Assembly (NCBI GenBank): GCA_015059195.1
Contig: SVAW01000003.1
Span: 30,445 to 94,444 of the forward strand
From: Bacillota bacterium
GTDB lineage: Bacteria > Bacillota_I > Bacilli_A > RF39 > UBA660
Direction: 5' to 3'
Length of the DNA stretch: 64,000 nucleotides
The position numbers and the translations under genes were made by a program. This document shows, one piece after another, positions 1 through 64,000 of the stretch. The notes beneath the pieces are model-generated. The model did no database searches. It was not told where the DNA came from and worked only from the letters and a program-made list of their open reading frames with translations. Numbering within the stretch: position 1 is the first letter of the stretch; each line of letters begins with the position of its first letter.

Positions 1-151
1 AAAAAAAATTTTGTAGATAAGGTTTTAAAAATATCAAAATTTATAGACCAACAACATCAAAAGATTAAAAAAGAAAATCAAAAAAAAATAGAACCTTGTT
101 TATTAGAAAATGTTTTAAGTCAAATTATTAAATATATGAATAGGTGATAAT

Positions 152-2086
152 GTGAAAAAAAAAGAACAAACTTTAGTTTCGATAATTATGGGGATATATA
201 ATTGTGGTAATTATTTGGAATCAAGTATAGAATCGATTATTAATCAAACATATAATAATTGGGAATTAATAATGTGTGATGATGGTTCAAAGGATAACAC
301 GTTAAAAATCGCTCAAAAATATGAAAAACAATATCCTAAAAAAATTAAAGTAATTAAAAATAAACAAAACATGGGTTTAAATTATACATTAAATCATTGT
401 TTGGAATATGCTAGTGGAGATTATATTGCTAGACAGGATGGTGATGATATCTCTCTGCCAGAACGTTTAGAAAAGGAAATGGAATTTTTACAACAACACC
501 CAGAATATTCGTTAGTAAGCTCAAACATGATATTCTTTGATGAAAATGGTGATTGGGGAGAAAGCAAGAATTTTGGTGAAGTAAAAAAAGAAAACTTTAT
601 CAAAGGTAGTCCTATTTGCCATGCACCTTGTATTATGAAAAGGGAAGCATTACTCTCTGTTGGGGGATATTCTGTTGACTCTAAACTATTAAGAGTTGAA
701 GATTATCATCTATGGTTTAAGTTTTATATAAATGGATATAAATGTTATAATTTGTCTGAGTCTCTATATAAAATGAGAGATGATAGTAACGCTTTTAAAA
801 GAAGAAATTTTAAAAACAGAATAAATGAAACGCGTTTAAAATTGTGGGGATTTAGGAAAATAAAAATATCATTAAAGGATTATATATGGGCATTTAAACC
901 AATCATGCTGTTTCTTCTCCCACGAAAGATTTATGAAATGCTTCACAAAAACAACATGAAAAAACTTAGTAATAACAAAATAAAAATTGCCCAATTTGTA
1001 GGCTCAATGAACTGCGGCGGAACAGAGACGATGCTTATGAATATATTTGAAAAGTTTGATAAAGAAAAATATGAAGTTACATTTATTGAAAATGTTGATT
1101 TTGAATGTTGGTATGACAAGAAAATTAAAGATTTAGGTGGCTCAATAATTAAAATAAAACCATTTAGATTTGTAAATTACTTTTCTTATTGTAAAGAATT
1201 AACCAAGGTTTTAAAACAATTCGATGTTGTGCATTCTCATACTTTCTTACACACAGGTATAGTGTTAAGATGTGCAAAAAAAGCTGGTGTTCAAATTCGT
1301 ATTGCCCATTCGCATAGTGCAATGAAAATGAATTTTTCTTTTAAGTTAAAATCATTAATTTTTAGAAAAATGATATTAAAAAATGCAACCAATTTATTAG
1401 CTTGTTCAACGGAAGCAGGGTATTGTTTGTATGGTGATATATTTAAGGATAAGGGAGAAGTTATATCGAATCCTATAGACCTTGATAAAATGAATATACC
1501 AACTAAAGATATTGATGAATTAAGAAAACAGCATAATATTGATAATGACACATTAATAATTGGGCATGTTGGTAGGTTTGTAGCACTAAAAAACCATGCG
1601 TTTATGTTAGAAATTGCTAAAAAGTTAAAAGTGAGAAACATAAAGTTTAAGATGATGTTTGTTGGGGATGGCCCATTATTTGAAGAAGTTAAATCAAAAA
1701 TCAGCGACTTTAATTTAAAAGATCAAATAATATTGGTGGGATTAACTACTGAAGTATATAAATATATGAAGCTGTTTGATTTGTTTTTATTACCTTCAGT
1801 ATATGAGGGGCTACCAGTTACTTTAGTGGAAGCTCAAGCTGCAGCCCTTAATTCTTTAGTATCAGATAATGTTAGTAGGGAAGCAGATTTTAATTTAGGT
1901 TTAATTAAATTTTTAAGCATAGATAATAATTTGGATGGGTGGGTTAATAGTATTTCAAGTTTCGCACCTTCAAAAGTTGATTCTAAATTAATAAAAAAAG
2001 TTTTTGAAAAGAAAAGGTATACCACTGATTCTTTAATTAATAGATATGAAGAATTGTATAATATAGGAGATGATACTAATGAATAA
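152..2086 (+). CDS. two-domain glycosyltransferase (N-terminal GT2 domain, C-terminal GT4-like domain)
   Basis: 644-aa ORF with GTG start after AGGTGA. N-terminal has DDGSKDNT (GT2 DxD-type motif); C-terminal has EGLPVTLVEAQAAAL (GT4 E-X7-E-type motif). Confidence 0.65.
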   Translation: MKKKEQTLVSIIMGIYNCGNYLESSIESIINQTYNNWELIMCDDGSKDNTLKIAQKYEKQYPKKIKVIKNKQNMGLNYTLNHCLEYASGDYIARQDGDDISLPERLEKEMEFLQQHPEYSLVSSNMIFFDENGDWGESKNFGEVKKENFIKGSPICHAPCIMKREALLSVGGYSVDSKLLRVEDYHLWFKFYINGYKCYNLSESLYKMRDDSNAFKRRNFKNRINETRLKLWGFRKIKISLKDYIWAFKPIMLFLLPRKIYEMLHKNNMKKLSNNKIKIAQFVGSMNCGGTETMLMNIFEKFDKEKYEVTFIENVDFECWYDKKIKDLGGSIIKIKPFRFVNYFSYCKELTKVLKQFDVVHSHTFLHTGIVLRCAKKAGVQIRIAHSHSAMKMNFSFKLKSLIFRKMILKNATNLLACSTEAGYCLYGDIFKDKGEVISNPIDLDKMNIPTKDIDELRKQHNIDNDTLIIGHVGRFVALKNHAFMLEIAKKLKVRNIKFKMMFVGDGPLFEEVKSKISDFNLKDQIILVGLTTEVYKYMKLFDLFLLPSVYEGLPVTLVEAQAAALNSLVSDNVSREADFNLGLIKFLSIDNNLDGWVNSISSFAPSKVDSKLIKKVFEKKRYTTDSLINRYEELYNIGDDTNE

Positions 2087-2957
2087 AAAAGTATTTTGTA
2101 CAGTTTTTACGCCTACATATAATAGGGCAAAAAATTTAACAAAGTTATATAATTCATTATGCGAACAAGATTTTTCTGATTTTGAATGGTTAATTGTTGA
2201 TGATGGCTCTAGTGATGATACAGAAAAATTAGTGGCCCAATTTATCAAAAAGCATAAAATTGAAATTGTATATAAAAAGACAGAAAATGGTGGCAAGCAT
2301 AGAGCTATTAATTATGGTTTGGATTTTGCACGTGGTGAAGTATTTGCTATTGTAGATTCAGATGATTATTTAAAGAAAGACGCCTTAACAAAAATATATA
2401 AGCGGTTTAAAAAATTACCTAAAAAAAATTATGCTGGAATTGCATTCCAAAGAGGGTATGAATCTAGGGAAGCAATTGGAAGCACTTTTGAGGGAGAATA
2501 TGTTGATGCTACCAGTTTAGAAAGAAACAAGTATAATATTTCTGGTGATAAATTTGAGATTTTCTTTACTAAAATTTTACAAGAACATAAATTTCCTGAA
2601 TTTAAAGGAGAAAAATTTATGACTGAAATGGTTGTATGGAACCGTATCGCTAGATTAGGCTATAAAATAAGATGGTTTAATGATATTATATATATTTGTG
2701 AATATTTACCAGACGGATTGACTGCTAATTTGTTTAAGTTATATAAGAATAACCCAAAAGGATTTGCATTAAATATCAAGGAACAGGTTCAGTTTGACAA
2801 TATATCATTTAAACAAAAAATGTCGTACTATTCTTTATATTATATGATAAGAAAAGAAGAAAAAAATTTAATTGAAATTTCAAAAGAAATTAATGCTAGT
2901 CCGGTGATTTTATTATTTGCTTATATGGCGAGGATGTTAATATGGAAGAAAAGGTAA
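2070..2957 (+). CDS. family-2 glycosyltransferase
   Basis: 295 aa with VDDGSSDDT and VDSDDY motifs. Overlaps the upstream gene by 17 nt, suggesting translational coupling. Confidence 0.7.
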   Translation: MILMNKKVFCTVFTPTYNRAKNLTKLYNSLCEQDFSDFEWLIVDDGSSDDTEKLVAQFIKKHKIEIVYKKTENGGKHRAINYGLDFARGEVFAIVDSDDYLKKDALTKIYKRFKKLPKKNYAGIAFQRGYESREAIGSTFEGEYVDATSLERNKYNISGDKFEIFFTKILQEHKFPEFKGEKFMTEMVVWNRIARLGYKIRWFNDIIYICEYLPDGLTANLFKLYKNNPKGFALNIKEQVQFDNISFKQKMSYYSLYYMIRKEEKNLIEISKEINASPVILLFAYMARMLIWKKR

Positions 2958-4465
2958 CGTTTTCAAGAACTAAATTGGCGATAAAAAATACCATTTTCAA
3001 TTTAATATATCAAGCGTCTAATATACTAGCAAGTTTATTGGTTCCTCCGCTATTAATTAATAATTTTGGGTCTGCTATTAATGGATTAATTGCAACCTTA
3101 AAGCAGGTTATTACATATGTTCAGTTAGTTGGTGCAGGGATTTCAGATTCAACAACATTTTCTTTATATAAACCACTATCTACACAAGATAAAAAGGGTA
3201 TAAATTCTATATATAATGCCACTAATTATGCTTTTAATGTTGCTGGGATTCTTTTTTCTTTAATTGCAGTTGGAGTTGCTTTTATATATCCTGTCATCAT
3301 TCAAAGCGAAATTAATTACCTTTTAGTAGTGGGAATAGTTTTAGCTCTATCTATAGCAGGAGCATCCGAATTCTTTTGCTTAGGTAAATATCGTTCTTTG
3401 TTAGTCGCTGACCAAAAAATTTATATTGTAAATATAGCTCAAGTGGTAGGAACAATTATTTCTACTATAGCTACTATTGTTTTAATTAAACTACATTGTA
3501 ATATTTTTTTGGTTCAACTAATATCGTCTCTAACCTATGTTTTAAGAATCATCATTTTATATGCGTATATAAAAAAACATTATCCTTATTTAGATAAAAA
3601 AGAGCCTAAAGACATGAGTGCTATTTCTAAGAGAAAAGATGCTACTATTCATCAGCTAGCTTCTCTAGTCATTTTTGGCAGCCAAACATTATTTATAGCC
3701 AAGTATTGTGGCTTAATGGAGGTTAGTGTATACTCTGTTTATAATTTAGTTTTCGTTGGCATTAGTACAATTTTATCAACGGTATCTTCTGCGCTCCTAG
3801 CTGGATTTGGTAATGTTATAGCAACCAGTGATAAAGAAAAACTAAATAAAGTTTATAATGTATATGAATATGTATTTTATATTTTGACATTTACAGTTTT
3901 CGCAATTACAAGTATAATGATAATACCATTTGTTAAACTTTATACCAGTGGTGCTACAGATGTCAATTATATTAGAGGGAACCTTGTTATTTTATTTACT
4001 ATAATGGGTCTCCTTAATTGTCTTAGAACTCCAGGAGCAACAATTATTAATGCGAGCGGGCATTATAAAGAAACTAAAAGTAGAGCTATTATTGAGATGA
4101 TTTTGTGTGTTGTTTTTCAATTTGTTTTTGTTCAAAAATTTGGTATTATAGGTATTTTAATAGGCACAATAATTGCATATTTATATAGAACAATTGATGT
4201 AATTGTTTATAGCCATCAAATAATACTTAAAAGTAGTTTGAGGAAAACTTTGTTTAGGATTGTTGTTGGTTTTACTGTATTAATTATGGTATATTTTATT
4301 TCTAACAATATCAACATCAATTGTCAGGGATATTTTGAGTGGATGTTGTTTGCTGTTATAGTTTCGTTAATTGTTGGAATGATATATTTATTTGTTAATA
4401 TGGTGGTTGATAAAAAAACATTCATAGAATTAAAAGATTACATGATAAGTGTTATAAGAAAATAG
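2942..4465 (+). CDS. wzx: polysaccharide biosynthesis protein, Wzx-like flippase (MOP superfamily)
   Basis: 507 aa, about 12-14 hydrophobic segments, typical Wzx size and topology. Sits inside a glycosyltransferase cluster. Confidence 0.6.
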   Translation: MEEKVTFSRTKLAIKNTIFNLIYQASNILASLLVPPLLINNFGSAINGLIATLKQVITYVQLVGAGISDSTTFSLYKPLSTQDKKGINSIYNATNYAFNVAGILFSLIAVGVAFIYPVIIQSEINYLLVVGIVLALSIAGASEFFCLGKYRSLLVADQKIYIVNIAQVVGTIISTIATIVLIKLHCNIFLVQLISSLTYVLRIIILYAYIKKHYPYLDKKEPKDMSAISKRKDATIHQLASLVIFGSQTLFIAKYCGLMEVSVYSVYNLVFVGISTILSTVSSALLAGFGNVIATSDKEKLNKVYNVYEYVFYILTFTVFAITSIMIIPFVKLYTSGATDVNYIRGNLVILFTIMGLLNCLRTPGATIINASGHYKETKSRAIIEMILCVVFQFVFVQKFGIIGILIGTIIAYLYRTIDVIVYSHQIILKSSLRKTLFRIVVGFTVLIMVYFISNNININCQGYFEWMLFAVIVSLIVGMIYLFVNMVVDKKTFIELKDYMISVIRK

Positions 4466-4477
4466 ATGAGGTGTTGT

Positions 4478-5164
4478 ATGAATATTATTAAAAAAATCAT
4501 TAATTTTATAATGATTAAGATTAAATTTAAAAATAGCAATATTAAGTCGTTTCACATATCCAAAGGTGTAACAATAGGGAATAATTGTTTAATTAGTAAA
4601 TATACACAAATTGGAGATAATGTTAAAATTGGTGATTGTACATATTTTAATTCAGATAAAAATTGGATTATTGTTGAATCAAACGTTAAGATCGGTAAAT
4701 ATTGTTCTATTGCACCAGGTGTGGTAATTGGAGTTGGGAATCATAATTATAATAATGTAACAACCCATCCAATTTTATACAATCCATACTATTTAAATAA
4801 TATGAATTTAGATAATAGTAAGTTAAAGCAAAATGGGCTAGTAGATAAAGACGTATATACCGTTATTGGTAATGACGTTTGGATCGGTATGAATGCTAAT
4901 ATAAAAAGAGGAATAACTATAGGGGATGGGGCTGTTATCGGCGCCGGTGCTGTAGTAACTCATGATGTTCCTCCTTATGCAATTGTTGGTGGGGTTCCCG
5001 CTCATATTATAAAATATAGATTTGATAAAGAACAGATTAACAAACTTTTACAAAATAAATGGTGGGATTGGAGTAATGAGCAATTGGATCAGAATTTTAA
5101 TCTTTTATATAATATTAACGATTATATAAAATGGAGTGATATTAATGAAAACAAAAAAGATTAA
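4478..5164 (+). CDS. hexapeptide-repeat (LbH) sugar O-acetyltransferase
   Basis: Repeated [LIV]G-x-x-x-x-I hexapeptide pattern (IGDNVKIGDCTYF, IGKYCSIAPGVVIG, IGNDVWIGMNANI). Start set at ATG 4478, which follows GAGGTG. Confidence 0.65.
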   Translation: MNIIKKIINFIMIKIKFKNSNIKSFHISKGVTIGNNCLISKYTQIGDNVKIGDCTYFNSDKNWIIVESNVKIGKYCSIAPGVVIGVGNHNYNNVTTHPILYNPYYLNNMNLDNSKLKQNGLVDKDVYTVIGNDVWIGMNANIKRGITIGDGAVIGAGAVVTHDVPPYAIVGGVPAHIIKYRFDKEQINKLLQNKWWDWSNEQLDQNFNLLYNINDYIKWSDINENKKD

Positions 5165-6638
5165 TATGCTATATTTAATATACTTAGTTTTAATTGTTTC
5201 CAACTTGTTGTTTCCTATTTTTCTAAAATCCACTTTATCTATTCAAATGTTATCCTTAATTTTTGGGGCAGTTAGTGTAATTGAATTATTGTTAGGGATA
5301 TATATATGGTACAAAAAAAATGGTTCTCTTAATTCGGCATTTATATATTTTATATTATCTTGTTATGTTTGTTGGTTTGGGCAAATTATTGTCTGTGGGT
5401 TGAATTTATTACCTAAATATTTAGTAGAGATCACCAATTTTGCAAGCGGAGCTTTTATACATACAGGGGCTTTTGCTTTAATTGGCTTTGGGGCCTTGTT
5501 TTTAGGTGGAATATTAAAATATGAAAACAAAACAAAAGTTACACAAAATAAAAACATACGTAATAAAAATTTATCTAAAGCCTTGTTAATGGTTGGATTA
5601 TTCATGATAGTAATTAGCGTTTTTGGCCATTATTATGATTTAATTAACAAATTAATTATTTCATTAAAATATGGTTATGCTGCATTATATGAACAAGTTA
5701 AAACACCTTCCCCAATTTATAATATTTTTTCGAATTTAAAAATGTTTTTTTGGCCAGGAATATTTTTTTTGTTAATGGCATGTAAGGGTAATAAGAATGT
5801 ATTTAATACTATTTTAGGAGTTGCATTAGTTGATATTATTCTAAATTTTGTGATTGGTAGTCGCAGTGACGCTTTAGTAATCATTTTAGCTATGTTTTGG
5901 TTTTACACTAATGAATACAGAAGCATTAAGCTTAAGGAGTATATTGTAATAGCCATTATATTAATTATTTTATTACATTTAGTTAGCACAATTGCCTCAT
6001 TTAGGTTATTACCTAATAAAACATTATTATTATTTTTAAAAGAATTATTTAATTTTAGTAATAACACAATAGTAAAAACTATAAATGAATTTGGTTTTAA
6101 CATTTTTTCACTGCATTATACAATGCTGCTTATTCCTAGCACAAAATTCTACGCTTTAGGTTATACTTATTTTGCCTCTATTATGGCAATTATTCCTAGT
6201 GCATTAATGGGTGGGTTTTCATTTTCTGCAGCCGCTGGATTGCCCGATTGGTTAAAAACGACCTTACATATGGATTATGGGCCTGGTTATTCTATTTTGG
6301 CCGAATCATTTTATAATTTTGGTTATTTTGGGGTTTTTGCGATGTTTATAATTGGAATTTTAGCCGGGAAATTATTTAGCAACAAATTTAAAGGAGATAA
6401 AAAAATTATTAAAAATGGTATTATTGCCATAATAATATACCTGAATATTTTTATAGCTAGGGATACCTTTCTAATGGTATTTAGAAAAATGTTTTATACG
6501 ATAGCAATACCATTGTTATTAGTTAGTCTTCTTTATAAAATTTTTAAAAACAAGTCTAAAAATAAATTGTATATTAAATTTAAAAATATAAGTAATAAAA
6601 TTTATTTATTTTTTAATCAATCAGCAAATAAAAGTTAA
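5145..6638 (+). CDS. Wzy-like oligosaccharide repeat-unit polymerase / O-antigen ligase family membrane protein
   Basis: About 500 aa, highly hydrophobic polytopic protein directly after Wzx and the acetyltransferase. ATG 5145 follows GGAG. Confidence 0.5.
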   Translation: MKTKKINMLYLIYLVLIVSNLLFPIFLKSTLSIQMLSLIFGAVSVIELLLGIYIWYKKNGSLNSAFIYFILSCYVCWFGQIIVCGLNLLPKYLVEITNFASGAFIHTGAFALIGFGALFLGGILKYENKTKVTQNKNIRNKNLSKALLMVGLFMIVISVFGHYYDLINKLIISLKYGYAALYEQVKTPSPIYNIFSNLKMFFWPGIFFLLMACKGNKNVFNTILGVALVDIILNFVIGSRSDALVIILAMFWFYTNEYRSIKLKEYIVIAIILIILLHLVSTIASFRLLPNKTLLLFLKELFNFSNNTIVKTINEFGFNIFSLHYTMLLIPSTKFYALGYTYFASIMAIIPSALMGGFSFSAAAGLPDWLKTTLHMDYGPGYSILAESFYNFGYFGVFAMFIIGILAGKLFSNKFKGDKKIIKNGIIAIIIYLNIFIARDTFLMVFRKMFYTIAIPLLLVSLLYKIFKNKSKNKLYIKFKNISNKIYLFFNQSANKS

Positions 6639-6652
6639 TAAATTTAAAACAA

Positions 6653-6680
6653 AAAAGAAAATACTTGGTTTTCTTTTTTT
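6653..6680 (+). terminator. intrinsic terminator closing the polysaccharide locus
   Basis: agaaaatacttggttttct hairpin followed by a T-run. Confidence 0.6.
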
Positions 6681-6731
6681 CATTTTTTAAATATTTAAGA
6701 ATATAATATATTAGATTAAATTTTACACAAT

Positions 6732-6760
6732 TTGACAGTTTTTCAAAAATATGGTAATAT
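6732..6760 (+). promoter_or_regulatory. near-consensus sigma-A promoter (TTGACA-17-TAATAT) driving the ORF-free region
   Basis: -35 TTGACA at 6732-6737, 17-nt spacer, -10 TAATAT at 6755-6760. Predicted TSS about 6767. Confidence 0.6.
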
Positions 6761-6766
6761 TTAATT

Positions 6767-7387
6767 GTGTTCAGAAATGGCACATTATTCTAGTCAATTT
6801 AACTTATTATGAAGGCGGGGCTAAAAATCCGCTAAAGAGCATATCGATGAAGCTTCTTGTGTTTGCTTCTTACGCCCAGTCTGGGGTGGATGCTGGAAGA
6901 TTGAGTATTGGGCGCTCGTAATGGCATACGATACCGACCCAATATTCTTGGAGACCTATACTTGTATAAAGCCTATACACTTAACAGTTGAAGGACTTTG
7001 TACGAATTAGGATTAAACCTACTATGTGGGGAAACTTACGAGTAGCGTAGCTTGTCTTGAGTGAGCTATAGGGGATAATTGATCAAACTAAGTAGTTTAT
7101 AGCTAGGATTATTTAGTATCGCAATTTGAAACTATTCTTGCAAAAAAGAATTAATAATAAGTGGTTGTTGAGGAAATCTCCTAGAGTGCATTATTAATAT
7201 GGGATTGCAGTGCGTACTAAGTGGCAATCAAGTCGTATAGATGGAAACACTATATTGTTATCTTTAAAGGGAAACCGCTCATCTGGTAACGGAAAGTAGA
7301 AAACAGGGAAATCCAACTTGACCTAAGACGCAAAGTTAACTATATTAATAGCCATTAAACATATTGAGGGATAATCCCTTTTTTTGT
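6767..7387 (+). ncRNA. candidate large structured noncoding RNA (about 620 nt; OLE-like or other ornate-large-RNA class; identity unverified)
   Basis: No ORF of 60 aa or more in any frame across about 730 bp; the ATG-initiated frames hit stops within 10-25 codons and lack an RBS. GC visibly higher than flanks (about 40% vs about 28%). Many local hairpins, e.g. GCGG..CCGC 6815-6832; CGCCCAGU..AUUGGGCG 6882-6935; AGCUAUA..UAUAGCU about 7062-7102; AUUCUU-gcaaaa-AAGAAU 7133-7150. Ends in intrinsic terminator GAGGGA-UAA-UCCCUU plus U7 at 7366-7387. No match to RNase P, tmRNA or SRP hallmark sequences. Confidence 0.5.
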
Positions 7388-7434
7388 GTCTAAATTTAAG
7401 TCGCTTTTTGTCGAAATAAGGCGATTTCAAAATG

Positions 7435-7463
7435 TTGAATCGCTAGTATACAGATGATATAGT
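7435..7463 (+). promoter_or_regulatory. sigma-A promoter for csp (TTGAAT-17-TATAGT)
   Basis: -35 TTGAAT at 7435-7440, 17-nt spacer, -10 TATAGT at 7458-7463. Lies downstream of the ncRNA terminator. Confidence 0.5.
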
Positions 7464-7496
7464 TATATTAGGCAGTAAATAGAAGGGAGATTTGAG

Positions 7497-7712
7497 ATGA
7501 GAAGCAAAGTAAAATGGTTCAACAATGATAAAGGCTATGGTTTCATCGAAAACGGAAGCGGAACAGAAGATATATTCGTACACTATTCTGCAATTTTATC
7601 AGATGGCTTTAAGACTTTGGTTGAAGGACAATATGTTGAGTTTGAACTAGTTAGAACTGACAAAGGTTTGCAAGCTAAAAATGTAGTAGAAATTAAAACA
7701 GCTTTAGTTTAA
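7497..7712 (+). CDS. cspA: cold-shock protein (CspA family)
   Basis: 71 aa with [12 protein letters not shown] and DIFVHYSAI (RNP1/RNP2 cold-shock-domain motifs). RBS AAGGGAG. Confidence 0.9.
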
Positions 7713-7771
7713 GTTGTTTTTTTATTGCAATTTTATATTAAAAATTATAAAATTAATATGAGGTAGATATC

Positions 7772-8320
7772 ATGGCTAAAGAAAAATTAAAAAAACCAAG
7801 CATTAATTATTCATGGATAGTAAAAATTTCAGTTATTTCATTTGTGATTTCATTCGCGTTTTCTGGAATTTCAGAAATAGCACTACCAAACGTACCTTTA
7901 TTAGTAGGAATTATACTAGTCTTTATATTTATCATATTAGGGGTAATATTTGATATGATAGGTGTAGCGGTTACATCATCAGATGAAAAGCAATTTAATT
8001 CAATGAGTTCTAGAAAAATTAAAGGCGCTAAAACTGCAGTAAATTTTAAAAAGAATGCTGAAAAAGTTTCTTCCTTTTGTAATGATGTGATAGGAGATAT
8101 CTGTGGCATTGTGTCTGGGTCTGCTGGAGTTATGATTGCGGCAAATATCGCTAGTGAGTTAGATATTCCATTATTTTTGACTTCACTAACCGTTACTGCT
8201 TTAATAGCCGCGTTAACTATTGGAGGCAAAGCCTTAGGAAAAGGTTTTGCAATTTCTAAAGGTAACGACATTTTCTTTACTTTTGCTAAAGTTATCTCAT
8301 TTTTTAAATCGGAAAAGTAA
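7772..8320 (+). CDS. small 4-TM membrane protein (possible OapA-like partner of upstream ncRNA)
   Basis: 182 aa with four hydrophobic segments. RBS GAGG 8 nt upstream. No enzymatic motif. Confidence 0.5.
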   Translation: MAKEKLKKPSINYSWIVKISVISFVISFAFSGISEIALPNVPLLVGIILVFIFIILGVIFDMIGVAVTSSDEKQFNSMSSRKIKGAKTAVNFKKNAEKVSSFCNDVIGDICGIVSGSAGVMIAANIASELDIPLFLTSLTVTALIAALTIGGKALGKGFAISKGNDIFFTFAKVISFFKSEK

Positions 8321-8329
8321 GAAATTCAA

Positions 8330-8367
8330 TTGACATACTACACAATAAAATATTATAATTATTATGT
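8330..8367 (+). promoter_or_regulatory. rbr promoter (TTGACA-18-TATAAT) with overlapping PerR-box-like inverted repeat
   Basis: TTGACA at 8330-8335. TTATAATTATTATGT at 8353-8367 matches the Bacillus PerR box TTATAATnATTATAA at 13 of 15 positions. Confidence 0.45.
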
Positions 8368-8394
8368 AAAACAGGTTAGAAAGAAGGTATATAA

Positions 8395-8934
8395 ATGGAA
8401 TTAAAAGGAAGTAAAACAGAGCAAAATTTAATGGCTGCATTTGCTGGTGAAAGCCAAGCTAGAAACAAATATTCTTATTATGCATCACGCGCCAAAAAGG
8501 ATGGTTTTGAGCAAATTGCTGCTATTTTTGAAGAAACAGCAAACAACGAAAAAGAACATGCTAAAATGTGGTTTAAATTATTGCATGATGGCTCAGTTCC
8601 TGAAACTTTAGTGAATCTAGAAGACGCTGCTAATGGTGAAAATTATGAATGGACAGATATGTATGCAGGTTTTGCTAAAGTAGCTAAAGAAGAAGGATTT
8701 GATCACATTTCGTATTTATTTGACGAGGTAGCAAAAATTGAAAAAGAACACGAAGAACGCTATAGAAAACTTTTAGAAAATATCAAAGGTAATGTTGTAT
8801 TTACAAAAGATGCTCCAGCTATGTGGATATGTCGTAATTGTGGACACGTACATTACGGCGAAAGTGCTCCTGAATTATGTCCAGTATGTGCACACCCTAA
8901 AGCTTATTTCGAACTTAGAAAAGAAAATTATTAA
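8395..8934 (+). CDS. rbr: rubrerythrin
   Basis: Ferritin-like diiron domain with ExxH motifs plus a C-terminal rubredoxin-like CRNCG...CPVC. Confidence 0.9.
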
Positions 8935-8952
8935 TTAATGTAAAGGAACTAT

Positions 8953-8990
8953 AAAAACTTTAAAATTTTTATAGTTTTTTTGATATAATG
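8953..8990 (+). terminator. intrinsic terminator after rbr
   Basis: aactataaaaactttaaaatttttatagtt hairpin followed by TTTTTT. Confidence 0.6.
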
Positions 8991-9012
8991 TATATAGATA
9001 GAGGGTGTGACA

Positions 9013-10215
9013 ATGGATATACAATTAAAAATAGCATTAGATAACGAAAAAACACGTCAACAAAATAATATAGAGTTAATTGCATCAGAAAACTATGTTT
9101 CAGATAGTATATTAGAATTACAGGGGAGCATTTTTACTAATAAATATGCTGAAGGTTACCCAAATAAAAGATATTATGGTGGGTGTGAAAATGTAGATAC
9201 AGTTGAAAATCTTGCCATTTCATATGCGTGCCAATTATTTAATGTAAAGTTTGCAAATGTTCAACCGCATAGTGGTAGTAGCGCCAATATGGCAGTTTAT
9301 AGATCTTTATTAAATCACGGCGATAAGGTATTAGCTCTTAATTTAGACCAAGGTGGACATTTAACCCATGGTCATAAAATTAACTTTAGTGGTATTGATT
9401 ATGAAATGCATTTTTATCAGGTAGATCCTCTGACGCACATGATTGACTATAATGTGGTAGAGGAAATTGCGTTAAAAGAGCAACCAAAAATGATCATAGC
9501 TGGAGCTAGTGCATATTCTAGAGCCATTGATTTTAAAAAGTTTAGAGAAATTGCAGATAAATGTGGGGCGTATTTAATGGTGGATATGGCGCATATCGCA
9601 GGACTTGTAGCCACAAGGTTACACCAAAACCCTACAGAATATGCACACGTAGTTACATCTACTACCCACAAAACACTTAGAGGACCAAGGGGTGGTTTAA
9701 TTTTAACTAATGATGAAGAAATTATAAAAAAGATAAATAAAACAATTTTTCCTGGTATTCAGGGAGGCCCATTAATGCATGTAATAGCTGCTAAAGCTCA
9801 ATGTTTTTATGAGGCACTACAACCCGAATTTAAATTATACCAACAACAAGTACTTAAAAATTGTAAAGTGTTATGTGATACATTAAAAGGATTTGGGGTT
9901 AAAGTTATTACAGGAGGCACTGATAACCATTTAATTTTAATTGATGTAAAATCATCTTTTGGTATAAATGGCAAAGAAGCAGAGGAAATTTTAGATAAAA
10001 TTAACATCACTGTAAATAAAAATGCGATTCCTTTTGATACAGAGTCACCTATGATTACTAGTGGAATTAGAATAGGTACTCCCGCAATGACAACAAGAGG
10101 GTTTAAAGAAAATGAGTTTAAACTAATTGGGGAGATAATTTATAAGGCTTTAAATAAAGACACAGATTTAAATGAGCTTAAAGCAGCTGTATTAGATTTA
10201 ACAAAGAATATTTAG
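9013..10215 (+). CDS. glyA: serine hydroxymethyltransferase
   Basis: Hallmark SHMT sequence including PLP-lysine region [18 protein letters not shown] 9013 preceded by AGAGGG. Confidence 0.95.
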
Positions 10216-10226
10216 GAGGTAAAAAT

Positions 10227-11063
10227 ATGATAATGGATGGCAAGGAATTAAGTAGAAAAATAAGAGAAGAAATAAGGACAGAGGTTAAATCATACATGAT
10301 TAAACCTTGTTTAGCAGTAATTCAAATTGGAGATGACCCTGCCAGCAATGTTTATGTCGCTTCAAAAGAAAAAGCATGCAATGAAGCTGGGATATATTTT
10401 AAACATATTAAGTATTCAGAGGATACTCGCGAAAAAGAAATAATTAACAAAATTGTTGAAATGAATAATGATGAATATGTAAATGGAATCCTATTACAAC
10501 TGCCAATCCCAGAAAAATATAATTCAGAACGAATTATTAATTACATTGCTCGTAATAAAGACGTAGACGGATTAACAGATATAAACGTCGGGAAATTATT
10601 AAATAATAAAAAATGCCTAGTTTCATGTACTCCCCAAGGGATTATGGAACTAATGAAACATTATCAGATTGATTTAGAAGGGAAAAATGTTGTTATAGTA
10701 GGTCGAAGCAACTTGGTCGGGAAACCCTTAATCAGCCTGTTTTTAAATCATAATGCCACCGTATCCATATGTCATTCGAAAACAGTAAACCTTAAAAGTT
10801 ATACGTTAAATGCAGATATATTAGTAGTTGCTGTAGGTAAAAAATATATTATTACTGAAGACATGATAAAAAAGGATGCGATTGTCATTGATGTTGGTAT
10901 TAATCGCGAAAATAATATGATATACGGCGATGTAGATTTTGAAAAGGTAAAAGAAAAAGCTTCTTATATCACTCCTGTACCAGGAGGAGTAGGACCAATG
11001 ACTGTAGCAATGCTTTTAAGAAATGTTAATGAGTGTTATAAAAAGATGAACACCAGTAAATAA
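10227..11063 (+). CDS. folD: bifunctional methylenetetrahydrofolate dehydrogenase/cyclohydrolase
   Basis: 278 aa with the FolD fold pattern (GRSNLVGKP NAD(P)-binding region). Adjacent to glyA. Confidence 0.9.
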   Translation: MIMDGKELSRKIREEIRTEVKSYMIKPCLAVIQIGDDPASNVYVASKEKACNEAGIYFKHIKYSEDTREKEIINKIVEMNNDEYVNGILLQLPIPEKYNSERIINYIARNKDVDGLTDINVGKLLNNKKCLVSCTPQGIMELMKHYQIDLEGKNVVIVGRSNLVGKPLISLFLNHNATVSICHSKTVNLKSYTLNADILVVAVGKKYIITEDMIKKDAIVIDVGINRENNMIYGDVDFEKVKEKASYITPVPGGVGPMTVAMLLRNVNECYKKMNTSK

Positions 11064-11081
11064 TATTACTGGTGATTTTTT

Positions 11082-11864
11082 ATGAAAACAATTCTTTTTA
11101 CCGGCGCTAGAGGCGGAATATCAGCAGCGGTAATAAATAGATTAACAGATCAAGATTATTTTATTTATGTAACAGTTCATACAACAGAACAATTAAAAGA
11201 AGTTAGCGAAAAATATAAAGAATTTAAAAATGTAAAATGTTTTAAACTAGATGTTAATAGTAAAAAAGACCGCGACAAATTAAAATCTGTAGATATAGAT
11301 ATTTTAGTTAGCAACGCTGCAATTGGATATGGTGGTTCGGTAGCAAATATGGATTTAAAAAGGTTGAGGGACAATTTTGAAACAAATGTTTTTTCAAATT
11401 TTGAAATCATTCAAATGGTGCTACAAAACATGTTAAATAAAAATTCCGGGAAAATAATCGTAATTTCTTCACTTGCCGGTGTTATGCCATTACGTTTTTT
11501 AGGCAGTTATTGTGCGACTAAAGCTAGTATTAATAAACTAACACAGTGTTTAAACAAAGAATTAAAATTGATAAATAAAAATATTAAAATAAAACTAATA
11601 ATGCCAGGTATGTACCATACAGGCTTTAATCAAGTAATGTTAGAAAATAAATATCCTGAATTAAAAGAGTCAATATTTAGCTCTAAAGAAAAAGATATAA
11701 GATTTATAGAAGATTTGTTTTGGAATACATTTGAATATCAAAATTTAGATTCAATCACTAACAAAATTTACAAGGCAATTACAAAAGATAGTAAAAAATT
11801 TTTATATATAGCGCCATTTTCACAACAAATAGGCGCAAAATTGTATCAAATGTTTAAATGGTAA
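11082..11864 (+). CDS. short-chain dehydrogenase/reductase (SDR) family oxidoreductase
   Basis: N-terminal TGARGGIS (TGxxxGIG-like) and the YCATKAS catalytic YxxxK motif. Confidence 0.8.
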   Translation: MKTILFTGARGGISAAVINRLTDQDYFIYVTVHTTEQLKEVSEKYKEFKNVKCFKLDVNSKKDRDKLKSVDIDILVSNAAIGYGGSVANMDLKRLRDNFETNVFSNFEIIQMVLQNMLNKNSGKIIVISSLAGVMPLRFLGSYCATKASINKLTQCLNKELKLINKNIKIKLIMPGMYHTGFNQVMLENKYPELKESIFSSKEKDIRFIEDLFWNTFEYQNLDSITNKIYKAITKDSKKFLYIAPFSQQIGAKLYQMFKW

Positions 11865-11929
11865 TAAATTTTTTAAAAAAGTATTGTAAAAGTATCTATT
11901 TTATGATATATTTATAGTGCTTTATTCAT

Positions 11930-12006
11930 GGCGATGTAGCTCAGCTGGCTAGAGCGTCCGGTTCATACCCGGAAGGTCGTGGGTTCGATCCCCTCCGTCG
12001 CTACCA
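11930..12006 (+). tRNA. tRNA-Met (anticodon CAU; alternatively tRNA-Ile2/lysidine)
   Basis: Cloverleaf: acceptor GGCGAUG, D-arm GCUC-AGCUGGCUA-GAGC, anticodon stem UCCGG/CCGGA with loop UUCAUAC (anticodon CAU), T-loop UUCGAUC, encoded CCA at 12004-12006. Confidence 0.85.
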
Positions 12007-12012
12007 TAGATG

Positions 12013-12044
12013 TAATTTGCCCTTGGTTTTCAAGGTTTTTTTAT
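12013..12044 (+). terminator. intrinsic terminator after tRNA
   Basis: ccttggttttcaagg hairpin followed by a T-run. Confidence 0.55.
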
Positions 12045-12164
12045 TTGCTAAAATCTATTTTATAGTTCTATTTTGTCATATTATTGTGTTGGTTTTGTGT
12101 TCTAGCATATTTGACTACATAAATAAATAATATTATAATTGTAATATATCGTTAGGAGGTATAT

Positions 12165-14474
12165 ATGTTAGAAATTACAAATATTAACAAAAGTTATAAA
12201 ACAGGAGATTTTGTTCAGGATGCCTTAAAGGGTGTAAGTTTAAAATTTCGAAAGCATGAATTTGTTAGCGTATTAGGTCCAAGTGGAAGCGGTAAGACCA
12301 CGTTACTTAATATCATTGGTGGGCTTGATCGTTACACATCGGGGGATTTAATAATAAACAATACATCTACCAAAAAATTTAAAGATAGTGATTGGGATGC
12401 ATATAGAAATAATTCTGTAGGATTTATTTTTCAAAGCTACAATTTAATTGGGCACATTTCTGTTTTAGCAAATGTAGAAATGGCTTTAACGTTAAGTGGA
12501 GTATCTAGTCAAAAAAGACGCAAAATGGCTAAAGAAGCTCTAGAAAAAGTGGGACTTCTTGATCATATTCATAAGAAACCGAACCAACTATCTGGTGGGC
12601 AAATGCAAAGGGTAGCCATTGCCAGGGCATTAGTTAATGATCCAGATATCATTTTGGCAGATGAGCCAACCGGAGCATTAGATTCAAAAACCAGCATACA
12701 AATAATGGACCTAATAAAAGAAATTTCTCATGATAAATTAGTTATTATGGTTACACACAATCCAGATTTAGCCAGAGATTATGCATCAAGGATCATTGAA
12801 TTAAAAGATGGTGAATTAGTTAGTGATAGTAATCCAATAACTGAATCAGACAAAGTAAAAGGAGTATATAAATTAAAGAAAACAGCAATGACTTATTTAA
12901 CTGCATTAAAGCTGTCTTTCAATAACATTAAAACTAAAAAAGGAAGAACTATTTTAACCGCCTTTGCAAGCAGTATCGGGATTATCGGAATAGCATTAGT
13001 ATTATCGTTATCAAACGGTTTTAACATTCAAATAGAAAAATTTCAAACTGATGCCTTATCTTCGATGCCAATTTTAATCACTGAACAGTCTATGAACTTA
13101 GATGAAGAAACATTAAGAAAAATGGAATCAACTGTCACAGGCAAAGAATATGAAAGTTATCCAAATATCAATTATATATATCCAGAAGAAATTATTACTG
13201 AAACAGTAACCCACACAAATAAAATAACTTCTGAATTTATGGAATATATTGAAAAAATAAATCCAAATTCTGTTTCAGGCGTTTCATATACACGCGCTAC
13301 AGCACTAAATTTATTGGTAAAAAGTAACGATAAATATATGCCTTTTTCACAGAACTTCTTTACTGTTATGCCAAAAACACTTGATAAAAATCAAAATGGA
13401 GTTTTAGAAGACAATTATGATATTTTAGCAGGTAATATGCCTAAAAGAAAAGAAGATATAGTCTTAATAGTAGATTCTAAAAACAGGGTTAATGGTGAGC
13501 TTTTATTAGCGCTAGGTTACGATATAACTAAAGAAACTATAGACTTTAATGATTTATTAGGTAAAGAACTTAAATTAATATTAAATGATCAATTCTATCA
13601 AAAAATAAAGAACATTTATACATATAATTTAGATTTTAAAACATTGTACAATAGTGATACTGCCATTACATTAAAAGTAAGTGGTATCCTAAGAGGCAAA
13701 GAAGATAAAAAGTTAGTCTCAGCCACATCAGGTCTTGCGCACACTGAAGAATTAGTTGAATATATTGTTGAAGAAAATTCTAAGTCGCAAATCGTATCAG
13801 ATCAAAAAAATGCGGATTATAATGTTTTATCCGGTCAAATGTTTGATCTTGAAACAGACGCAGGAATTAAAGAAAAAGAAAATATGTTATCTTACTTAGG
13901 TGGGGACAGTGTGCCAGTTATGATTTCCATTTATCCTAGAAACTTTGATATGAAAGACGAAATTATTGAATATTTAGATAAATATAATAAAAATAAAGAT
14001 GATTTAGATAAAATAGTATACACTGATATGGCAGATTTAATTTCTACATTATCTGGTAGTATTATGGACGCAATTACAATAGTATTAATCGCATTTTCTG
14101 CAATTTCATTAGTGGTTTCTGTAATTATGATAGGAATAATTACTTATATTTCTGTGTTAGAACGTACTAAAGAAATCGGCGTGTTACGTGCCTTGGGAGC
14201 CAGAAAAAAAGATATCACAAGAGTGTTTAATGCAGAAACATTTATAATAGGTATCACATCTGGATTGATTGGAATTATTATTGCTCGTTTATTAGTAATT
14301 CCTACAAACATCATAATTGAAAATCTAACAGAATTACCAAATGTAGCTAAATTAAATCCAGTACACGCACTAATATTAATAATTATAAGCGTTAGTTTAA
14401 CTATAATAGGTGGGGCTATTCCTGCTAAAATGGCATCTAAAAAAGATCCTGTGATTGCATTAAGAACAGAGTAA
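12165..14474 (+). CDS. ABC transporter, fused ATP-binding domain and FtsX-family permease (MacB-like)
   Basis: Walker [10 protein letters not shown], signature [15 protein letters not shown], Walker [13 protein letters not shown]-terminal FtsX-type TM bundle after a large extracytoplasmic domain. Promoter TTGACT-17-TATAAT at about 12112-12140. Confidence 0.8.
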
Positions 14475-14533
14475 TTTTACTCTTTTTCTTTTGTATATTT
14501 TGTGTTAAAATATGTTTGAAAAAGAGGTGAAAT

Positions 14534-15148
14534 ATGAAGATTAATTATCAAATAAAATTGGAAGAAATTATAGAACAAGAAAAGGATAAAACTCCCAAAC
14601 TTTTATTGCATACATGTTGTGCTCCTTGTAGTAGTTATGTCTTAGAGTATTTAAGTACATTTTTTAATATTACCATTCTTTATTATAATCCTAATATTTC
14701 ACCATATGAAGAATATTTAAAACGTTTATCAGAACAAAAAAGATTAATTACCGAATTAGAAACTAAAAATCCTGTAAGGCTATTAGAGTCTGATTACGAT
14801 AATGATAAATTTGAAATGATGGCATCTGGTTTAGAAAATGAACCTGAAAGAGGCGCTAGATGTTTAAAATGTTATCGTTTACGCCTAGAGCAAACCGCAA
14901 AGGTTGCTAAAGAAAATGGTTTTGATTATTTTGGGACCTCCCTAAGCGTTAGCCCATATAAAAATAGCGAGGCATTAAACCAAATAGGTGAGGATTTATC
15001 CTCAAAGTACAATATCCCATATCTATATGCTGATTTTAAAAAAAGAGAGGGATATAAGCGTTCTATTGAACTATCTAGGCAATATAATCTATACCGCCAA
15101 GATTACTGCGGATGTAAATATTCAAAGAAAAAAGACATTAACGAATAA
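14534..15148 (+). CDS. queH: epoxyqueuosine reductase QueH (DUF208)
   Basis: LLLHTCCAPCSSYVLEYL cysteine cluster and a C-terminal CGC motif typical of QueH. Confidence 0.8.
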   Translation: MKINYQIKLEEIIEQEKDKTPKLLLHTCCAPCSSYVLEYLSTFFNITILYYNPNISPYEEYLKRLSEQKRLITELETKNPVRLLESDYDNDKFEMMASGLENEPERGARCLKCYRLRLEQTAKVAKENGFDYFGTSLSVSPYKNSEALNQIGEDLSSKYNIPYLYADFKKREGYKRSIELSRQYNLYRQDYCGCKYSKKKDINE

Positions 15149-15155
15149 TGTCTTT

Positions 15156-15704
15156 TTATATTAAGCGAATTTCATGCTCTCCATAAAATTGTTTGTTTTT
15201 ATCAATGCGATCATAAAATAAGATTCCATTTAGATGATCTATTTCGTGTTGAAACGCAATTGCCAAATCTTCTCTTGCTCGGACCCTAATTTGATTTCCA
15301 TCTTCATCATATCCTTCAACCGTAACTCTTGCATATCTAGGGACGTGTCCTTCTACCTCTCTGTTAACACTTAAACATCCTTCACCAGCTTCTGCCGCAA
15401 TAATCTCTTCAGAATTGCTTATAATAACAGGATTGATAAATACATAATTATCGAAAGTATTTTCCTCTACTTCATGGACAATCACAATAATTCTCTTATT
15501 AATTCCCAGTTGAGGGAAAGCAAGACCCATTCCAGGTCTCAAATTATACTTTTTTTCGTATTCTTCTATTTGACTATATGTTAAATGATCTATCATTTGT
15601 TGAATCAATTTTTTTTCATCTTGTGATAAAGGAAATGTTGCTTCTTTGCTCACATTTCTTAAAACAGAATCTTTTTCATCAACTATATCTAATTTTTTAA
15701 ACAT
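15156..15704 (-). CDS. def: peptide deformylase
   Basis: Motifs GxGLAAxQ-like (GMGLAFPQLG), EGCLS and HEIDHLNG. Confidence 0.9.
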   Translation of the reverse strand: MFKKLDIVDEKDSVLRNVSKEATFPLSQDEKKLIQQMIDHLTYSQIEEYEKKYNLRPGMGLAFPQLGINKRIIVIVHEVEENTFDNYVFINPVIISNSEEIIAAEAGEGCLSVNREVEGHVPRYARVTVEGYDEDGNQIRVRAREDLAIAFQHEIDHLNGILFYDRIDKNKQFYGEHEIRLI

Positions 15705-15764
15705 AATATCAACTCCGTACCACTATTTTACCACAAAAAATAAAAAAAGGAAGCAGAAACTTCC

Positions 15765-15944
15765 TTATCTATTGTTAGAGCATTGATTAAATGCACGAGA
15801 ACCTATAACAATTACTAATAAAATAAATAATACTAATATAATTGCTGCTCCGTATCCTGTACCATATCCACCGCCATAACCATAGTTTTGTTGCCCACAG
15901 CCACAGCCATTACCGTAACCTTGATAACCACCGTAATAATACAT
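15765..15944 (-). CDS. YjcZ-like small Gly/Tyr-rich sporulation membrane peptide (59 aa, below ORF-track cutoff)
   Basis: Manual translation: MYYYGGYQGYGNGCGCGQQNYGYGGGYGTGYGAAIILVLFILLVIVIGSRAFNQCSNNR. GGAGG 8 nt upstream of ATG. Terminator hairpin aaggaagcagaaacttcctt plus U-run downstream on the minus strand. Confidence 0.6.
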   Translation of the reverse strand: MYYYGGYQGYGNGCGCGQQNYGYGGGYGTGYGAAIILVLFILLVIVIGSRAFNQCSNNR

Positions 15945-16081
15945 AACATTACCTCCATTCTTCTAATATAGTTTATTATATTAAGTAGATTTTGCTTATA
16001 TATATGACCTAATTTTATAAAATAATTTAAGTATTCAAAAAAGATAGATAATGTGTTATTATATTAATAGTAGGTGGGGAA

Positions 16082-17254
16082 ATGAAAGGAATAATAAGAA
16101 CAATTAGAAAAACATATAGAGACATGGATAAGACTTTATTTTGGTCTACAATTGCTATGTTTGTTTTTGGGTTGCTTAGTATTGTTTCAGCTTCAAGCAG
16201 GGAAGCGGTAGTTCGATATGGTTCAACACTTTATCACTACTTTTTTAGGCAACTCATAATGATGTCGGCGGGCTTTGTTTTATCTTTCTTTATTATAAAT
16301 GTTAATTCAAAAAAATATAAGTCATATGCCCTAATTGGATTTATAGGGGTTAACTTGTTATTAATATATTTGTGGCTATATGGTACAGCGCATAAGGGAG
16401 CTCAAAACTGGCTGTATATCCCGTTTTTAGGTTCATTTCAGCCAAGCGAATTTGCTAAACCTGTCATTATAGTATGCTTATCACTATTATTTGATCAATT
16501 TTATAAAAACTTACGTAATCCTAAAATAAAACATTGGGATATGATTGGTACTATTTTAGTTGTTGGATTATTTTCTGCGGTTATTGTATTCTTGCAAAAA
16601 GATCTTGGGACTATGATGATTATAGTAGCTATATTTGGTGTCATGTTTATGGCTAGCCCAATATTAAGAAGTGAAAAAATTAAAACTATCGGGTTATTAT
16701 TAATAGTAGGAACTATTGGGGCTCTTGGAATGTACGCAATTAAAGGATATATCCTTACCGATGCTCAATTAAGCAGGTTTAATTTTTTTAATCCATGCAC
16801 AAGATATGAAACCGGTGGATATCAAGTATGCAATGGTTTTATTGCTTTAAATGATGGGGGTTTATTTGGGCTTGGAATAGGGAAGAGTAAACAAAAATAC
16901 TCATATATTTCTGAACCACACACTGACTCAATATTTGCGATAATTGGGGAAGAATTAGGTTTCTTTAGAAGTTCCTTAGTATTTGGTATATATATACTCA
17001 TTTTGTACCGAATTCTTAAATTATCTTCAAACGCTAATACTATTCGAGGCAAATATATATGCTTAGGAGTAGCAGTTTACTTATTTATGCACATATTTTT
17101 AAACCTTGGTGGGATATTAGGGATTATACCATTAACTGGGGTGCCTTTGCCTTTCTTAAGCTATGGAGGTTCATTTACAATATCCTTTATTATATCTTTA
17201 ACTTTAGTGCAAAGAGTAGCAATTGAAACCAATCGTCAAAAAATAACTGTTTAA
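16082..17254 (+). CDS. SEDS-family peptidoglycan glycosyltransferase (FtsW/RodA/SpoVE)
   Basis: 390 aa with 10 TM segments. Conserved SEDS regions (GAQNWLYIP-, SEFAKP, PLTGVPLPFLSYGGS). Confidence 0.85.
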   Translation: MKGIIRTIRKTYRDMDKTLFWSTIAMFVFGLLSIVSASSREAVVRYGSTLYHYFFRQLIMMSAGFVLSFFIINVNSKKYKSYALIGFIGVNLLLIYLWLYGTAHKGAQNWLYIPFLGSFQPSEFAKPVIIVCLSLLFDQFYKNLRNPKIKHWDMIGTILVVGLFSAVIVFLQKDLGTMMIIVAIFGVMFMASPILRSEKIKTIGLLLIVGTIGALGMYAIKGYILTDAQLSRFNFFNPCTRYETGGYQVCNGFIALNDGGLFGLGIGKSKQKYSYISEPHTDSIFAIIGEELGFFRSSLVFGIYILILYRILKLSSNANTIRGKYICLGVAVYLFMHIFLNLGGILGIIPLTGVPLPFLSYGGSFTISFIISLTLVQRVAIETNRQKITV

Positions 17255-17317
17255 ACAGTTATTTTTTTGTGTTATAATATTTAACACATAGTTTAAAGAT
17301 TAGAAGAGGTAATATAT

Positions 17318-19732
17318 ATGAATACAGACAAATTAAATAAATTATATGAAGGCATAATTTCCGGGGATGAATTAGCTACCAAAAATTTAAATAGTTACGG
17401 TTTTTCATCAAAAGAAATTAATGGTTTGATAGAAGCTGGAATAATTGAAAGAGTCCAAAGAGGTATATACAAATTTTTATCAGTTGAAAGCCTATTTCAA
17501 TATGGTATGAGTTTTAGAAAAGATGGAAATCATGATAAAGCAATTATAGTATTTAAACATTGCCTAAAACTAGATCCTAATCATTGGGGCAGTGCTAAAC
17601 ATCTATTTTCAAATGCGGTATATAATTCAAACTGGAATGATGCCTTAGAATACTTAAAAGCTCTTACAAATGGTGCCAGCGCATATACTAAACCTGACTA
17701 TAACATATATTTATATTTATTAAATCAGATTACTGATTTACCAGAAGAATATCAAACATTAGCAAAAAGTTATACTATTAAAGACTTTTTATTAGCAAAA
17801 AACGATGATAGATATAAAGATAAAACTGCTCAAAATAAAATCATATCAGCTATTTTCAATCAAAAGTTTATATATGCGTTTAAGCTATTGAGAGAAGAAA
17901 TTGCACAAAATAATAATGTTGCCAACTATCGAGATTTTATAATTCGAAATTTATTATATAACGTCTGCGCAATAGAAAATAAATTTGTTATAAACATGTT
18001 AGAACTCATTAAATGTGAAGAATATGAAGAATTGATTACAGTACTTAAACAAAAGAGTGAAAGATGTAATTTATCTCAATATGAGAAAACAGTATTTAAT
18101 CTTGTTAACGCTTTAATAAAAATTATTAAGACTAGCCAAGTCCCAACTAAAAGCGCTAATGAATATGCTACTGTATTTGACGCGATTGATGCTTGTGATT
18201 ATTGTGCCGCTTTAAATTTAAGCCAGCGACATAACTCAACCCGCCAAACCAATAATACTGGTGATGCTATTTATCTTTTATTAGAGGCAATTGTAAATAA
18301 AATACATGAATTAACTTCGCCTAAAATAGAAGAAAAGAAAGTAGAAGAACCTAAGGTAGAAAGTAATATAACTATATTAGATGTATTAAATTATTTATTA
18401 GTTCAAGACATTGAAGGAGCTCATTCAGCTGTTAAATCTTATTTACAACAACTTAACAAACCAGAATATAGTTTCTTAGTTTTAAATCTTATAAAATTAA
18501 GTGTATTTGAACAAGATGCTGCGTTTACTAAACCTATGCTAGCACTAACAAATATTACTAATAACAAATTTGAATTTAATATTGTTGAATATATTCAAGC
18601 ATTTTATACATCTCTTTCACAAAAGAAATTCCAAGAAGCTAGAATTTATTTAGATATTATGGCAAATGCCAATAAACTAGGTTATCCAGAAATTGCAGTC
18701 GATGCTTTAACTCAAATATTAAATTTTCAAGAGGGAAGAATAGAAGAGACGGTACATCAAGTAGAAATAAATAACAAATCAGAGACACCGGTAGAACAAG
18801 AACCTGTTCCGGGAGTGCAAACTAAGCCAATTGAGCCAAAACAAAAATGCATTAAAGAAAAACCTAAGATAGTAGCCCCAACACCTCGAAATAGCGAATT
18901 AGAATTTATTGAGGCTAAATATCAAAAATTACTTCAAGAGCGTGGCGCAATCCTGTTAAGACCTATGAATGCAGAACGAAGAAAAGGAATTCATAGACTA
19001 ATGATAAAATATTCTAATATGGAATCATTTAGCATTGGTGAAGGAGAACAGAGAAGAGTTGTATTACGATATGTTTCTCAAGACCGTTCATTTGTTTCTT
19101 TTAACGCATTACTTCGCGAAGCAAATCGCGCGTATCATGAGAAAGACTATCAATTATGTATTGATAACTGTTTAACAGTTTTAAGTTTAGGAAAACCGCC
19201 TGCGCATGTATATATTAGACTTGGGCTTGCTTATATGAAATTATTTAAAATAAAGGAAGCCATTGATTATCTAACAATCGGAAATTATCTAGATAAAGGT
19301 TCAGAGCGTCAACAGGAGTTAGAAGATTTAATTGCCAAACTTAAAGGGGAATATGACAACGAAGATAAAAAGCCAGTAGTTCAAATGAGTGAAAAAGAAT
19401 TTCAAAATGATTTAGATAACAATTACGGGATATCAAACATAAGCGCAATAACCCAATTAGTAACAGAAGAAGGAATATCTATTACAGAAGCTTGTTTCGA
19501 ACTAGGTTTGTCCGAAGAAACTTCTAACATCGTAAAATTAATATATGCCCGTACATATTATGCACAAGGCGATTATATATACGGAGACATATTCTTAAAA
19601 TCTGTTGAAAAGAGTTCAGCAAAAAATGGAACAATTATAAATATATTAGACGAAATAAAAAGAAATAAAAAGTTTTATTCTAATAGGGTACTGGAACCAG
19701 GAAACAGGTTATCACTAACCATCAAACCTTAA
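17318..19732 (+). CDS. large hypothetical protein with putative N-terminal HTH, TPR-like repeats and central R3H-like motif
   Basis: 804 aa. ERRKGIHRLM fits the R-x-x-x-H R3H signature. TPR-like segments near residues 60-110 and 600-660. No catalytic motif recognised. Confidence 0.55.
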   Translation: MNTDKLNKLYEGIISGDELATKNLNSYGFSSKEINGLIEAGIIERVQRGIYKFLSVESLFQYGMSFRKDGNHDKAIIVFKHCLKLDPNHWGSAKHLFSNAVYNSNWNDALEYLKALTNGASAYTKPDYNIYLYLLNQITDLPEEYQTLAKSYTIKDFLLAKNDDRYKDKTAQNKIISAIFNQKFIYAFKLLREEIAQNNNVANYRDFIIRNLLYNVCAIENKFVINMLELIKCEEYEELITVLKQKSERCNLSQYEKTVFNLVNALIKIIKTSQVPTKSANEYATVFDAIDACDYCAALNLSQRHNSTRQTNNTGDAIYLLLEAIVNKIHELTSPKIEEKKVEEPKVESNITILDVLNYLLVQDIEGAHSAVKSYLQQLNKPEYSFLVLNLIKLSVFEQDAAFTKPMLALTNITNNKFEFNIVEYIQAFYTSLSQKKFQEARIYLDIMANANKLGYPEIAVDALTQILNFQEGRIEETVHQVEINNKSETPVEQEPVPGVQTKPIEPKQKCIKEKPKIVAPTPRNSELEFIEAKYQKLLQERGAILLRPMNAERRKGIHRLMIKYSNMESFSIGEGEQRRVVLRYVSQDRSFVSFNALLREANRAYHEKDYQLCIDNCLTVLSLGKPPAHVYIRLGLAYMKLFKIKEAIDYLTIGNYLDKGSERQQELEDLIAKLKGEYDNEDKKPVVQMSEKEFQNDLDNNYGISNISAITQLVTEEGISITEACFELGLSEETSNIVKLIYARTYYAQGDYIYGDIFLKSVEKSSAKNGTIINILDEIKRNKKFYSNRVLEPGNRLSLTIKP

Positions 19733-19835
19733 GCAATATTTATTATTGCTTTTTTACTATTCTTTATGAACAAATTTATGGCTTCTTAATTTACACAAAC
19801 AATTAGAAATGATATAATAATATCTAGGTGGTAGT

Positions 19836-22385
19836 ATGAAAATTAACGACGTTAACATGGAAAAAGTAACTCCAATGATGAAACAATATATAGAGATTAA
19901 AAAACAAAATATGGATGTTGTTATTTTTTTCCGTTTAGGAGACTTTTATGAATTATTTTTTGAAGACGCAATTAATATATCGAGAGAATTAGAATTAACT
20001 TTAACAGGAAAAAGCGCAGGATTAGATGAAAAAATTCCAATGTGTGGGGTACCACATCATGCTGCTAATATATATATTGATAAATTAGTAGAAAAGGGAT
20101 ATAAAATAGGAATTTGTGAGCAACTAGAAGACGCTAAAAATGTTGCTAAAGGAATTGTTAAAAGAGACATCATTCAAATTATTAGTAAAGGTACTTTAAT
20201 TGATGCGGATACATTAAATGAAAAAGAAAACAACTATATTGGCAGTCTAATAGATTATGATCATGCATATGGACTTTGTTTTTCTGATATTTCAACAGGA
20301 GTTATATATGTAGAATTAATAGAACACAATATATCAAAAGTTGCGAGTGAAATTGTTAGTATTGGAATTAAAGAAATTATCACAACAGAAAAAACAGATT
20401 CAGCAATTACCGTATTATTAAAAAATCAATTTAAAATAAGCATTAATATCGATAATAACATTGAAGAGAATATTGAATATAGATATATCTATGAAGATTT
20501 AACTGATGTTAGATATATAAATACAATCAAGCATTTACTTACATATATAACTCGAACACAAAAGAGAAATTTATCTCATATGCAAAAAGCTATGGTGAGA
20601 GAATCTAATAAAGCCCTAAAAATGGATGTTCACACTAAGAGAAATTTAGAGTTAACTGAAACATTACGTTTAAAACAAAGAAATTACTCATTAATTTGGT
20701 TATTAGATAAAACAAAAACCGCAATGGGATCTCGTATGTTGAAGTATTACATCGAAAATCCACTAATTGAAAAAGAGAAGATTGAAAAAAGATATGATGC
20801 AGTTGAAACTTTGCTGAAAGAATTTATCTTAAAAAGCGATCTACAAAATTATTTGTTTGAAGTATACGATTTAGAAAGATTAAGTGGTAGAGTAGCGTTC
20901 GGGAACGCTAGCGCTAGAGATCTATTACAATTAAAAAATTCTATGCGAGTTTTACCAAACATTAAATCAATTCTTGAACAATTACATTTTGATTATGATT
21001 TAGAAATCCTACCAGAACTTTATAATTTATTAGAGAATGGAATATATGAAAACCCTCCTTTATCTATTAAGGAAGGATATTTAATTAAAGAAGGATTTAA
21101 TGCAGAACTTGATGAATTAAAAAATCTTAGAAAAGGTGGTAAAGATTTTGTTGCTCGTTTTGAAGCCGAAGAAAGAGAAAGAACGGGAATTAAAAATCTA
21201 AAAGTGGGCTATAACCGTGTATTTGGATACTACATTGAAGTAAGTAAAGGAAATACAAATCTTATCAAAGAAGAATATGGTTATGAAAGAAGACAAACAT
21301 TATCTAATTGTGAACGATTTATTAGTCCAATTTTAAAAGAAAAAGAAGCTTTAATATTAAATGCTGAAGAAAGAATAATTGATCTAGAATACAACTTATT
21401 TATTGCAATTCGTGACAAAGTAAAAGACTTTATTCCGGCACTACAAAATATTTCTAAGATAATTAGTGAAATAGATGTATTGCAAGCATTCGCCACTATA
21501 ACTGAAGAAAATAATTATGTAAGACCAACTCTAACAGATGATGACAGTTTAGAGATTATAGAAGGAAGACATCCTGTTGTTGAAAAAGTATTAGATAATG
21601 ATGTATATGTTCCAAACGATGTATTATTTTCTAAAGATACTAATATACTATTAATAACTGGCCCTAATATGGCCGGCAAATCAACATATATGCGTCAATT
21701 GGCTATAACAGTTATAATGGCTCAAATTGGTTGTTTTGTTCCTGCAAAAAGCGCCAAATTACCTGTATTTGACGCAATTTTTACTAGAATCGGAGCTAGT
21801 GATGATTTAGTAAGCGGTGAATCTACATTTATGGTAGAAATGACAGAGGCTAATTATGCAATCGAAAACGCAACGAAAAACAGCTTAATATTATTTGATG
21901 AATTAGGCCGTGGAACAGCAACTTTTGATGGTATGGCTTTAGCGCAAGCTATCATTGAATATATCCATAACAAAATAGGGGCAAAAACATTATTTTCCAC
22001 TCATTACCATGAACTTACTGATTTAGAAAACAATTTAAAACATCTTAAAAATATTCATGTCAGTGCACACGAAGAAAATGGCAATATTACATTCCTTCAT
22101 AAGATCAAAGAGGGTAGTGTAGATAAAAGTTATGGCATTCATGTTGCAAAACTAGCTAACTTACCTGAGGAGTTAATTAAAAGAGCCGGCGACATCTTAG
22201 CAGTATATGAAAAAACAGAACATAAAAGAGATATTAAAATTCAAGAAGCACTTCCTTTAGATTTGTTGATAGAAAATAAAACTTCTAAAGTCGAAGAAGA
22301 ATTAAAGGCGATCGATCCTTTAAGTATAACTCCTCTAGAAGCACTGAATATTTTATATAGATTAAAAGAAGAAATAAAAAAATAG
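19836..22385 (+). CDS. mutS: DNA mismatch repair protein MutS
   Basis: N-terminal mismatch-binding GDFYELFFEDA. Walker A GPNMAGKSTYMRQ and the DELGRGT motif. Confidence 0.95.
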   Translation: MKINDVNMEKVTPMMKQYIEIKKQNMDVVIFFRLGDFYELFFEDAINISRELELTLTGKSAGLDEKIPMCGVPHHAANIYIDKLVEKGYKIGICEQLEDAKNVAKGIVKRDIIQIISKGTLIDADTLNEKENNYIGSLIDYDHAYGLCFSDISTGVIYVELIEHNISKVASEIVSIGIKEIITTEKTDSAITVLLKNQFKISINIDNNIEENIEYRYIYEDLTDVRYINTIKHLLTYITRTQKRNLSHMQKAMVRESNKALKMDVHTKRNLELTETLRLKQRNYSLIWLLDKTKTAMGSRMLKYYIENPLIEKEKIEKRYDAVETLLKEFILKSDLQNYLFEVYDLERLSGRVAFGNASARDLLQLKNSMRVLPNIKSILEQLHFDYDLEILPELYNLLENGIYENPPLSIKEGYLIKEGFNAELDELKNLRKGGKDFVARFEAEERERTGIKNLKVGYNRVFGYYIEVSKGNTNLIKEEYGYERRQTLSNCERFISPILKEKEALILNAEERIIDLEYNLFIAIRDKVKDFIPALQNISKIISEIDVLQAFATITEENNYVRPTLTDDDSLEIIEGRHPVVEKVLDNDVYVPNDVLFSKDTNILLITGPNMAGKSTYMRQLAITVIMAQIGCFVPAKSAKLPVFDAIFTRIGASDDLVSGESTFMVEMTEANYAIENATKNSLILFDELGRGTATFDGMALAQAIIEYIHNKIGAKTLFSTHYHELTDLENNLKHLKNIHVSAHEENGNITFLHKIKEGSVDKSYGIHVAKLANLPEELIKRAGDILAVYEKTEHKRDIKIQEALPLDLLIENKTSKVEEELKAIDPLSITPLEALNILYRLKEEIKK

Positions 22386-22393
22386 GAGGGATT

Positions 22394-22780
22394 ATGAAAA
22401 TATTAAAAAGGGAAAATTGGTGGATTTGGCTATTACTTCTGCTATTTTCACAAGGAAGTAGCTCATTAGTGTTAGGAGCACTAGTTGATGTATATGATAA
22501 AAACGCATGGTATGCTAAATGGCAATATTGGGTTATTGCTCTTCTTTGCCTAGTTTATCCCGCGCTAATTATGGCAAGTATATTTTTAATTCAAATTCTT
22601 TGTTTAACTGCAGCAAAATTAGATATTCCAGGAAAAGAAATATATTTAAGCCCTTATCTTTGGATAATTGGGGCGGTAATTCCTTTCATTGGTTGGGCAT
22701 GCTTAATAGCCGGAATTATTTATTTAGAGGTATATACTCTAATCGCGTTATACCGAGGAAATGCTGAAAAATACATATAA
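22394..22780 (+). CDS. hypothetical small membrane protein
   Basis: 128 aa with 3-4 hydrophobic segments. GGAGG RBS. Sits where mutL is usually found. Confidence 0.45.
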   Translation: MKILKRENWWIWLLLLLFSQGSSSLVLGALVDVYDKNAWYAKWQYWVIALLCLVYPALIMASIFLIQILCLTAAKLDIPGKEIYLSPYLWIIGAVIPFIGWACLIAGIIYLEVYTLIALYRGNAEKYI

Positions 22781-22846
22781 AAATAACCTATAAATTATTC
22801 TTTAATTTATAGGTTTTTTGTGATAAAATTGTTATAGGTGATTTAA

Positions 22847-23254
22847 ATGGAACAATTGAACAGAAGCGAATTAAGAAAAAAAATAATGACAATATTGTAT
22901 CAAATAAATATTTATGATAAAAATAAAATAGAATATAGTGTAGATAATGTAATTAAAGAAGTTTGTGAAATCGAGAATGAATTTGTAAAAGATATCGTAT
23001 ATGGCGTAATTACTTATAAAAAAGATATTGATGACCTAGCTAATCAATATTTAAATGAATGGACTATCGATAGATTAGGTAATACTGATCAATCAATATT
23101 GCGTATGGGGATATATGAATTAATATATACAGATACTCCAGAAATAGTTTCTATTAATGAAGCTGTTGAACTGGCTAAACTATATAGTGACGATGACGTA
23201 CGTAAAATGATTAACGGGGTTATGGATAAAGTATACCACAGTAAGAAGGATTAA
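22847..23254 (+). CDS. nusB: transcription antitermination factor NusB
   Basis: 135 aa. Size and sequence pattern of NusB, and position immediately upstream of xseA as in Bacillus. Confidence 0.75.
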   Translation: MEQLNRSELRKKIMTILYQINIYDKNKIEYSVDNVIKEVCEIENEFVKDIVYGVITYKKDIDDLANQYLNEWTIDRLGNTDQSILRMGIYELIYTDTPEIVSINEAVELAKLYSDDDVRKMINGVMDKVYHSKKD

Positions 23255-23255
23255 T

Positions 23256-24524
23256 ATGAAAGACGATAAATATTTAAGTATCACAGCTATAACAAGATAT
23301 TTAAAATATAAATTGGATTCTGATGAACATTTAAAGTGTGTTTTTCTTAAAGGAGAAATATCTAATTTTAAGGCCCACAGTACTGGGCATCTATATTTTT
23401 CATTAAAAGATGAAACTAGTAAAATAAATGCTATTATGTTTAGTACAAATGCTAAAAAAATCACTTTTCAACCTAAAGAAGGGGATAAAGTATTAGTAGC
23501 AGGAAGAATTGGTGTATATGAGTCAACCGGGAACTATCAAATATATGTAGATGAGATGTTAGAAGATGGTGTTGGTAATTTATATGTCGCATTTGAAAAA
23601 CTCAAAGCAGATTTAGCTAAAGAAGGCTTATTTGATGAATCACATAAGCAAACGATACCAAAAATACCGACTAGAGTAGGAATTATTACTGCTCCAACAG
23701 GTGCTGCAATCAAAGATATTATATCTACCATAAGAAGAAGATTCCCTTTATGTGAAACCTTATTGTTTCCTGCATTAGTACAAGGGGAAAATGCGGCTAG
23801 TGATATTGCAAATAAAATTAAAATTGCTAATACTTACAACATTGATGTATTGATAGTTGGCCGTGGTGGTGGTTCAATTGAAGATTTATGGCCATTTAAC
23901 GAAGAGGTTGTGGCTAGAGCTATATATAACTCTAAAGTGCCAATTATAAGTGCAGTAGGGCATGAAGTTGACTTTACTATTGCTGATTTTGTGGCAGACT
24001 TAAGAGCTCCGACTCCAACAGGTGCAGCAGAACTTGCAGTACCAAATATGGTAGATGTTAAAAAACAAATTGAACAATTTAAAATTAGAGCCAATGAAAA
24101 TATTTCAAAAAGATTAAACTATGAGAAACTACATTTCGAATCTTTGAAAAATTCATTTGTAATTAAAAACCCAGTAATAATGTATGAGAATAAACAACAA
24201 AAACTAGATCTCGTTTTAGAAAAGATTAAAAATCTTATATCTAATAGACTAGAAATTTCTAAGGGAAAATTTCAGATATTAAAAAATAATTATATTTTAA
24301 ACAATCCAACATTATTATATAAGGATAATCTGGTAAAATTAAATATGATAATAGAAAAGCTAGAGTTGATTAATCCTCTAGGGGTATTGAAACGAGGTTA
24401 TTCATTAACATATCAAGATAACAAAATTATAAAAGATGTTAACGACCTGGAAATTAATTCTAATATCTTAATTAAGATGCAAAATGGTGAAATAACTGCA
24501 CAAGTAAAAGATATTAAAAAATAA
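23256..24524 (+). CDS. xseA: exodeoxyribonuclease VII large subunit
   Basis: N-terminal OB-fold region (GEISNFKAHSTGHLYFSLKD) and catalytic core (GRGGGSIEDLWPFNEE). Confidence 0.9.
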   Translation: MKDDKYLSITAITRYLKYKLDSDEHLKCVFLKGEISNFKAHSTGHLYFSLKDETSKINAIMFSTNAKKITFQPKEGDKVLVAGRIGVYESTGNYQIYVDEMLEDGVGNLYVAFEKLKADLAKEGLFDESHKQTIPKIPTRVGIITAPTGAAIKDIISTIRRRFPLCETLLFPALVQGENAASDIANKIKIANTYNIDVLIVGRGGGSIEDLWPFNEEVVARAIYNSKVPIISAVGHEVDFTIADFVADLRAPTPTGAAELAVPNMVDVKKQIEQFKIRANENISKRLNYEKLHFESLKNSFVIKNPVIMYENKQQKLDLVLEKIKNLISNRLEISKGKFQILKNNYILNNPTLLYKDNLVKLNMIIEKLELINPLGVLKRGYSLTYQDNKIIKDVNDLEINSNILIKMQNGEITAQVKDIKK

Positions 24525-24555
24525 ATGAACATACAACAAATAAAGGAGTATAAAA

Positions 24556-24774
24556 ATGGCAAAAGAAAAAACTTTTGAAGAAAAAATTAATGAATTAGAA
24601 ACAATCATTAACGACTTGGAAAATGGAGATATTGATTTAGAACAATCCATTAATAAATATACTGAAGCAATGAAACTGGTTAAAGAATGTGATGAACAAT
24701 TAAAATCGATTGAAAAACAAATAAGTAAAATTGTTTTAGAAAATGGTGAGGCTAAAGAATTTGAAATTGAATAA
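24556..24774 (+). CDS. xseB: exodeoxyribonuclease VII small subunit
   Basis: 72 aa with FEEKINELETIINDLENGDIDLEQSINKY, typical of XseB. Confidence 0.85.
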   Translation: MAKEKTFEEKINELETIINDLENGDIDLEQSINKYTEAMKLVKECDEQLKSIEKQISKIVLENGEAKEFEIE

Positions 24775-24795
24775 TAAAATGTAGGGGGAAGTTTA

Positions 24796-25365
24796 ATGAC
24801 ACGAGAAGAATTACGCATTATTAGTGCTTTTTTAGATTCGGGAAACATTGAGGCTTTAAGAGAATATATAAACTCATTAAAACTTGCACAATTCAGTACA
24901 CTCAGACAAACATGGTTTGAACACTATCTTTCTGAGTCCCCAATTGCTACAAAAACAATACTATATGACGATTCTAAAGAAAATCAAATAATCTGCTCAA
25001 ATGGAATAAGTCTATATTATATTAACGCTAATTACGTAAACTTATTGTCACCAACACTAGTAAAGAATACATTTTGTCAAAGAGTGACATTAGAGGAAAT
25101 AGAAAAATTCAAACGAAGAACAGAACAATTGATTACGCAACTAATTCCAGCTGAATGGTTTAGCCAAGAGGGTGTAGTTACTAAAGTAGAAAATGAATCA
25201 TTACTCGAAGGAATATTTCACATTTTCAAAACTTCCGAACTTAATCATATAGATTGGATACTAGGTCATTCACAATATAAAATCGATAAACAAAATGCTA
25301 TATTATGTGCTGAAAGCGAAGTTGGACGTGCATACGTGTTAGGTTACAGAAATAACCATCAATAA
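24796..25365 (+). CDS. hypothetical protein co-transcribed with xseAB
   Basis: 189 aa. Strong RBS GGGGGAAG; 22 nt after the xseB stop. No recognisable motif. Weak terminator at 25366-25392. Confidence 0.5.
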   Translation: MTREELRIISAFLDSGNIEALREYINSLKLAQFSTLRQTWFEHYLSESPIATKTILYDDSKENQIICSNGISLYYINANYVNLLSPTLVKNTFCQRVTLEEIEKFKRRTEQLITQLIPAEWFSQEGVVTKVENESLLEGIFHIFKTSELNHIDWILGHSQYKIDKQNAILCAESEVGRAYVLGYRNNHQ

Positions 25366-25448
25366 AGTGCCTTTTTGGCATTTTTTGTTTCTTATAATAC
25401 GCATTATTATTTTCATAATAATAATGTAGTCTGTGTTATGTAAAGGAG

Positions 25449-26444
25449 ATGTTTTTTATGTTTTTTAAAATTTTTAAAAAGACATGTCTTTGCCTTCTTC
25501 TTTCATTATTTATTATACCATCATGCATATTAGCTTATTCAGACTATGTTATTGTGGGTGGAGAAAATATTGGGATAGAATTAAATGCTAAAGGAATTAT
25601 GGTAGTTGGAGTATATAAAGTAGGTAATAGTTATCCGGCTGTAGAAGCAGGGATTAAAGTTGGAGATTTAATTACTAGTATTGATAATCAGGAAGTTAAA
25701 AATATTAATGAACTATCGCAAAAGATAAATAGCAGACTTAGTGACACAATAAAAATTGGTTATGTGCGAAATGATACAACAAAATATACTAATTTGAAAT
25801 TATATAAAGATAATAATATTTATAAAACCGGTCTTTATGTCAAAGATTCTATTACTGGAATAGGTACTCTAACGTATATTGATCCCAATACCAAGTTGTT
25901 TGGCGCACTAGGGCACGAAATTATTGAAAAAAATACAGGTAAAGTATTAGAGATAAAAGATGGAAAGATTTTTACATCCGAGGTTATAAATATAGAGCCT
26001 AGTGTAAATGGTGTGCCTGGTGAAAAAAATGCCAAATTAAATAGCAGTGAGACTATTGGTACTATTTTCGAAAATACTACTAAAGGAATATTTGGTAATT
26101 ATGATTCAAAACTCAATGATGCCCGTTTATACAAGGTTGGAAATATTTCAAACATAAAAAGAGGAGAAGCAATTATTAGAACTGTAATTAATAAAGATAA
26201 AGTAGAAGAATTTACTATAAATATTTTAAAAGTTAATGATAATTCTAAAACTAAAAATATCGTGTTTGAAATAACTGACAAGACATTATTAAATCAAACT
26301 GGAGGAATAGTTCAAGGCATGAGCGGATCTCCTATAATACAGGGTGAATATATAGTAGGGGCAGTTACTCATGTTGTTGTGGATGACACCACTAAAGGCT
26401 ATGGAATACTAATTACTAATATGTTAGAAGAAGCAGAAAATTAG
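25449..26444 (+). CDS. spoIVB: SpoIVB-like S55 serine peptidase (PDZ + peptidase domain)
   Basis: Signal peptide, PDZ-like region (GIKVGDLITSIDNQEV) and S55 active-site region GGIVQGMSGSPII. Terminator hairpin ttaggg-tttta-tccctaa at 26441-26465. Confidence 0.7.
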   Translation: MFFMFFKIFKKTCLCLLLSLFIIPSCILAYSDYVIVGGENIGIELNAKGIMVVGVYKVGNSYPAVEAGIKVGDLITSIDNQEVKNINELSQKINSRLSDTIKIGYVRNDTTKYTNLKLYKDNNIYKTGLYVKDSITGIGTLTYIDPNTKLFGALGHEIIEKNTGKVLEIKDGKIFTSEVINIEPSVNGVPGEKNAKLNSSETIGTIFENTTKGIFGNYDSKLNDARLYKVGNISNIKRGEAIIRTVINKDKVEEFTINILKVNDNSKTKNIVFEITDKTLLNQTGGIVQGMSGSPIIQGEYIVGAVTHVVVDDTTKGYGILITNMLEEAEN

Positions 26445-26507
26445 GGTTTTATCCCTAATTTTATTGTATACGATTTTTATAAGTGTTATAATTGCGTTGG
26501 TGGCATT

Positions 26508-27356
26508 ATGAAGAAGTTTAAAAAAATATATATTGAAATAACTAATAAATGTAATTTACAATGTGCATTCTGTTCGATAGATAATAAAAGGAAAAAAGAA
26601 ATGTCTTTAGAAGAATTTGAACAAATTTTAATAAAAATTAACGGTTACACAGACTATATTTATTTACACGTTAAAGGTGAACCACTTATACATTCACAAT
26701 TTAAAGATATATTATTGTTATGTAAAAAACATAATAAAAAAGTAAATATTACTACTAATGGCACTCTATTAAACCAAAGAATTAATGATATTTTAGAAAC
26801 AGATATAGTAAGACAAATTAACATTTCTATGCAAAGTTTAACTAGTGATAATTATTTATTACAAATACTAAATAGCGCTAATGAAATTTTAAATAAAACA
26901 GATATTCAATTAGTGTTTAGATTTTGGGCATTAACCAATAATGCTTTTACTGAGTTACAAACTAAGCTCATTGATTCTATAATGGATTACTTTAAACTAA
27001 ATAAATCTATTAAAGAAGACATCTTAAATCGGCGAAATATTAAATTATTAAATAACCTGTATCTCAATAAAGAAAATTTGTTTGAATGGCCTTGTTTAGA
27101 GAACAATCATTATAACGATAAGGGAACATGCTACGGATTAAAAACGCATATCGCAATACTTGTAGATGGTACTGTAGTTCCCTGTTGCTTAGATAGTAAA
27201 GGAATTATAAGTCTTGGTAATATTTTTGAAATAGAACTTGAAGAAATATTAAATGAAAGCAGAACTAAAATGATTATAAAAGGTTTTAACGACAATAAAG
27301 TATACGAAGAGCTTTGTAAACATTGTAGTTTTAAAAGAGAAAAAAATAAACTTTAA
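26508..27356 (+). CDS. radical SAM enzyme with C-terminal SPASM/twitch-like Cys cluster (orphan)
   Basis: CNLQCAFC (CxxxCxxC) at residues 15-22. C-terminal cysteines WPC...C, VVPCC, CKHC. Own promoter TTGTAT-17-TATAAT at about 26466-26494. Bidirectional terminator at about 27339-27370. Confidence 0.7.
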   Translation: MKKFKKIYIEITNKCNLQCAFCSIDNKRKKEMSLEEFEQILIKINGYTDYIYLHVKGEPLIHSQFKDILLLCKKHNKKVNITTNGTLLNQRINDILETDIVRQINISMQSLTSDNYLLQILNSANEILNKTDIQLVFRFWALTNNAFTELQTKLIDSIMDYFKLNKSIKEDILNRRNIKLLNNLYLNKENLFEWPCLENNHYNDKGTCYGLKTHIAILVDGTVVPCCLDSKGIISLGNIFEIELEEILNESRTKMIIKGFNDNKVYEELCKHCSFKREKNKL

Positions 27357-27395
27357 AAGTTTATTTTTTTATTATATTAATTTGTTTAACAATAA

Positions 27396-27482
27396 TTAAA
27401 TGAAAATAATAGAAGCTACAAATGATGCAATCATAATAAATAACATAATATAAACAGCTATTTTTTGAGTTTTTTTATTCAT
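27396..27482 (-). CDS. putative 28-aa single-TM small protein (MNKKTQKIAVYIMLFIMIASFVASIIFI)
   Basis: GAGGTG RBS 7 nt upstream. Promoter TTCCAA-16-TATAAT at about 27503-27530 on the minus strand. Convergent with the radical SAM gene. Confidence 0.35.
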   Translation of the reverse strand: MNKKTQKIAVYIMLFIMIASFVASIIFI

Positions 27483-27571
27483 ACTTTCACCTCATATGTT
27501 TATTATAATATATTTTACAGCTTTTTGGAATAAATTTATGATAATATCATACTTTTAATTAGAGGTGGAAC

Positions 27572-28201
27572 ATGAAACAAGCAATGGACAAGTTTATATC
27601 TAGTATTAAATGTAATAAAAAATTAGTTTGGTTTTTAATCATAATTGGAATCATTTCAATAGTTTTCGGATCAATTTTTACCGTTATGTTAAACGAAAGC
27701 GATAAGGCGCTAACACTTAGTTATATTAATAATTTTATGTCTAACATTTCAAATAATAACTTAGATTATACTTTGGCTTTAAAAAATGGTTTTGTTAATC
27801 AATTTTCATTTTTCTTAATAGTCTGGCTATTGGGGATGTCTGTAATAGGAATACCAATCATTTTGTTTATGTATTTTAGTAAAATTTTTATATTAGGATT
27901 TTCCCTATCTGCCATTATCACTAATTACGGATTTAAGGGATGTTTAATTGGTTTAGCATACATTTTTCCTCACCAAATCATCAATATTATTTTATATACA
28001 ATTTTAACAATATTCGCCTTAAAAATTGCCGGGAAGATTCTATATTGCATTTTAAAGAAGGATAAGATTGACTTTAAAGTTTTACTTAATAATTATATAT
28101 ATATACTAACTATAAATTTAGTAGTAGTTAGTTTAACAGTGCTATTTGAAGTATATATAACACCTAAATTTATCAGTATATTTTTATCACTGATAAAATA
28201 A
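27572..28201 (+). CDS. spoIIM: SpoIIM-like (DUF95) integral membrane protein
   Basis: 209 aa with 5-6 TM segments, a size and topology like SpoIIM. Extended -10 TGATAATAT and RBS AGAGGTGG. Confidence 0.45.
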   Translation: MKQAMDKFISSIKCNKKLVWFLIIIGIISIVFGSIFTVMLNESDKALTLSYINNFMSNISNNNLDYTLALKNGFVNQFSFFLIVWLLGMSVIGIPIILFMYFSKIFILGFSLSAIITNYGFKGCLIGLAYIFPHQIINIILYTILTIFALKIAGKILYCILKKDKIDFKVLLNNYIYILTINLVVVSLTVLFEVYITPKFISIFLSLIK

Positions 28202-28217
28202 TTGTGTTATAATAATT

Positions 28218-29249
28218 ATGGTGATTGATGTGAAAAAAGTAGTTTTAGGAATGAGTGGGGGAGTAGACAGTAGTGTTGCGGCTATTCTACTCCAAGAACA
28301 AGGTTATGAAGTAATTGGAGTAACATTTATTTTTACCGATGACTTTAACACGGACGATGCTGAAAAGATTTGTAAATTATTAAATATTCAACACTATATT
28401 AAAGATTATAGAACAGAATTTAAACAACAAATCATCGATCGATTTATATCAGACTATAAAAACGGGATGACTCCAAATCCTTGTGTAATCTGTAATAAAC
28501 AAATTAAAATTAAATATTTGATTGATGCCATGCATGAATACAATGCAGATTTTGTAGCCACCGGCCATTATGCACAAATTATTGACGGTAGATTATATAA
28601 AAGTAAAAACATAAATAAAGATCAAAGCTACTTTTTATCATTATTGTCTAAATCAGAATTAGAAAAAATTTTGTTTCCTTTAGAACATCTTGAGAAAGAT
28701 GAAGTAAGAAATATTGCTGAACAACACGGTCTCATTAATTCAAACAAAAAAGACTCTTTCGATATTTGTTTTATACCCAATAGTTTTCAAGAATACATGT
28801 CAAATTACACCAATTCCTCATCTGGTCCTATAGTTGAGATAAATTCGAATAAAATTGTAGGAACTCACAAGGGATTAGCGCATTATACAATAGGGCAACG
28901 AAAAGGATTAAATTTAGGCGGTAATCAAGAAAGGTTATTTGTGGTAAAAAAGGATATTGAAAAAAATGTCTTATACGTTGGTGGGGATGATTTAAATAGC
29001 TGTTTATATAGTAGTAAAGCGTTAATAGAAAACGTTAACTGGATAAGTGATCTTAACCCAGAAGAATGCAGTGCTAAATTCAGGTATAGACAGGAGGATA
29101 ATGCCGTACGCTTAGAATACTTAGACAACAATTCTATATTAGTAACATACCCGAAGGCTATTAAGGCTGTCACCCCAGGCCAAATATGCGTATTTTATAA
29201 CAACAATGAGTGCTTAGGTGGAGGTATTATAAAAGATATATATAAGTAA
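28218..29249 (+). CDS. mnmA: tRNA-specific 2-thiouridylase MnmA
   Basis: PP-loop VVLGMSGGVDSSVAA. Conserved cysteines, and the C-terminal region typical of MnmA/TrmU. Confidence 0.9.
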   Translation: MVIDVKKVVLGMSGGVDSSVAAILLQEQGYEVIGVTFIFTDDFNTDDAEKICKLLNIQHYIKDYRTEFKQQIIDRFISDYKNGMTPNPCVICNKQIKIKYLIDAMHEYNADFVATGHYAQIIDGRLYKSKNINKDQSYFLSLLSKSELEKILFPLEHLEKDEVRNIAEQHGLINSNKKDSFDICFIPNSFQEYMSNYTNSSSGPIVEINSNKIVGTHKGLAHYTIGQRKGLNLGGNQERLFVVKKDIEKNVLYVGGDDLNSCLYSSKALIENVNWISDLNPEECSAKFRYRQEDNAVRLEYLDNNSILVTYPKAIKAVTPGQICVFYNNNECLGGGIIKDIYK

Positions 29250-29278
29250 CTCAATTTCTATAGGTTGTCCTTTCCTTT

Positions 29279-29310
29279 ACACTTGACATTTGACACAAAA
29301 GTGTTAAAAT
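29279..29310 (+). promoter_or_regulatory. promoter TTGACA-16-TAAAAT with overlapping inverted repeat ACACTT-N14-AAGTGT (putative operator)
   Basis: -35 at 29283-29288 with a duplicated TTGACA; -10 at 29305-29310. The 6-bp inverted repeat 29279-29284 / 29299-29304 spans the promoter upstream of an XRE-family regulator. Confidence 0.45.
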
Positions 29311-29331
29311 GATAATAGGAGGTTTTAAGAT

Positions 29332-30114
29332 ATGGAAATGAAGAAACTGAACGAAATATTACACGAATTAGGTATTTCAAAAGTAAAATTAGCAAAGTTT
29401 TTAGGTGTGTCTCGCCAAATGATATATAATTATTTGGAGTTAGACAGTATTAATAAATGGCCAAAAGATAAAAAGGTATTATTACTTAACTTGTTAGGGA
29501 TTAAAGCTCCTAATGAATTAGAAACAATTAAAATCGATACAGATTATATCATAGGTGTAGAAACTAGATTAAATAATCTTGTAGAAAATAAAAACCAACC
29601 CGCAGAAACAATTTCAATATTCGAAGGCCTAGGCCAAAATCAAAAAGAACTACTTAGTAATATCATCGATGTTATTAAAGAAAAGTTAGATGATGATAAA
29701 GATATTGAAGCATTTTATTCTATGAAATATTTATATAATTTTTTACAATCAATAGATACTTCACGTGAATTAAAATATATGTTAGCGTACGTAGCTAAAG
29801 CAGCAGGTTTTGAAAAACCAAATGAGTTTGTTTTTAACGAAGATGAACAATTTGTGTTTGAAAGCATATTATTCTCTGCTATGACATTATATAATGGGGG
29901 AGGAGCTTCTAAATCAAGACTAGCTGAATCTCATCGTCGTTTTGAGGCTCAAATTGAGCACAAAATGGAAGAAAGAATTAGTCGTACATTAGAATTAAAC
30001 ACCCTTAAAGTTCAGGCTTTGAAAGAGTTAAATTATTCCGTAATTAATGAAGAAAATGCTGCAGAAGTATTAGAAAAAATTGCAGAAATTCAATCAAGAA
30101 AAGTTGGAAATTAA
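29332..30114 (+). CDS. XRE-family HTH transcriptional regulator with about 200-aa C-terminal domain of unknown function
   Basis: N-terminal KLAKFLGVSRQMIYNYLE helix-turn-helix. RBS AGGAGG. Confidence 0.7.
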   Translation: MEMKKLNEILHELGISKVKLAKFLGVSRQMIYNYLELDSINKWPKDKKVLLLNLLGIKAPNELETIKIDTDYIIGVETRLNNLVENKNQPAETISIFEGLGQNQKELLSNIIDVIKEKLDDDKDIEAFYSMKYLYNFLQSIDTSRELKYMLAYVAKAAGFEKPNEFVFNEDEQFVFESILFSAMTLYNGGGASKSRLAESHRRFEAQIEHKMEERISRTLELNTLKVQALKELNYSVINEENAAEVLEKIAEIQSRKVGN

Positions 30115-30695
30115 AGAATAGAACCCCTATTCTTTTTTTGGATTTTAAAAATAGGGGAGCAATCGTAAATTATTACTTTTTTTAATCTAGGCATTTACCA
30201 GTAATATATATATTATATCGGGAATAATGTATAAATATTAGACCATAATAATAGTGGTTTACCATTAAAAAACATCAATAATCCCCCTATTATTATTAAA
30301 ATGAGAAGAGGAGACAAAAGTAAAATTAAACAAAAAAGTAGACGCATTTTAAGCGTTTTTTTCATTTAAAGGATGGGCAATTATTCATCCCAATTCATTA
30401 AAATAAACGATACAATTATCAAATATCCGATTAACATTAACGTAACAACTTAAAGTATTATAACTAATTACAATAGCAATGATTTATAAACATACTATAT
30501 TATTAATTTTAGCACCTAATAATGTTATTATTTATAGTATATCCAATCATTAAAAATCTACTAAAAGTAAAGAAAAATAACATAATTTAATATTATATAT
30601 TATTTTCGGATAATGAATATTATGTTAACTTCTATAAATAAATAATTATTTGTATATTTTAGGATTTTTAAACCATAATAATAATGGGTGATAAA

Positions 30696-30851
30696 ATGAA
30701 AGCGAATAAAAAGACAAATATGAATAATTCTTCTAAAACAAGTTATAATTGTAACACTAACAATAATAACGCTAGTAAGAATAATACTCAAAAAACAAAC
30801 AAAGCATCAGAAGCTAGTTCTAATGCTCGTAACTCTTTTGACTTTGAATAG
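30696..30851 (+). CDS. putative 51-aa Asn/Ser/Thr/Lys-rich small protein
   Basis: MKANKKTNMNNSSKTSYNCNTNNNNASKNNTQKTNKASEASSNARNSFDFE. RBS GGGTGAT. Intrinsic terminator GAAGC-ctatgc-GCTTC plus T6 at 30867-30893. Confidence 0.4.
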   Translation: MKANKKTNMNNSSKTSYNCNTNNNNASKNNTQKTNKASEASSNARNSFDFE

Positions 30852-30874
30852 TTTTTTGCCCAAAGAAAAGAAGC

Positions 30875-31135
30875 CTATGCGCTTCTTTTTGATTTATATT
30901 CTATTAATGCTTGGGCAATTTGATCTGGGCAAGAAGTGTCTTTTAATCCACACTTAACCCCCTTTAAATCTAAAATAACATCATCAATATTTTTCCCTTT
31001 TAATAGCCTACTAATTCCAAGTAAATTCCCAGGACATCCCCCAATAATTTTAATACTAAGAATACAATCATTTTCAATATCCATTATAATTTTTTTAGAA
31101 CAAACTCCTTTTGGTATAAATTCAAAACTTTCCAT
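30875..31135 (-). CDS. TSCPD-domain protein
   Basis: Contains the literal TSCPD motif (KDTSCPDQIAQAL) and GGCPGNLLGI. Start taken at the internal Met (MESFEF) after GGGGAAG; the ORF-track start 31186 is probably too long. Confidence 0.6.
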   Translation of the reverse strand: MESFEFIPKGVCSKKIIMDIENDCILSIKIIGGCPGNLLGISRLLKGKNIDDVILDLKGVKCGLKDTSCPDQIAQALIEYKSKRSA

Positions 31136-31172
31136 ACTACACTTCCCCACTCTTCTTAAATTATAACATGTT

Positions 31173-31922
31173 TTACCCAAAAACAAAATGATTTATCGCC
31201 ATAAATAATATTCCGATAGCAAAAAATAACAGTGTCGTTTTATAATTTTTATAGTTAAACGAAGTTGGTAATAATTCGAAAACAGCAATATGAGTCATAA
31301 TTCCTGCGATTAAAGACATTAATATACCCATGATAAAATCATTCATGAATGGTTTTAAAAATATAAACGCAAGTAAAGCTCCAAATGGTTCTGACATTCC
31401 AGATATAAAAGTATATAATAATGCTTTTCCCTTACTCTTCATCGAATAATAAATAGGTACGGCGATACTTACTCCTTCTGGGATGTTATGAAGAGCAATA
31501 GCAATAGTTAACGAAATTCCTAAGCTAATATCTGTACTAGTTGCCATAAAAGTTGCGATCCCTTCTGGAATGTTGTGTAGGATAATGGCTAACATTGATA
31601 TTATTCCTATTCTAAATAAACTATGTTTTGAGGAGGTTTCCTTATCAGGAAGGTATTTATCTATCATTATTGATAAAAACATCCCTAAGACCATAAAAAC
31701 AGTAATTAAAAGTATTTCTATATAACTTTTATAATTAAATAATTCTATTGCCTCAGGAATGAGGTCTAAAATAGAAACTATAAACATTACACCTGCTGCA
31801 AAAGCTAATGAACATACTACTACTTTATTTGTTTTTGTTTTAAAAAATATAAGCAGAGCTCCAATCATCGTAGAAAATCCAGCAATAAAGGTAAGTAAAA
31901 AACTATATAATGTAATATTCAT
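31173..31922 (-). CDS. zupT: ZIP-family zinc transporter
   Basis: 249 aa, 8 TM segments. Metal-binding HNIPEG motif repeated in TM4 and TM5. Confidence 0.8.
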   Translation of the reverse strand: MNITLYSFLLTFIAGFSTMIGALLIFFKTKTNKVVVCSLAFAAGVMFIVSILDLIPEAIELFNYKSYIEILLITVFMVLGMFLSIMIDKYLPDKETSSKHSLFRIGIISMLAIILHNIPEGIATFMATSTDISLGISLTIAIALHNIPEGVSIAVPIYYSMKSKGKALLYTFISGMSEPFGALLAFIFLKPFMNDFIMGILMSLIAGIMTHIAVFELLPTSFNYKNYKTTLLFFAIGILFMAINHFVFG

Positions 31923-31959
31923 ATGATCACCATTACATTATATAGTTTTAAGTTTTTAG

Positions 31960-33327
31960 TTATACCGTTTGAATTAAATTGTTAATAACAGCATTAAATT
32001 CTTCTTGTATTTCTAGCAGTCTATCTTCTGTTTCAGATTCGAAACGTACGGTTAAATTAGGACTAGTATTAGATACACGAATTAATGCCCAAGAATCATT
32101 AAATTCAACTCTAATACCGTCTATATCTTTAAATTTATAATTTTTTGTTTCACAATATTCTTTAACCTTATCTACTATTAAAAGTTTAACATCATCTCTT
32201 ACTGGTATTTTAATTTCCTGAGTAGAATAGTATTTATTCACACCATCTAAAAGATTACTTAGTTTTTTATCCGTGTGTGATAGAACTTCAATCATACGAA
32301 GTCCGCCGTATATTCCATCATCAAATCCCGGGAACTTATCTCTAAAGAACACGTGACCGGAATACTCCCCACCAAAATCAAAATTTCCTTTTTGCATCAT
32401 CATGTTCGAATATGAATTGCCTGTTCTATACATTACTGGTTCAATATTAAGTTTTTCAAGCTCATCTATTAAAGTTTTAGAACATTTCACATCAAATAAA
32501 GCTTTTCTGTTTTTTAAATTTTTATTTAAATAACGATACATAATTAATAAATAGATGTCTGCATCAATCGGGTTTCCGTTTTCTAATACAATTCCTACTC
32601 TATCCGCATCTCCATCAATACCAACGCCAAGATCATATCCTAATTCCTTTACGGCTTTCCCTAAAGTCCTTTGATTTTCATGTACGGAAGGATCTGGATG
32701 ATGATTAGGAAAATTTCCGTCGCTTTCGCAATACAATAACTTGTATTCTATATTAGGTATTCTATCTAATATTTTTTTTATTATAATAGAGCCAGCCCCA
32801 TTACCACAGTCATAAACCACTTTAATTTTTCTATTCCCTAAATCGATAGAAGAAACTAATAAGTTAATATATTCTTCCTCTAAATCTACATCCTCTATTA
32901 TACCTTGTCCTTCAGAAAAATCTCCTCTAAAAGTATAGTCTTTAAATTCTTGAATAGCTTCACCATAGGCATTACCTTCTTTAACAAAGGCAATCTTAAA
33001 ACCATTATATTCACGAGGATTGTGACTCGCCGTAACCATAATGCCGGTATTTGAATTCAAATTTTTACGCATAAAATAATACATTGGTGTTGTAACTAGC
33101 CCTAGCCTATATACATTCACACCAGAATCATTAATGCCTTTAATTAGATTCTCACTTAATTCAGGAGAAGATAAGCGATTATCATGCCCAACTACAGTCC
33201 ACTCTTCCCCTTTTTCTTTAATATAACTACCAAAACTTCTACCAATTGTGTAAGCTCCAGCAAAATCTATTTCATCATTAACTATTCCTCTTAAATCATA
33301 TTCCCTAAATATATTCTCTTTTATCAT
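31960..33327 (-). CDS. alpha-D-phosphohexomutase (phosphoglucomutase/phosphomannomutase family)
   Basis: Active-site phosphoserine loop TASHNP, metal-binding loop DGDADR, and sugar-binding GEYSGH. Confidence 0.85.
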   Translation of the reverse strand: MIKENIFREYDLRGIVNDEIDFAGAYTIGRSFGSYIKEKGEEWTVVGHDNRLSSPELSENLIKGINDSGVNVYRLGLVTTPMYYFMRKNLNSNTGIMVTASHNPREYNGFKIAFVKEGNAYGEAIQEFKDYTFRGDFSEGQGIIEDVDLEEEYINLLVSSIDLGNRKIKVVYDCGNGAGSIIIKKILDRIPNIEYKLLYCESDGNFPNHHPDPSVHENQRTLGKAVKELGYDLGVGIDGDADRVGIVLENGNPIDADIYLLIMYRYLNKNLKNRKALFDVKCSKTLIDELEKLNIEPVMYRTGNSYSNMMMQKGNFDFGGEYSGHVFFRDKFPGFDDGIYGGLRMIEVLSHTDKKLSNLLDGVNKYYSTQEIKIPVRDDVKLLIVDKVKEYCETKNYKFKDIDGIRVEFNDSWALIRVSNTSPNLTVRFESETEDRLLEIQEEFNAVINNLIQTV

Positions 33328-33339
33328 AATTAATCCTTT

Positions 33340-34236
33340 CTAATTATCCCCATGAGGATGAGCATTATTATAATTTTCTTTTAAGTGTTCACTAGAAACA
33401 TGTGTGTATATTTGAGTTGTAGAAATATTAGAATGACCCAACATTTCTTGAATACTACGTAAATCTGCCCCATAATCTAGTAAATGAGTTGCGAAAGAAT
33501 GTCTTAATGTATGTGGTGAAAGTGATGTTTTAATATCCTTTTCTATAGCTAAAGTTTTAATAATTTTAAAAAATCCTTGTCTTGTCATTGGTAGCCCATG
33601 ATTGTTTACAAATATAAAATCATGATACTTATTTTTCATCATCTCACTACGATATTCCAATATATATTTTCTTATATAATAAATGGAATAGTCGTTAATT
33701 GGAATAATTCTTTCTTTATTTCCTTTACCCATCGTTCTGACAAAACAGTTTTCAAAATCAATATCATTTATCTTTAGATGAACTAATTCACTAACTCTAA
33801 GCCCTGTCGCATACATAAGTTCCAGCATCGCTTTATTTCTATAACTATAATTATCTTTTAAATTAATATCTAATAATGTTTCTACTTCTTCTTTGGAAAG
33901 TGCAGTTGGCAAGGTCTTTTTTAATTTTGGTAACTCCAAAAATTCGGATGGATTTATATCTATAATTTTTTCAATAAGCAAAAACTTATAAAAAGTTCTT
34001 ATAGCAGACACATTATGTGCTAAAGAACGATCACTAATTTTAGATTGTTTCATATGATGTAAATATTCCTTAATATCCGTATTCTTAATATTTTCAATAT
34101 TTAAATTTTTATCTTTAAAAAAATCTAAATATTTTTTTATTTCTATATGATATGACTCCACAGTAAGATTGCTGTACTTTTTGTCGATTTTTAAATAGTC
34201 ACAAAAATCATTTAATAAACTATCATATTCGTTCAT
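33340..34236 (-). CDS. xerD: tyrosine site-specific recombinase XerD-like
   Basis: C-terminal catalytic region HTLRHSFATHLL...LGHSNISTTQIYTHV (R-H-R-Y family). N-terminal SAM-like core-binding domain. Confidence 0.8.
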   Translation of the reverse strand: MNEYDSLLNDFCDYLKIDKKYSNLTVESYHIEIKKYLDFFKDKNLNIENIKNTDIKEYLHHMKQSKISDRSLAHNVSAIRTFYKFLLIEKIIDINPSEFLELPKLKKTLPTALSKEEVETLLDINLKDNYSYRNKAMLELMYATGLRVSELVHLKINDIDFENCFVRTMGKGNKERIIPINDYSIYYIRKYILEYRSEMMKNKYHDFIFVNNHGLPMTRQGFFKIIKTLAIEKDIKTSLSPHTLRHSFATHLLDYGADLRSIQEMLGHSNISTTQIYTHVSSEHLKENYNNAHPHGDN

Positions 34237-34285
34237 TCTACCACCTATTATAATTATATCATTTTTTATAACAAAAAAACAGATA

Positions 34286-35224
34286 TTATCTGTTTTGGAA
34301 TCTAGTAGTCATTTGCTTAATAAACACATTTCTATCTGATAACGAACGTTGTTTGATTTTAGCCAATATCTCTATCGACAAATCCCTTCCAAGCATACTT
34401 TTACAATAATCATCAAAATAGTTTATACCAAGTACATAAAAATAATTTGCTAACTTAGTTGTATAAGTATCAAAAGATATATCTTTATTCATTAATCTAT
34501 CCAATGTGTTTTTTAAATAAAGTGAAAACAATAAATGGCTATCTCTACGACATAGTTTGCCTGTTTTCAGTGGTTTGTTGTTTTCTAAAAATTTTAAAAT
34601 CTGCTCTTTAGAACCATATTTTACTAGTCCATTAATAACACTACCTAAATCTACACTAAAGTATGATTTTAACATTAATTGTGGTCCTACAATTTCTTCT
34701 ATTATCTCGGCTATTTTGACTTGGATTGAACTCCCAAAAAATAAATCGTCTTCAACAAAATATCGTTTGACTAGTAAATGCGTATATCCTTCATTTAAAG
34801 TTTGCCCAATATTAATACGTTTATCCCAGGTCACTTGATTAAAACCACACAATATTTGCTCATTCTTATAATCTACAAGAGTACTCGCGGCATGTAAAAA
34901 TTCATGATCCATATCTGTTGAACTACTCAAATCATCATAATGAATTTCATTTGCTACAGTATTATATGCTGCTTTAACTTTATTAAAATTTCTTGCTTTA
35001 TAAGCTCTAAACCACGGATCATTTTTTAGTATTCTTAAACTTCTTAAGTTATGAAAGAAGATATTTAAATCAATCCCATTTTTTGGCCCTAATATTGATA
35101 TAAAATTTAACATTTCATCATGACATGGCGTTGTTCTAACTCGTTCCATTAAAATCTTGCGTTCATCATCTAATACTTTAGGCATGGAAACACTGGATGT
35201 CTCAATATATCTCATTTTTTGCAT
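34286..35224 (-). CDS. hypothetical protein with HExxH (zincin-like) motif
   Basis: 312 aa. HEFLHAAS is the only recognisable motif. No TM segments. Confidence 0.45.
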   Translation of the reverse strand: MQKMRYIETSSVSMPKVLDDERKILMERVRTTPCHDEMLNFISILGPKNGIDLNIFFHNLRSLRILKNDPWFRAYKARNFNKVKAAYNTVANEIHYDDLSSSTDMDHEFLHAASTLVDYKNEQILCGFNQVTWDKRINIGQTLNEGYTHLLVKRYFVEDDLFFGSSIQVKIAEIIEEIVGPQLMLKSYFSVDLGSVINGLVKYGSKEQILKFLENNKPLKTGKLCRRDSHLLFSLYLKNTLDRLMNKDISFDTYTTKLANYFYVLGINYFDDYCKSMLGRDLSIEILAKIKQRSLSDRNVFIKQMTTRFQNR

Positions 35225-35307
35225 AATAACTCACCTAACCTGGCGTATATCATATCAAAAATTAATGTTTTTTGCAAATTTATGATACAATATATATGGT
35301 GATTAAT

Positions 35308-36519
35308 ATGAACGAACCATTAGCTATCAAACTACGCCCAAAATGCTTAAACGACATTGTTGGACAAGAACATCTAGTTGGTGAAAACAAAGTAATATAT
35401 AACATGGTTAAAAACAAGCGACTTTTTTCAATGATTTTATATGGCAAACCAGGAATTGGGAAGACTACAATTGCAACCACCATTGTAGAAGAGCTTGGTT
35501 TAAGATATAGATTACTAAACGCAGTTATCAATAACAAAAAAGACTTTGACACAGTAGTTGAAGAGGCTAAAATGTATGGAAACATGGTGGTTATCATGGA
35601 CGAAATTCACCGTTTAAATAAAGATAAACAAGACCTATTGTTACCATATTTAGAAAATGGATTAATAACGTTAATAGGAATGACTACTTCCAATCCATAT
35701 CATAAAATAAACCCTGCGATTAGAAGTCGTTGTCAAATATTTGAACTGCATGAGTTAACTGTAGATAACGTAATTACTGCATTAAAGAAAGCTATCAATC
35801 ATGAACTGTTAGACAGTATCAGTATTAAAGATGATGCTTTAAAACATATAGCAACTCTTTCTGGTGGCGACTTAAGATTCGCATACAATTTATTAGAAGT
35901 TTCTTATTACTCCGCAAGTGATAAAAATGTGACTATAGATGTAATTAAAACAATAAACTCAAAACCCGTGTTTTTTCATGATAAGAATGAAGATGGGCAC
36001 TACGATGTTATCAGTGCATTTCAAAAAAGTATTAGAGGTAGCGATGTAAACGCTGCTCTTCACTATTTAGCAAGACTAATTGAAGCCGAAGATTTAGATA
36101 TTATATTCCGCAGAATGAGCGTTATTGCTTATGAAGATATTGGGCTTGCTAATCCTAGTATTGGTCCAAAGGTTGACTCTTGCATAAATGCCTGCGAAAG
36201 ATTAGGGCTACCAGAAGCTAGAATACCTCTGGCTGCAACAGTAATTGAAATGGCTTTATCTCCTAAATCCAATAGTGCCGAAATGGCTATTGATGCTGCA
36301 TTAAATGATGTTAGAAGTGGAAACACCGGAAATGTCCCTAATCACATTAAAACTAGCTCTAATGACTATTTATATCCTCATAACTATCCTAATGGTTGGG
36401 TAAAACAACAATATTTGCCTGACAATATTAAAGATAAAAAATATTATCAACCAAAAACAACAAGTAAATACGAGGAATCATTAAAAAATGTATATGATAA
36501 AATCAGCCAAAACAAATAA
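35308..36519 (+). CDS. rarA: recombination factor RarA/MgsA (AAA+ ATPase)
   Basis: LAIKLRPKCLNDIVGQEHL N-terminus, Walker A GKPGIGKTT, Walker B VVIMDEIHR. Start placed at ATG 35308; the ORF-track TTG at 35272 is unlikely. Confidence 0.85.
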   Translation: MNEPLAIKLRPKCLNDIVGQEHLVGENKVIYNMVKNKRLFSMILYGKPGIGKTTIATTIVEELGLRYRLLNAVINNKKDFDTVVEEAKMYGNMVVIMDEIHRLNKDKQDLLLPYLENGLITLIGMTTSNPYHKINPAIRSRCQIFELHELTVDNVITALKKAINHELLDSISIKDDALKHIATLSGGDLRFAYNLLEVSYYSASDKNVTIDVIKTINSKPVFFHDKNEDGHYDVISAFQKSIRGSDVNAALHYLARLIEAEDLDIIFRRMSVIAYEDIGLANPSIGPKVDSCINACERLGLPEARIPLAATVIEMALSPKSNSAEMAIDAALNDVRSGNTGNVPNHIKTSSNDYLYPHNYPNGWVKQQYLPDNIKDKKYYQPKTTSKYEESLKNVYDKISQNK

Positions 36520-36542
36520 ACGATTAGAATACTCTAATCGTT

Positions 36543-37484
36543 TTAATTTATAGCCTCTAATATAAATAGTTCTAATCCAAGTCCAGCATCAATATTTCCA
36601 ATTTTAATATCATAGTCTAAATCTGCTAACTCAGATAAATAATGTAATAATCCTTCTGAATTATAATTCCTACATTTTTCTAAGGCTAATTTAATTCTAT
36701 ATGGATGAATTCCTATCATTCCTGCAATATCATTACCACTATAGCCTTTTTTATATAATTCCTTAGCCTGATACATTATTCTAAATTGGTTAGCTAGTAT
36801 TACTAAAATTTTAATTGGTTCTTCGCCATTTTTTAACATTTCATTATATGTTTCTATAGCCATTTTATTTTTATTAATTAACATATCGATAAAATTAAAA
36901 ATATCTATATCTATATTTTTAGTAGTGAGATTTAATATATCTTCTCTGGTAATTTTTTTCTCTTCATCTTTATATGCTTTTATTTTCGCAATTTCTTGAG
37001 ATAATATTTCTAGATTGTTCCCTACTCTATCAATTAACAAATTTAGTTCCGGAAAAGCTATGTCATAATCATCAAACATATCTTTTACTATATGATTAAT
37101 ATTTCCACTTTTATTAAACTCTTTAACAGAACCAATTTTTCTAATTTCTTTAACTAATTTTTTTCTTTCATCTAACTTTTCATGTATAACATTAAATATG
37201 AAAATGGTATCAGGATTTATATTTTTAAAATATTCCAAAAATATTTCTGGATAAGATTCATTTTTAACGTTCTTACCAGTAAATATATAGCTATTATCTA
37301 CTAAAATAGCTTTTTTATCTCCAAACATAGAAGGCGTTTGCGCATCATCTATAATATCTTTAAAACCAGATTCTTCTAAATTGTAATTACTAGTGTTTAT
37401 TGGCTCAATAGAATATGATTCTAATATTTTGCTGATTTCCTTATTAATTAAATATTTTTCTAAACCAAATAATAAATACACCAT
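36543..37484 (-). CDS. holA: DNA polymerase III delta subunit
   Basis: 313 aa. Size and order (next to rarA) and weak delta-subunit pattern (LLFGLEKYLI N-terminus). Confidence 0.65.
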   Translation of the reverse strand: MVYLLFGLEKYLINKEISKILESYSIEPINTSNYNLEESGFKDIIDDAQTPSMFGDKKAILVDNSYIFTGKNVKNESYPEIFLEYFKNINPDTIFIFNVIHEKLDERKKLVKEIRKIGSVKEFNKSGNINHIVKDMFDDYDIAFPELNLLIDRVGNNLEILSQEIAKIKAYKDEEKKITREDILNLTTKNIDIDIFNFIDMLINKNKMAIETYNEMLKNGEEPIKILVILANQFRIMYQAKELYKKGYSGNDIAGMIGIHPYRIKLALEKCRNYNSEGLLHYLSELADLDYDIKIGNIDAGLGLELFILEAIN

Positions 37485-37551
37485 ACTATCACCACATTCT
37501 ATAATTAATTATATCAAAAAAACGAGTATTGTCATACTCATTTTTAAATTT

Positions 37552-39360
37552 TTAAACTTCTTCAAATTGTGAATTGTAAAGATTTGCATAAAAGCCATTT
37601 TTGTTTAATAACTCTTTATGATTACCTTGCTCTACAATATCTCCTTCGTTCATAACCAATATTAAGTCGGCATTTTTAATAGTAGATAGTCTATGAGCAA
37701 TAATAAAGCTGGTTCTACCCTCCATTAACTTATCCATTGCTTTTTGAATTAATATTTCTGTTCTCGTGTCTACACTACTAGTCGCCTCGTCTAAAATAAG
37801 TATCTTAGGATCAGCCAAAATAACTCTAGCAATAGTTAAAAGTTGTTTTTGCCCGCCAGAAATATTATCTGCTTCTTCGTTCAATACCATATTATAATTA
37901 TCAGGTAGTGTCTTGATAAAATGATCAACGTTAGCTGTTTTACAAGCCTCAATAACGTCATTATCGCTAGCATCTAACTTTCCATATCTAATGTTGTCTT
38001 TGATAGTTCCATTAAATAACCATGTATCTTGTAAAACCATACCAAAAAGGCTTCTAAGTTCACTTCTACTAATATCATTAATATTGTGTCCATCTATTAA
38101 AATGTTCCCACTATTAACATCATAAAAACGCATTAACAACTTAATAATTGTACTTTTGCCTGCACCAGTAGGACCTACTATCGCGATTTTTTGTCCTTTT
38201 TCAACTTTAGCATTAAAATCATTAATAACAATTTTGTTTTCATTATATCCAAATTTTACATTCTTAAATTCTATATTTCCTTTGATACTTTCAAGATTAA
38301 TATCTATTGTTTTGGTTTCAACCTCTTCCGGTTCATCTAAAAATTCAAATACTCTTTCACTAGCTGCCGTAGCAGATTGTACTAAACTTACTACTTGCGC
38401 TAATTGATTAATTTGGTTAGTTAAATTCTTAACATATTTAGCAAATGATAAAATATCCCCTACTTGAATACGATTTTTAGCAGTCATATATCCACCCAAC
38501 ACACTAGTAACTACAAGACCCAAGTTACCAATAAAACCCATGATTGGGTGCATCATAGTTCCAAGGAATTGACTTTTCCAAGCACTACTATACAAAACAT
38601 GATTCATATCATCAAAAGTATTTATTACTTTTTCCTCACCATTAAAAGCTTTTACAATATCATGCCCACCGTAAATTTCTTCTATGTGACCATTAATTCT
38701 TCCCAGTGATGCTTGTTGCTCATCAAAATACCTTTGACTTCTTTGAACAATTTTACTAACAATTCCCATGCAAAAAGGTAAAATTAATACAGATACAATT
38801 GTCATAGGAATATTAATTGATATCATCATAATTAAAACTCCTATTATTGTCGCAATTCCAGAAATAATTTGGGTAATACATTGATTTAGACTTTGCGATA
38901 GCGTATCTATATCATTGGTTACTATTGATAATATTTCTCCATGTGTTTTTTGATCAAAATACTTTATAGGAAGTCTATTAATTTTTTCACTCATCTCTTT
39001 ACGAAGCCTATATGATATTTTATTAGAAACACCATTCATTATTACTCCTTGAATAAAAGAGAAGAATAGACTTAATACATATAAAAATATTAGTGTCAAA
39101 CAGATTTGACCAATTTTTACAAAGTTGATTCCTCCAACATTCATAATTTTTAACATCAAACCTGCGTATATCTCAGTAGTCATGTCTCCTAAAATTTTAG
39201 GACCAATTATATTAAAAATTGTAGAGCCAATAGCAAAAATAATTACAAAAAATATTCCGATTTTATACTCTTTAAGGTAAGAAATTAGTCGTTTTATGCT
39301 TTTTATTAAATCCTTAGGCTTTTCTATCATTCCACGGTTATGTTTTCCTCTATGATTCAT
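37552..39360 (-). CDS. ABC exporter, fused permease/ATP-binding subunit (type I exporter, heterodimer partner)
   Basis: 6-TM domain then NBD with GPTGAGKST, LSGGQKQLLTIARV, ILILDEATSSVD. Confidence 0.85.
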   Translation of the reverse strand: MNHRGKHNRGMIEKPKDLIKSIKRLISYLKEYKIGIFFVIIFAIGSTIFNIIGPKILGDMTTEIYAGLMLKIMNVGGINFVKIGQICLTLIFLYVLSLFFSFIQGVIMNGVSNKISYRLRKEMSEKINRLPIKYFDQKTHGEILSIVTNDIDTLSQSLNQCITQIISGIATIIGVLIMMISINIPMTIVSVLILPFCMGIVSKIVQRSQRYFDEQQASLGRINGHIEEIYGGHDIVKAFNGEEKVINTFDDMNHVLYSSAWKSQFLGTMMHPIMGFIGNLGLVVTSVLGGYMTAKNRIQVGDILSFAKYVKNLTNQINQLAQVVSLVQSATAASERVFEFLDEPEEVETKTIDINLESIKGNIEFKNVKFGYNENKIVINDFNAKVEKGQKIAIVGPTGAGKSTIIKLLMRFYDVNSGNILIDGHNINDISRSELRSLFGMVLQDTWLFNGTIKDNIRYGKLDASDNDVIEACKTANVDHFIKTLPDNYNMVLNEEADNISGGQKQLLTIARVILADPKILILDEATSSVDTRTEILIQKAMDKLMEGRTSFIIAHRLSTIKNADLILVMNEGDIVEQGNHKELLNKNGFYANLYNSQFEEV

Positions 39361-41530
39361 TTACTAACTCCTCCTTACTAAGCTGTGATAAGGCAATTTC
39401 CTTATAAACTTTACATTTTTTCATTAACTGTTTATGAGTCCCTTTACCTACGATTTTCCCTTCGTCTAAAACAATAATCTGTTCAGCATTCATAATTGTA
39501 CTTATTCTTTGAGCAACAATTATAACCGTTTTATCCTTAGTAGCCTTTTTTAACTCGCTTCTTAATTTAGCATCTGTTTTAAAATCTAATGCCGAAAAAC
39601 TATCATCAAAAATATAAATATCTGGGCTTTTAGCAATAGCACGGGCAATCGCTAATCTTTGTTTTTGCCCCCCAGAAACATTAGTCCCGCCTTGAGTGAT
39701 TTTATACTTTGTTTTGCCTTTTAACTTACTAACAAACTCTTCTGCTTGGGAAATTCGAATAGCTTCTTTTATATTTTGTTTATCAACCACTTCGTTTCCA
39801 TAGTTAACATTCGATTCTATATCCCCAGTAAATAATACTCCTTTTTGAGGAACAAATCCTATACTATCTCTAAGATCATGAACATCCACAACTTTAACAT
39901 CTTTCCCATTAACTAAGATGCTTCCACTAGTTACATCATAAAAACGCGGTATTAAATTTATTAAAGTAGACTTGCCACTTCCCGTAGAACCAATAAAAGC
40001 CGTAGTTTCTCCAGGCACAGCGGTAAAATTAATATCAGTAATAACATCATAATCTGCATCTGGATATCTAAATGAGACATTTTGAAATTCGATTATTCCT
40101 TTTTTAGTTTCATCAAAGCCTTCTGGATGTACTGGATTTTTAATTGTGTCTTCTGTTTCGATAACCTCTATAATACGTTTAGCCGATACGCTTGCACGAG
40201 GTAACATAATTGACATTGTAGAAATCATTAAAAAGGCACTTATTATTTGCATTGTGTACTGGATGTATGCCATAATATCCCCCACTTGCATAACTCCAGA
40301 ATCTACATTCTTAGCTCCAACATAAACGATAATTAAGGAAATAATATTCATAATAAACATCATTGCCGGCATCATGAAACTCATCACCCTACCAATAAAT
40401 ATATTTGTATTGGTAAAACCCTTATTAGCCATATCAAAGCGTTTTTCTTCATACTTTTCATTTGAGAAAGCACGAATAACAGGTAATCCGGTTAAAATTT
40501 CGCGAGTGACTAAATTAACTTTATCAACTAGCTTTTGAATAATTTTAAATTTTGGCATCGCAATACTAAATAATACTATAACTAGTGATGTTATAGATAA
40601 CACTGCAATTCCTATAACATAGGTCATTGAAGGGTTGGTGTTATATGCTTTTACTACGCCACCAATTCCTATGATTGGAGCATAAAATACTACTCTAAGC
40701 AAAAATACTACAATCGATTGAACTTGCTGAATATCATTAGTTGTTCTAGTAATCAACGACGATTGACCATAAGTTTTAATCTCACTTTTACTAAAACCAA
40801 CAACCTTTTTAAATACTTTCGAACGTAAAGTATATCCTAATTTTGCTGCCATTCTAGAACCAACAAATACAGTTAAAATCCCCACTGCCATAGTAGCTAA
40901 AGATATCACAATCATCATTAAGCCTGTTTTAAATATATATGCATTTTGAATTTTAACATTATCAATATCAAGACGTACATACTCTTCTTTAACAAATTCT
41001 ACTGCAGTACTATTAATAATAGATTCTGGCATCGCATTAACTGTAGTATTTATAGTATTTAACAACGTTAGCCTATCTTCTACACTCATATTAGTAATCA
41101 TATCGATAGGATCTATTCCTTCAGGTACATCAATAAAATTAATCACATTCCCTGAAATATTAGCATTTTTAATATATGTTAGTATTAACATTGGTTTTGC
41201 CAATATATTAGATACTTGTTCTAAATCACAATCTTCTTTCAGTGCGTATTTTTTCTCCTGAGTATCATTTACAAAACCATCTTCATAGTAACAATCATAA
41301 ATATAGTTTTTATCTAGTTCGCTCGTAAATAACATCAATTTATTTAGAGACGATTCTCCAATTTCAACAATAGCTGCGTTTTCGATACCACTTTGCTGTA
41401 CTCCCACATTTACTATTTTTGAAGTATAATCCGGTAAGGTTAAATCAAAAAAAGCCTGTAACACCAATAAACCCACTATTCCAAATATAGAAAAAACAGA
41501 ATTTTTTAAATATTTTAAAATTTTTATCAT
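39350..41530 (-). CDS. ABC exporter, fused permease/ATP-binding subunit with about 150-aa extracytoplasmic insertion after TM1
   Basis: NBD with GSTGSGKST, VSGGQKQRLAIARAI, IYIFDDSFSALD. Overlaps the downstream partner by 11 nt. Confidence 0.85.
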   Translation of the reverse strand: MIKILKYLKNSVFSIFGIVGLLVLQAFFDLTLPDYTSKIVNVGVQQSGIENAAIVEIGESSLNKLMLFTSELDKNYIYDCYYEDGFVNDTQEKKYALKEDCDLEQVSNILAKPMLILTYIKNANISGNVINFIDVPEGIDPIDMITNMSVEDRLTLLNTINTTVNAMPESIINSTAVEFVKEEYVRLDIDNVKIQNAYIFKTGLMMIVISLATMAVGILTVFVGSRMAAKLGYTLRSKVFKKVVGFSKSEIKTYGQSSLITRTTNDIQQVQSIVVFLLRVVFYAPIIGIGGVVKAYNTNPSMTYVIGIAVLSITSLVIVLFSIAMPKFKIIQKLVDKVNLVTREILTGLPVIRAFSNEKYEEKRFDMANKGFTNTNIFIGRVMSFMMPAMMFIMNIISLIIVYVGAKNVDSGVMQVGDIMAYIQYTMQIISAFLMISTMSIMLPRASVSAKRIIEVIETEDTIKNPVHPEGFDETKKGIIEFQNVSFRYPDADYDVITDINFTAVPGETTAFIGSTGSGKSTLINLIPRFYDVTSGSILVNGKDVKVVDVHDLRDSIGFVPQKGVLFTGDIESNVNYGNEVVDKQNIKEAIRISQAEEFVSKLKGKTKYKITQGGTNVSGGQKQRLAIARAIAKSPDIYIFDDSFSALDFKTDAKLRSELKKATKDKTVIIVAQRISTIMNAEQIIVLDEGKIVGKGTHKQLMKKCKVYKEIALSQLSKEELVNES

Positions 41531-41573
41531 TATCTGTATTCCTTTCTAAATTAAAGAAGAAGCATAACTTCTC

Positions 41574-42131
41574 CTAACTAATTAATACATCTCCGATGAT
41601 ATTCACTATAGAATAACCTAAATCACTGATATTATAAACAAAATCTTTAAATTTGTGATTTTTAGCTTTTTTGTTATCTATAGTAATTAAAATTTGATTA
41701 TCAATCTCTAAGATTTCGATTTTTGTATCATATCTTCCATATCTTTTTTCAAGTAATTCCACATCCATATCTTTCTTATAACCATAAATATATAGTTTAG
41801 TTTTATTGATATATACGCTATCTCTAATAAATGTTCTTAAGAATTTTGAAACATCCTCAATGTTACATATAATATAATCTATTTTTTTCTTTTTAAAAAT
41901 TTTTCTTATCTTTTTGATAGAAACAGTTTTACCTCTAGCACCATTTTCATAATTTTTAGCTCTTTTTTTGCCATTAAATGTCATACTGTAACTCTTCTTA
42001 ATTTTCTCATTTTTTTCGAGAACTTGAACAACAGTAGGAAAGTCCAACCCAATAGTTAAAACGTTCCCAGAAAAATCTTTACATATTTTTTTTAATTCTC
42101 CTATTAATGTCATATAATCACTTCTTTTCAT
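41574..42131 (-). CDS. hypothetical protein translationally coupled to tcdA
   Basis: 185 aa, basic, no recognisable motif. Its start overlaps the tcdA stop by 14 nt. Confidence 0.45.
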   Translation of the reverse strand: MKRSDYMTLIGELKKICKDFSGNVLTIGLDFPTVVQVLEKNEKIKKSYSMTFNGKKRAKNYENGARGKTVSIKKIRKIFKKKKIDYIICNIEDVSKFLRTFIRDSVYINKTKLYIYGYKKDMDVELLEKRYGRYDTKIEILEIDNQILITIDNKKAKNHKFKDFVYNISDLGYSIVNIIGDVLIS

Positions 42132-42801
42132 TTAAAATATCATTTATCACAAAACTAGCACATAATAGTCCTGCAGTAGCAGGGACATAAGCATTAGAAC
42201 CGATAGGATTTGAAATTTTTAATGGGGCCTCATCACTGCAAACCACCATAACCTTATAATTAATTTTGTTTTCAATAACAAATTTACGTAAAATTTTAGC
42301 AATTGGATCATAACTGGTTTTTCTAATATCAGTTATTTTAAATCTTGACGGATCAAATTTGTTACCTGTTCCCATACAAGAAATTAATTTAATATTACGC
42401 TTCTTACAATCTAATACTAATTGTTTTTTTACATCAATAGTATCGCATGCATCAATTATATATTGAACACCCTTGTTATATAATTCTCGAATATTATCTA
42501 AATCTATTTTTTTAGAAATCACTTCCACTTTACAAGAAGGATTAATCAACTTAATTCTTTCTAATAAAGCCTCCGTTTTTAGCAGATTAATATTACTGTG
42601 GTAAGTCATCAGCTGTCTATTTAAATTAGAAATATCAATTCTATCATAGTCTACTAATACTAAATTACATACCCCACTTCTAACTAAGGCTTCAACCGCG
42701 TAGCTACCTACTCCTCCAAGTCCTAGTACTAAAACTTTGGTTTGTAAAACATCTTTTATCTTTTCACCAACCATAAGTTCAAACCTTGTAAGCTGTTCCA
42801 T
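42118..42801 (-). CDS. tcdA: tRNA threonylcarbamoyladenosine dehydratase (ThiF/MoeB family, TcdA/CsdL-like)
   Basis: Rossmann LGLGGVGSYAVEALVRSGV; ThiF-family length and pattern. Confidence 0.75.
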   Translation of the reverse strand: MEQLTRFELMVGEKIKDVLQTKVLVLGLGGVGSYAVEALVRSGVCNLVLVDYDRIDISNLNRQLMTYHSNINLLKTEALLERIKLINPSCKVEVISKKIDLDNIRELYNKGVQYIIDACDTIDVKKQLVLDCKKRNIKLISCMGTGNKFDPSRFKITDIRKTSYDPIAKILRKFVIENKINYKVMVVCSDEAPLKISNPIGSNAYVPATAGLLCASFVINDILNEKK

Positions 42802-42872
42802 GCTATCACCATATCTATTATAACAAAATTAGGCAATAAAAAAAAGCCCAAATAATCGGCGTCGCAACGATT

Positions 42873-42891
42873 AAAAACCTAGTCTCCCAGG
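42873..42891 (-). terminator. intrinsic terminator after aspS (CCUGG-GAGA-CUAGG + U5)
   Basis: 5-bp stem with GAGA tetraloop followed by UUUUU on the minus strand. A second imperfect hairpin plus U8 lies at about 42841-42872. Confidence 0.45.
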
Positions 42892-43061
42892 TGGGCATCA
42901 CATTACTGATTTTAGGAGTCTCACTTAAAAGCAAGCTTTCAACACCACCAATAAATTAGATTCCCAATATCGTCAATTAGTAGGTTTTTCAAAATGACAA
43001 CCGTATTATTTAGGCAATTTAATTATATCATAAATCATACTTTTTTTAAATACAATTTACA

Positions 43062-44801
43062 CTAATTTTTAGACACTTTTAAATTTAGTTCCTCTAGCTG
43101 TTTCTCATCCACTACATTAGGGCATTCACACATCAAATCTGATGCGCTCGCTGTTTTAGGAAACGCGATAACATCCCTAATATTTTCTGTACCACTTAAT
43201 AACATTGTTAAACGATCAAGTCCCATCGCAAATCCACCGTGTGGAGGACATCCGTATTTTAAAGCATCTACAAAGAAACCAAATTTATTTTCGATTTCAT
43301 CTTCCGTAAGTTCTAATGCTTTAAACATCATTTCTTGAACATTTTCGTCATGAATACGAATAGAGCCCCCTCCTGCTTCATATCCATTAATAACTATATC
43401 ATAGGCCTTGGAATAGCAATTTGCTTTATCGTTAATTAACTTTTCAACATCACTATCTTTTGGTGCTGTGAAAGGATGATGACACGCCATAAACCTTCCT
43501 TCTTCATCACTCCATTCAAAAGATGGGAAATCCACTACCCAAAGAAGTTTATATTCATCTTTATTAATTAAATTTAAGTCGCGTGCTATTTTGCATCTAA
43601 GGGCTCCTAAAGATGCTTTCACTACCTTATAATCTCCAGAAACAATTAATACTAAATCATTTTTTTGAATATCTAATTTTGATTTAATATTCATAAGTTC
43701 AATTTCACTTAATACCTTAGCAACAGATCCAGTAATTTCTTCATTGTATTTTAAATATGCTAGACCAGTGGCTTTATAGGTTTTTACATAATCTGTTAAT
43801 TTATCTAAATCTTTTCTCGAAAAATTATTAGCAGCATCCTTTACTACAATGGCATTAATTATCCCGTTATTTTCTATAACATTTTTAAATACTGTAAATT
43901 CTGTATTTTCTAATACTTCTGTTATGTCGTTGATTTCCATTCCAAACCTTAAATCTGGTTTATCAGATCCATATTTCTCAATGGCAACATTATATTTCAT
44001 ACGCATCAAAGGAAGTTCCAAATCTATCCCTTTTACTTCTTTAAAAATACTAGCAACTAATCCTTCACCGATTGAAATAACATCTTCTTCAGTTACAAAT
44101 GACATTTCTACGTCTATTTGTGTAAATTCCGGTTGACGATCTGCTCTTAGATCCTCATCTCTAAAACATTTCGCAATTTGAAAATATCTTTCAAAACCAC
44201 TAACCATTAATAATTGTTTAAAAATTTGTGGCGACTGTGGCAACGCATAAAATTTACCCTTATTTACTCTACTGGGAACCAAATAATCACGAGCTCCTTC
44301 AGGAGTTGATTTACAAAGAATTGGTGTCTCTATTTCTAAAAAATCTAAATTGTTAAAATAGTTTCTGGTAATATGAGTAATTTTGTTTCTAATCACAAAT
44401 TTGTCTTGCAAGGTTTCTCTTCTTAAGTCTAAATAGCGATATTTTAATCTCGTATCCTCTAAAGCTGTAGTGTCATCAGTAATTAGGAAAGGGATCTCCT
44501 TTGATTTATTAATTAATGTTAATGTTTCCGCTTCTACCTCTATTTCACCAGTAGCTAAGTTTAAATTTTTGCTTTCTCTTTCTGTAATTGTACCAGTAAC
44601 ATTAATTACATATTCATTTCTTAAAGAACAAGCAATATCGTAAAAAGCATTTTCTGGTCTAACTACTACCTGAATAATTCCCGTTCTATTTCTTAAATCA
44701 ATGAAAATTAGACCGCCCAAATTACGCACCTTGCTAACCCAACCATTTATATTAACAGCTTCACCAACGTTGTTTATATTATAATATTTATATTTTTCCA
44801 T
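43062..44801 (-). CDS. aspS: aspartyl-tRNA synthetase
   Basis: Class II motifs (FRDEDLRADRQPEFTQ, GGGSIRIHD, GLDRLTM) after an N-terminal OB anticodon-binding domain. Confidence 0.95.
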   Translation of the reverse strand: MEKYKYYNINNVGEAVNINGWVSKVRNLGGLIFIDLRNRTGIIQVVVRPENAFYDIACSLRNEYVINVTGTITERESKNLNLATGEIEVEAETLTLINKSKEIPFLITDDTTALEDTRLKYRYLDLRRETLQDKFVIRNKITHITRNYFNNLDFLEIETPILCKSTPEGARDYLVPSRVNKGKFYALPQSPQIFKQLLMVSGFERYFQIAKCFRDEDLRADRQPEFTQIDVEMSFVTEEDVISIGEGLVASIFKEVKGIDLELPLMRMKYNVAIEKYGSDKPDLRFGMEINDITEVLENTEFTVFKNVIENNGIINAIVVKDAANNFSRKDLDKLTDYVKTYKATGLAYLKYNEEITGSVAKVLSEIELMNIKSKLDIQKNDLVLIVSGDYKVVKASLGALRCKIARDLNLINKDEYKLLWVVDFPSFEWSDEEGRFMACHHPFTAPKDSDVEKLINDKANCYSKAYDIVINGYEAGGGSIRIHDENVQEMMFKALELTEDEIENKFGFFVDALKYGCPPHGGFAMGLDRLTMLLSGTENIRDVIAFPKTASASDLMCECPNVVDEKQLEELNLKVSKN

Positions 44802-44819
44802 ATATTACCTCCTAAAATA

Positions 44820-46094
44820 TTATTCATGTTCTATTCTTGAATCCAAAAAATCTACCAATTCACCTTTGTCGATTTTAAATTCTTCTTTAGTGCTGTTATC
44901 TTTAACGGTCAACACATTTGTATTAGTTTCCACTTCTCCAACAATAATAATAAACTTAGCACCCAATCTTTCAGATTGTTTAAAATTAGATTTTAAATTT
45001 CTAGTCAAATAATCAGTATCACAGCTAAAGCCATTCATTCTGATTGTGTCTACTAAATTAATGCAGTAATTGTTTTCTTGTTCTGACATTGGAATTACAT
45101 ATACATCTATATGATTATCTTCAATTATATTTATCTTTTCAAAGTCTAGCGCAGTAATCAATCGTTCAAGACCCAAAGCAAATCCAACCCCAGGAGTATC
45201 TGGGCCTCCAATGCTTGATACTAAATTATTATATCTACCACCAGCGCCTAATACGTTTTGACTTCCGAATCCTTCTACACTTGCTTCTACTTCAAATACA
45301 GTATGAGTATAATAGTCAAGTCCTCTTACTATTTTTGGATTAACTACAAACTCTATATTCATTGCTTTTAAATATGATTGTACATCTTCAAAGTGCTTTT
45401 TGCTAACATCATTTAAATAATCAATCATCTTTGGAGCATTTTCCATTATCGGATTTTTAGCATCTACTTTGCAATCTAGAATGCGTAATGGATTTTTATA
45501 GAAACGATTTTTACAATCCTCACACAACTCATTTAAATATGGTTTAAAGTATTCTACTAAAGCCTTGCGATAATTTTCTCTTGATTCACTATCACCTAAA
45601 CTATTAATATTTACCTTAATATTTTTCAAACCTAATAATTGATAAAAACGTACCGGAATACTAATTACCTCAGCATCCATAAGTGGATTTTCTGTACCAA
45701 AAACTTCGACACCAAATTGATAAAACTCTCTAAAACGGCCTGATTGTGGGCGTTCGTATCGATACATAGGGCCATAATACCAAGTTTTTACTGGCTGCTC
45801 TGCTCTACCGTACATCTTATTTTCAATAAAACTACGTACAACACCGGCAGTTCCCTCTGGTCTTAAAGTCATATTTCTCTCGCCACGATCTATAAAATCA
45901 TAAGTTTCTTTAGTTACTATATCACTAGTTTCTCCTACCCCACGATGAAACAATTCGCTTGCCTCAAATATTGGCGTTCTAACGAACTCGTAATTATATT
46001 TTTCCATCAAAACTTGCAATAAATCTTCTAAATATAAAATTTTCTTGCCATAATCTCCATAAACATCATATGTTCCTTTTGGTTTTTGTATCAT
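44820..46094 (-). CDS. hisS: histidyl-tRNA synthetase
   Basis: Class II HisRS motifs (RPEGTAGV, YYTHTVFE, GGRYNNL). Confidence 0.95.
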   Translation of the reverse strand: MIQKPKGTYDVYGDYGKKILYLEDLLQVLMEKYNYEFVRTPIFEASELFHRGVGETSDIVTKETYDFIDRGERNMTLRPEGTAGVVRSFIENKMYGRAEQPVKTWYYGPMYRYERPQSGRFREFYQFGVEVFGTENPLMDAEVISIPVRFYQLLGLKNIKVNINSLGDSESRENYRKALVEYFKPYLNELCEDCKNRFYKNPLRILDCKVDAKNPIMENAPKMIDYLNDVSKKHFEDVQSYLKAMNIEFVVNPKIVRGLDYYTHTVFEVEASVEGFGSQNVLGAGGRYNNLVSSIGGPDTPGVGFALGLERLITALDFEKINIIEDNHIDVYVIPMSEQENNYCINLVDTIRMNGFSCDTDYLTRNLKSNFKQSERLGAKFIIIVGEVETNTNVLTVKDNSTKEEFKIDKGELVDFLDSRIEHE

Positions 46095-46099
46095 AACTT

Positions 46100-46297
46100 C
46101 CTCCTTATAATAAAATAAGTCTATAACGTAAGGGCGAATAATCGCGGTACCACCTTACTTTATAGACTCTAATTCTTAACGCGAATAACGATTATTTAGC
46201 GTTCGATGTCTTCTTATAATTCTTTTAGACGTTTTCACCATCCACGTCCTCTCTTGCAAAAATACTTATAATACTCTTTCAAACAAATAATTACCTA
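46100..46297 (-). promoter_or_regulatory. T-box riboswitch leader of hisS-aspS operon
   Basis: Minus strand carries the T-box core AGGTGGTACCGCG (plus coordinates 46143-46155), the Stem-I AGAGAGGA / GGTGAAA elements (46229-46259) and a terminator/antiterminator region. Confidence 0.7.
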
Positions 46298-46304
46298 TGA
46301 GTAT

Positions 46305-46333
46305 AGTATATAGTATTTTCGCATTTTCGTCAA
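46305..46333 (-). promoter_or_regulatory. sigma-A promoter TTGACG-17-TATACT for T-box/hisS-aspS
   Basis: Minus-strand -35 (plus 46328-46333) and -10 (plus 46305-46310) with a 17-nt spacer. Confidence 0.55.
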
Positions 46334-46385
46334 TAAATACGTATCATAAATATAATTTTATTTGTAGATAATTAATGGTTGCAAA

Positions 46386-46412
46386 ATAAAAAATACCATT
46401 ATATATGGTATC
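46386..46412 (-). terminator. intrinsic terminator after AI-2E transporter gene
   Basis: Minus-strand hairpin ataccatata/taatggtat followed by a U-run. Confidence 0.55.
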
Positions 46413-46413
46413 T

Positions 46414-47499
46414 TTATTTTACTGTTTTCTTTTTGATTGTTTTCATATCCTCTATTTTGTCACTAATATCTTCCTTGAAGTATTTATATGTAGTAACCAT
46501 TATAATAGCAACTGGCAGCGATAAAATAACACCACCTATACCAAATAATGTTCCACCTACAAAGACTGATAAAATAACAACTAAAGGATGAACTTTATTG
46601 GTTTTACCATACATTAACGGATTAATCACATATCCATCTAAAGTAGATAAAATTACAAAAGCTATTACTGTACGAATAAATAGTGCTGGTGAAATTACAA
46701 AAGCAGTAATTGCGGCAATACAGTTAGTAATAATCCCACCAAAATATGGAATTAAGCTAGCAAGAGCTGCTAGAAAACCAAGTAGTAGTGCATTTGGATG
46801 ACCAATAATCAAGAATGCTAATGAATATTCAACAGCAGTGATTAACACTATTTTAAAGAACCCTGTTAGATAACTTTTCATTTGTTCATCTAATAATACC
46901 ACGTAACGATATACTTTTCTGGATTTCTTTTTCAAAAAATCTCCAACTTCATCCCTAATTTTATCCATATCTACTAAAATATAAATTGATGCAGAAAATG
47001 ATATTAAAGCCACTGTAATATATCCAACTGATATTCCAATAAAATTAGCAGCACCATTAGATAGTACAGTACCCAATCTTTCAATAATTTGATTAAATGT
47101 ACCAGATAATGTTTCTTGTAAATTCCCAAAATTTAAATCAAACTTTAAGGATATTTCTTTAATAAATGCAATTATTCCATTGAACAAACTACCTAATTGA
47201 GAAAATAACATTGGAAAAGCTATTCCCAAAATCAAACCTAATACTACCAACACAGTCAATATTACAATTACTACAGCTATTGATTTTGGCACTTTCCTGT
47301 CCGTTAAAAACTTTAAATACGGATGTAAAACATAAGCCAAAATAAAGGCTAAAAATAAAGGTGTAATTATTTTAATGATAATCCCAGCTAGTCCTAGCCA
47401 AATTTCACTGGTTTGATACATTAAAAATATTACTAATGTGATTATTGCAAAATTTATTAATTTAAAATCTAATTTATTCTTTAGCATTACTATCACCAC
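46414..47499 (-). CDS. AI-2E family transporter (UPF0118/PerM-like)
   Basis: 361 aa with 8 TM segments; conserved PFxxAFILAYVL-like N-terminal region. Confidence 0.75.
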   Translation of the reverse strand: MVIVMLKNKLDFKLINFAIITLVIFLMYQTSEIWLGLAGIIIKIITPLFLAFILAYVLHPYLKFLTDRKVPKSIAVVIVILTVLVVLGLILGIAFPMLFSQLGSLFNGIIAFIKEISLKFDLNFGNLQETLSGTFNQIIERLGTVLSNGAANFIGISVGYITVALISFSASIYILVDMDKIRDEVGDFLKKKSRKVYRYVVLLDEQMKSYLTGFFKIVLITAVEYSLAFLIIGHPNALLLGFLAALASLIPYFGGIITNCIAAITAFVISPALFIRTVIAFVILSTLDGYVINPLMYGKTNKVHPLVVILSVFVGGTLFGIGGVILSLPVAIIMVTTYKYFKEDISDKIEDMKTIKKKTVK

Positions 47500-47932
47500 T
47501 TTCTAATAATATCGTAACAGGGCCATCATTATTAATATTTACTACCATATCTGCCCCAAAAATCCCGGTTTTTACTGCTATTCCATATTCTCTTAATTTT
47601 TCATTAAATAAATCATATAAAGGAGAAGCTTCCGTCGAGCCTAAGGCATCTACATAGCTCGGCCTATTCCCCTTTGCTGTATTTGCATACAACGTAAATT
47701 GAGAAATGCTAAGAATAGAACCACCAACATCTAATAATGATCTATTCATAACTCCATTATCATCATCAAATATTCTTAAATTCATAATTTTTTTAGCTAA
47801 ATATTCAATCTCTTTAATACTATCTCCTTTAGTAAAACCAACCAATAGTACCAACCCATAATCAATTTGCCCTACTTGTGTTCCATCAATGGTTACATTT
47901 GAACTTCTACTTCTTTGTACAATAACTCTCAT
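47474..47932 (-). CDS. dtd: D-aminoacyl-tRNA deacylase
   Basis: MRVIVQRS...SQFTLY...NGPVT hallmark Dtd motifs. Directly downstream of relA as in Bacillus. Confidence 0.9.
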   Translation of the reverse strand: MRVIVQRSRSSNVTIDGTQVGQIDYGLVLLVGFTKGDSIKEIEYLAKKIMNLRIFDDDNGVMNRSLLDVGGSILSISQFTLYANTAKGNRPSYVDALGSTEASPLYDLFNEKLREYGIAVKTGIFGADMVVNINNDGPVTILLESGDSNAKE

Positions 47933-50097
47933 TACTTAATTAGCCTTTCTACATCTAAAATATTCGGAATAGATTGAATATCATTCATAAATTTAATCAG
48001 CTTTTCTTTATTTTCAACTAACACAGTAATGTGAAACAAATGGTTTTCACTAGTACTAATATTTTTAATACTTTCTACAGTAATATTACTATTAGAAGTT
48101 TTCGAAATTATATTTACCAATACATTATTTTCTTCACTAGCATGAACCAAAATAGTAGTTGGATATTTTTTAGTTGTAACATTATTCCAACTAACTTCAA
48201 TAATTCTTTCTTCTAATTCGCTTACATTAGGACATACCATTCTATGAACAGAAATACCATTTCCTTTTGTAATATAACCGACTATTCTATCACCTGGAAT
48301 TGGTTTACAACAAGAAGCAATATTAACTTTTATATCATCAATTCCCTCTACAATGATATCTGCCTTGATAGAATCTAAATTTACTTCCTTCTCAGTAACC
48401 TTCTTCAAAATCATTTCTTCTTTTGTATCAGTTTCTGCAACTATTATATTAATAATTTGTGTTGGAGTGAACTTATTAGATCCAATTCCAATATATAGTT
48501 CGTGTAAATCCCCACATTTTGTTTCATCTAAAATTTCGGAAATATTTTCATCACTAAAAAAATCATTTTGAGTGATTTTTTTCTTACGCAATTCTTTTAA
48601 TAGTGCTTCCTCACCCTTTTTAAAATTTTCATCTTTATCTATTTTGTTAAAGAAGGCCTTAATTTTATTTTTTGCTTGACTAGTTCTTGCCATATTAATC
48701 CATTCACGATTAGGGCCACTAGAATTCTTGTTAGTATTAATTTTAATAATATCATTATCTTGCAGTTCGTAATCTAATGGAACTATAGAATTATTAACAA
48801 TAGCTCCTACCATAGTATCTCCCACACGACTGTGTACACGGTAAGCAAAATCTATCGGAGTAGACCCACTAGGAAGCTCTACAACATCTCCTTTAGGTGT
48901 AAACACATAGATAGTACTTTTAAATAAATCTTCTTTAGCAGAATTAACAAATTCTTCATCAGGCATATTCTCATTTTTCAAATCGATGATAGATTTAAAA
49001 AATTGTAGTTTTTGTTCCATTTCATTTTGCATATTAGCTTTAACGTTACTACCATTTTCTTTATACGACCAATGAGAAGCAATTCCATTTTCTGCAACCT
49101 GATCCATTTCATATGTACGAATTTGAACCTCAAACAAATTGCTATCTAGTCCAAATACTGTTGTGTGCAGTGATTGATACATATTAGTTTTTGGCATTGC
49201 AATATAATCTTTAAAGCGCTTAGGCATTGGTTTAAATTTTGAATGGATAATTCCTAAAGCTTGGTAACAATCTTGTTCAGTATTTACAAAAACTCTTAGC
49301 GCTAATAAATCATATATATCACTAAATCGTTTACCTTTATCTAACTTTTTATAAATACTAAAAATACTTTTAGCTCTTCCTTTTATTTCGTGTTTAATTC
49401 CATGTTCAGTCAAAAGATTACTAACAGCATTCTGCATTTCGATAACAATATTATCTCGTTCGCTCTTAGATTGATTTAGTTTTTCAACTATCGAAAAATA
49501 TACATCAGGCTTATAATAACGAAGTGATAAATCTTCTAACTCACCCTTAATTTTATTCATACCTAAACGGTGTGCGATAGGGACTAATATATCAAGCGTT
49601 TCTTTTGCTTTTTCTTTTTGGGTTGCTTCAGGTAAAACCCATAATGTTCTCATGTTATGTAACCTATCGGCTAATTTTATTATAATCACACGCACATCTT
49701 CAGATAATCCCACTATAATCTTTCTATGATTAGCTAAAACGGCTTCATTATCACCACTAAATGATACCTTGTTAATCTTAGTTACCCCCTTTACCAATAG
49801 GGCAACATCCTCACCAAACTCACTCTTTAATTTATCATAAGTACATTTTTCTTCCTCAATTACATCATGTAGTAAAGCACCGCATATAGTTTCTGCATCT
49901 GCCTTAATTTCAGCTAAAATTGTTGCAATAGTTAGTGGATGTGACATATAAGGTTCGCCGGTCAGTCGCTTATCATCTTGATATATTTTAGAAGAAAAAT
50001 TGTATGCTTTATCAATTAAATCCAATTTTTCCTGTTCATTTATATAGCTTACAACCAAATTTTTTACATCTGTATAAGTTATGATTTTATTATCCAT
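47932..50097 (-). CDS. relA: (p)ppGpp synthetase/hydrolase RelA/SpoT family
   Basis: HD hydrolase domain (HRLGMNK, HDVIEE), synthetase domain (RAKSIFSIYKKL, DLLALRVF), plus TGS and ACT regions. Confidence 0.95.
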   Translation of the reverse strand: MDNKIITYTDVKNLVVSYINEQEKLDLIDKAYNFSSKIYQDDKRLTGEPYMSHPLTIATILAEIKADAETICGALLHDVIEEEKCTYDKLKSEFGEDVALLVKGVTKINKVSFSGDNEAVLANHRKIIVGLSEDVRVIIIKLADRLHNMRTLWVLPEATQKEKAKETLDILVPIAHRLGMNKIKGELEDLSLRYYKPDVYFSIVEKLNQSKSERDNIVIEMQNAVSNLLTEHGIKHEIKGRAKSIFSIYKKLDKGKRFSDIYDLLALRVFVNTEQDCYQALGIIHSKFKPMPKRFKDYIAMPKTNMYQSLHTTVFGLDSNLFEVQIRTYEMDQVAENGIASHWSYKENGSNVKANMQNEMEQKLQFFKSIIDLKNENMPDEEFVNSAKEDLFKSTIYVFTPKGDVVELPSGSTPIDFAYRVHSRVGDTMVGAIVNNSIVPLDYELQDNDIIKINTNKNSSGPNREWINMARTSQAKNKIKAFFNKIDKDENFKKGEEALLKELRKKKITQNDFFSDENISEILDETKCGDLHELYIGIGSNKFTPTQIINIIVAETDTKEEMILKKVTEKEVNLDSIKADIIVEGIDDIKVNIASCCKPIPGDRIVGYITKGNGISVHRMVCPNVSELEERIIEVSWNNVTTKKYPTTILVHASEENNVLVNIISKTSNSNITVESIKNISTSENHLFHITVLVENKEKLIKFMNDIQSIPNILDVERLIK

Positions 50098-50180
50098 CTT
50101 TTCACTTTCTTTCCATTATAATTATATCATAATGCTCTTAAAAATATCAATGATAGAAAAAAGAATATCCGAAGATATTC

Positions 50181-51116
50181 CTAAATTGAAAGCATTATAA
50201 CCGGTCTAATACCAAAAGCATCGACAGTGTCAACAGGCACAATTTCAATATACTTAGCATAAGTAATAACAAACGCATAGTTATTATAAGGCGTAGATGT
50301 CCAATAGCCAAATATTGAATTACCCCACGCAGTATTATTTGGCCAACTCGTCAACCACAAAGCCCCAAGCGAAATCATATTAGTATACTCGTCTCCAATT
50401 TCATCTGTTGACCTCCCAGCAGCTGCTAGAAGTTGTGCCACACTAGGTATTCCAATTTGATTTCTATATAATTTGGACCATGCTAAGGCTATTTCATTTA
50501 GTTTAGCATCTAATCCATTAGCATTACACGAACTATTATTACCACTCGCACACCAACTTGGAGTTGTTGTATCATAGTTTCCTTCTAATATTAATGTTGC
50601 TGGTTTGCTACTTGTTCCTGCTTCTAATACATAGAATGTTCTATCTCCATCTCCTAAGTCACATGTATACTTTGCTCCTACAACATTTGGAGTTGCTGAT
50701 TGTAAACCACATACATCTAATAGTTTTGCCAACTCTTTTACAGAAGCTACTCCATCTTCAAAAGTAACAGTATAATCTCCTACATTGATTGAAGTATTTC
50801 CTTTAACTACTTGTCCATCTTTAATTTCAATACTTCCTCCGTTTGGTTTTGTTCCACTTAATTCAACATCACCAAAACTTAAGTTCCCATCTGTTCCGAT
50901 TGTGTATGTGTTATCTTCTACTATTTCTCCATCTAATCCTTTTGTTGCGATTAATGTCTCTACTGCTTTAATATAATTATCTGCACTTCTTTCTGCTGCT
51001 CCTTTTTGTGCATTACTAATTACATTCATTACTATTGGTGTTGCGATTAACGCTATTATTGCTAGTACTACTATTACCGCTAGTAATTCAATTAGTGTAA
51101 ATCCATATTTTTTCAT
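50181..51116 (-). CDS. prepilin-type N-terminal domain protein fused to DUF1566/Fib_succ_major-like (lectin-like) C-terminal domain
   Basis: N-terminal MKKYGFTLIELLAVIVVLAIIALIA (type IV pilin cleavage/methylation motif G-FTLIE plus hydrophobic helix). C-terminal Trp/Tyr-rich ...GYWTSTP...AFGIRPV pattern. Confidence 0.65.
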   Translation of the reverse strand: MKKYGFTLIELLAVIVVLAIIALIATPIVMNVISNAQKGAAERSADNYIKAVETLIATKGLDGEIVEDNTYTIGTDGNLSFGDVELSGTKPNGGSIEIKDGQVVKGNTSINVGDYTVTFEDGVASVKELAKLLDVCGLQSATPNVVGAKYTCDLGDGDRTFYVLEAGTSSKPATLILEGNYDTTTPSWCASGNNSSCNANGLDAKLNEIALAWSKLYRNQIGIPSVAQLLAAAGRSTDEIGDEYTNMISLGALWLTSWPNNTAWGNSIFGYWTSTPYNNYAFVITYAKYIEIVPVDTVDAFGIRPVIMLSI

Positions 51117-51217
51117 TTTTCTCTCCTCCTATTTTCATATCTAGTATATATTATTTTGTATATTTTTATTTTGAATTATACAACATGTATATACCACTTT
51201 ACATTTTTTAACAAGGC

Positions 51218-51278
51218 ATACAAAAAAACACGAAAACAAATTTTAGAATGATGGATTTTCTAAAATTCTTTCGTGTTT
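51218..51278 (-). terminator. long hairpin terminator after FAD-oxidoreductase gene
   Basis: Minus strand: AAACACGAAAG...UUUCGUGUUU 10-bp outer stem plus a 9-bp inner stem, followed by U7. Confidence 0.55.
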
Positions 51279-51314
51279 ATTTATTTCTTTTATTATAGTA
51301 TGGTTACTTAAATA

Positions 51315-51324
51315 CCCCCCCCCC
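51315..51324. repeat. C10/G10 homopolymer tract
   Basis: Ten consecutive C residues in an AT-rich intergenic/3'-UTR region. Confidence 0.9.
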
Positions 51325-51394
51325 AGGTGGTTTGTTGAATTAAATTTTGTACTTACTCTAACCATACTATCTTACTCCCTTGTCTATTTTAATT

Positions 51395-52861
51395 TTATAG
51401 TCTTATGTTCATTTTGTCAACAGTATTTGACAGTATTCGTGCCATTTTGACACCAGAACATGATGCCATCATAAGCCCAGTAGTTAATCCGCCACCATCT
51501 CCAATTGAATAAAGGCCTTCAATGTTAGTCATAAAATTTTTATCTAATACTACCTCATTACTATAAAACTTTATCTCAGGGCCATATAAAAGGTTATCTG
51601 GATTGGCAAATCCTTCAACCACTTTATCAACGTCTTTAATAAATTGTAAAAGATTAGTCATTGTTCTATAACCAAATCCAGCAGTTAAATCCCCAGGAAT
51701 CGCCGCTTTTAAAGTGGCAACTACTGAATTATTTTCTAATTTTTCTTTTGTTGTACCTTTTCCTTCAAAAATATCACCCAGTCTTTGTACTATTATAGAA
51801 TTACCACCTAACCTATTTACATTTTCAGCTATATTTTCACCAAATTCAATTGGTTTATCAAATGGATAATCAAACTTGTGAGAAACCAAAATTGCTAGAT
51901 TAGTATTAGTGCTTTTTCTTCCCTTATAAGAGTGCCCGTTCACTAAAGTTAAATTATTATCATATACTTCTGCCGATACAAAACCACTGGGATTTTGACA
52001 AAAGGTACGCACTTTATCTTTATAAGGGAGTGGTCTACCAATAAACTTACCCTCATACATATATTCATTAATCTTAGACATAACTTTATCAGAAAGTTCA
52101 TATCTAACCCCGATGTCTATATTCCCAATTTTAGTCTTAATATCATATTTATGGCACATATCACTAAGCCATGAGGCTCCTTTTCTACCCACTGCTAAAA
52201 CTACTTTATCACTATATATTTCTTGTATTTTATTCTCGTTTATATTTCTAGTAACTACTCCTTTAACAACATTATCCTCTATTATTAAATCTTTAACTTC
52301 AGTTTCAAATAACATATTGATGCCGTGTTCTAATAAGTATTTTTGGATTTGGCCATATAATATGTGAGCTTTTTCCGTGCCCAAATGTCTAATAGGATAA
52401 GAAACTAAATCTATATTATGTTCACTAGCTTTTACTTGTAACTTTTCAATTTCGTCTAAATAATCTATGCCATGTAGTTTGGGATCCGCCCCAAACTTTA
52501 AATAAACATCATCTGTATAAGTAAGTAAACTATGTATTTCTTCCTGAGTCATATACTCTTTAAAATATCCACCGTCATTACCGCCTAAATAAATATTGCC
52601 ATCTTTATCTTTTGAAGACAAGTGATATGAATTTAACTTTCCATCCGAAAATGCGCCTGCACCACTAAAACCACAGGTAATATTACAATATGGCTTACAG
52701 TTAACACACTTACCTACTTGCTCTACTGGGCAATTTCTTTTCTCTACCGATTTTCCTTGATCAATTAATAAAATATTTTTATAATTATTTAATTGAATCA
52801 ATTCATACGCTAAAAAGGCAGCACTAGGCCCCATTCCTACAACAATTAAATCATACTTCAT
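51395..52861 (-). CDS. FAD-dependent oxidoreductase (NAD(FAD)-utilizing dehydrogenase family)
   Basis: N-terminal dinucleotide-binding motif DLIVVGMGPSAAFLAYEL and C-terminal GDGGGLTTG. Start placed at the internal Met preceding the Rossmann motif. Confidence 0.7.
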   Translation of the reverse strand: MKYDLIVVGMGPSAAFLAYELIQLNNYKNILLIDQGKSVEKRNCPVEQVGKCVNCKPYCNITCGFSGAGAFSDGKLNSYHLSSKDKDGNIYLGGNDGGYFKEYMTQEEIHSLLTYTDDVYLKFGADPKLHGIDYLDEIEKLQVKASEHNIDLVSYPIRHLGTEKAHILYGQIQKYLLEHGINMLFETEVKDLIIEDNVVKGVVTRNINENKIQEIYSDKVVLAVGRKGASWLSDMCHKYDIKTKIGNIDIGVRYELSDKVMSKINEYMYEGKFIGRPLPYKDKVRTFCQNPSGFVSAEVYDNNLTLVNGHSYKGRKSTNTNLAILVSHKFDYPFDKPIEFGENIAENVNRLGGNSIIVQRLGDIFEGKGTTKEKLENNSVVATLKAAIPGDLTAGFGYRTMTNLLQFIKDVDKVVEGFANPDNLLYGPEIKFYSNEVVLDKNFMTNIEGLYSIGDGGGLTTGLMMASCSGVKMARILSNTVDKMNIRL

Positions 52862-52939
52862 ACAATCACTACTTTCCATACATTTATATTGTATCAAATC
52901 AAAAAATAATAGTAAAGAAAAAGAACATCAATGATGTTC

Positions 52940-53239
52940 TTATGCACTAACTTTTTCTTCGTAAATACTTACTTGTTTTTTATCTTTTCCGACTCTCTCA
53001 AATTTTACATATCCTGCAACTTTTGCGTATAAAGTATCATCTGATCCAATACCAACATTGTTTCCTGGATAAACTTTTGTACCACGTTGGCGATATAAAA
53101 TTGATCCACCTGATACATATTCTCCATCAGCAGCTTTTGCCCCTAGACGTTTTGAAATTGAATCACGACCGTTCTTAGTAGAACCTTGTCCTTTTTTATG
53201 AGCAAATAACTGAATATTTAATTGCATTAATTTTAACAT
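52940..53239 (-). CDS. rpmA: 50S ribosomal protein L27 (with Firmicute N-terminal propeptide)
   Basis: [17 protein letters not shown]...[14 protein letters not shown] 9 nt upstream of ATG 53239. Confidence 0.9.
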
Positions 53240-53252
53240 AAAGAGCACCTCC

Positions 53253-53558
53253 TTATTTTATAATTTTTATATAATTTTTATAATCATTAGCAAGTTCACT
53301 TAATAATTCCACCATATTGAAAATTAATGTATCTATAACTTCGCTATGGGAATTTACCTCAACCTTTAACATTCCATCTGCTTCCTTATATTCAATCGCA
53401 TTATTATCAAGTCTTACTATCGCATTCACAGTAGTAATACAAATACTTGAAACAGATGCACATACGATATCACTGCCAGCTTCGCTATAACCAGAATGTC
53501 CAGTTACAGAGATAGACTCAATAATATCATTATTTTTAACTACTTGTACTTTTATCAT
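53253..53558 (-). CDS. prp: ribosomal-processing cysteine protease Prp
   Basis: 101 aa between rplU and rpmA, with [18 protein letters not shown] (catalytic His/Cys region). Confidence 0.8.
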
Positions 53559-53559
53559 A

Positions 53560-53862
53560 TTAGATATTCTTAATATTTTTAATTTCTACTTTAGTATAAG
53601 GTTGACGGTGTCCTTGTGTTCTACGATAGTTTTTCTTTTGGTTATATTTAAACACTTTAATTTTTTTAGCTTTTCCGTGTTTAACTACTTCACCTTCAAC
53701 TAAAACTTTAGTTAAATAAGGATGTCCAGTTACTCCATTAACCATTAACACTTTGTCAAACTTAACAGTTTCTCCTGGAGCTGCGTCAATTTTTTCTACA
53801 TAAAGAACTGTTCCTTCTTCAACGTAATATTGTTTTCCTCCAGTTTCAATAATAGCTTTCAT
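53560..53862 (-). CDS. rplU: 50S ribosomal protein L21
   Basis: [17 protein letters not shown]... canonical L21. Confidence 0.9.
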
Positions 53863-53960
53863 ATTTACCTCCTTTATTTCTAAGACTCGCCATTAAGGTA
53901 CTTACGTTTTAAACCTTTTTCTGTGCGGTTGTAGAGTGAGGCTCTACACAATTAAAGATT
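53863..53960 (-). promoter_or_regulatory. L21 leader (ribosomal-protein autoregulatory leader) candidate
   Basis: Structured about 95-nt 5' leader with hairpin UGUAGAG-ccucac-UCUACA immediately upstream of rplU, as in the Firmicute L21 leader. Confidence 0.45.
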
Positions 53961-54677
53961 TTACCATACTTTTCCTTGTAAGTCAAACCTTTTTCTAATA
54001 ATTTCCTTTTCAGTATAAGATTTTTTTTGATAATAAAAAATATGCTTATAATCTCGTCTCATTTTTTTTAAATTTAAGTTGTAAACTTTTTTAATTTTAT
54101 GAAAATTACTAATGTTCATATATCTTTCTAACAAAAATCTATTAAATACATAATCTAAAATCTTAACATTGTCTATCGTTTTAATTAAAAGAAAAATCAT
54201 AGTTAAAAGAAGCATTAGATTATGAGTAAATACCGTATAAATAAGAAAAATGAACATAACTATCAAGGAAACAATATTTGTTAGCTTCATACTAACATAA
54301 AATGAAAAAAACTTACTAAATAATAAATTTAGCAGTTTTGAACCATCTAGCGGTACTATCGGAAGCAAATTAAAGATTAACAAGCTATAATGGATTGATG
54401 ATATATTCCAAAAACTTAAAGTTAAAAAATAATAAATTATTTGGAAGATTGGCCCCGCTATACATACCAAAAATTCTTCCATTATGGGTCTATTAATGCA
54501 TTCCTGAAATATAGTTAGCCCACCAAAAGGTAAAACAAGTATCTTTTCAATCTTCCATTTAAATATTAACCCCATTACGATGTGCCCACACTCATGGAAT
54601 AATATGATGGATGTAAATAACGCAAACTGATTAAAATTTCCTGTTAAAGCAGAAATAAATATAACTAAATAAAACAA
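53961..54677 (-). CDS. spoIVFB: site-2 protease family (M50) membrane metalloprotease, SpoIVFB-like
   Basis: HEXXH motif in TM helix (ILFHECGHIVMG) plus LDG motif (IVPLDGSKL). Position upstream of rplU as in B. subtilis. Confidence 0.7.
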   Translation of the reverse strand: MFYLVIFISALTGNFNQFALFTSIILFHECGHIVMGLIFKWKIEKILVLPFGGLTIFQECINRPIMEEFLVCIAGPIFQIIYYFLTLSFWNISSIHYSLLIFNLLPIVPLDGSKLLNLLFSKFFSFYVSMKLTNIVSLIVMFIFLIYTVFTHNLMLLLTMIFLLIKTIDNVKILDYVFNRFLLERYMNISNFHKIKKVYNLNLKKMRRDYKHIFYYQKKSYTEKEIIRKRFDLQGKVW

Positions 54678-54696
54678 AGGATGAATTTTAGTTTTA

Positions 54697-55242
54697 TTAA
54701 ATATATTTTTGATAATCTAACACTTCTCCATCTCGTTTAAACAATAAATATAATTCTCCGGTGCTTACTTCACCTAATAAATCTCCTTGATTAACGTAGT
54801 CATACATACTTACGTTAATATTATCCATGTGTCCATACCAAACATCAATTCCATTTGATTGTTGAATAATAATAGTGTTTCCATAGTTTTCCTTTTCGCC
54901 AATAAACACAATCAGTCCTTTATCCAAAGCAGGCACTAAGTAATTATCTTCTACCATGAGTTTTACTCCATCCATATATTTATGAGAATCATTATATTTT
55001 AATTGTTCATTAAAAACCGCACTTGTATTATCAAATAAATTTTCAAAAGGCAAAGAAGAACCAATATATTTCTTATATACATCATTTATAAAAGCAAAAG
55101 AAAAATTTTTTTCGTATACATTAGTATAAAAAATGTTTTTAAAATTAGGAAATGCCTTAAATAGTATTAAATTTACTAACACTAAAATAACACATATGCA
55201 TATTTTACTTATCTCTTTAAATAAAAAGTTGCTTTTTTTCAT
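54697..55242 (-). CDS. membrane-anchored degenerate M23/LytM-domain protein, SpoIVFA-like
   Basis: N-terminal TM segment; C-terminal LytM-like region (VWYGHMDNI...GDLLGEV). Start placed at ATG 55242 after AGGTGA. Gene order matches spoIVFA-spoIVFB. Confidence 0.5.
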   Translation of the reverse strand: MKKSNFLFKEISKICICVILVLVNLILFKAFPNFKNIFYTNVYEKNFSFAFINDVYKKYIGSSLPFENLFDNTSAVFNEQLKYNDSHKYMDGVKLMVEDNYLVPALDKGLIVFIGEKENYGNTIIIQQSNGIDVWYGHMDNINVSMYDYVNQGDLLGEVSTGELYLLFKRDGEVLDYQKYI

Positions 55243-55285
55243 CTTTTCACCTATCAAAAAATATGTTTTAAAAAAAGATTTAGAA

Positions 55286-55780
55286 CTATCTAAATCTTCG
55301 TATTTCAAATTTAGAACCAATAAATAGTGAGGTATAATATATTACTATGACATATAATATATTTACAATTAATGAAGAATATATGCCTTTTATCCATAAC
55401 CAAAAATTTAAACTTAAATATCCCGCTAAACTAAGTACTAAAAATGTTATGGTTCTGTATATGATTATCAGTAATATAGTAATAAGAATATTATTAATTA
55501 TATTAACTGAAAAGTTTTTAAAAAAATATTTAATTAAATAGGGAAATAATAAAAATGATCCGATATTTAAAAAGATAGTATTCATATAAACAACATCATA
55601 TACTATTCCTAAACAAAAAGATATTATCAAATATCTATTAAATTGATGTTCTTTAAATAAAGGATAAATTAGAATTAATGATACTAAAGTAAATAGCGGA
55701 AATAATAAGCTATTATTTGAGATTAATGATAAAAATACATAATCTAATAATAGCGAAACAAATAAAATTATGTATATCAT
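55286..55780 (-). CDS. mreD: rod shape-determining protein MreD
   Basis: 164-aa polytopic membrane protein immediately downstream of mreC (4-nt overlap). Confidence 0.6.
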   Translation of the reverse strand: MIYIILFVSLLLDYVFLSLISNNSLLFPLFTLVSLILIYPLFKEHQFNRYLIISFCLGIVYDVVYMNTIFLNIGSFLLFPYLIKYFFKNFSVNIINNILITILLIIIYRTITFLVLSLAGYLSLNFWLWIKGIYSSLIVNILYVIVIYYTSLFIGSKFEIRRFR

Positions 55781-56637
55781 AAATCAACATTCCTTTTTAA
55801 AACTGTTACTACAGTAAAGTTATCAAAATCAACACTGGGTGCCACTTCAACCACTACAGACAAATCATAGCTATCTGCTTTAACACCAACTACTGTTCCT
55901 ACAAGAATACCATCAGGAAAAATATCTCCCATACCTGTAGTTGTAACTATATCCCCTATTTCTAATTTGTCTGTTCTAGAAATACCTTCTATTTGATAAG
56001 TATTGTTTTTATAATTATAGCCATTCATCAGTCCATAGATATATTCTTCACCAGATTGAATTTTAACTGATGTTTTCATAATGTTTAGACTAGTTAATAA
56101 TCTCACTACACTATTAAAATTACTAACTGATATGATTTTCCCAATCAAGCCTTGAGACGTTATCACAGGCATTCCTTCTACAATTCCATCTTTTAATCCT
56201 TTGTCGATTGTAATTTCTTCGCGCCAATAATCAATATTACGATTAACTACTACTGCGTTCATAACTAACTTTTCACTTAACAAGTTATTTATCTCTAGTG
56301 TTCGTTTTAACTCCTCTATTTCCTTTTTTAATGTCTCTTTTTCTGCATATAATAAATCATATTGTTCTACTTTATTTTTTAATTTCAAATTATCTTCATA
56401 CAGTCTTTTTTGCTCATTAAACTCATCTATTTTATTACTAATAAAATTAATTGGCGCATTTACCAAATTACCCAAAAATAAATATCCATCTTTTATAAGA
56501 GATTCAAACACCAATGTTTTTCTATCTATATTAACAACAAAAACTGATAAACCGATCAAACATATAGCAATACCAATAATAAAAACCGTCTTAATATTCT
56601 TAAACTTTTTCTTCCCTTTAAACATATTATCACCCAT
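55777..56637 (-). CDS. mreC: rod shape-determining protein MreC
   Basis: N-terminal TM segment, coiled-coil region, C-terminal beta-rich domain (GDIVTTTGMGDIFPDGILVG). Confidence 0.8.
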   Translation of the reverse strand: MGDNMFKGKKKFKNIKTVFIIGIAICLIGLSVFVVNIDRKTLVFESLIKDGYLFLGNLVNAPINFISNKIDEFNEQKRLYEDNLKLKNKVEQYDLLYAEKETLKKEIEELKRTLEINNLLSEKLVMNAVVVNRNIDYWREEITIDKGLKDGIVEGMPVITSQGLIGKIISVSNFNSVVRLLTSLNIMKTSVKIQSGEEYIYGLMNGYNYKNNTYQIEGISRTDKLEIGDIVTTTGMGDIFPDGILVGTVVGVKADSYDLSVVVEVAPSVDFDNFTVVTVLKRNVDL

Positions 56638-56644
56638 TATTATC

Positions 56645-57328
56645 CTAAATACTCATTAAACCGTTTTCTAAAAAACTATAATATTCATCACTACCTATAA
56701 TAATATGATCTATTACTCTAATACCAATTAATTTACCAATTTCTATTAACCTATTTGTTAGTTCTTTGTCATCACGACTAGGGAATATATATCCGCTAGG
56801 ATGATTGTGAACACAAATTATAGAAGATGCGCTTAATAACAGAGCTTCCTTAAACACTTCTCTTGGGTGCACTAGGCTTTGATTAACAGTTCCAATAAAT
56901 AATAGTTTTACTTCTAATACTTTCTTTCTATTATCTAAATATACGCAATAAAAATATTCTTGCTTCACCCCATAAAATAAATTATTAAAATATGAAAAAA
57001 CAGCCTCGGCATTGGTTATTTGAATATTACGCAAATTGTTTTGTTCATTTTTAATTCTTTTACCAAGTTCAATTGCAGTTAAAATTGAACATGCTTTAGC
57101 ATCTCCTATTCCTTTTATTTTTCGCAAGAAATGGTAATTTACTTCTCCTAATTTACCAATTGAACCGACTTCTTTCAAAAGACTATTTGATAACTCTTTT
57201 ACAGACGAATTTTTATTTCCGGTTTTTAATAAAATTGATAATAACTCTTCGTTATTCAATTGTTCAACTCCTAGTGAAATTAACCTTTCTCTAGGTCTTT
57301 CTTCTTTCGGTATATCTTTAATTGTCAC
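56645..57328 (-). CDS. radC: RadC-family JAMM-motif protein
   Basis: HhH region and JAMM motif HNHPSG...S..D. Confidence 0.85.
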   Translation of the reverse strand: MTIKDIPKEERPRERLISLGVEQLNNEELLSILLKTGNKNSSVKELSNSLLKEVGSIGKLGEVNYHFLRKIKGIGDAKACSILTAIELGKRIKNEQNNLRNIQITNAEAVFSYFNNLFYGVKQEYFYCVYLDNRKKVLEVKLLFIGTVNQSLVHPREVFKEALLLSASSIICVHNHPSGYIFPSRDDKELTNRLIEIGKLIGIRVIDHIIIGSDEYYSFLENGLMSI

Positions 57329-57785
57329 TTCTTAACACCAACTCCTCATACTTATTTAAAACTTGACTACACACTGTACCAATTACTTCTTTATCACTAG
57401 TTTCTTTTAGTAAGATATCATATTGTTCTAAAACTGTAATAAAATCATCATTGTTAATATTAATTTGCTTTACATAAGTAGTATACCCTTTATCTTTATA
57501 ATATCCTTTTATTTTCTCCATATTTTCTTCTAAAAAAGTTATTCCTATATAAACATAATATTTTTCATTATCTACCATATATATATAATATGGAAATGAT
57601 AATACATTATCTTCCATACTTTCTTTAGAAGAATAAACTCCTTGTTGAATAAAATATGCATATTTACTACTACTTATAGTAGGAATAATTTTCCCTTCAA
57701 AATTATATTGATTCAGTACAAACCTCCCTAAAATTAATCCAGTTATTAAAGCTATAAAAGTGGGCATCATATATTTTTTTATCAT
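57318..57785 (-). CDS. hypothetical membrane-anchored protein
   Basis: 155 aa with an N-terminal TM segment; overlaps radC by 11 nt. No recognisable motif. Confidence 0.45.
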   Translation of the reverse strand: MIKKYMMPTFIALITGLILGRFVLNQYNFEGKIIPTISSSKYAYFIQQGVYSSKESMEDNVLSFPYYIYMVDNEKYYVYIGITFLEENMEKIKGYYKDKGYTTYVKQININNDDFITVLEQYDILLKETSDKEVIGTVCSQVLNKYEELVLRSDN

Positions 57786-57832
57786 ATTATCACCGACTAT
57801 ATTATTTCACACTTCTTTTAAATTTTTTGTCG

Positions 57833-57866
57833 AAAAAAAGGGAAACCGTAGCACTACAAGTTTCCC
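57833..57866 (-). terminator. strong hairpin + U-run (orphan terminator/attenuator) upstream of the hypothetical gene
   Basis: Minus strand: GGGAAAC-N13-GUUUCCC (7-bp GC-rich stem) followed by UUUUUUU. Confidence 0.45.
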
Positions 57867-57985
57867 AGCGTATTAACTAATTAATACACTACTAATTTAT
57901 GTAAAAATTAAATAATTATGTAAAAAAAATTGACAAAACATTAAATTAATAATAAAATACTTACTATTAAAGGGGGATTTGTAAA

Positions 57986-58777
57986 ATGAAGGAGTTTATT
58001 AAAAAGTATTGGGACAATTTTAAAACTGAAGGTAAAAAGAATTTTCAAGATTTAAAAAGTATAAAAACGGCATATAAACAAGTACCTAATATTTTAACAA
58101 TATCTAGATTGCTTGCGACTATTCCAATCAATATTCTATATTTTACAGGTAACTTTGCTGCCGCATTAATTACTTGTGGCGTTGCAGCACTCACAGATCT
58201 TGTAGACGGACCATTTGCCCGCAAATTTAACTGTAGTTCTAAATTTGGAGCAGATCTAGATGCAATATGTGATAAAGTATTTATATTAGGTATGGCTTTA
58301 CCAATAATAATTCAAAATCCATTTATGTTATTAAATTTAGGATTAGAAGTTGGTATTATTGGTACAAATGTAAAAGCGGTTAAAAATAAGCAGGCGGTAA
58401 AATCTGAAATGATTGGAAAAATAAAAACAGTCATTCTATCAACAACAGTAGTAGCAAGTTATTTACTTCCAATTCTAAATGTTAATCTAGGTTTATTAAC
58501 ATCGCTTTTAATTACAACACCAGCTCTTGCATTTCAAATTGCCACTTTAGGAACTTATATGAAAATTAATCAAGAAAATAAAGAAATTATTTTAGAAGAA
58601 AGTGTGGAAGAGACTAAAGAGGTAATAGCTATAGAAGAACATAAGGAGCCAGTAAAACAACTAGAAAAAACATTTACACAACCAGCTAGTATTGAAGAAT
58701 TAAGAAAAGAAAGAGAAAAACTATTACAAGTCCAAGACGAAAAAGGACATCAAAAAACAAAGACAGATTTAAAATAA
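57986..58777 (+). CDS. CDP-alcohol phosphatidyltransferase family protein with charged C-terminal tail
   Basis: D-G-x2-A-R-x8-G-x3-D-x3-D motif (DLVDGPFARKFNCSSKFGADLDAICD). Promoter TTGACA-17-TAAAAT at about 57940-57968. Confidence 0.75.
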   Translation: MKEFIKKYWDNFKTEGKKNFQDLKSIKTAYKQVPNILTISRLLATIPINILYFTGNFAAALITCGVAALTDLVDGPFARKFNCSSKFGADLDAICDKVFILGMALPIIIQNPFMLLNLGLEVGIIGTNVKAVKNKQAVKSEMIGKIKTVILSTTVVASYLLPILNVNLGLLTSLLITTPALAFQIATLGTYMKINQENKEIILEESVEETKEVIAIEEHKEPVKQLEKTFTQPASIEELRKEREKLLQVQDEKGHQKTKTDLK

Positions 58778-58787
58778 TCTGTCTTTT

Positions 58788-59999
58788 TTAGAAATTAAAC
58801 ATTAACCAATCTGGCTTAAATATCATTAATACTCCAACTAGTAACATAATAATACCACCAATTAAATGTGAATACTTAGTATATTTAGTAGAAATACCTG
58901 TTAGTTCTAACGTTACCATTGCTATAACAAATATAATTATATCATCCATTAAGAAGAATAAAATATAAATTAAAATGTATATAAAATATGTTAGACTACT
59001 TAATTCATTTAAAGCAAGTATTTGAGTAAATATAAGTGGTAGTCCAGCTGAACAAGCAAGCTCAATTATATTTACTGAAAAAGCTAAGGCAATAACCCCA
59101 ATAATTGCTAACCAAAAGTTTTTTTGAGAAGTAAACTTTTTGATTCTATCCATTAATTTCTTTCTTTTAGAATTGTCAACCACTTCACATCCGGAATCTT
59201 TTTCTTTAACTGACTTATAAAAACTTCTAAGATTTACAAAAGATCCTATTAATGCAACTAACGCGATTAGTAATCTTACCCATACTATTTCATTTAAACT
59301 AATAGCTATATTAAGCCATGCTAACATAAATAATAAATATACAAACGCACTTGCACCTAAGAATGTTAATCCTAAAACCCACATACGTTTTTTATTTTTC
59401 ATTCCCATTAACATGCTAATTAAAAAAATTAAAACCCACATGGCACAAGGATTAAAACCATCTATAAATCCAATGAGTGCAGCTACTAATGGTAATGAAA
59501 CATTTTTCGCATCTACCTCTCCTATAATTGGCAATGTAAATTTTGTTTCCTCGTTATCCTTACATATTATATTGCTTGGAACATTATTGATCGCATCATC
59601 TACTACATTACTATCAGTGTAGTCATAATTTATAATCGCATCTAATATTTTATTCTTGTTATCAACATTCCATCCAACAAAATATTTTTCGCCAATTACA
59701 GTAAATGGTACATATTCTGAAGTGCTACAAAGACGTTCTTTAACATTATCTAATAACGCACTATTTTCTTGGTTTCTAGTCACTTCATATTCATGAATAT
59801 TTAAATAATCATATTCATCTTTAATGCTATCTAGCCACTCTCTTTCAGCTTTACAATGAACACAATCTCTAGAATGAAATAAATATAAATCTACTGTTTC
59901 TCTTGCCTCTATAACATTCGGAATAGTTAAAAAACTAAAAATGATAAATAAATATATTAAAATCTTTTTCATATTAACCTTCTTTACTAATGCTTGCAA
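58788..59999 (-). CDS. thiol:disulfide interchange protein: secreted thioredoxin-like domain fused to CcdA/DsbD-like membrane domain
   Basis: Signal peptide, CVHC redox motif, then DsbD_2-type TM domain with paired Cys (DGFNPCAMWVL, ELACSAGLP). Confidence 0.7.
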   Translation of the reverse strand: MQALVKKVNMKKILIYLFIIFSFLTIPNVIEARETVDLYLFHSRDCVHCKAEREWLDSIKDEYDYLNIHEYEVTRNQENSALLDNVKERLCSTSEYVPFTVIGEKYFVGWNVDNKNKILDAIINYDYTDSNVVDDAINNVPSNIICKDNEETKFTLPIIGEVDAKNVSLPLVAALIGFIDGFNPCAMWVLIFLISMLMGMKNKKRMWVLGLTFLGASAFVYLLFMLAWLNIAISLNEIVWVRLLIALVALIGSFVNLRSFYKSVKEKDSGCEVVDNSKRKKLMDRIKKFTSQKNFWLAIIGVIALAFSVNIIELACSAGLPLIFTQILALNELSSLTYFIYILIYILFFLMDDIIIFVIAMVTLELTGISTKYTKYSHLIGGIIMLLVGVLMIFKPDWLMFNF

Positions 60000-60246
60000 T
60001 AATTTCTTCTATTTCATCATAACTTTTTTCGCCAACAATTCTAGTAATTTCATTTTCATTTTCATCCAAAAAAATTAAAACTGGAATTGTAGTACCAATA
60101 TTATATTTTTCTACTAATTCTTCGTCTGTATCGTAATCATAATTAATAAATTCTAATTCTGGGTGCATATTTTCAACATGCTTAAAAATCTTTTTCATTA
60201 CTAAACAGGCACTACACCATATCGCACTAAATCTTAATACTTTCAT
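59974..60246 (-). CDS. thioredoxin
   Basis: 90 aa with WCSAC active site (hallmark is WCGPC). Overlaps the downstream gene by 26 nt. Confidence 0.8.
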   Translation of the reverse strand: MKVLRFSAIWCSACLVMKKIFKHVENMHPELEFINYDYDTDEELVEKYNIGTTIPVLIFLDENENEITRIVGEKSYDEIEEIIASISKEG

Positions 60247-60256
60247 AATTCACCTA

Positions 60257-61378
60257 CTATTTCAATAATAATTTTTTTATACATTTATCAAAAGCATCTA
60301 CAAATTTATCTATTTCTTCTTTTGTAGTTAGTTTTGATAAACTAATTCGTATACTAGAATTGGCTCTATCAATACTCTTAGTTAGTGCCATTACAGCCTT
60401 TGAACTAGCTCCAGTTGCACATGCACTTTGAGTAGAAATATAAATATCATGTTCTTCTAATGCATGTAACATTGTCTCTGGTTTGATTCCAACCACACTT
60501 AAATTTAAAATATGTGGGATTGAATATTCATTACTATTTATATATACATTATCATAATCTTTAATTTTTTCCTTCAAATATGAATTTAACTCTTCCACGT
60601 GTTTGTAAGCAACGCCAATGTCTTGATAAACAAGTCTTAGTGCTTTTGCTAAAGAAGCATCTAATGCAACTGTTGGAGTTCCACTTCGATAATTTGAAGT
60701 ACTTTTACCACCATTAATTTGAGGATTAATAACTATATTATTTTTCTTTAATAAACAACCTATTCCTTTTAACCCAAAAAACTTGTGTGCAGAAAAACTA
60801 ACTAAATCAATATTTGTTAAATCTACTTTTACCTTTCCAACTGCTTGAGTAGCGTCTACATGGAAATAACACTTTGGATATTGATTTAAAATTTCAGCTA
60901 TTTCATTTATGGGTTGTTTGATACCAATTTCACTATTAACTGCTGTAATAGAAACTAAAATAGTGTCATCACGTATTAATGACTTTAAGCTTTCTAAATC
61001 AACCATACCAAATTCATCTAACTTTACAAAATCAACTTCAAATCCTAGTTCACTTAAATAATTTAAAGGACCATATATTGAAGAGTGTTCTAATTCTGTA
61101 GTAATAATGTGTTTACCTCTATTTTGGTACTTTTCACAGATTCCCTTAATAGCCAAATTATTTGCTTCACTAGAACCACTTGTAAATATTACTTCGTGAT
61201 TAGGTACATTTAAAATTTGTTTAATCTGTTCAATTGATTTATCAATCAAATTTTTAGACTCAACCCCTAACTTATGCAAAGAATTAGGGTTCCCAACAAA
61301 GTCTAAACTAACTTTGTTAAATGTATCTAAAACTTCCTTGTTAACTGGAGTTGTTGCGGAATAATCTAAATATATCAT
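60257..61378 (-). CDS. cysteine desulfurase (class V aminotransferase, NifS/IscS-like)
   Basis: PLP-lysine region SFSAHKFFG and active-site region ISTQSACATG. Confidence 0.85.
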   Translation of the reverse strand: MIYLDYSATTPVNKEVLDTFNKVSLDFVGNPNSLHKLGVESKNLIDKSIEQIKQILNVPNHEVIFTSGSSEANNLAIKGICEKYQNRGKHIITTELEHSSIYGPLNYLSELGFEVDFVKLDEFGMVDLESLKSLIRDDTILVSITAVNSEIGIKQPINEIAEILNQYPKCYFHVDATQAVGKVKVDLTNIDLVSFSAHKFFGLKGIGCLLKKNNIVINPQINGGKSTSNYRSGTPTVALDASLAKALRLVYQDIGVAYKHVEELNSYLKEKIKDYDNVYINSNEYSIPHILNLSVVGIKPETMLHALEEHDIYISTQSACATGASSKAVMALTKSIDRANSSIRISLSKLTTKEEIDKFVDAFDKCIKKLLLK

Positions 61379-61491
61379 CTAATCACCTTCTACTTTAATA
61401 CAAAACCTATATACTTTTATATTATACCAAAAAATCATGCTACTTGGTAACAAATTAATCAAAAAAAGAAAATCTTTCGATTTTCTTCTAA

Positions 61492-63666
61492 TTACTCATC
61501 TTTGCTTTCTAATTTTACCAATACTTCACGAGGCTTTGAACCGTTATTTGGCCCAATAATTCCTCTTTCTTCTAGTAAATCTATACAGCGTGCAGCTCTG
61601 TTATAACCTAGCCTAAATCTTCTTTGAAGAAGCGACGCACTAGCTTTTCCTTGAGTTACAACAAATTCTACAATGTCATTATATAATGGTTCATCATAAT
61701 CATCTTTAGAATCTGTCATAGAAGTAGCTCGAGATTCTTCTTCATCCATAAGAAGAGTTTCGTCATAACGTGCTTTTTGTTGAGAAATAGTATAGTCTAC
61801 TATAGACTTAATTTCTTCATCAGATATGAATGTTCCCTGTACACGTAGTGGTGTATTTTCTCCTTGTGGTAAGAATAACATATCACCTTTACCAAGTAAT
61901 TTTTCTGCTCCTGTCATATCCAAAATAGTACGAGAATCAATACTGCTTGATACAGCAAATGAAATTCTTGATGGAATGTTTGCTTTTACTACTCCGGTAA
62001 TAACATCTGTTGAAGGTCTTTGAGTAGCCACAATCAAATGAATTCCAGCAGCACGCGCCATCTGAGTAATACGCATAATAGAATCTTCTACTTCTTTCGC
62101 AGCTACTAACATTAAGTCCGCTAACTCATCAATAATAACTACAATAAATGGCATTTTTTTAATTTGACCTGCTTCATCTGTATTTCTGTTTTTCTTTTCT
62201 ATATATGCATTATATCCAGCAATATTTTTAGTACCGCTAGCTTCAAACACATCGTAACGTCTTTCCATTTCAGCTACAATCTTCTTTAATGCGACATTAG
62301 CTTTTCTAGGATCGGTTACTACTGGAGCTAGTAAATGTGGAACCCCATTATACATAGAAAGCTCTACTTTCTTAGGATCTACTAAAACTAATTTTACTTC
62401 ATCTGGTTTAGTTCGCATTAAGATAGATGTAATAATACTATTTATACAAACTGATTTACCACTTCCAGTAGAACCAGCAACCAAAAGGTGTGGTGTTTTA
62501 TTAATTTCACAATATATAGGTTTTCCCATTATATCTTTTCCTAATGTCACTAATAATTTACTATCATTTAAAGACTTAGGAATAGTTTCTAAAATTTCTC
62601 TAACGCTAACCATTGATACGCTTTTATTAGGAATTTCTACACCAATAGTTTTTTTACCTGGAATTGGTGCCTGAATACGAACATCTTTTGCTGCTGTTGC
62701 TAAAGCAATTTCTCTATGAATTCCTAAAATTTTACTAACTTTAGTTCCGGCTTTAACTTCCATTTCATACTGAGTTACAGCTGGCCCTACGTTTGCCGCA
62801 ACAATTTTACCCTCAATTCCAAAATCACGAAATACTTCTTCTAAGACATGAATTGTATCTTTGATTGTTGCTCTATTATCATTATTATTTTTTCTCTGAG
62901 GCATTTTTAATAACGATATTGGAGGATAATTATATCCTTTAGTATCCATAATTGTATTATCAATTTCTAGTTTATTATTTTCTATGTTAGCTGGTTTATC
63001 TTCTGTACGAATCAAATCACTCATACTAGAAATAATTACTTTGTTATCCTTCTCATAATTTTCTTCAACAATTTTTATTTCTTGTCTATCCTTATGCTTA
63101 ATAACACCACTAACTTTATTTTTTAAACTTTTAACAATATCATATATACTCATTCCAGTAAACATTACAAAACCACATATAATTAAAACTATGCAGACAA
63201 CTCTAGTACCATTTACCGTAAATAATTTCACAAATAAAACTGATAAAATTGCTCCTAGAATTCCTCCACCTTGGATTTTTTCTACTCCATTAATCGCACC
63301 CATTAAATTATTAACTGTTTCTTTAATTATTTCAAAACCTTCAAGATCTAATTGCTTAATATATTTGGTGTGAAAAAATATCAGAAGTGCAAAGACTATG
63401 ATATATAACCCTACTAATTTAGATGTAAAAAAGTCTGGTTCTTGTCTTTTAACAATCATATATATACCAATTATTAATAATGAGGCTAATAATATGTTAT
63501 AAGCAGTACCAACTAGAAAAGATGCAAATCCAGATAAAAAGTTACCTACTATTCCAAATTCACATATTCCTATAATTGCAGCCGCAATAAACATTACTCC
63601 AATCAATTCTATTCTATAACCACTACTAGGTTTCTTTTCTTCTTTTCTTTTCTTTTTCTTAGCCAT
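61492..63666 (-). CDS. ftsK: DNA translocase FtsK/SpoIIIE
   Basis: N-terminal 4-TM domain, motor domain with Walker A GSTGSGKS and Walker B IVVIIDELADLM, C-terminal gamma winged-helix. Confidence 0.9.
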   Translation of the reverse strand: MAKKKKRKEEKKPSSGYRIELIGVMFIAAAIIGICEFGIVGNFLSGFASFLVGTAYNILLASLLIIGIYMIVKRQEPDFFTSKLVGLYIIVFALLIFFHTKYIKQLDLEGFEIIKETVNNLMGAINGVEKIQGGGILGAILSVLFVKLFTVNGTRVVCIVLIICGFVMFTGMSIYDIVKSLKNKVSGVIKHKDRQEIKIVEENYEKDNKVIISSMSDLIRTEDKPANIENNKLEIDNTIMDTKGYNYPPISLLKMPQRKNNNDNRATIKDTIHVLEEVFRDFGIEGKIVAANVGPAVTQYEMEVKAGTKVSKILGIHREIALATAAKDVRIQAPIPGKKTIGVEIPNKSVSMVSVREILETIPKSLNDSKLLVTLGKDIMGKPIYCEINKTPHLLVAGSTGSGKSVCINSIITSILMRTKPDEVKLVLVDPKKVELSMYNGVPHLLAPVVTDPRKANVALKKIVAEMERRYDVFEASGTKNIAGYNAYIEKKNRNTDEAGQIKKMPFIVVIIDELADLMLVAAKEVEDSIMRITQMARAAGIHLIVATQRPSTDVITGVVKANIPSRISFAVSSSIDSRTILDMTGAEKLLGKGDMLFLPQGENTPLRVQGTFISDEEIKSIVDYTISQQKARYDETLLMDEEESRATSMTDSKDDYDEPLYNDIVEFVVTQGKASASLLQRRFRLGYNRAARCIDLLEERGIIGPNNGSKPREVLVKLESKDE

Positions 63667-63741
63667 ATCGATCCTCCTAGCATCTATTAATATTATAGCA
63701 CACTAAAACCTTATTAACAATTAATTTCATATCAAAAAAGG

Positions 63742-64000
<259 letters not shown>

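What the first reader, a model, noticed from the sequence alone, without database searches (positions are those of the whole stretch)
6732..7387. ORF-free, GC-enriched ~620-nt transcription unit with consensus promoter and terminator: candidate ornate large ncRNA (OLE-like?)
A near-perfect sigma-A promoter (TTGACA-17-TAATAT, 6732-6760) fires into about 620 nt that contain no ORF of 60 aa or more in any frame. Every ATG-initiated frame stops within about 25 codons and lacks an RBS. GC is about 40% against a 28% background, as expected for a folded RNA. I can read several compensatory hairpins, including the 8-bp CGCCCAGU/AUUGGGCG pair enclosing about 45 nt, AGCUAUA/UAUAGCU, and AUUCUU/AAGAAU. 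The unit ends in an intrinsic terminator at 7366-7387, before a separate csp promoter. It lacks the hallmark sequences of RNase P RNA (GGAAAGUCC), tmRNA or SRP RNA. Length (about 610 nt for OLE), host type (anaerobic spore-forming Firmicute) and a nearby 4-TM membrane protein of about 20 kDa (7772-8320) resemble the ole-oapA arrangement, though a csp gene sits between them here. The adjacent cold-shock gene is suggestive, because OLE has been linked to cold and alcohol tolerance. I cannot verify class membership by eye; it could equally be ROOL-like or an undescribed large RNA.
Basis: partly seen in the sequence, partly recalled or inferred. Interest (0 to 1): 0.85.

Follow-up and report, generated by a model that had tools for sequence, protein, structure and literature searches.

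The report
A canonical OLE RNA gene
The ORF-free, GC-rich stretch is an ordinary full-length copy of the already well-described bacterial OLE RNA with its membrane partner gene oapA nearby; the only unusual thing is a cold-shock protein gene wedged between the two.

Summary
Window 6761-7371 (+) matches Rfam OLE (RF01071) over the whole model at 404 bits (threshold 50). On an independent alignment of 108 OLE loci, the consensus structure is strongly supported: 84.6% of cells paired against 68.3% in shuffles, and a covariation score of 0.488 against 0.208.

The 182-aa protein at 7772-8320 is OapA. It has four hydrophobic segments, the family's DxxxD motif and a weak CNNM match. The promoter and terminator are conserved in position among relatives.

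OLE is a known class, reported in 2,822 species, so this is not new. One local peculiarity is worth recording. In about 113 of 119 species representatives oapA directly follows ole and none has a csp gene nearby. Here, and in six further close-relative lineages, a strongly conserved csp with its own promoter sits between them. In this clade ole also lies at the edge of a variable cell-wall glycan locus, and one relative has a recombination crossover inside ole. Interest is low.

The parts
6732..6760 (+). sigma-A type promoter of ole (TTGACA, 17 nt, TG-n-TAATAT); transcription start inferred near 6767
   Evidence: 10 of 12 matches, TG present. In one search the -35 hexamer, spacing and TG-extended -10 are conserved in 9 loci from several species while the upstream flank diverges.
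6761..7371 (+). OLE RNA (ole gene), full-length type
   Evidence: RF01071, 404.2 bits, model 1-616/616; 139 of 152 consensus pairs canonical, 214 of 249 highly conserved nucleotides identical; covariation on 108 sequences.
7099..7105 (+). L9.3 loop AUAGCUA carrying the self-complementary AGCU (UAGCUA); predicted intermolecular kissing loop of the OLE dimer
   Evidence: nearly all 108 OLEs have a palindromic tetranucleotide here (GGCC in most; AGCU, GUAC, GCGC, UCGA in others). PMC12286853 reports GGCC/GAUC/AGCU covariation for dimer bridge B3.
7235..7255 (+). P13 hairpin: 5 bp, single bulged G7240, 3 bp, GAAA tetraloop (7244-7247); predicted primary OapB binding site
   Evidence: Mapping of the Rfam structure. 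[quoted passage not shown]
7286..7289 (+). GUAA (GNRA) tetraloop closing P14.1; predicted secondary OapB site
   Evidence: for the mapping; (PMC7936274) for the secondary site.
7366..7387 (+). intrinsic terminator-like hairpin plus T-run ending the ole unit
   Evidence: In one search the relatives each have a hairpin plus T-run at this place, with different stem sequences.
7435..7463 (+). promoter of csp (TTGAAT, 17 nt, TG-n-TATAGT)
   Evidence: conserved in L121-L127 and also in L130, which has no OLE upstream.
7497..7712 (+). csp: 71-aa CspB-type cold-shock protein inserted between ole and oapA
   Evidence: PF00313, 93 bits; Bacillus CspB, E 5e-22; no CSD gene in any of 119 other OLE loci; 97-99% identical among relatives.
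7772..8320 (+). oapA: 182 aa, 19.4 kDa, four hydrophobic segments, DxxxD at 105-109
   Evidence: motif and hydropathy; the CNDVxGDI block is at least 80% conserved in 108 OLE-adjacent homologs. (weak CNNM hit). (homologs directly follow OLE in about 113 loci).

Best explanation
The region is the ole gene, encoding a full-length OLE (ornate, large, extremophilic) RNA of about 605-620 nt.

Shown here:
- It matches the OLE covariance model end to end.
- It keeps the conserved helices and invariant nucleotides.
- It has a conserved promoter and a terminator-like hairpin of its own.
- It lies 400 nt upstream of an oapA gene.

Inferred from published work on the family:
- The RNA folds into the OLE architecture and forms a homodimer. 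The self-complementary L9.3 loop (AGCU form here) is one of the dimer bridges.
- The RNA is tethered to the membrane by dimers of OapA, a 4-TM protein related to CNNM/MpfA divalent-cation transporters.
- OapB binds at the P13 GAAA tetraloop and bulge. OapC and bS21 bind at k-turns near P5/P6.
- The particle helps the cell tolerate cold, short-chain alcohols, excess Mg2+ and poor carbon sources.

Local twist, with its function inferred only: in this subclade a CspB-type RNA-chaperone gene with its own promoter sits between ole and oapA, with no terminator-like site before oapA. OapA is therefore probably made from a csp-oapA transcript, while OLE is made as a separate, probably far more abundant, unit.
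For: -: RF01071 at 404.2 bits (gathering score 50), E 2.8e-115, model 1-616/616.
- 139 of 152 consensus pairs are canonical and 214 of 249 conserved nucleotides are identical.
- on a MAFFT alignment of 108 OLE loci, 84.6% of cells pair against 68.3% shuffled and 40-46% slid. The covariation score is 0.488 against 0.208 shuffled (0 of 500 shuffles reach it) and at most 0.146 slid. 128 of 152 pairs change on both sides.
- the downstream protein is OapA (DxxxD motif, four hydrophobic segments, homologs adjacent to OLE in about 113 loci).
- promoter and terminator are conserved in position.
- L9.3 palindrome.
- GNRA loops and the P13 bulge are intact.
- OLE-csp-oapA recurs in relatives whose OapA is 75-100% identical.
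- OLE is 94% identical in nucleotides where OapA is only 75% identical in amino acids.
Against: - No expression, end-mapping or localisation data are available, so transcript ends and the csp-oapA co-transcript are inferred.
- 13 consensus pairs are non-canonical and 7 are deleted, including a small 4-bp hairpin at about 7189-7192.
- The conserved UUAAGG stretch before P4a is changed at 6900-6904.
- OapB and OapC genes were not found in the 64-kb window, but they normally lie elsewhere in the genome.
- One relative (L130) has csp-oapA with no OLE within 10 kb.
Confidence: 0.97

Rival explanations
1. The 620 nt are only a long 5' leader (UTR or thermosensor) of the csp gene, not an independent RNA gene.
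For: csp follows on the same strand 125 nt after the OLE match. Cold-shock genes of other bacteria can have long regulatory leaders (general knowledge).
Against: - A terminator-like hairpin plus T-run separates them, and csp has its own promoter, which is conserved.
- OLE occurs without any csp in 119 other loci and in L131-L134.
- csp with the same promoter occurs without OLE in L130.
Confidence: 0.02
2. It is an OLE relic that has been uncoupled from oapA and is decaying or non-functional in this lineage.
For: The tandem ole-oapA arrangement is broken here. One relative has lost the adjacent OLE. Some conserved positions differ.
Against: - OLE is 94% identical between relatives whose OapA is 75% identical.
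- The promoter is conserved across species.
- The Rfam score equals that of relatives with tandem oapA.
- The GNRA loops, the bulge and the kissing-loop palindrome are kept.
Confidence: 0.02
3. It is a different or undescribed large ncRNA (ROOL-, GOLLD-, HEARO- or raiA-like), or a frameshifted protein pseudogene.
For: None beyond its size and lack of an ORF.
Against: At gathering thresholds only OLE matches here, out of 4,227 Rfam families. The substitutions follow base-pair covariation, not codon structure. The 56-aa ORF at 6751-6921 has no family match where it was called as a gene in a relative.
Confidence: 0.005

Closest known systems
OLE RNA (Rfam RF01071), full-length type; models from Halalkalibacterium halodurans and Clostridium acetobutylicum
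   Same: Length (611 nt), all major helices, invariant sequence blocks, GNRA loops and bulge at P13/P14.1, a self-complementary L9.3 loop, a Bacillota host with anaerobe and sporulation markers, and oapA downstream.
   Different: - It is transcribed from its own promoter and ends at its own terminator-like hairpin. In H. halodurans it is part of a long polycistronic operon (PMC12265935).
- oapA is not immediately adjacent, because a csp gene intervenes.
- L9.3 carries AGCU instead of the common GGCC.
- A small hairpin before P12 is deleted.
- The usual neighbours (nusB, xseA, folD) lie 3-16 kb away rather than flanking it.
OapA (OLE-associated protein A)
   Same: About 20 kDa, four hydrophobic segments, DxxxD inside the conserved CNDVxGDI block, a weak CNNM/PF01595 match, and a gene downstream of ole on the same strand.
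   Different: It is separated from ole by csp and probably expressed from the csp promoter. The PF..MA block that is conserved in most homologs reads QFNSMS here.
CspB/CspA-family cold-shock proteins
   Same: Full-length CSD (PF00313, 93 bits). The RNP1-like KGYGFI and RNP2-like IFVHY motifs are present. The closest solved structures are Bacillus CspB.
   Different: Its position between ole and oapA was not seen in any of the 119 other OLE loci sampled. The mSphere 2024 paper on OLE-linked proteins has no occurrence of 'cold shock' or 'csp'.

Membership tests
OLE RNA (RF01071) | Score above the curated Rfam gathering threshold over the full model | tested here: met
   404.2 bits against a threshold of 50, model positions 1-616 of 616, not truncated.
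OLE RNA (RF01071) | About 600 nt with many base-paired substructures supported by covariation | tested here: met
   611 nt. 152 pairs in 24 helices, 84.6% paired. Covariation 0.488 against 0.208 shuffled and at most 0.146 slid.
OLE RNA (RF01071) | Large fraction of highly conserved nucleotides present | tested here: met
   214 of 249 upper-case consensus positions are identical. About 100 columns are invariant across the 108 sequences.
OLE RNA (RF01071) | oapA gene in tandem immediately downstream | tested here: inconclusive
   oapA is downstream on the same strand but 400 nt away, with csp between. It is directly adjacent in about 113 of 119 other loci.
OLE RNA (RF01071) | P13 GNRA tetraloop plus single-nucleotide bulge (OapB site) | tested here: met
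   GAAA at 7244-7247 and bulged G7240; the criterion is from PMC7936274.
OLE RNA (RF01071) | Self-complementary L9.3 loop (dimer bridge B3) | tested here: met
   UAGCUA at 7100-7105; the criterion is from PMC12286853.
OLE RNA (RF01071) | k-turn near P5 bound by OapC/bS21; palindromic OapA sites near P2 and P4a | not tested
   I could not map these exactly from the text available. The conserved AUCGAUGAAG block is present (6842-6852), but UUAAGG before P4a is altered.
OLE RNA (RF01071) | Abundant transcript, membrane localisation, stress phenotypes | not testable with these tools
   Needs RNA-seq, fractionation and genetics.
OLE RNA (RF01071) | Host in Bacillota, typically an anaerobe or extremophile | tested here: met
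   SpoIVB, SpoIIM, an M50/M23 pair upstream of rplU, and rubrerythrin are in the window. The protein is 100% identical to one from a 'Firmicutes bacterium' MAG.
OapA | About 21-kDa protein with four TM helices and a DxxxD motif, distantly CNNM-like | tested here: met
   19.4 kDa; hydrophobic segments at about 13-39, 41-71, 106-128 and 130-152; DVIGD at 105-109. PF01595 E 6.6e-4, below the Pfam cut-off, as expected for OapA (PMC11332333).
ROOL / GOLLD / HEARO / raiA / RNase P / tmRNA / SRP RNA | Match to the family's covariance model | tested here: not met
   no such match anywhere in the window at gathering thresholds. The only other RNAs are 6S, one tRNA and the L21 leader.

The most novel reading that the evidence does not exclude
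The cold-shock protein encoded between ole and oapA is not a chance insertion. It would be a lineage-specific working partner of the OLE particle: an RNA chaperone co-expressed with OapA that helps OLE fold or function in the cold. That would give a direct genetic link between OLE and the cold-shock response.

A related possibility is that the relative with csp-oapA but no nearby OLE (L130) has lost OLE altogether. That would contradict the published rule that oapA occurs only in ole-containing organisms.
Probability: 0.1. Interest if true: 0.45.

Novelty: already known. Interest (0 to 1): 0.15.

Why it matters
As an RNA class this adds nothing new. OLE has been known since 2006, is in Rfam, has been surveyed in 2,822 species and has partial cryo-EM structures.

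Three minor points may interest OLE specialists:
- A natural lineage in which ole and oapA are separate transcription units with a csp gene between them. This may bear on the cold phenotype of OLE mutants.
- ole sits at the border of a hypervariable cell-wall glycan locus and serves as a recombination crossover site.
- There is a possible oapA-without-ole relative.

Tried and rejected
- The search for related loci with the single OapA sequence on genome contigs found nothing. I replaced it with a DNA pattern built from two invariant OLE blocks, which returned 120 loci.
Within the first, only the invariant GCCC/GGGC core is always complementary. Because it never varies, that says nothing, and those G residues pair elsewhere in the consensus.
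- The csp-leader, pseudogene and other-RNA-family readings were rejected.
- I looked for OapB (KOW) and OapC (L7Ae-like) genes among 61 window ORFs by Pfam and found none. Three small ORFs stay unassigned (15765-15944, 22394-22780, 30600-30791).
- A PDB sequence search with OapA gave only chance-level hits.

Full report
**Observation**

- TTGACA-17-TAATAT lies at 6732-6760 with a TG-extended -10.
- A hairpin GAGGGA-TAA-TCCCTT followed by a T-run lies at 7366-7387. The scan found 3 terminator-like sites in 2.1 kb against 0.5 expected.
- No ORF longer than 56 aa overlaps 6751-7430.
- The segment is 37.3% GC against 29.0% for the window, the highest of all 611-nt windows in the 64 kb.

Two details are wrong. 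The ATG at 6751 opens a 56-codon ORF, not about 25 codons. The CGCCCAGU/AUUGGGCG arms enclose 26 nt, not about 45.

**Identity**

A scan of the whole window against Rfam 15 at curated thresholds gives one match in this region. It is OLE (RF01071) at 6761-7371 (+), 404.2 bits against a gathering score of 50, E 2.8e-115, covering model positions 1-616 of 616. No other large-RNA family matches anywhere in the window. The other RNAs found are 6S (42841-43019, -), one tRNA (11930-12003) and the L21 leader (53873-53940, -).

I mapped the Rfam consensus structure onto window coordinates. Of 159 consensus pairs, 152 are present and 139 of those are canonical. Of 249 highly conserved consensus nucleotides, 214 are identical.

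**Independent test of the structure**

A pattern made of two invariant OLE blocks retrieved 120 loci from species-representative genomes. nhmmer with the window's OLE hit 117 of them.

I aligned 108 near-full-length copies with MAFFT, without using the structure, and projected the Rfam-derived structure onto the alignment.
- 84.6% of cells form standard pairs, against 68.3% in column shuffles and 40-46% when partners are slid by 1-3 columns.
- 128 of 152 pairs show changes on both sides.
- The covariation score is 0.488, against 0.208 shuffled (0 of 500 shuffles reach it) and at most 0.146 slid.

Their 'UAUAGCU' arm is in fact the L9.3 loop.

**Functional sites kept**

The cryo-EM work on OLE reports a symmetric intermolecular kissing loop at L9.3, whose internal palindrome covaries between GGCC, GAUC and AGCU (PMC12286853). 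In my alignment nearly every OLE has a self-complementary tetranucleotide there. It is GGCC in most, AGCU in the window and its relatives (UAGCUA, 7100-7105), and GUAC, GCGC or UCGA in others.

[quoted passage not shown] The window has GAAA at 7244-7247 with bulged G7240, and GUAA at 7286-7289.

P7, P8 and P9 are all present. This is therefore the 'full-length' type, not the reduced variants described for TANB77 and RF39 (PMC11332333).

**Partner gene**

The 182-aa product of 7772-8320 is 100% identical to a hypothetical protein of an uncultured 'Firmicutes bacterium' MAG and has more than 6,000 relatives of about 180-200 aa.
- It is 19.4 kDa, with four hydrophobic segments.
- It carries DVIGD (105-109) inside a CNDVxGDI block that is at least 80% conserved among 108 homologs lying next to OLE.
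- It hits the CNNM Pfam model only weakly (E 6.6e-4).

These are the published hallmarks of OapA: four TM helices, a DxxxD motif and a distant CNNM/MpfA relationship (PMC9723947; PMC11332333).

**Transcription unit**

Across nine loci from several species, the -35 TTGACA, the 17-nt spacer and a TG-extended -10 sit just upstream of the OLE model start, while the DNA further upstream diverges. Each locus has a hairpin plus T-run after OLE with a different stem sequence. In this clade, then, OLE is a stand-alone unit. In H. halodurans it lies within a polycistronic operon (PMC12265935).

**What is unusual**

In about 113 of 119 other OLE loci an OapA homolog follows OLE directly, mostly within 150 nt. 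Not one of those 8-kb loci contains a cold-shock-domain gene. That includes the three closest species representatives, where the gaps are 27-60 nt.

In the window a canonical CspB-type gene (PF00313; E 5e-22 to Bacillus CspB) sits between the two. It has its own conserved promoter, and there is no terminator-like site before oapA.

The same OLE-csp-oapA order recurs in six further close-relative lineages whose OapA is 75-100% identical to the window's: the L122 strain and the P0002, P0004, P0010 and P0016 types. More distant relatives lack csp.
- L131 has OLE, then three glycan-synthesis genes, then oapA.
- L132 has LytR, Bro-N, OLE, oapA.
- L133 and L134 have rpsU(bS21), yqeY, OLE, oapA.

Csp is 97-99% identical among relatives whose OapA is 75-79% identical. 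One relative, L130, has csp-oapA with the same csp promoter but no OLE within 10 kb on either side, by both nhmmer and Rfam.

**Mechanism**

The family assignment, the structure, the partner gene and the conserved signals are shown here. What follows is inferred from the literature.
- The RNA dimerises.
- OapA dimers hold it at the membrane.
- It binds OapB, OapC and bS21.
- It supports tolerance of cold, short-chain alcohols, excess Mg2+ and poor carbon sources, possibly by modulating an OapA cation-transport activity.

The csp-oapA co-transcript and any role of Csp in the particle are my inference only.

**Verdict**

Novelty is low. The local gene arrangement is a small, lineage-specific variation.

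Noticed in passing
window 7497-7712 (csp), between ole and oapA; also L121, L122, L126, L127, L135-L138: A CspB-type gene with its own promoter sits between ole and oapA in this subclade only. No CSD gene occurs within the 8-kb loci of 119 other OLE-bearing species. Csp is 97-99% conserved where OapA is 75-79% conserved.
   Followed up: yes
L130 (ENA ERZ28436105 NODE_35), 9725-10549 and 10 kb on each side: A relative with the same csp promoter, csp and oapA but no OLE within 10 kb on either side. A LytR-family gene ends 133 nt before csp. I could not check whether OLE lies elsewhere in that genome.
   Followed up: partly
L122 2991-3600 compared with window 6761-7371 and L126: The OLE of L122 is a mosaic. 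It is identical to the L126 type up to about window position 7164 and identical to the window type from there on. Upstream it has L126-type glycan genes, and downstream its csp-oapA is 100% window-type. A recombination crossover therefore lies inside ole.
   Followed up: yes
window 152-6638; L121-L132 upstream of OLE: In this clade ole lies at the 3' edge of a cell-wall or surface glycan locus whose gene content differs between close relatives (GT2/GT4 and Wzy here; DegT/NTP-transferase/epimerase, or LytR-CpsA-Psr, elsewhere). In L131 three glycan genes are inserted between ole and oapA.
   Followed up: partly
window 10227-11063 (folD), 22847-23254 (nusB), 23256-24524 (xseA), 25449-26444 (SpoIVB): Genes that classically flank ole in other Bacillota (nusB, folD, xseA) are present but scattered 3-16 kb downstream. 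No ispA, dxs, tlyA or recN homolog was identified in the window. The canonical ole neighbourhood appears broken up here.
   Followed up: partly
L133 2619-2825 and L134 2701-2907: In more distant relatives the gene for ribosomal protein bS21 (rpsU), a reported OLE-binding protein, lies two genes upstream of OLE (rpsU-yqeY-OLE-oapA).
   Followed up: no
window 42841-43019 (-): 6S RNA (RF00013, 75 bits) lies between a ThiF-family gene and aspS.
   Followed up: no
window 7400-7434: A block TTTGTCGAAATAAG.CGATT just upstream of the csp -35 is conserved in all csp-bearing relatives, including L130. It may be a regulator binding site.
   Followed up: no
window 6900-6904 and 7189-7192: Two lineage-specific departures from the OLE consensus. 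The conserved UUAAGG before P4a reads AUUGAG, and the small 4-bp hairpin before P12 is deleted. Close relatives share the deletion.
   Followed up: partly
window 33340-34236 (-): A tyrosine recombinase of the XerC/D or phage-integrase type, next to an unassigned 312-aa ORF (34286-35224).
   Followed up: no
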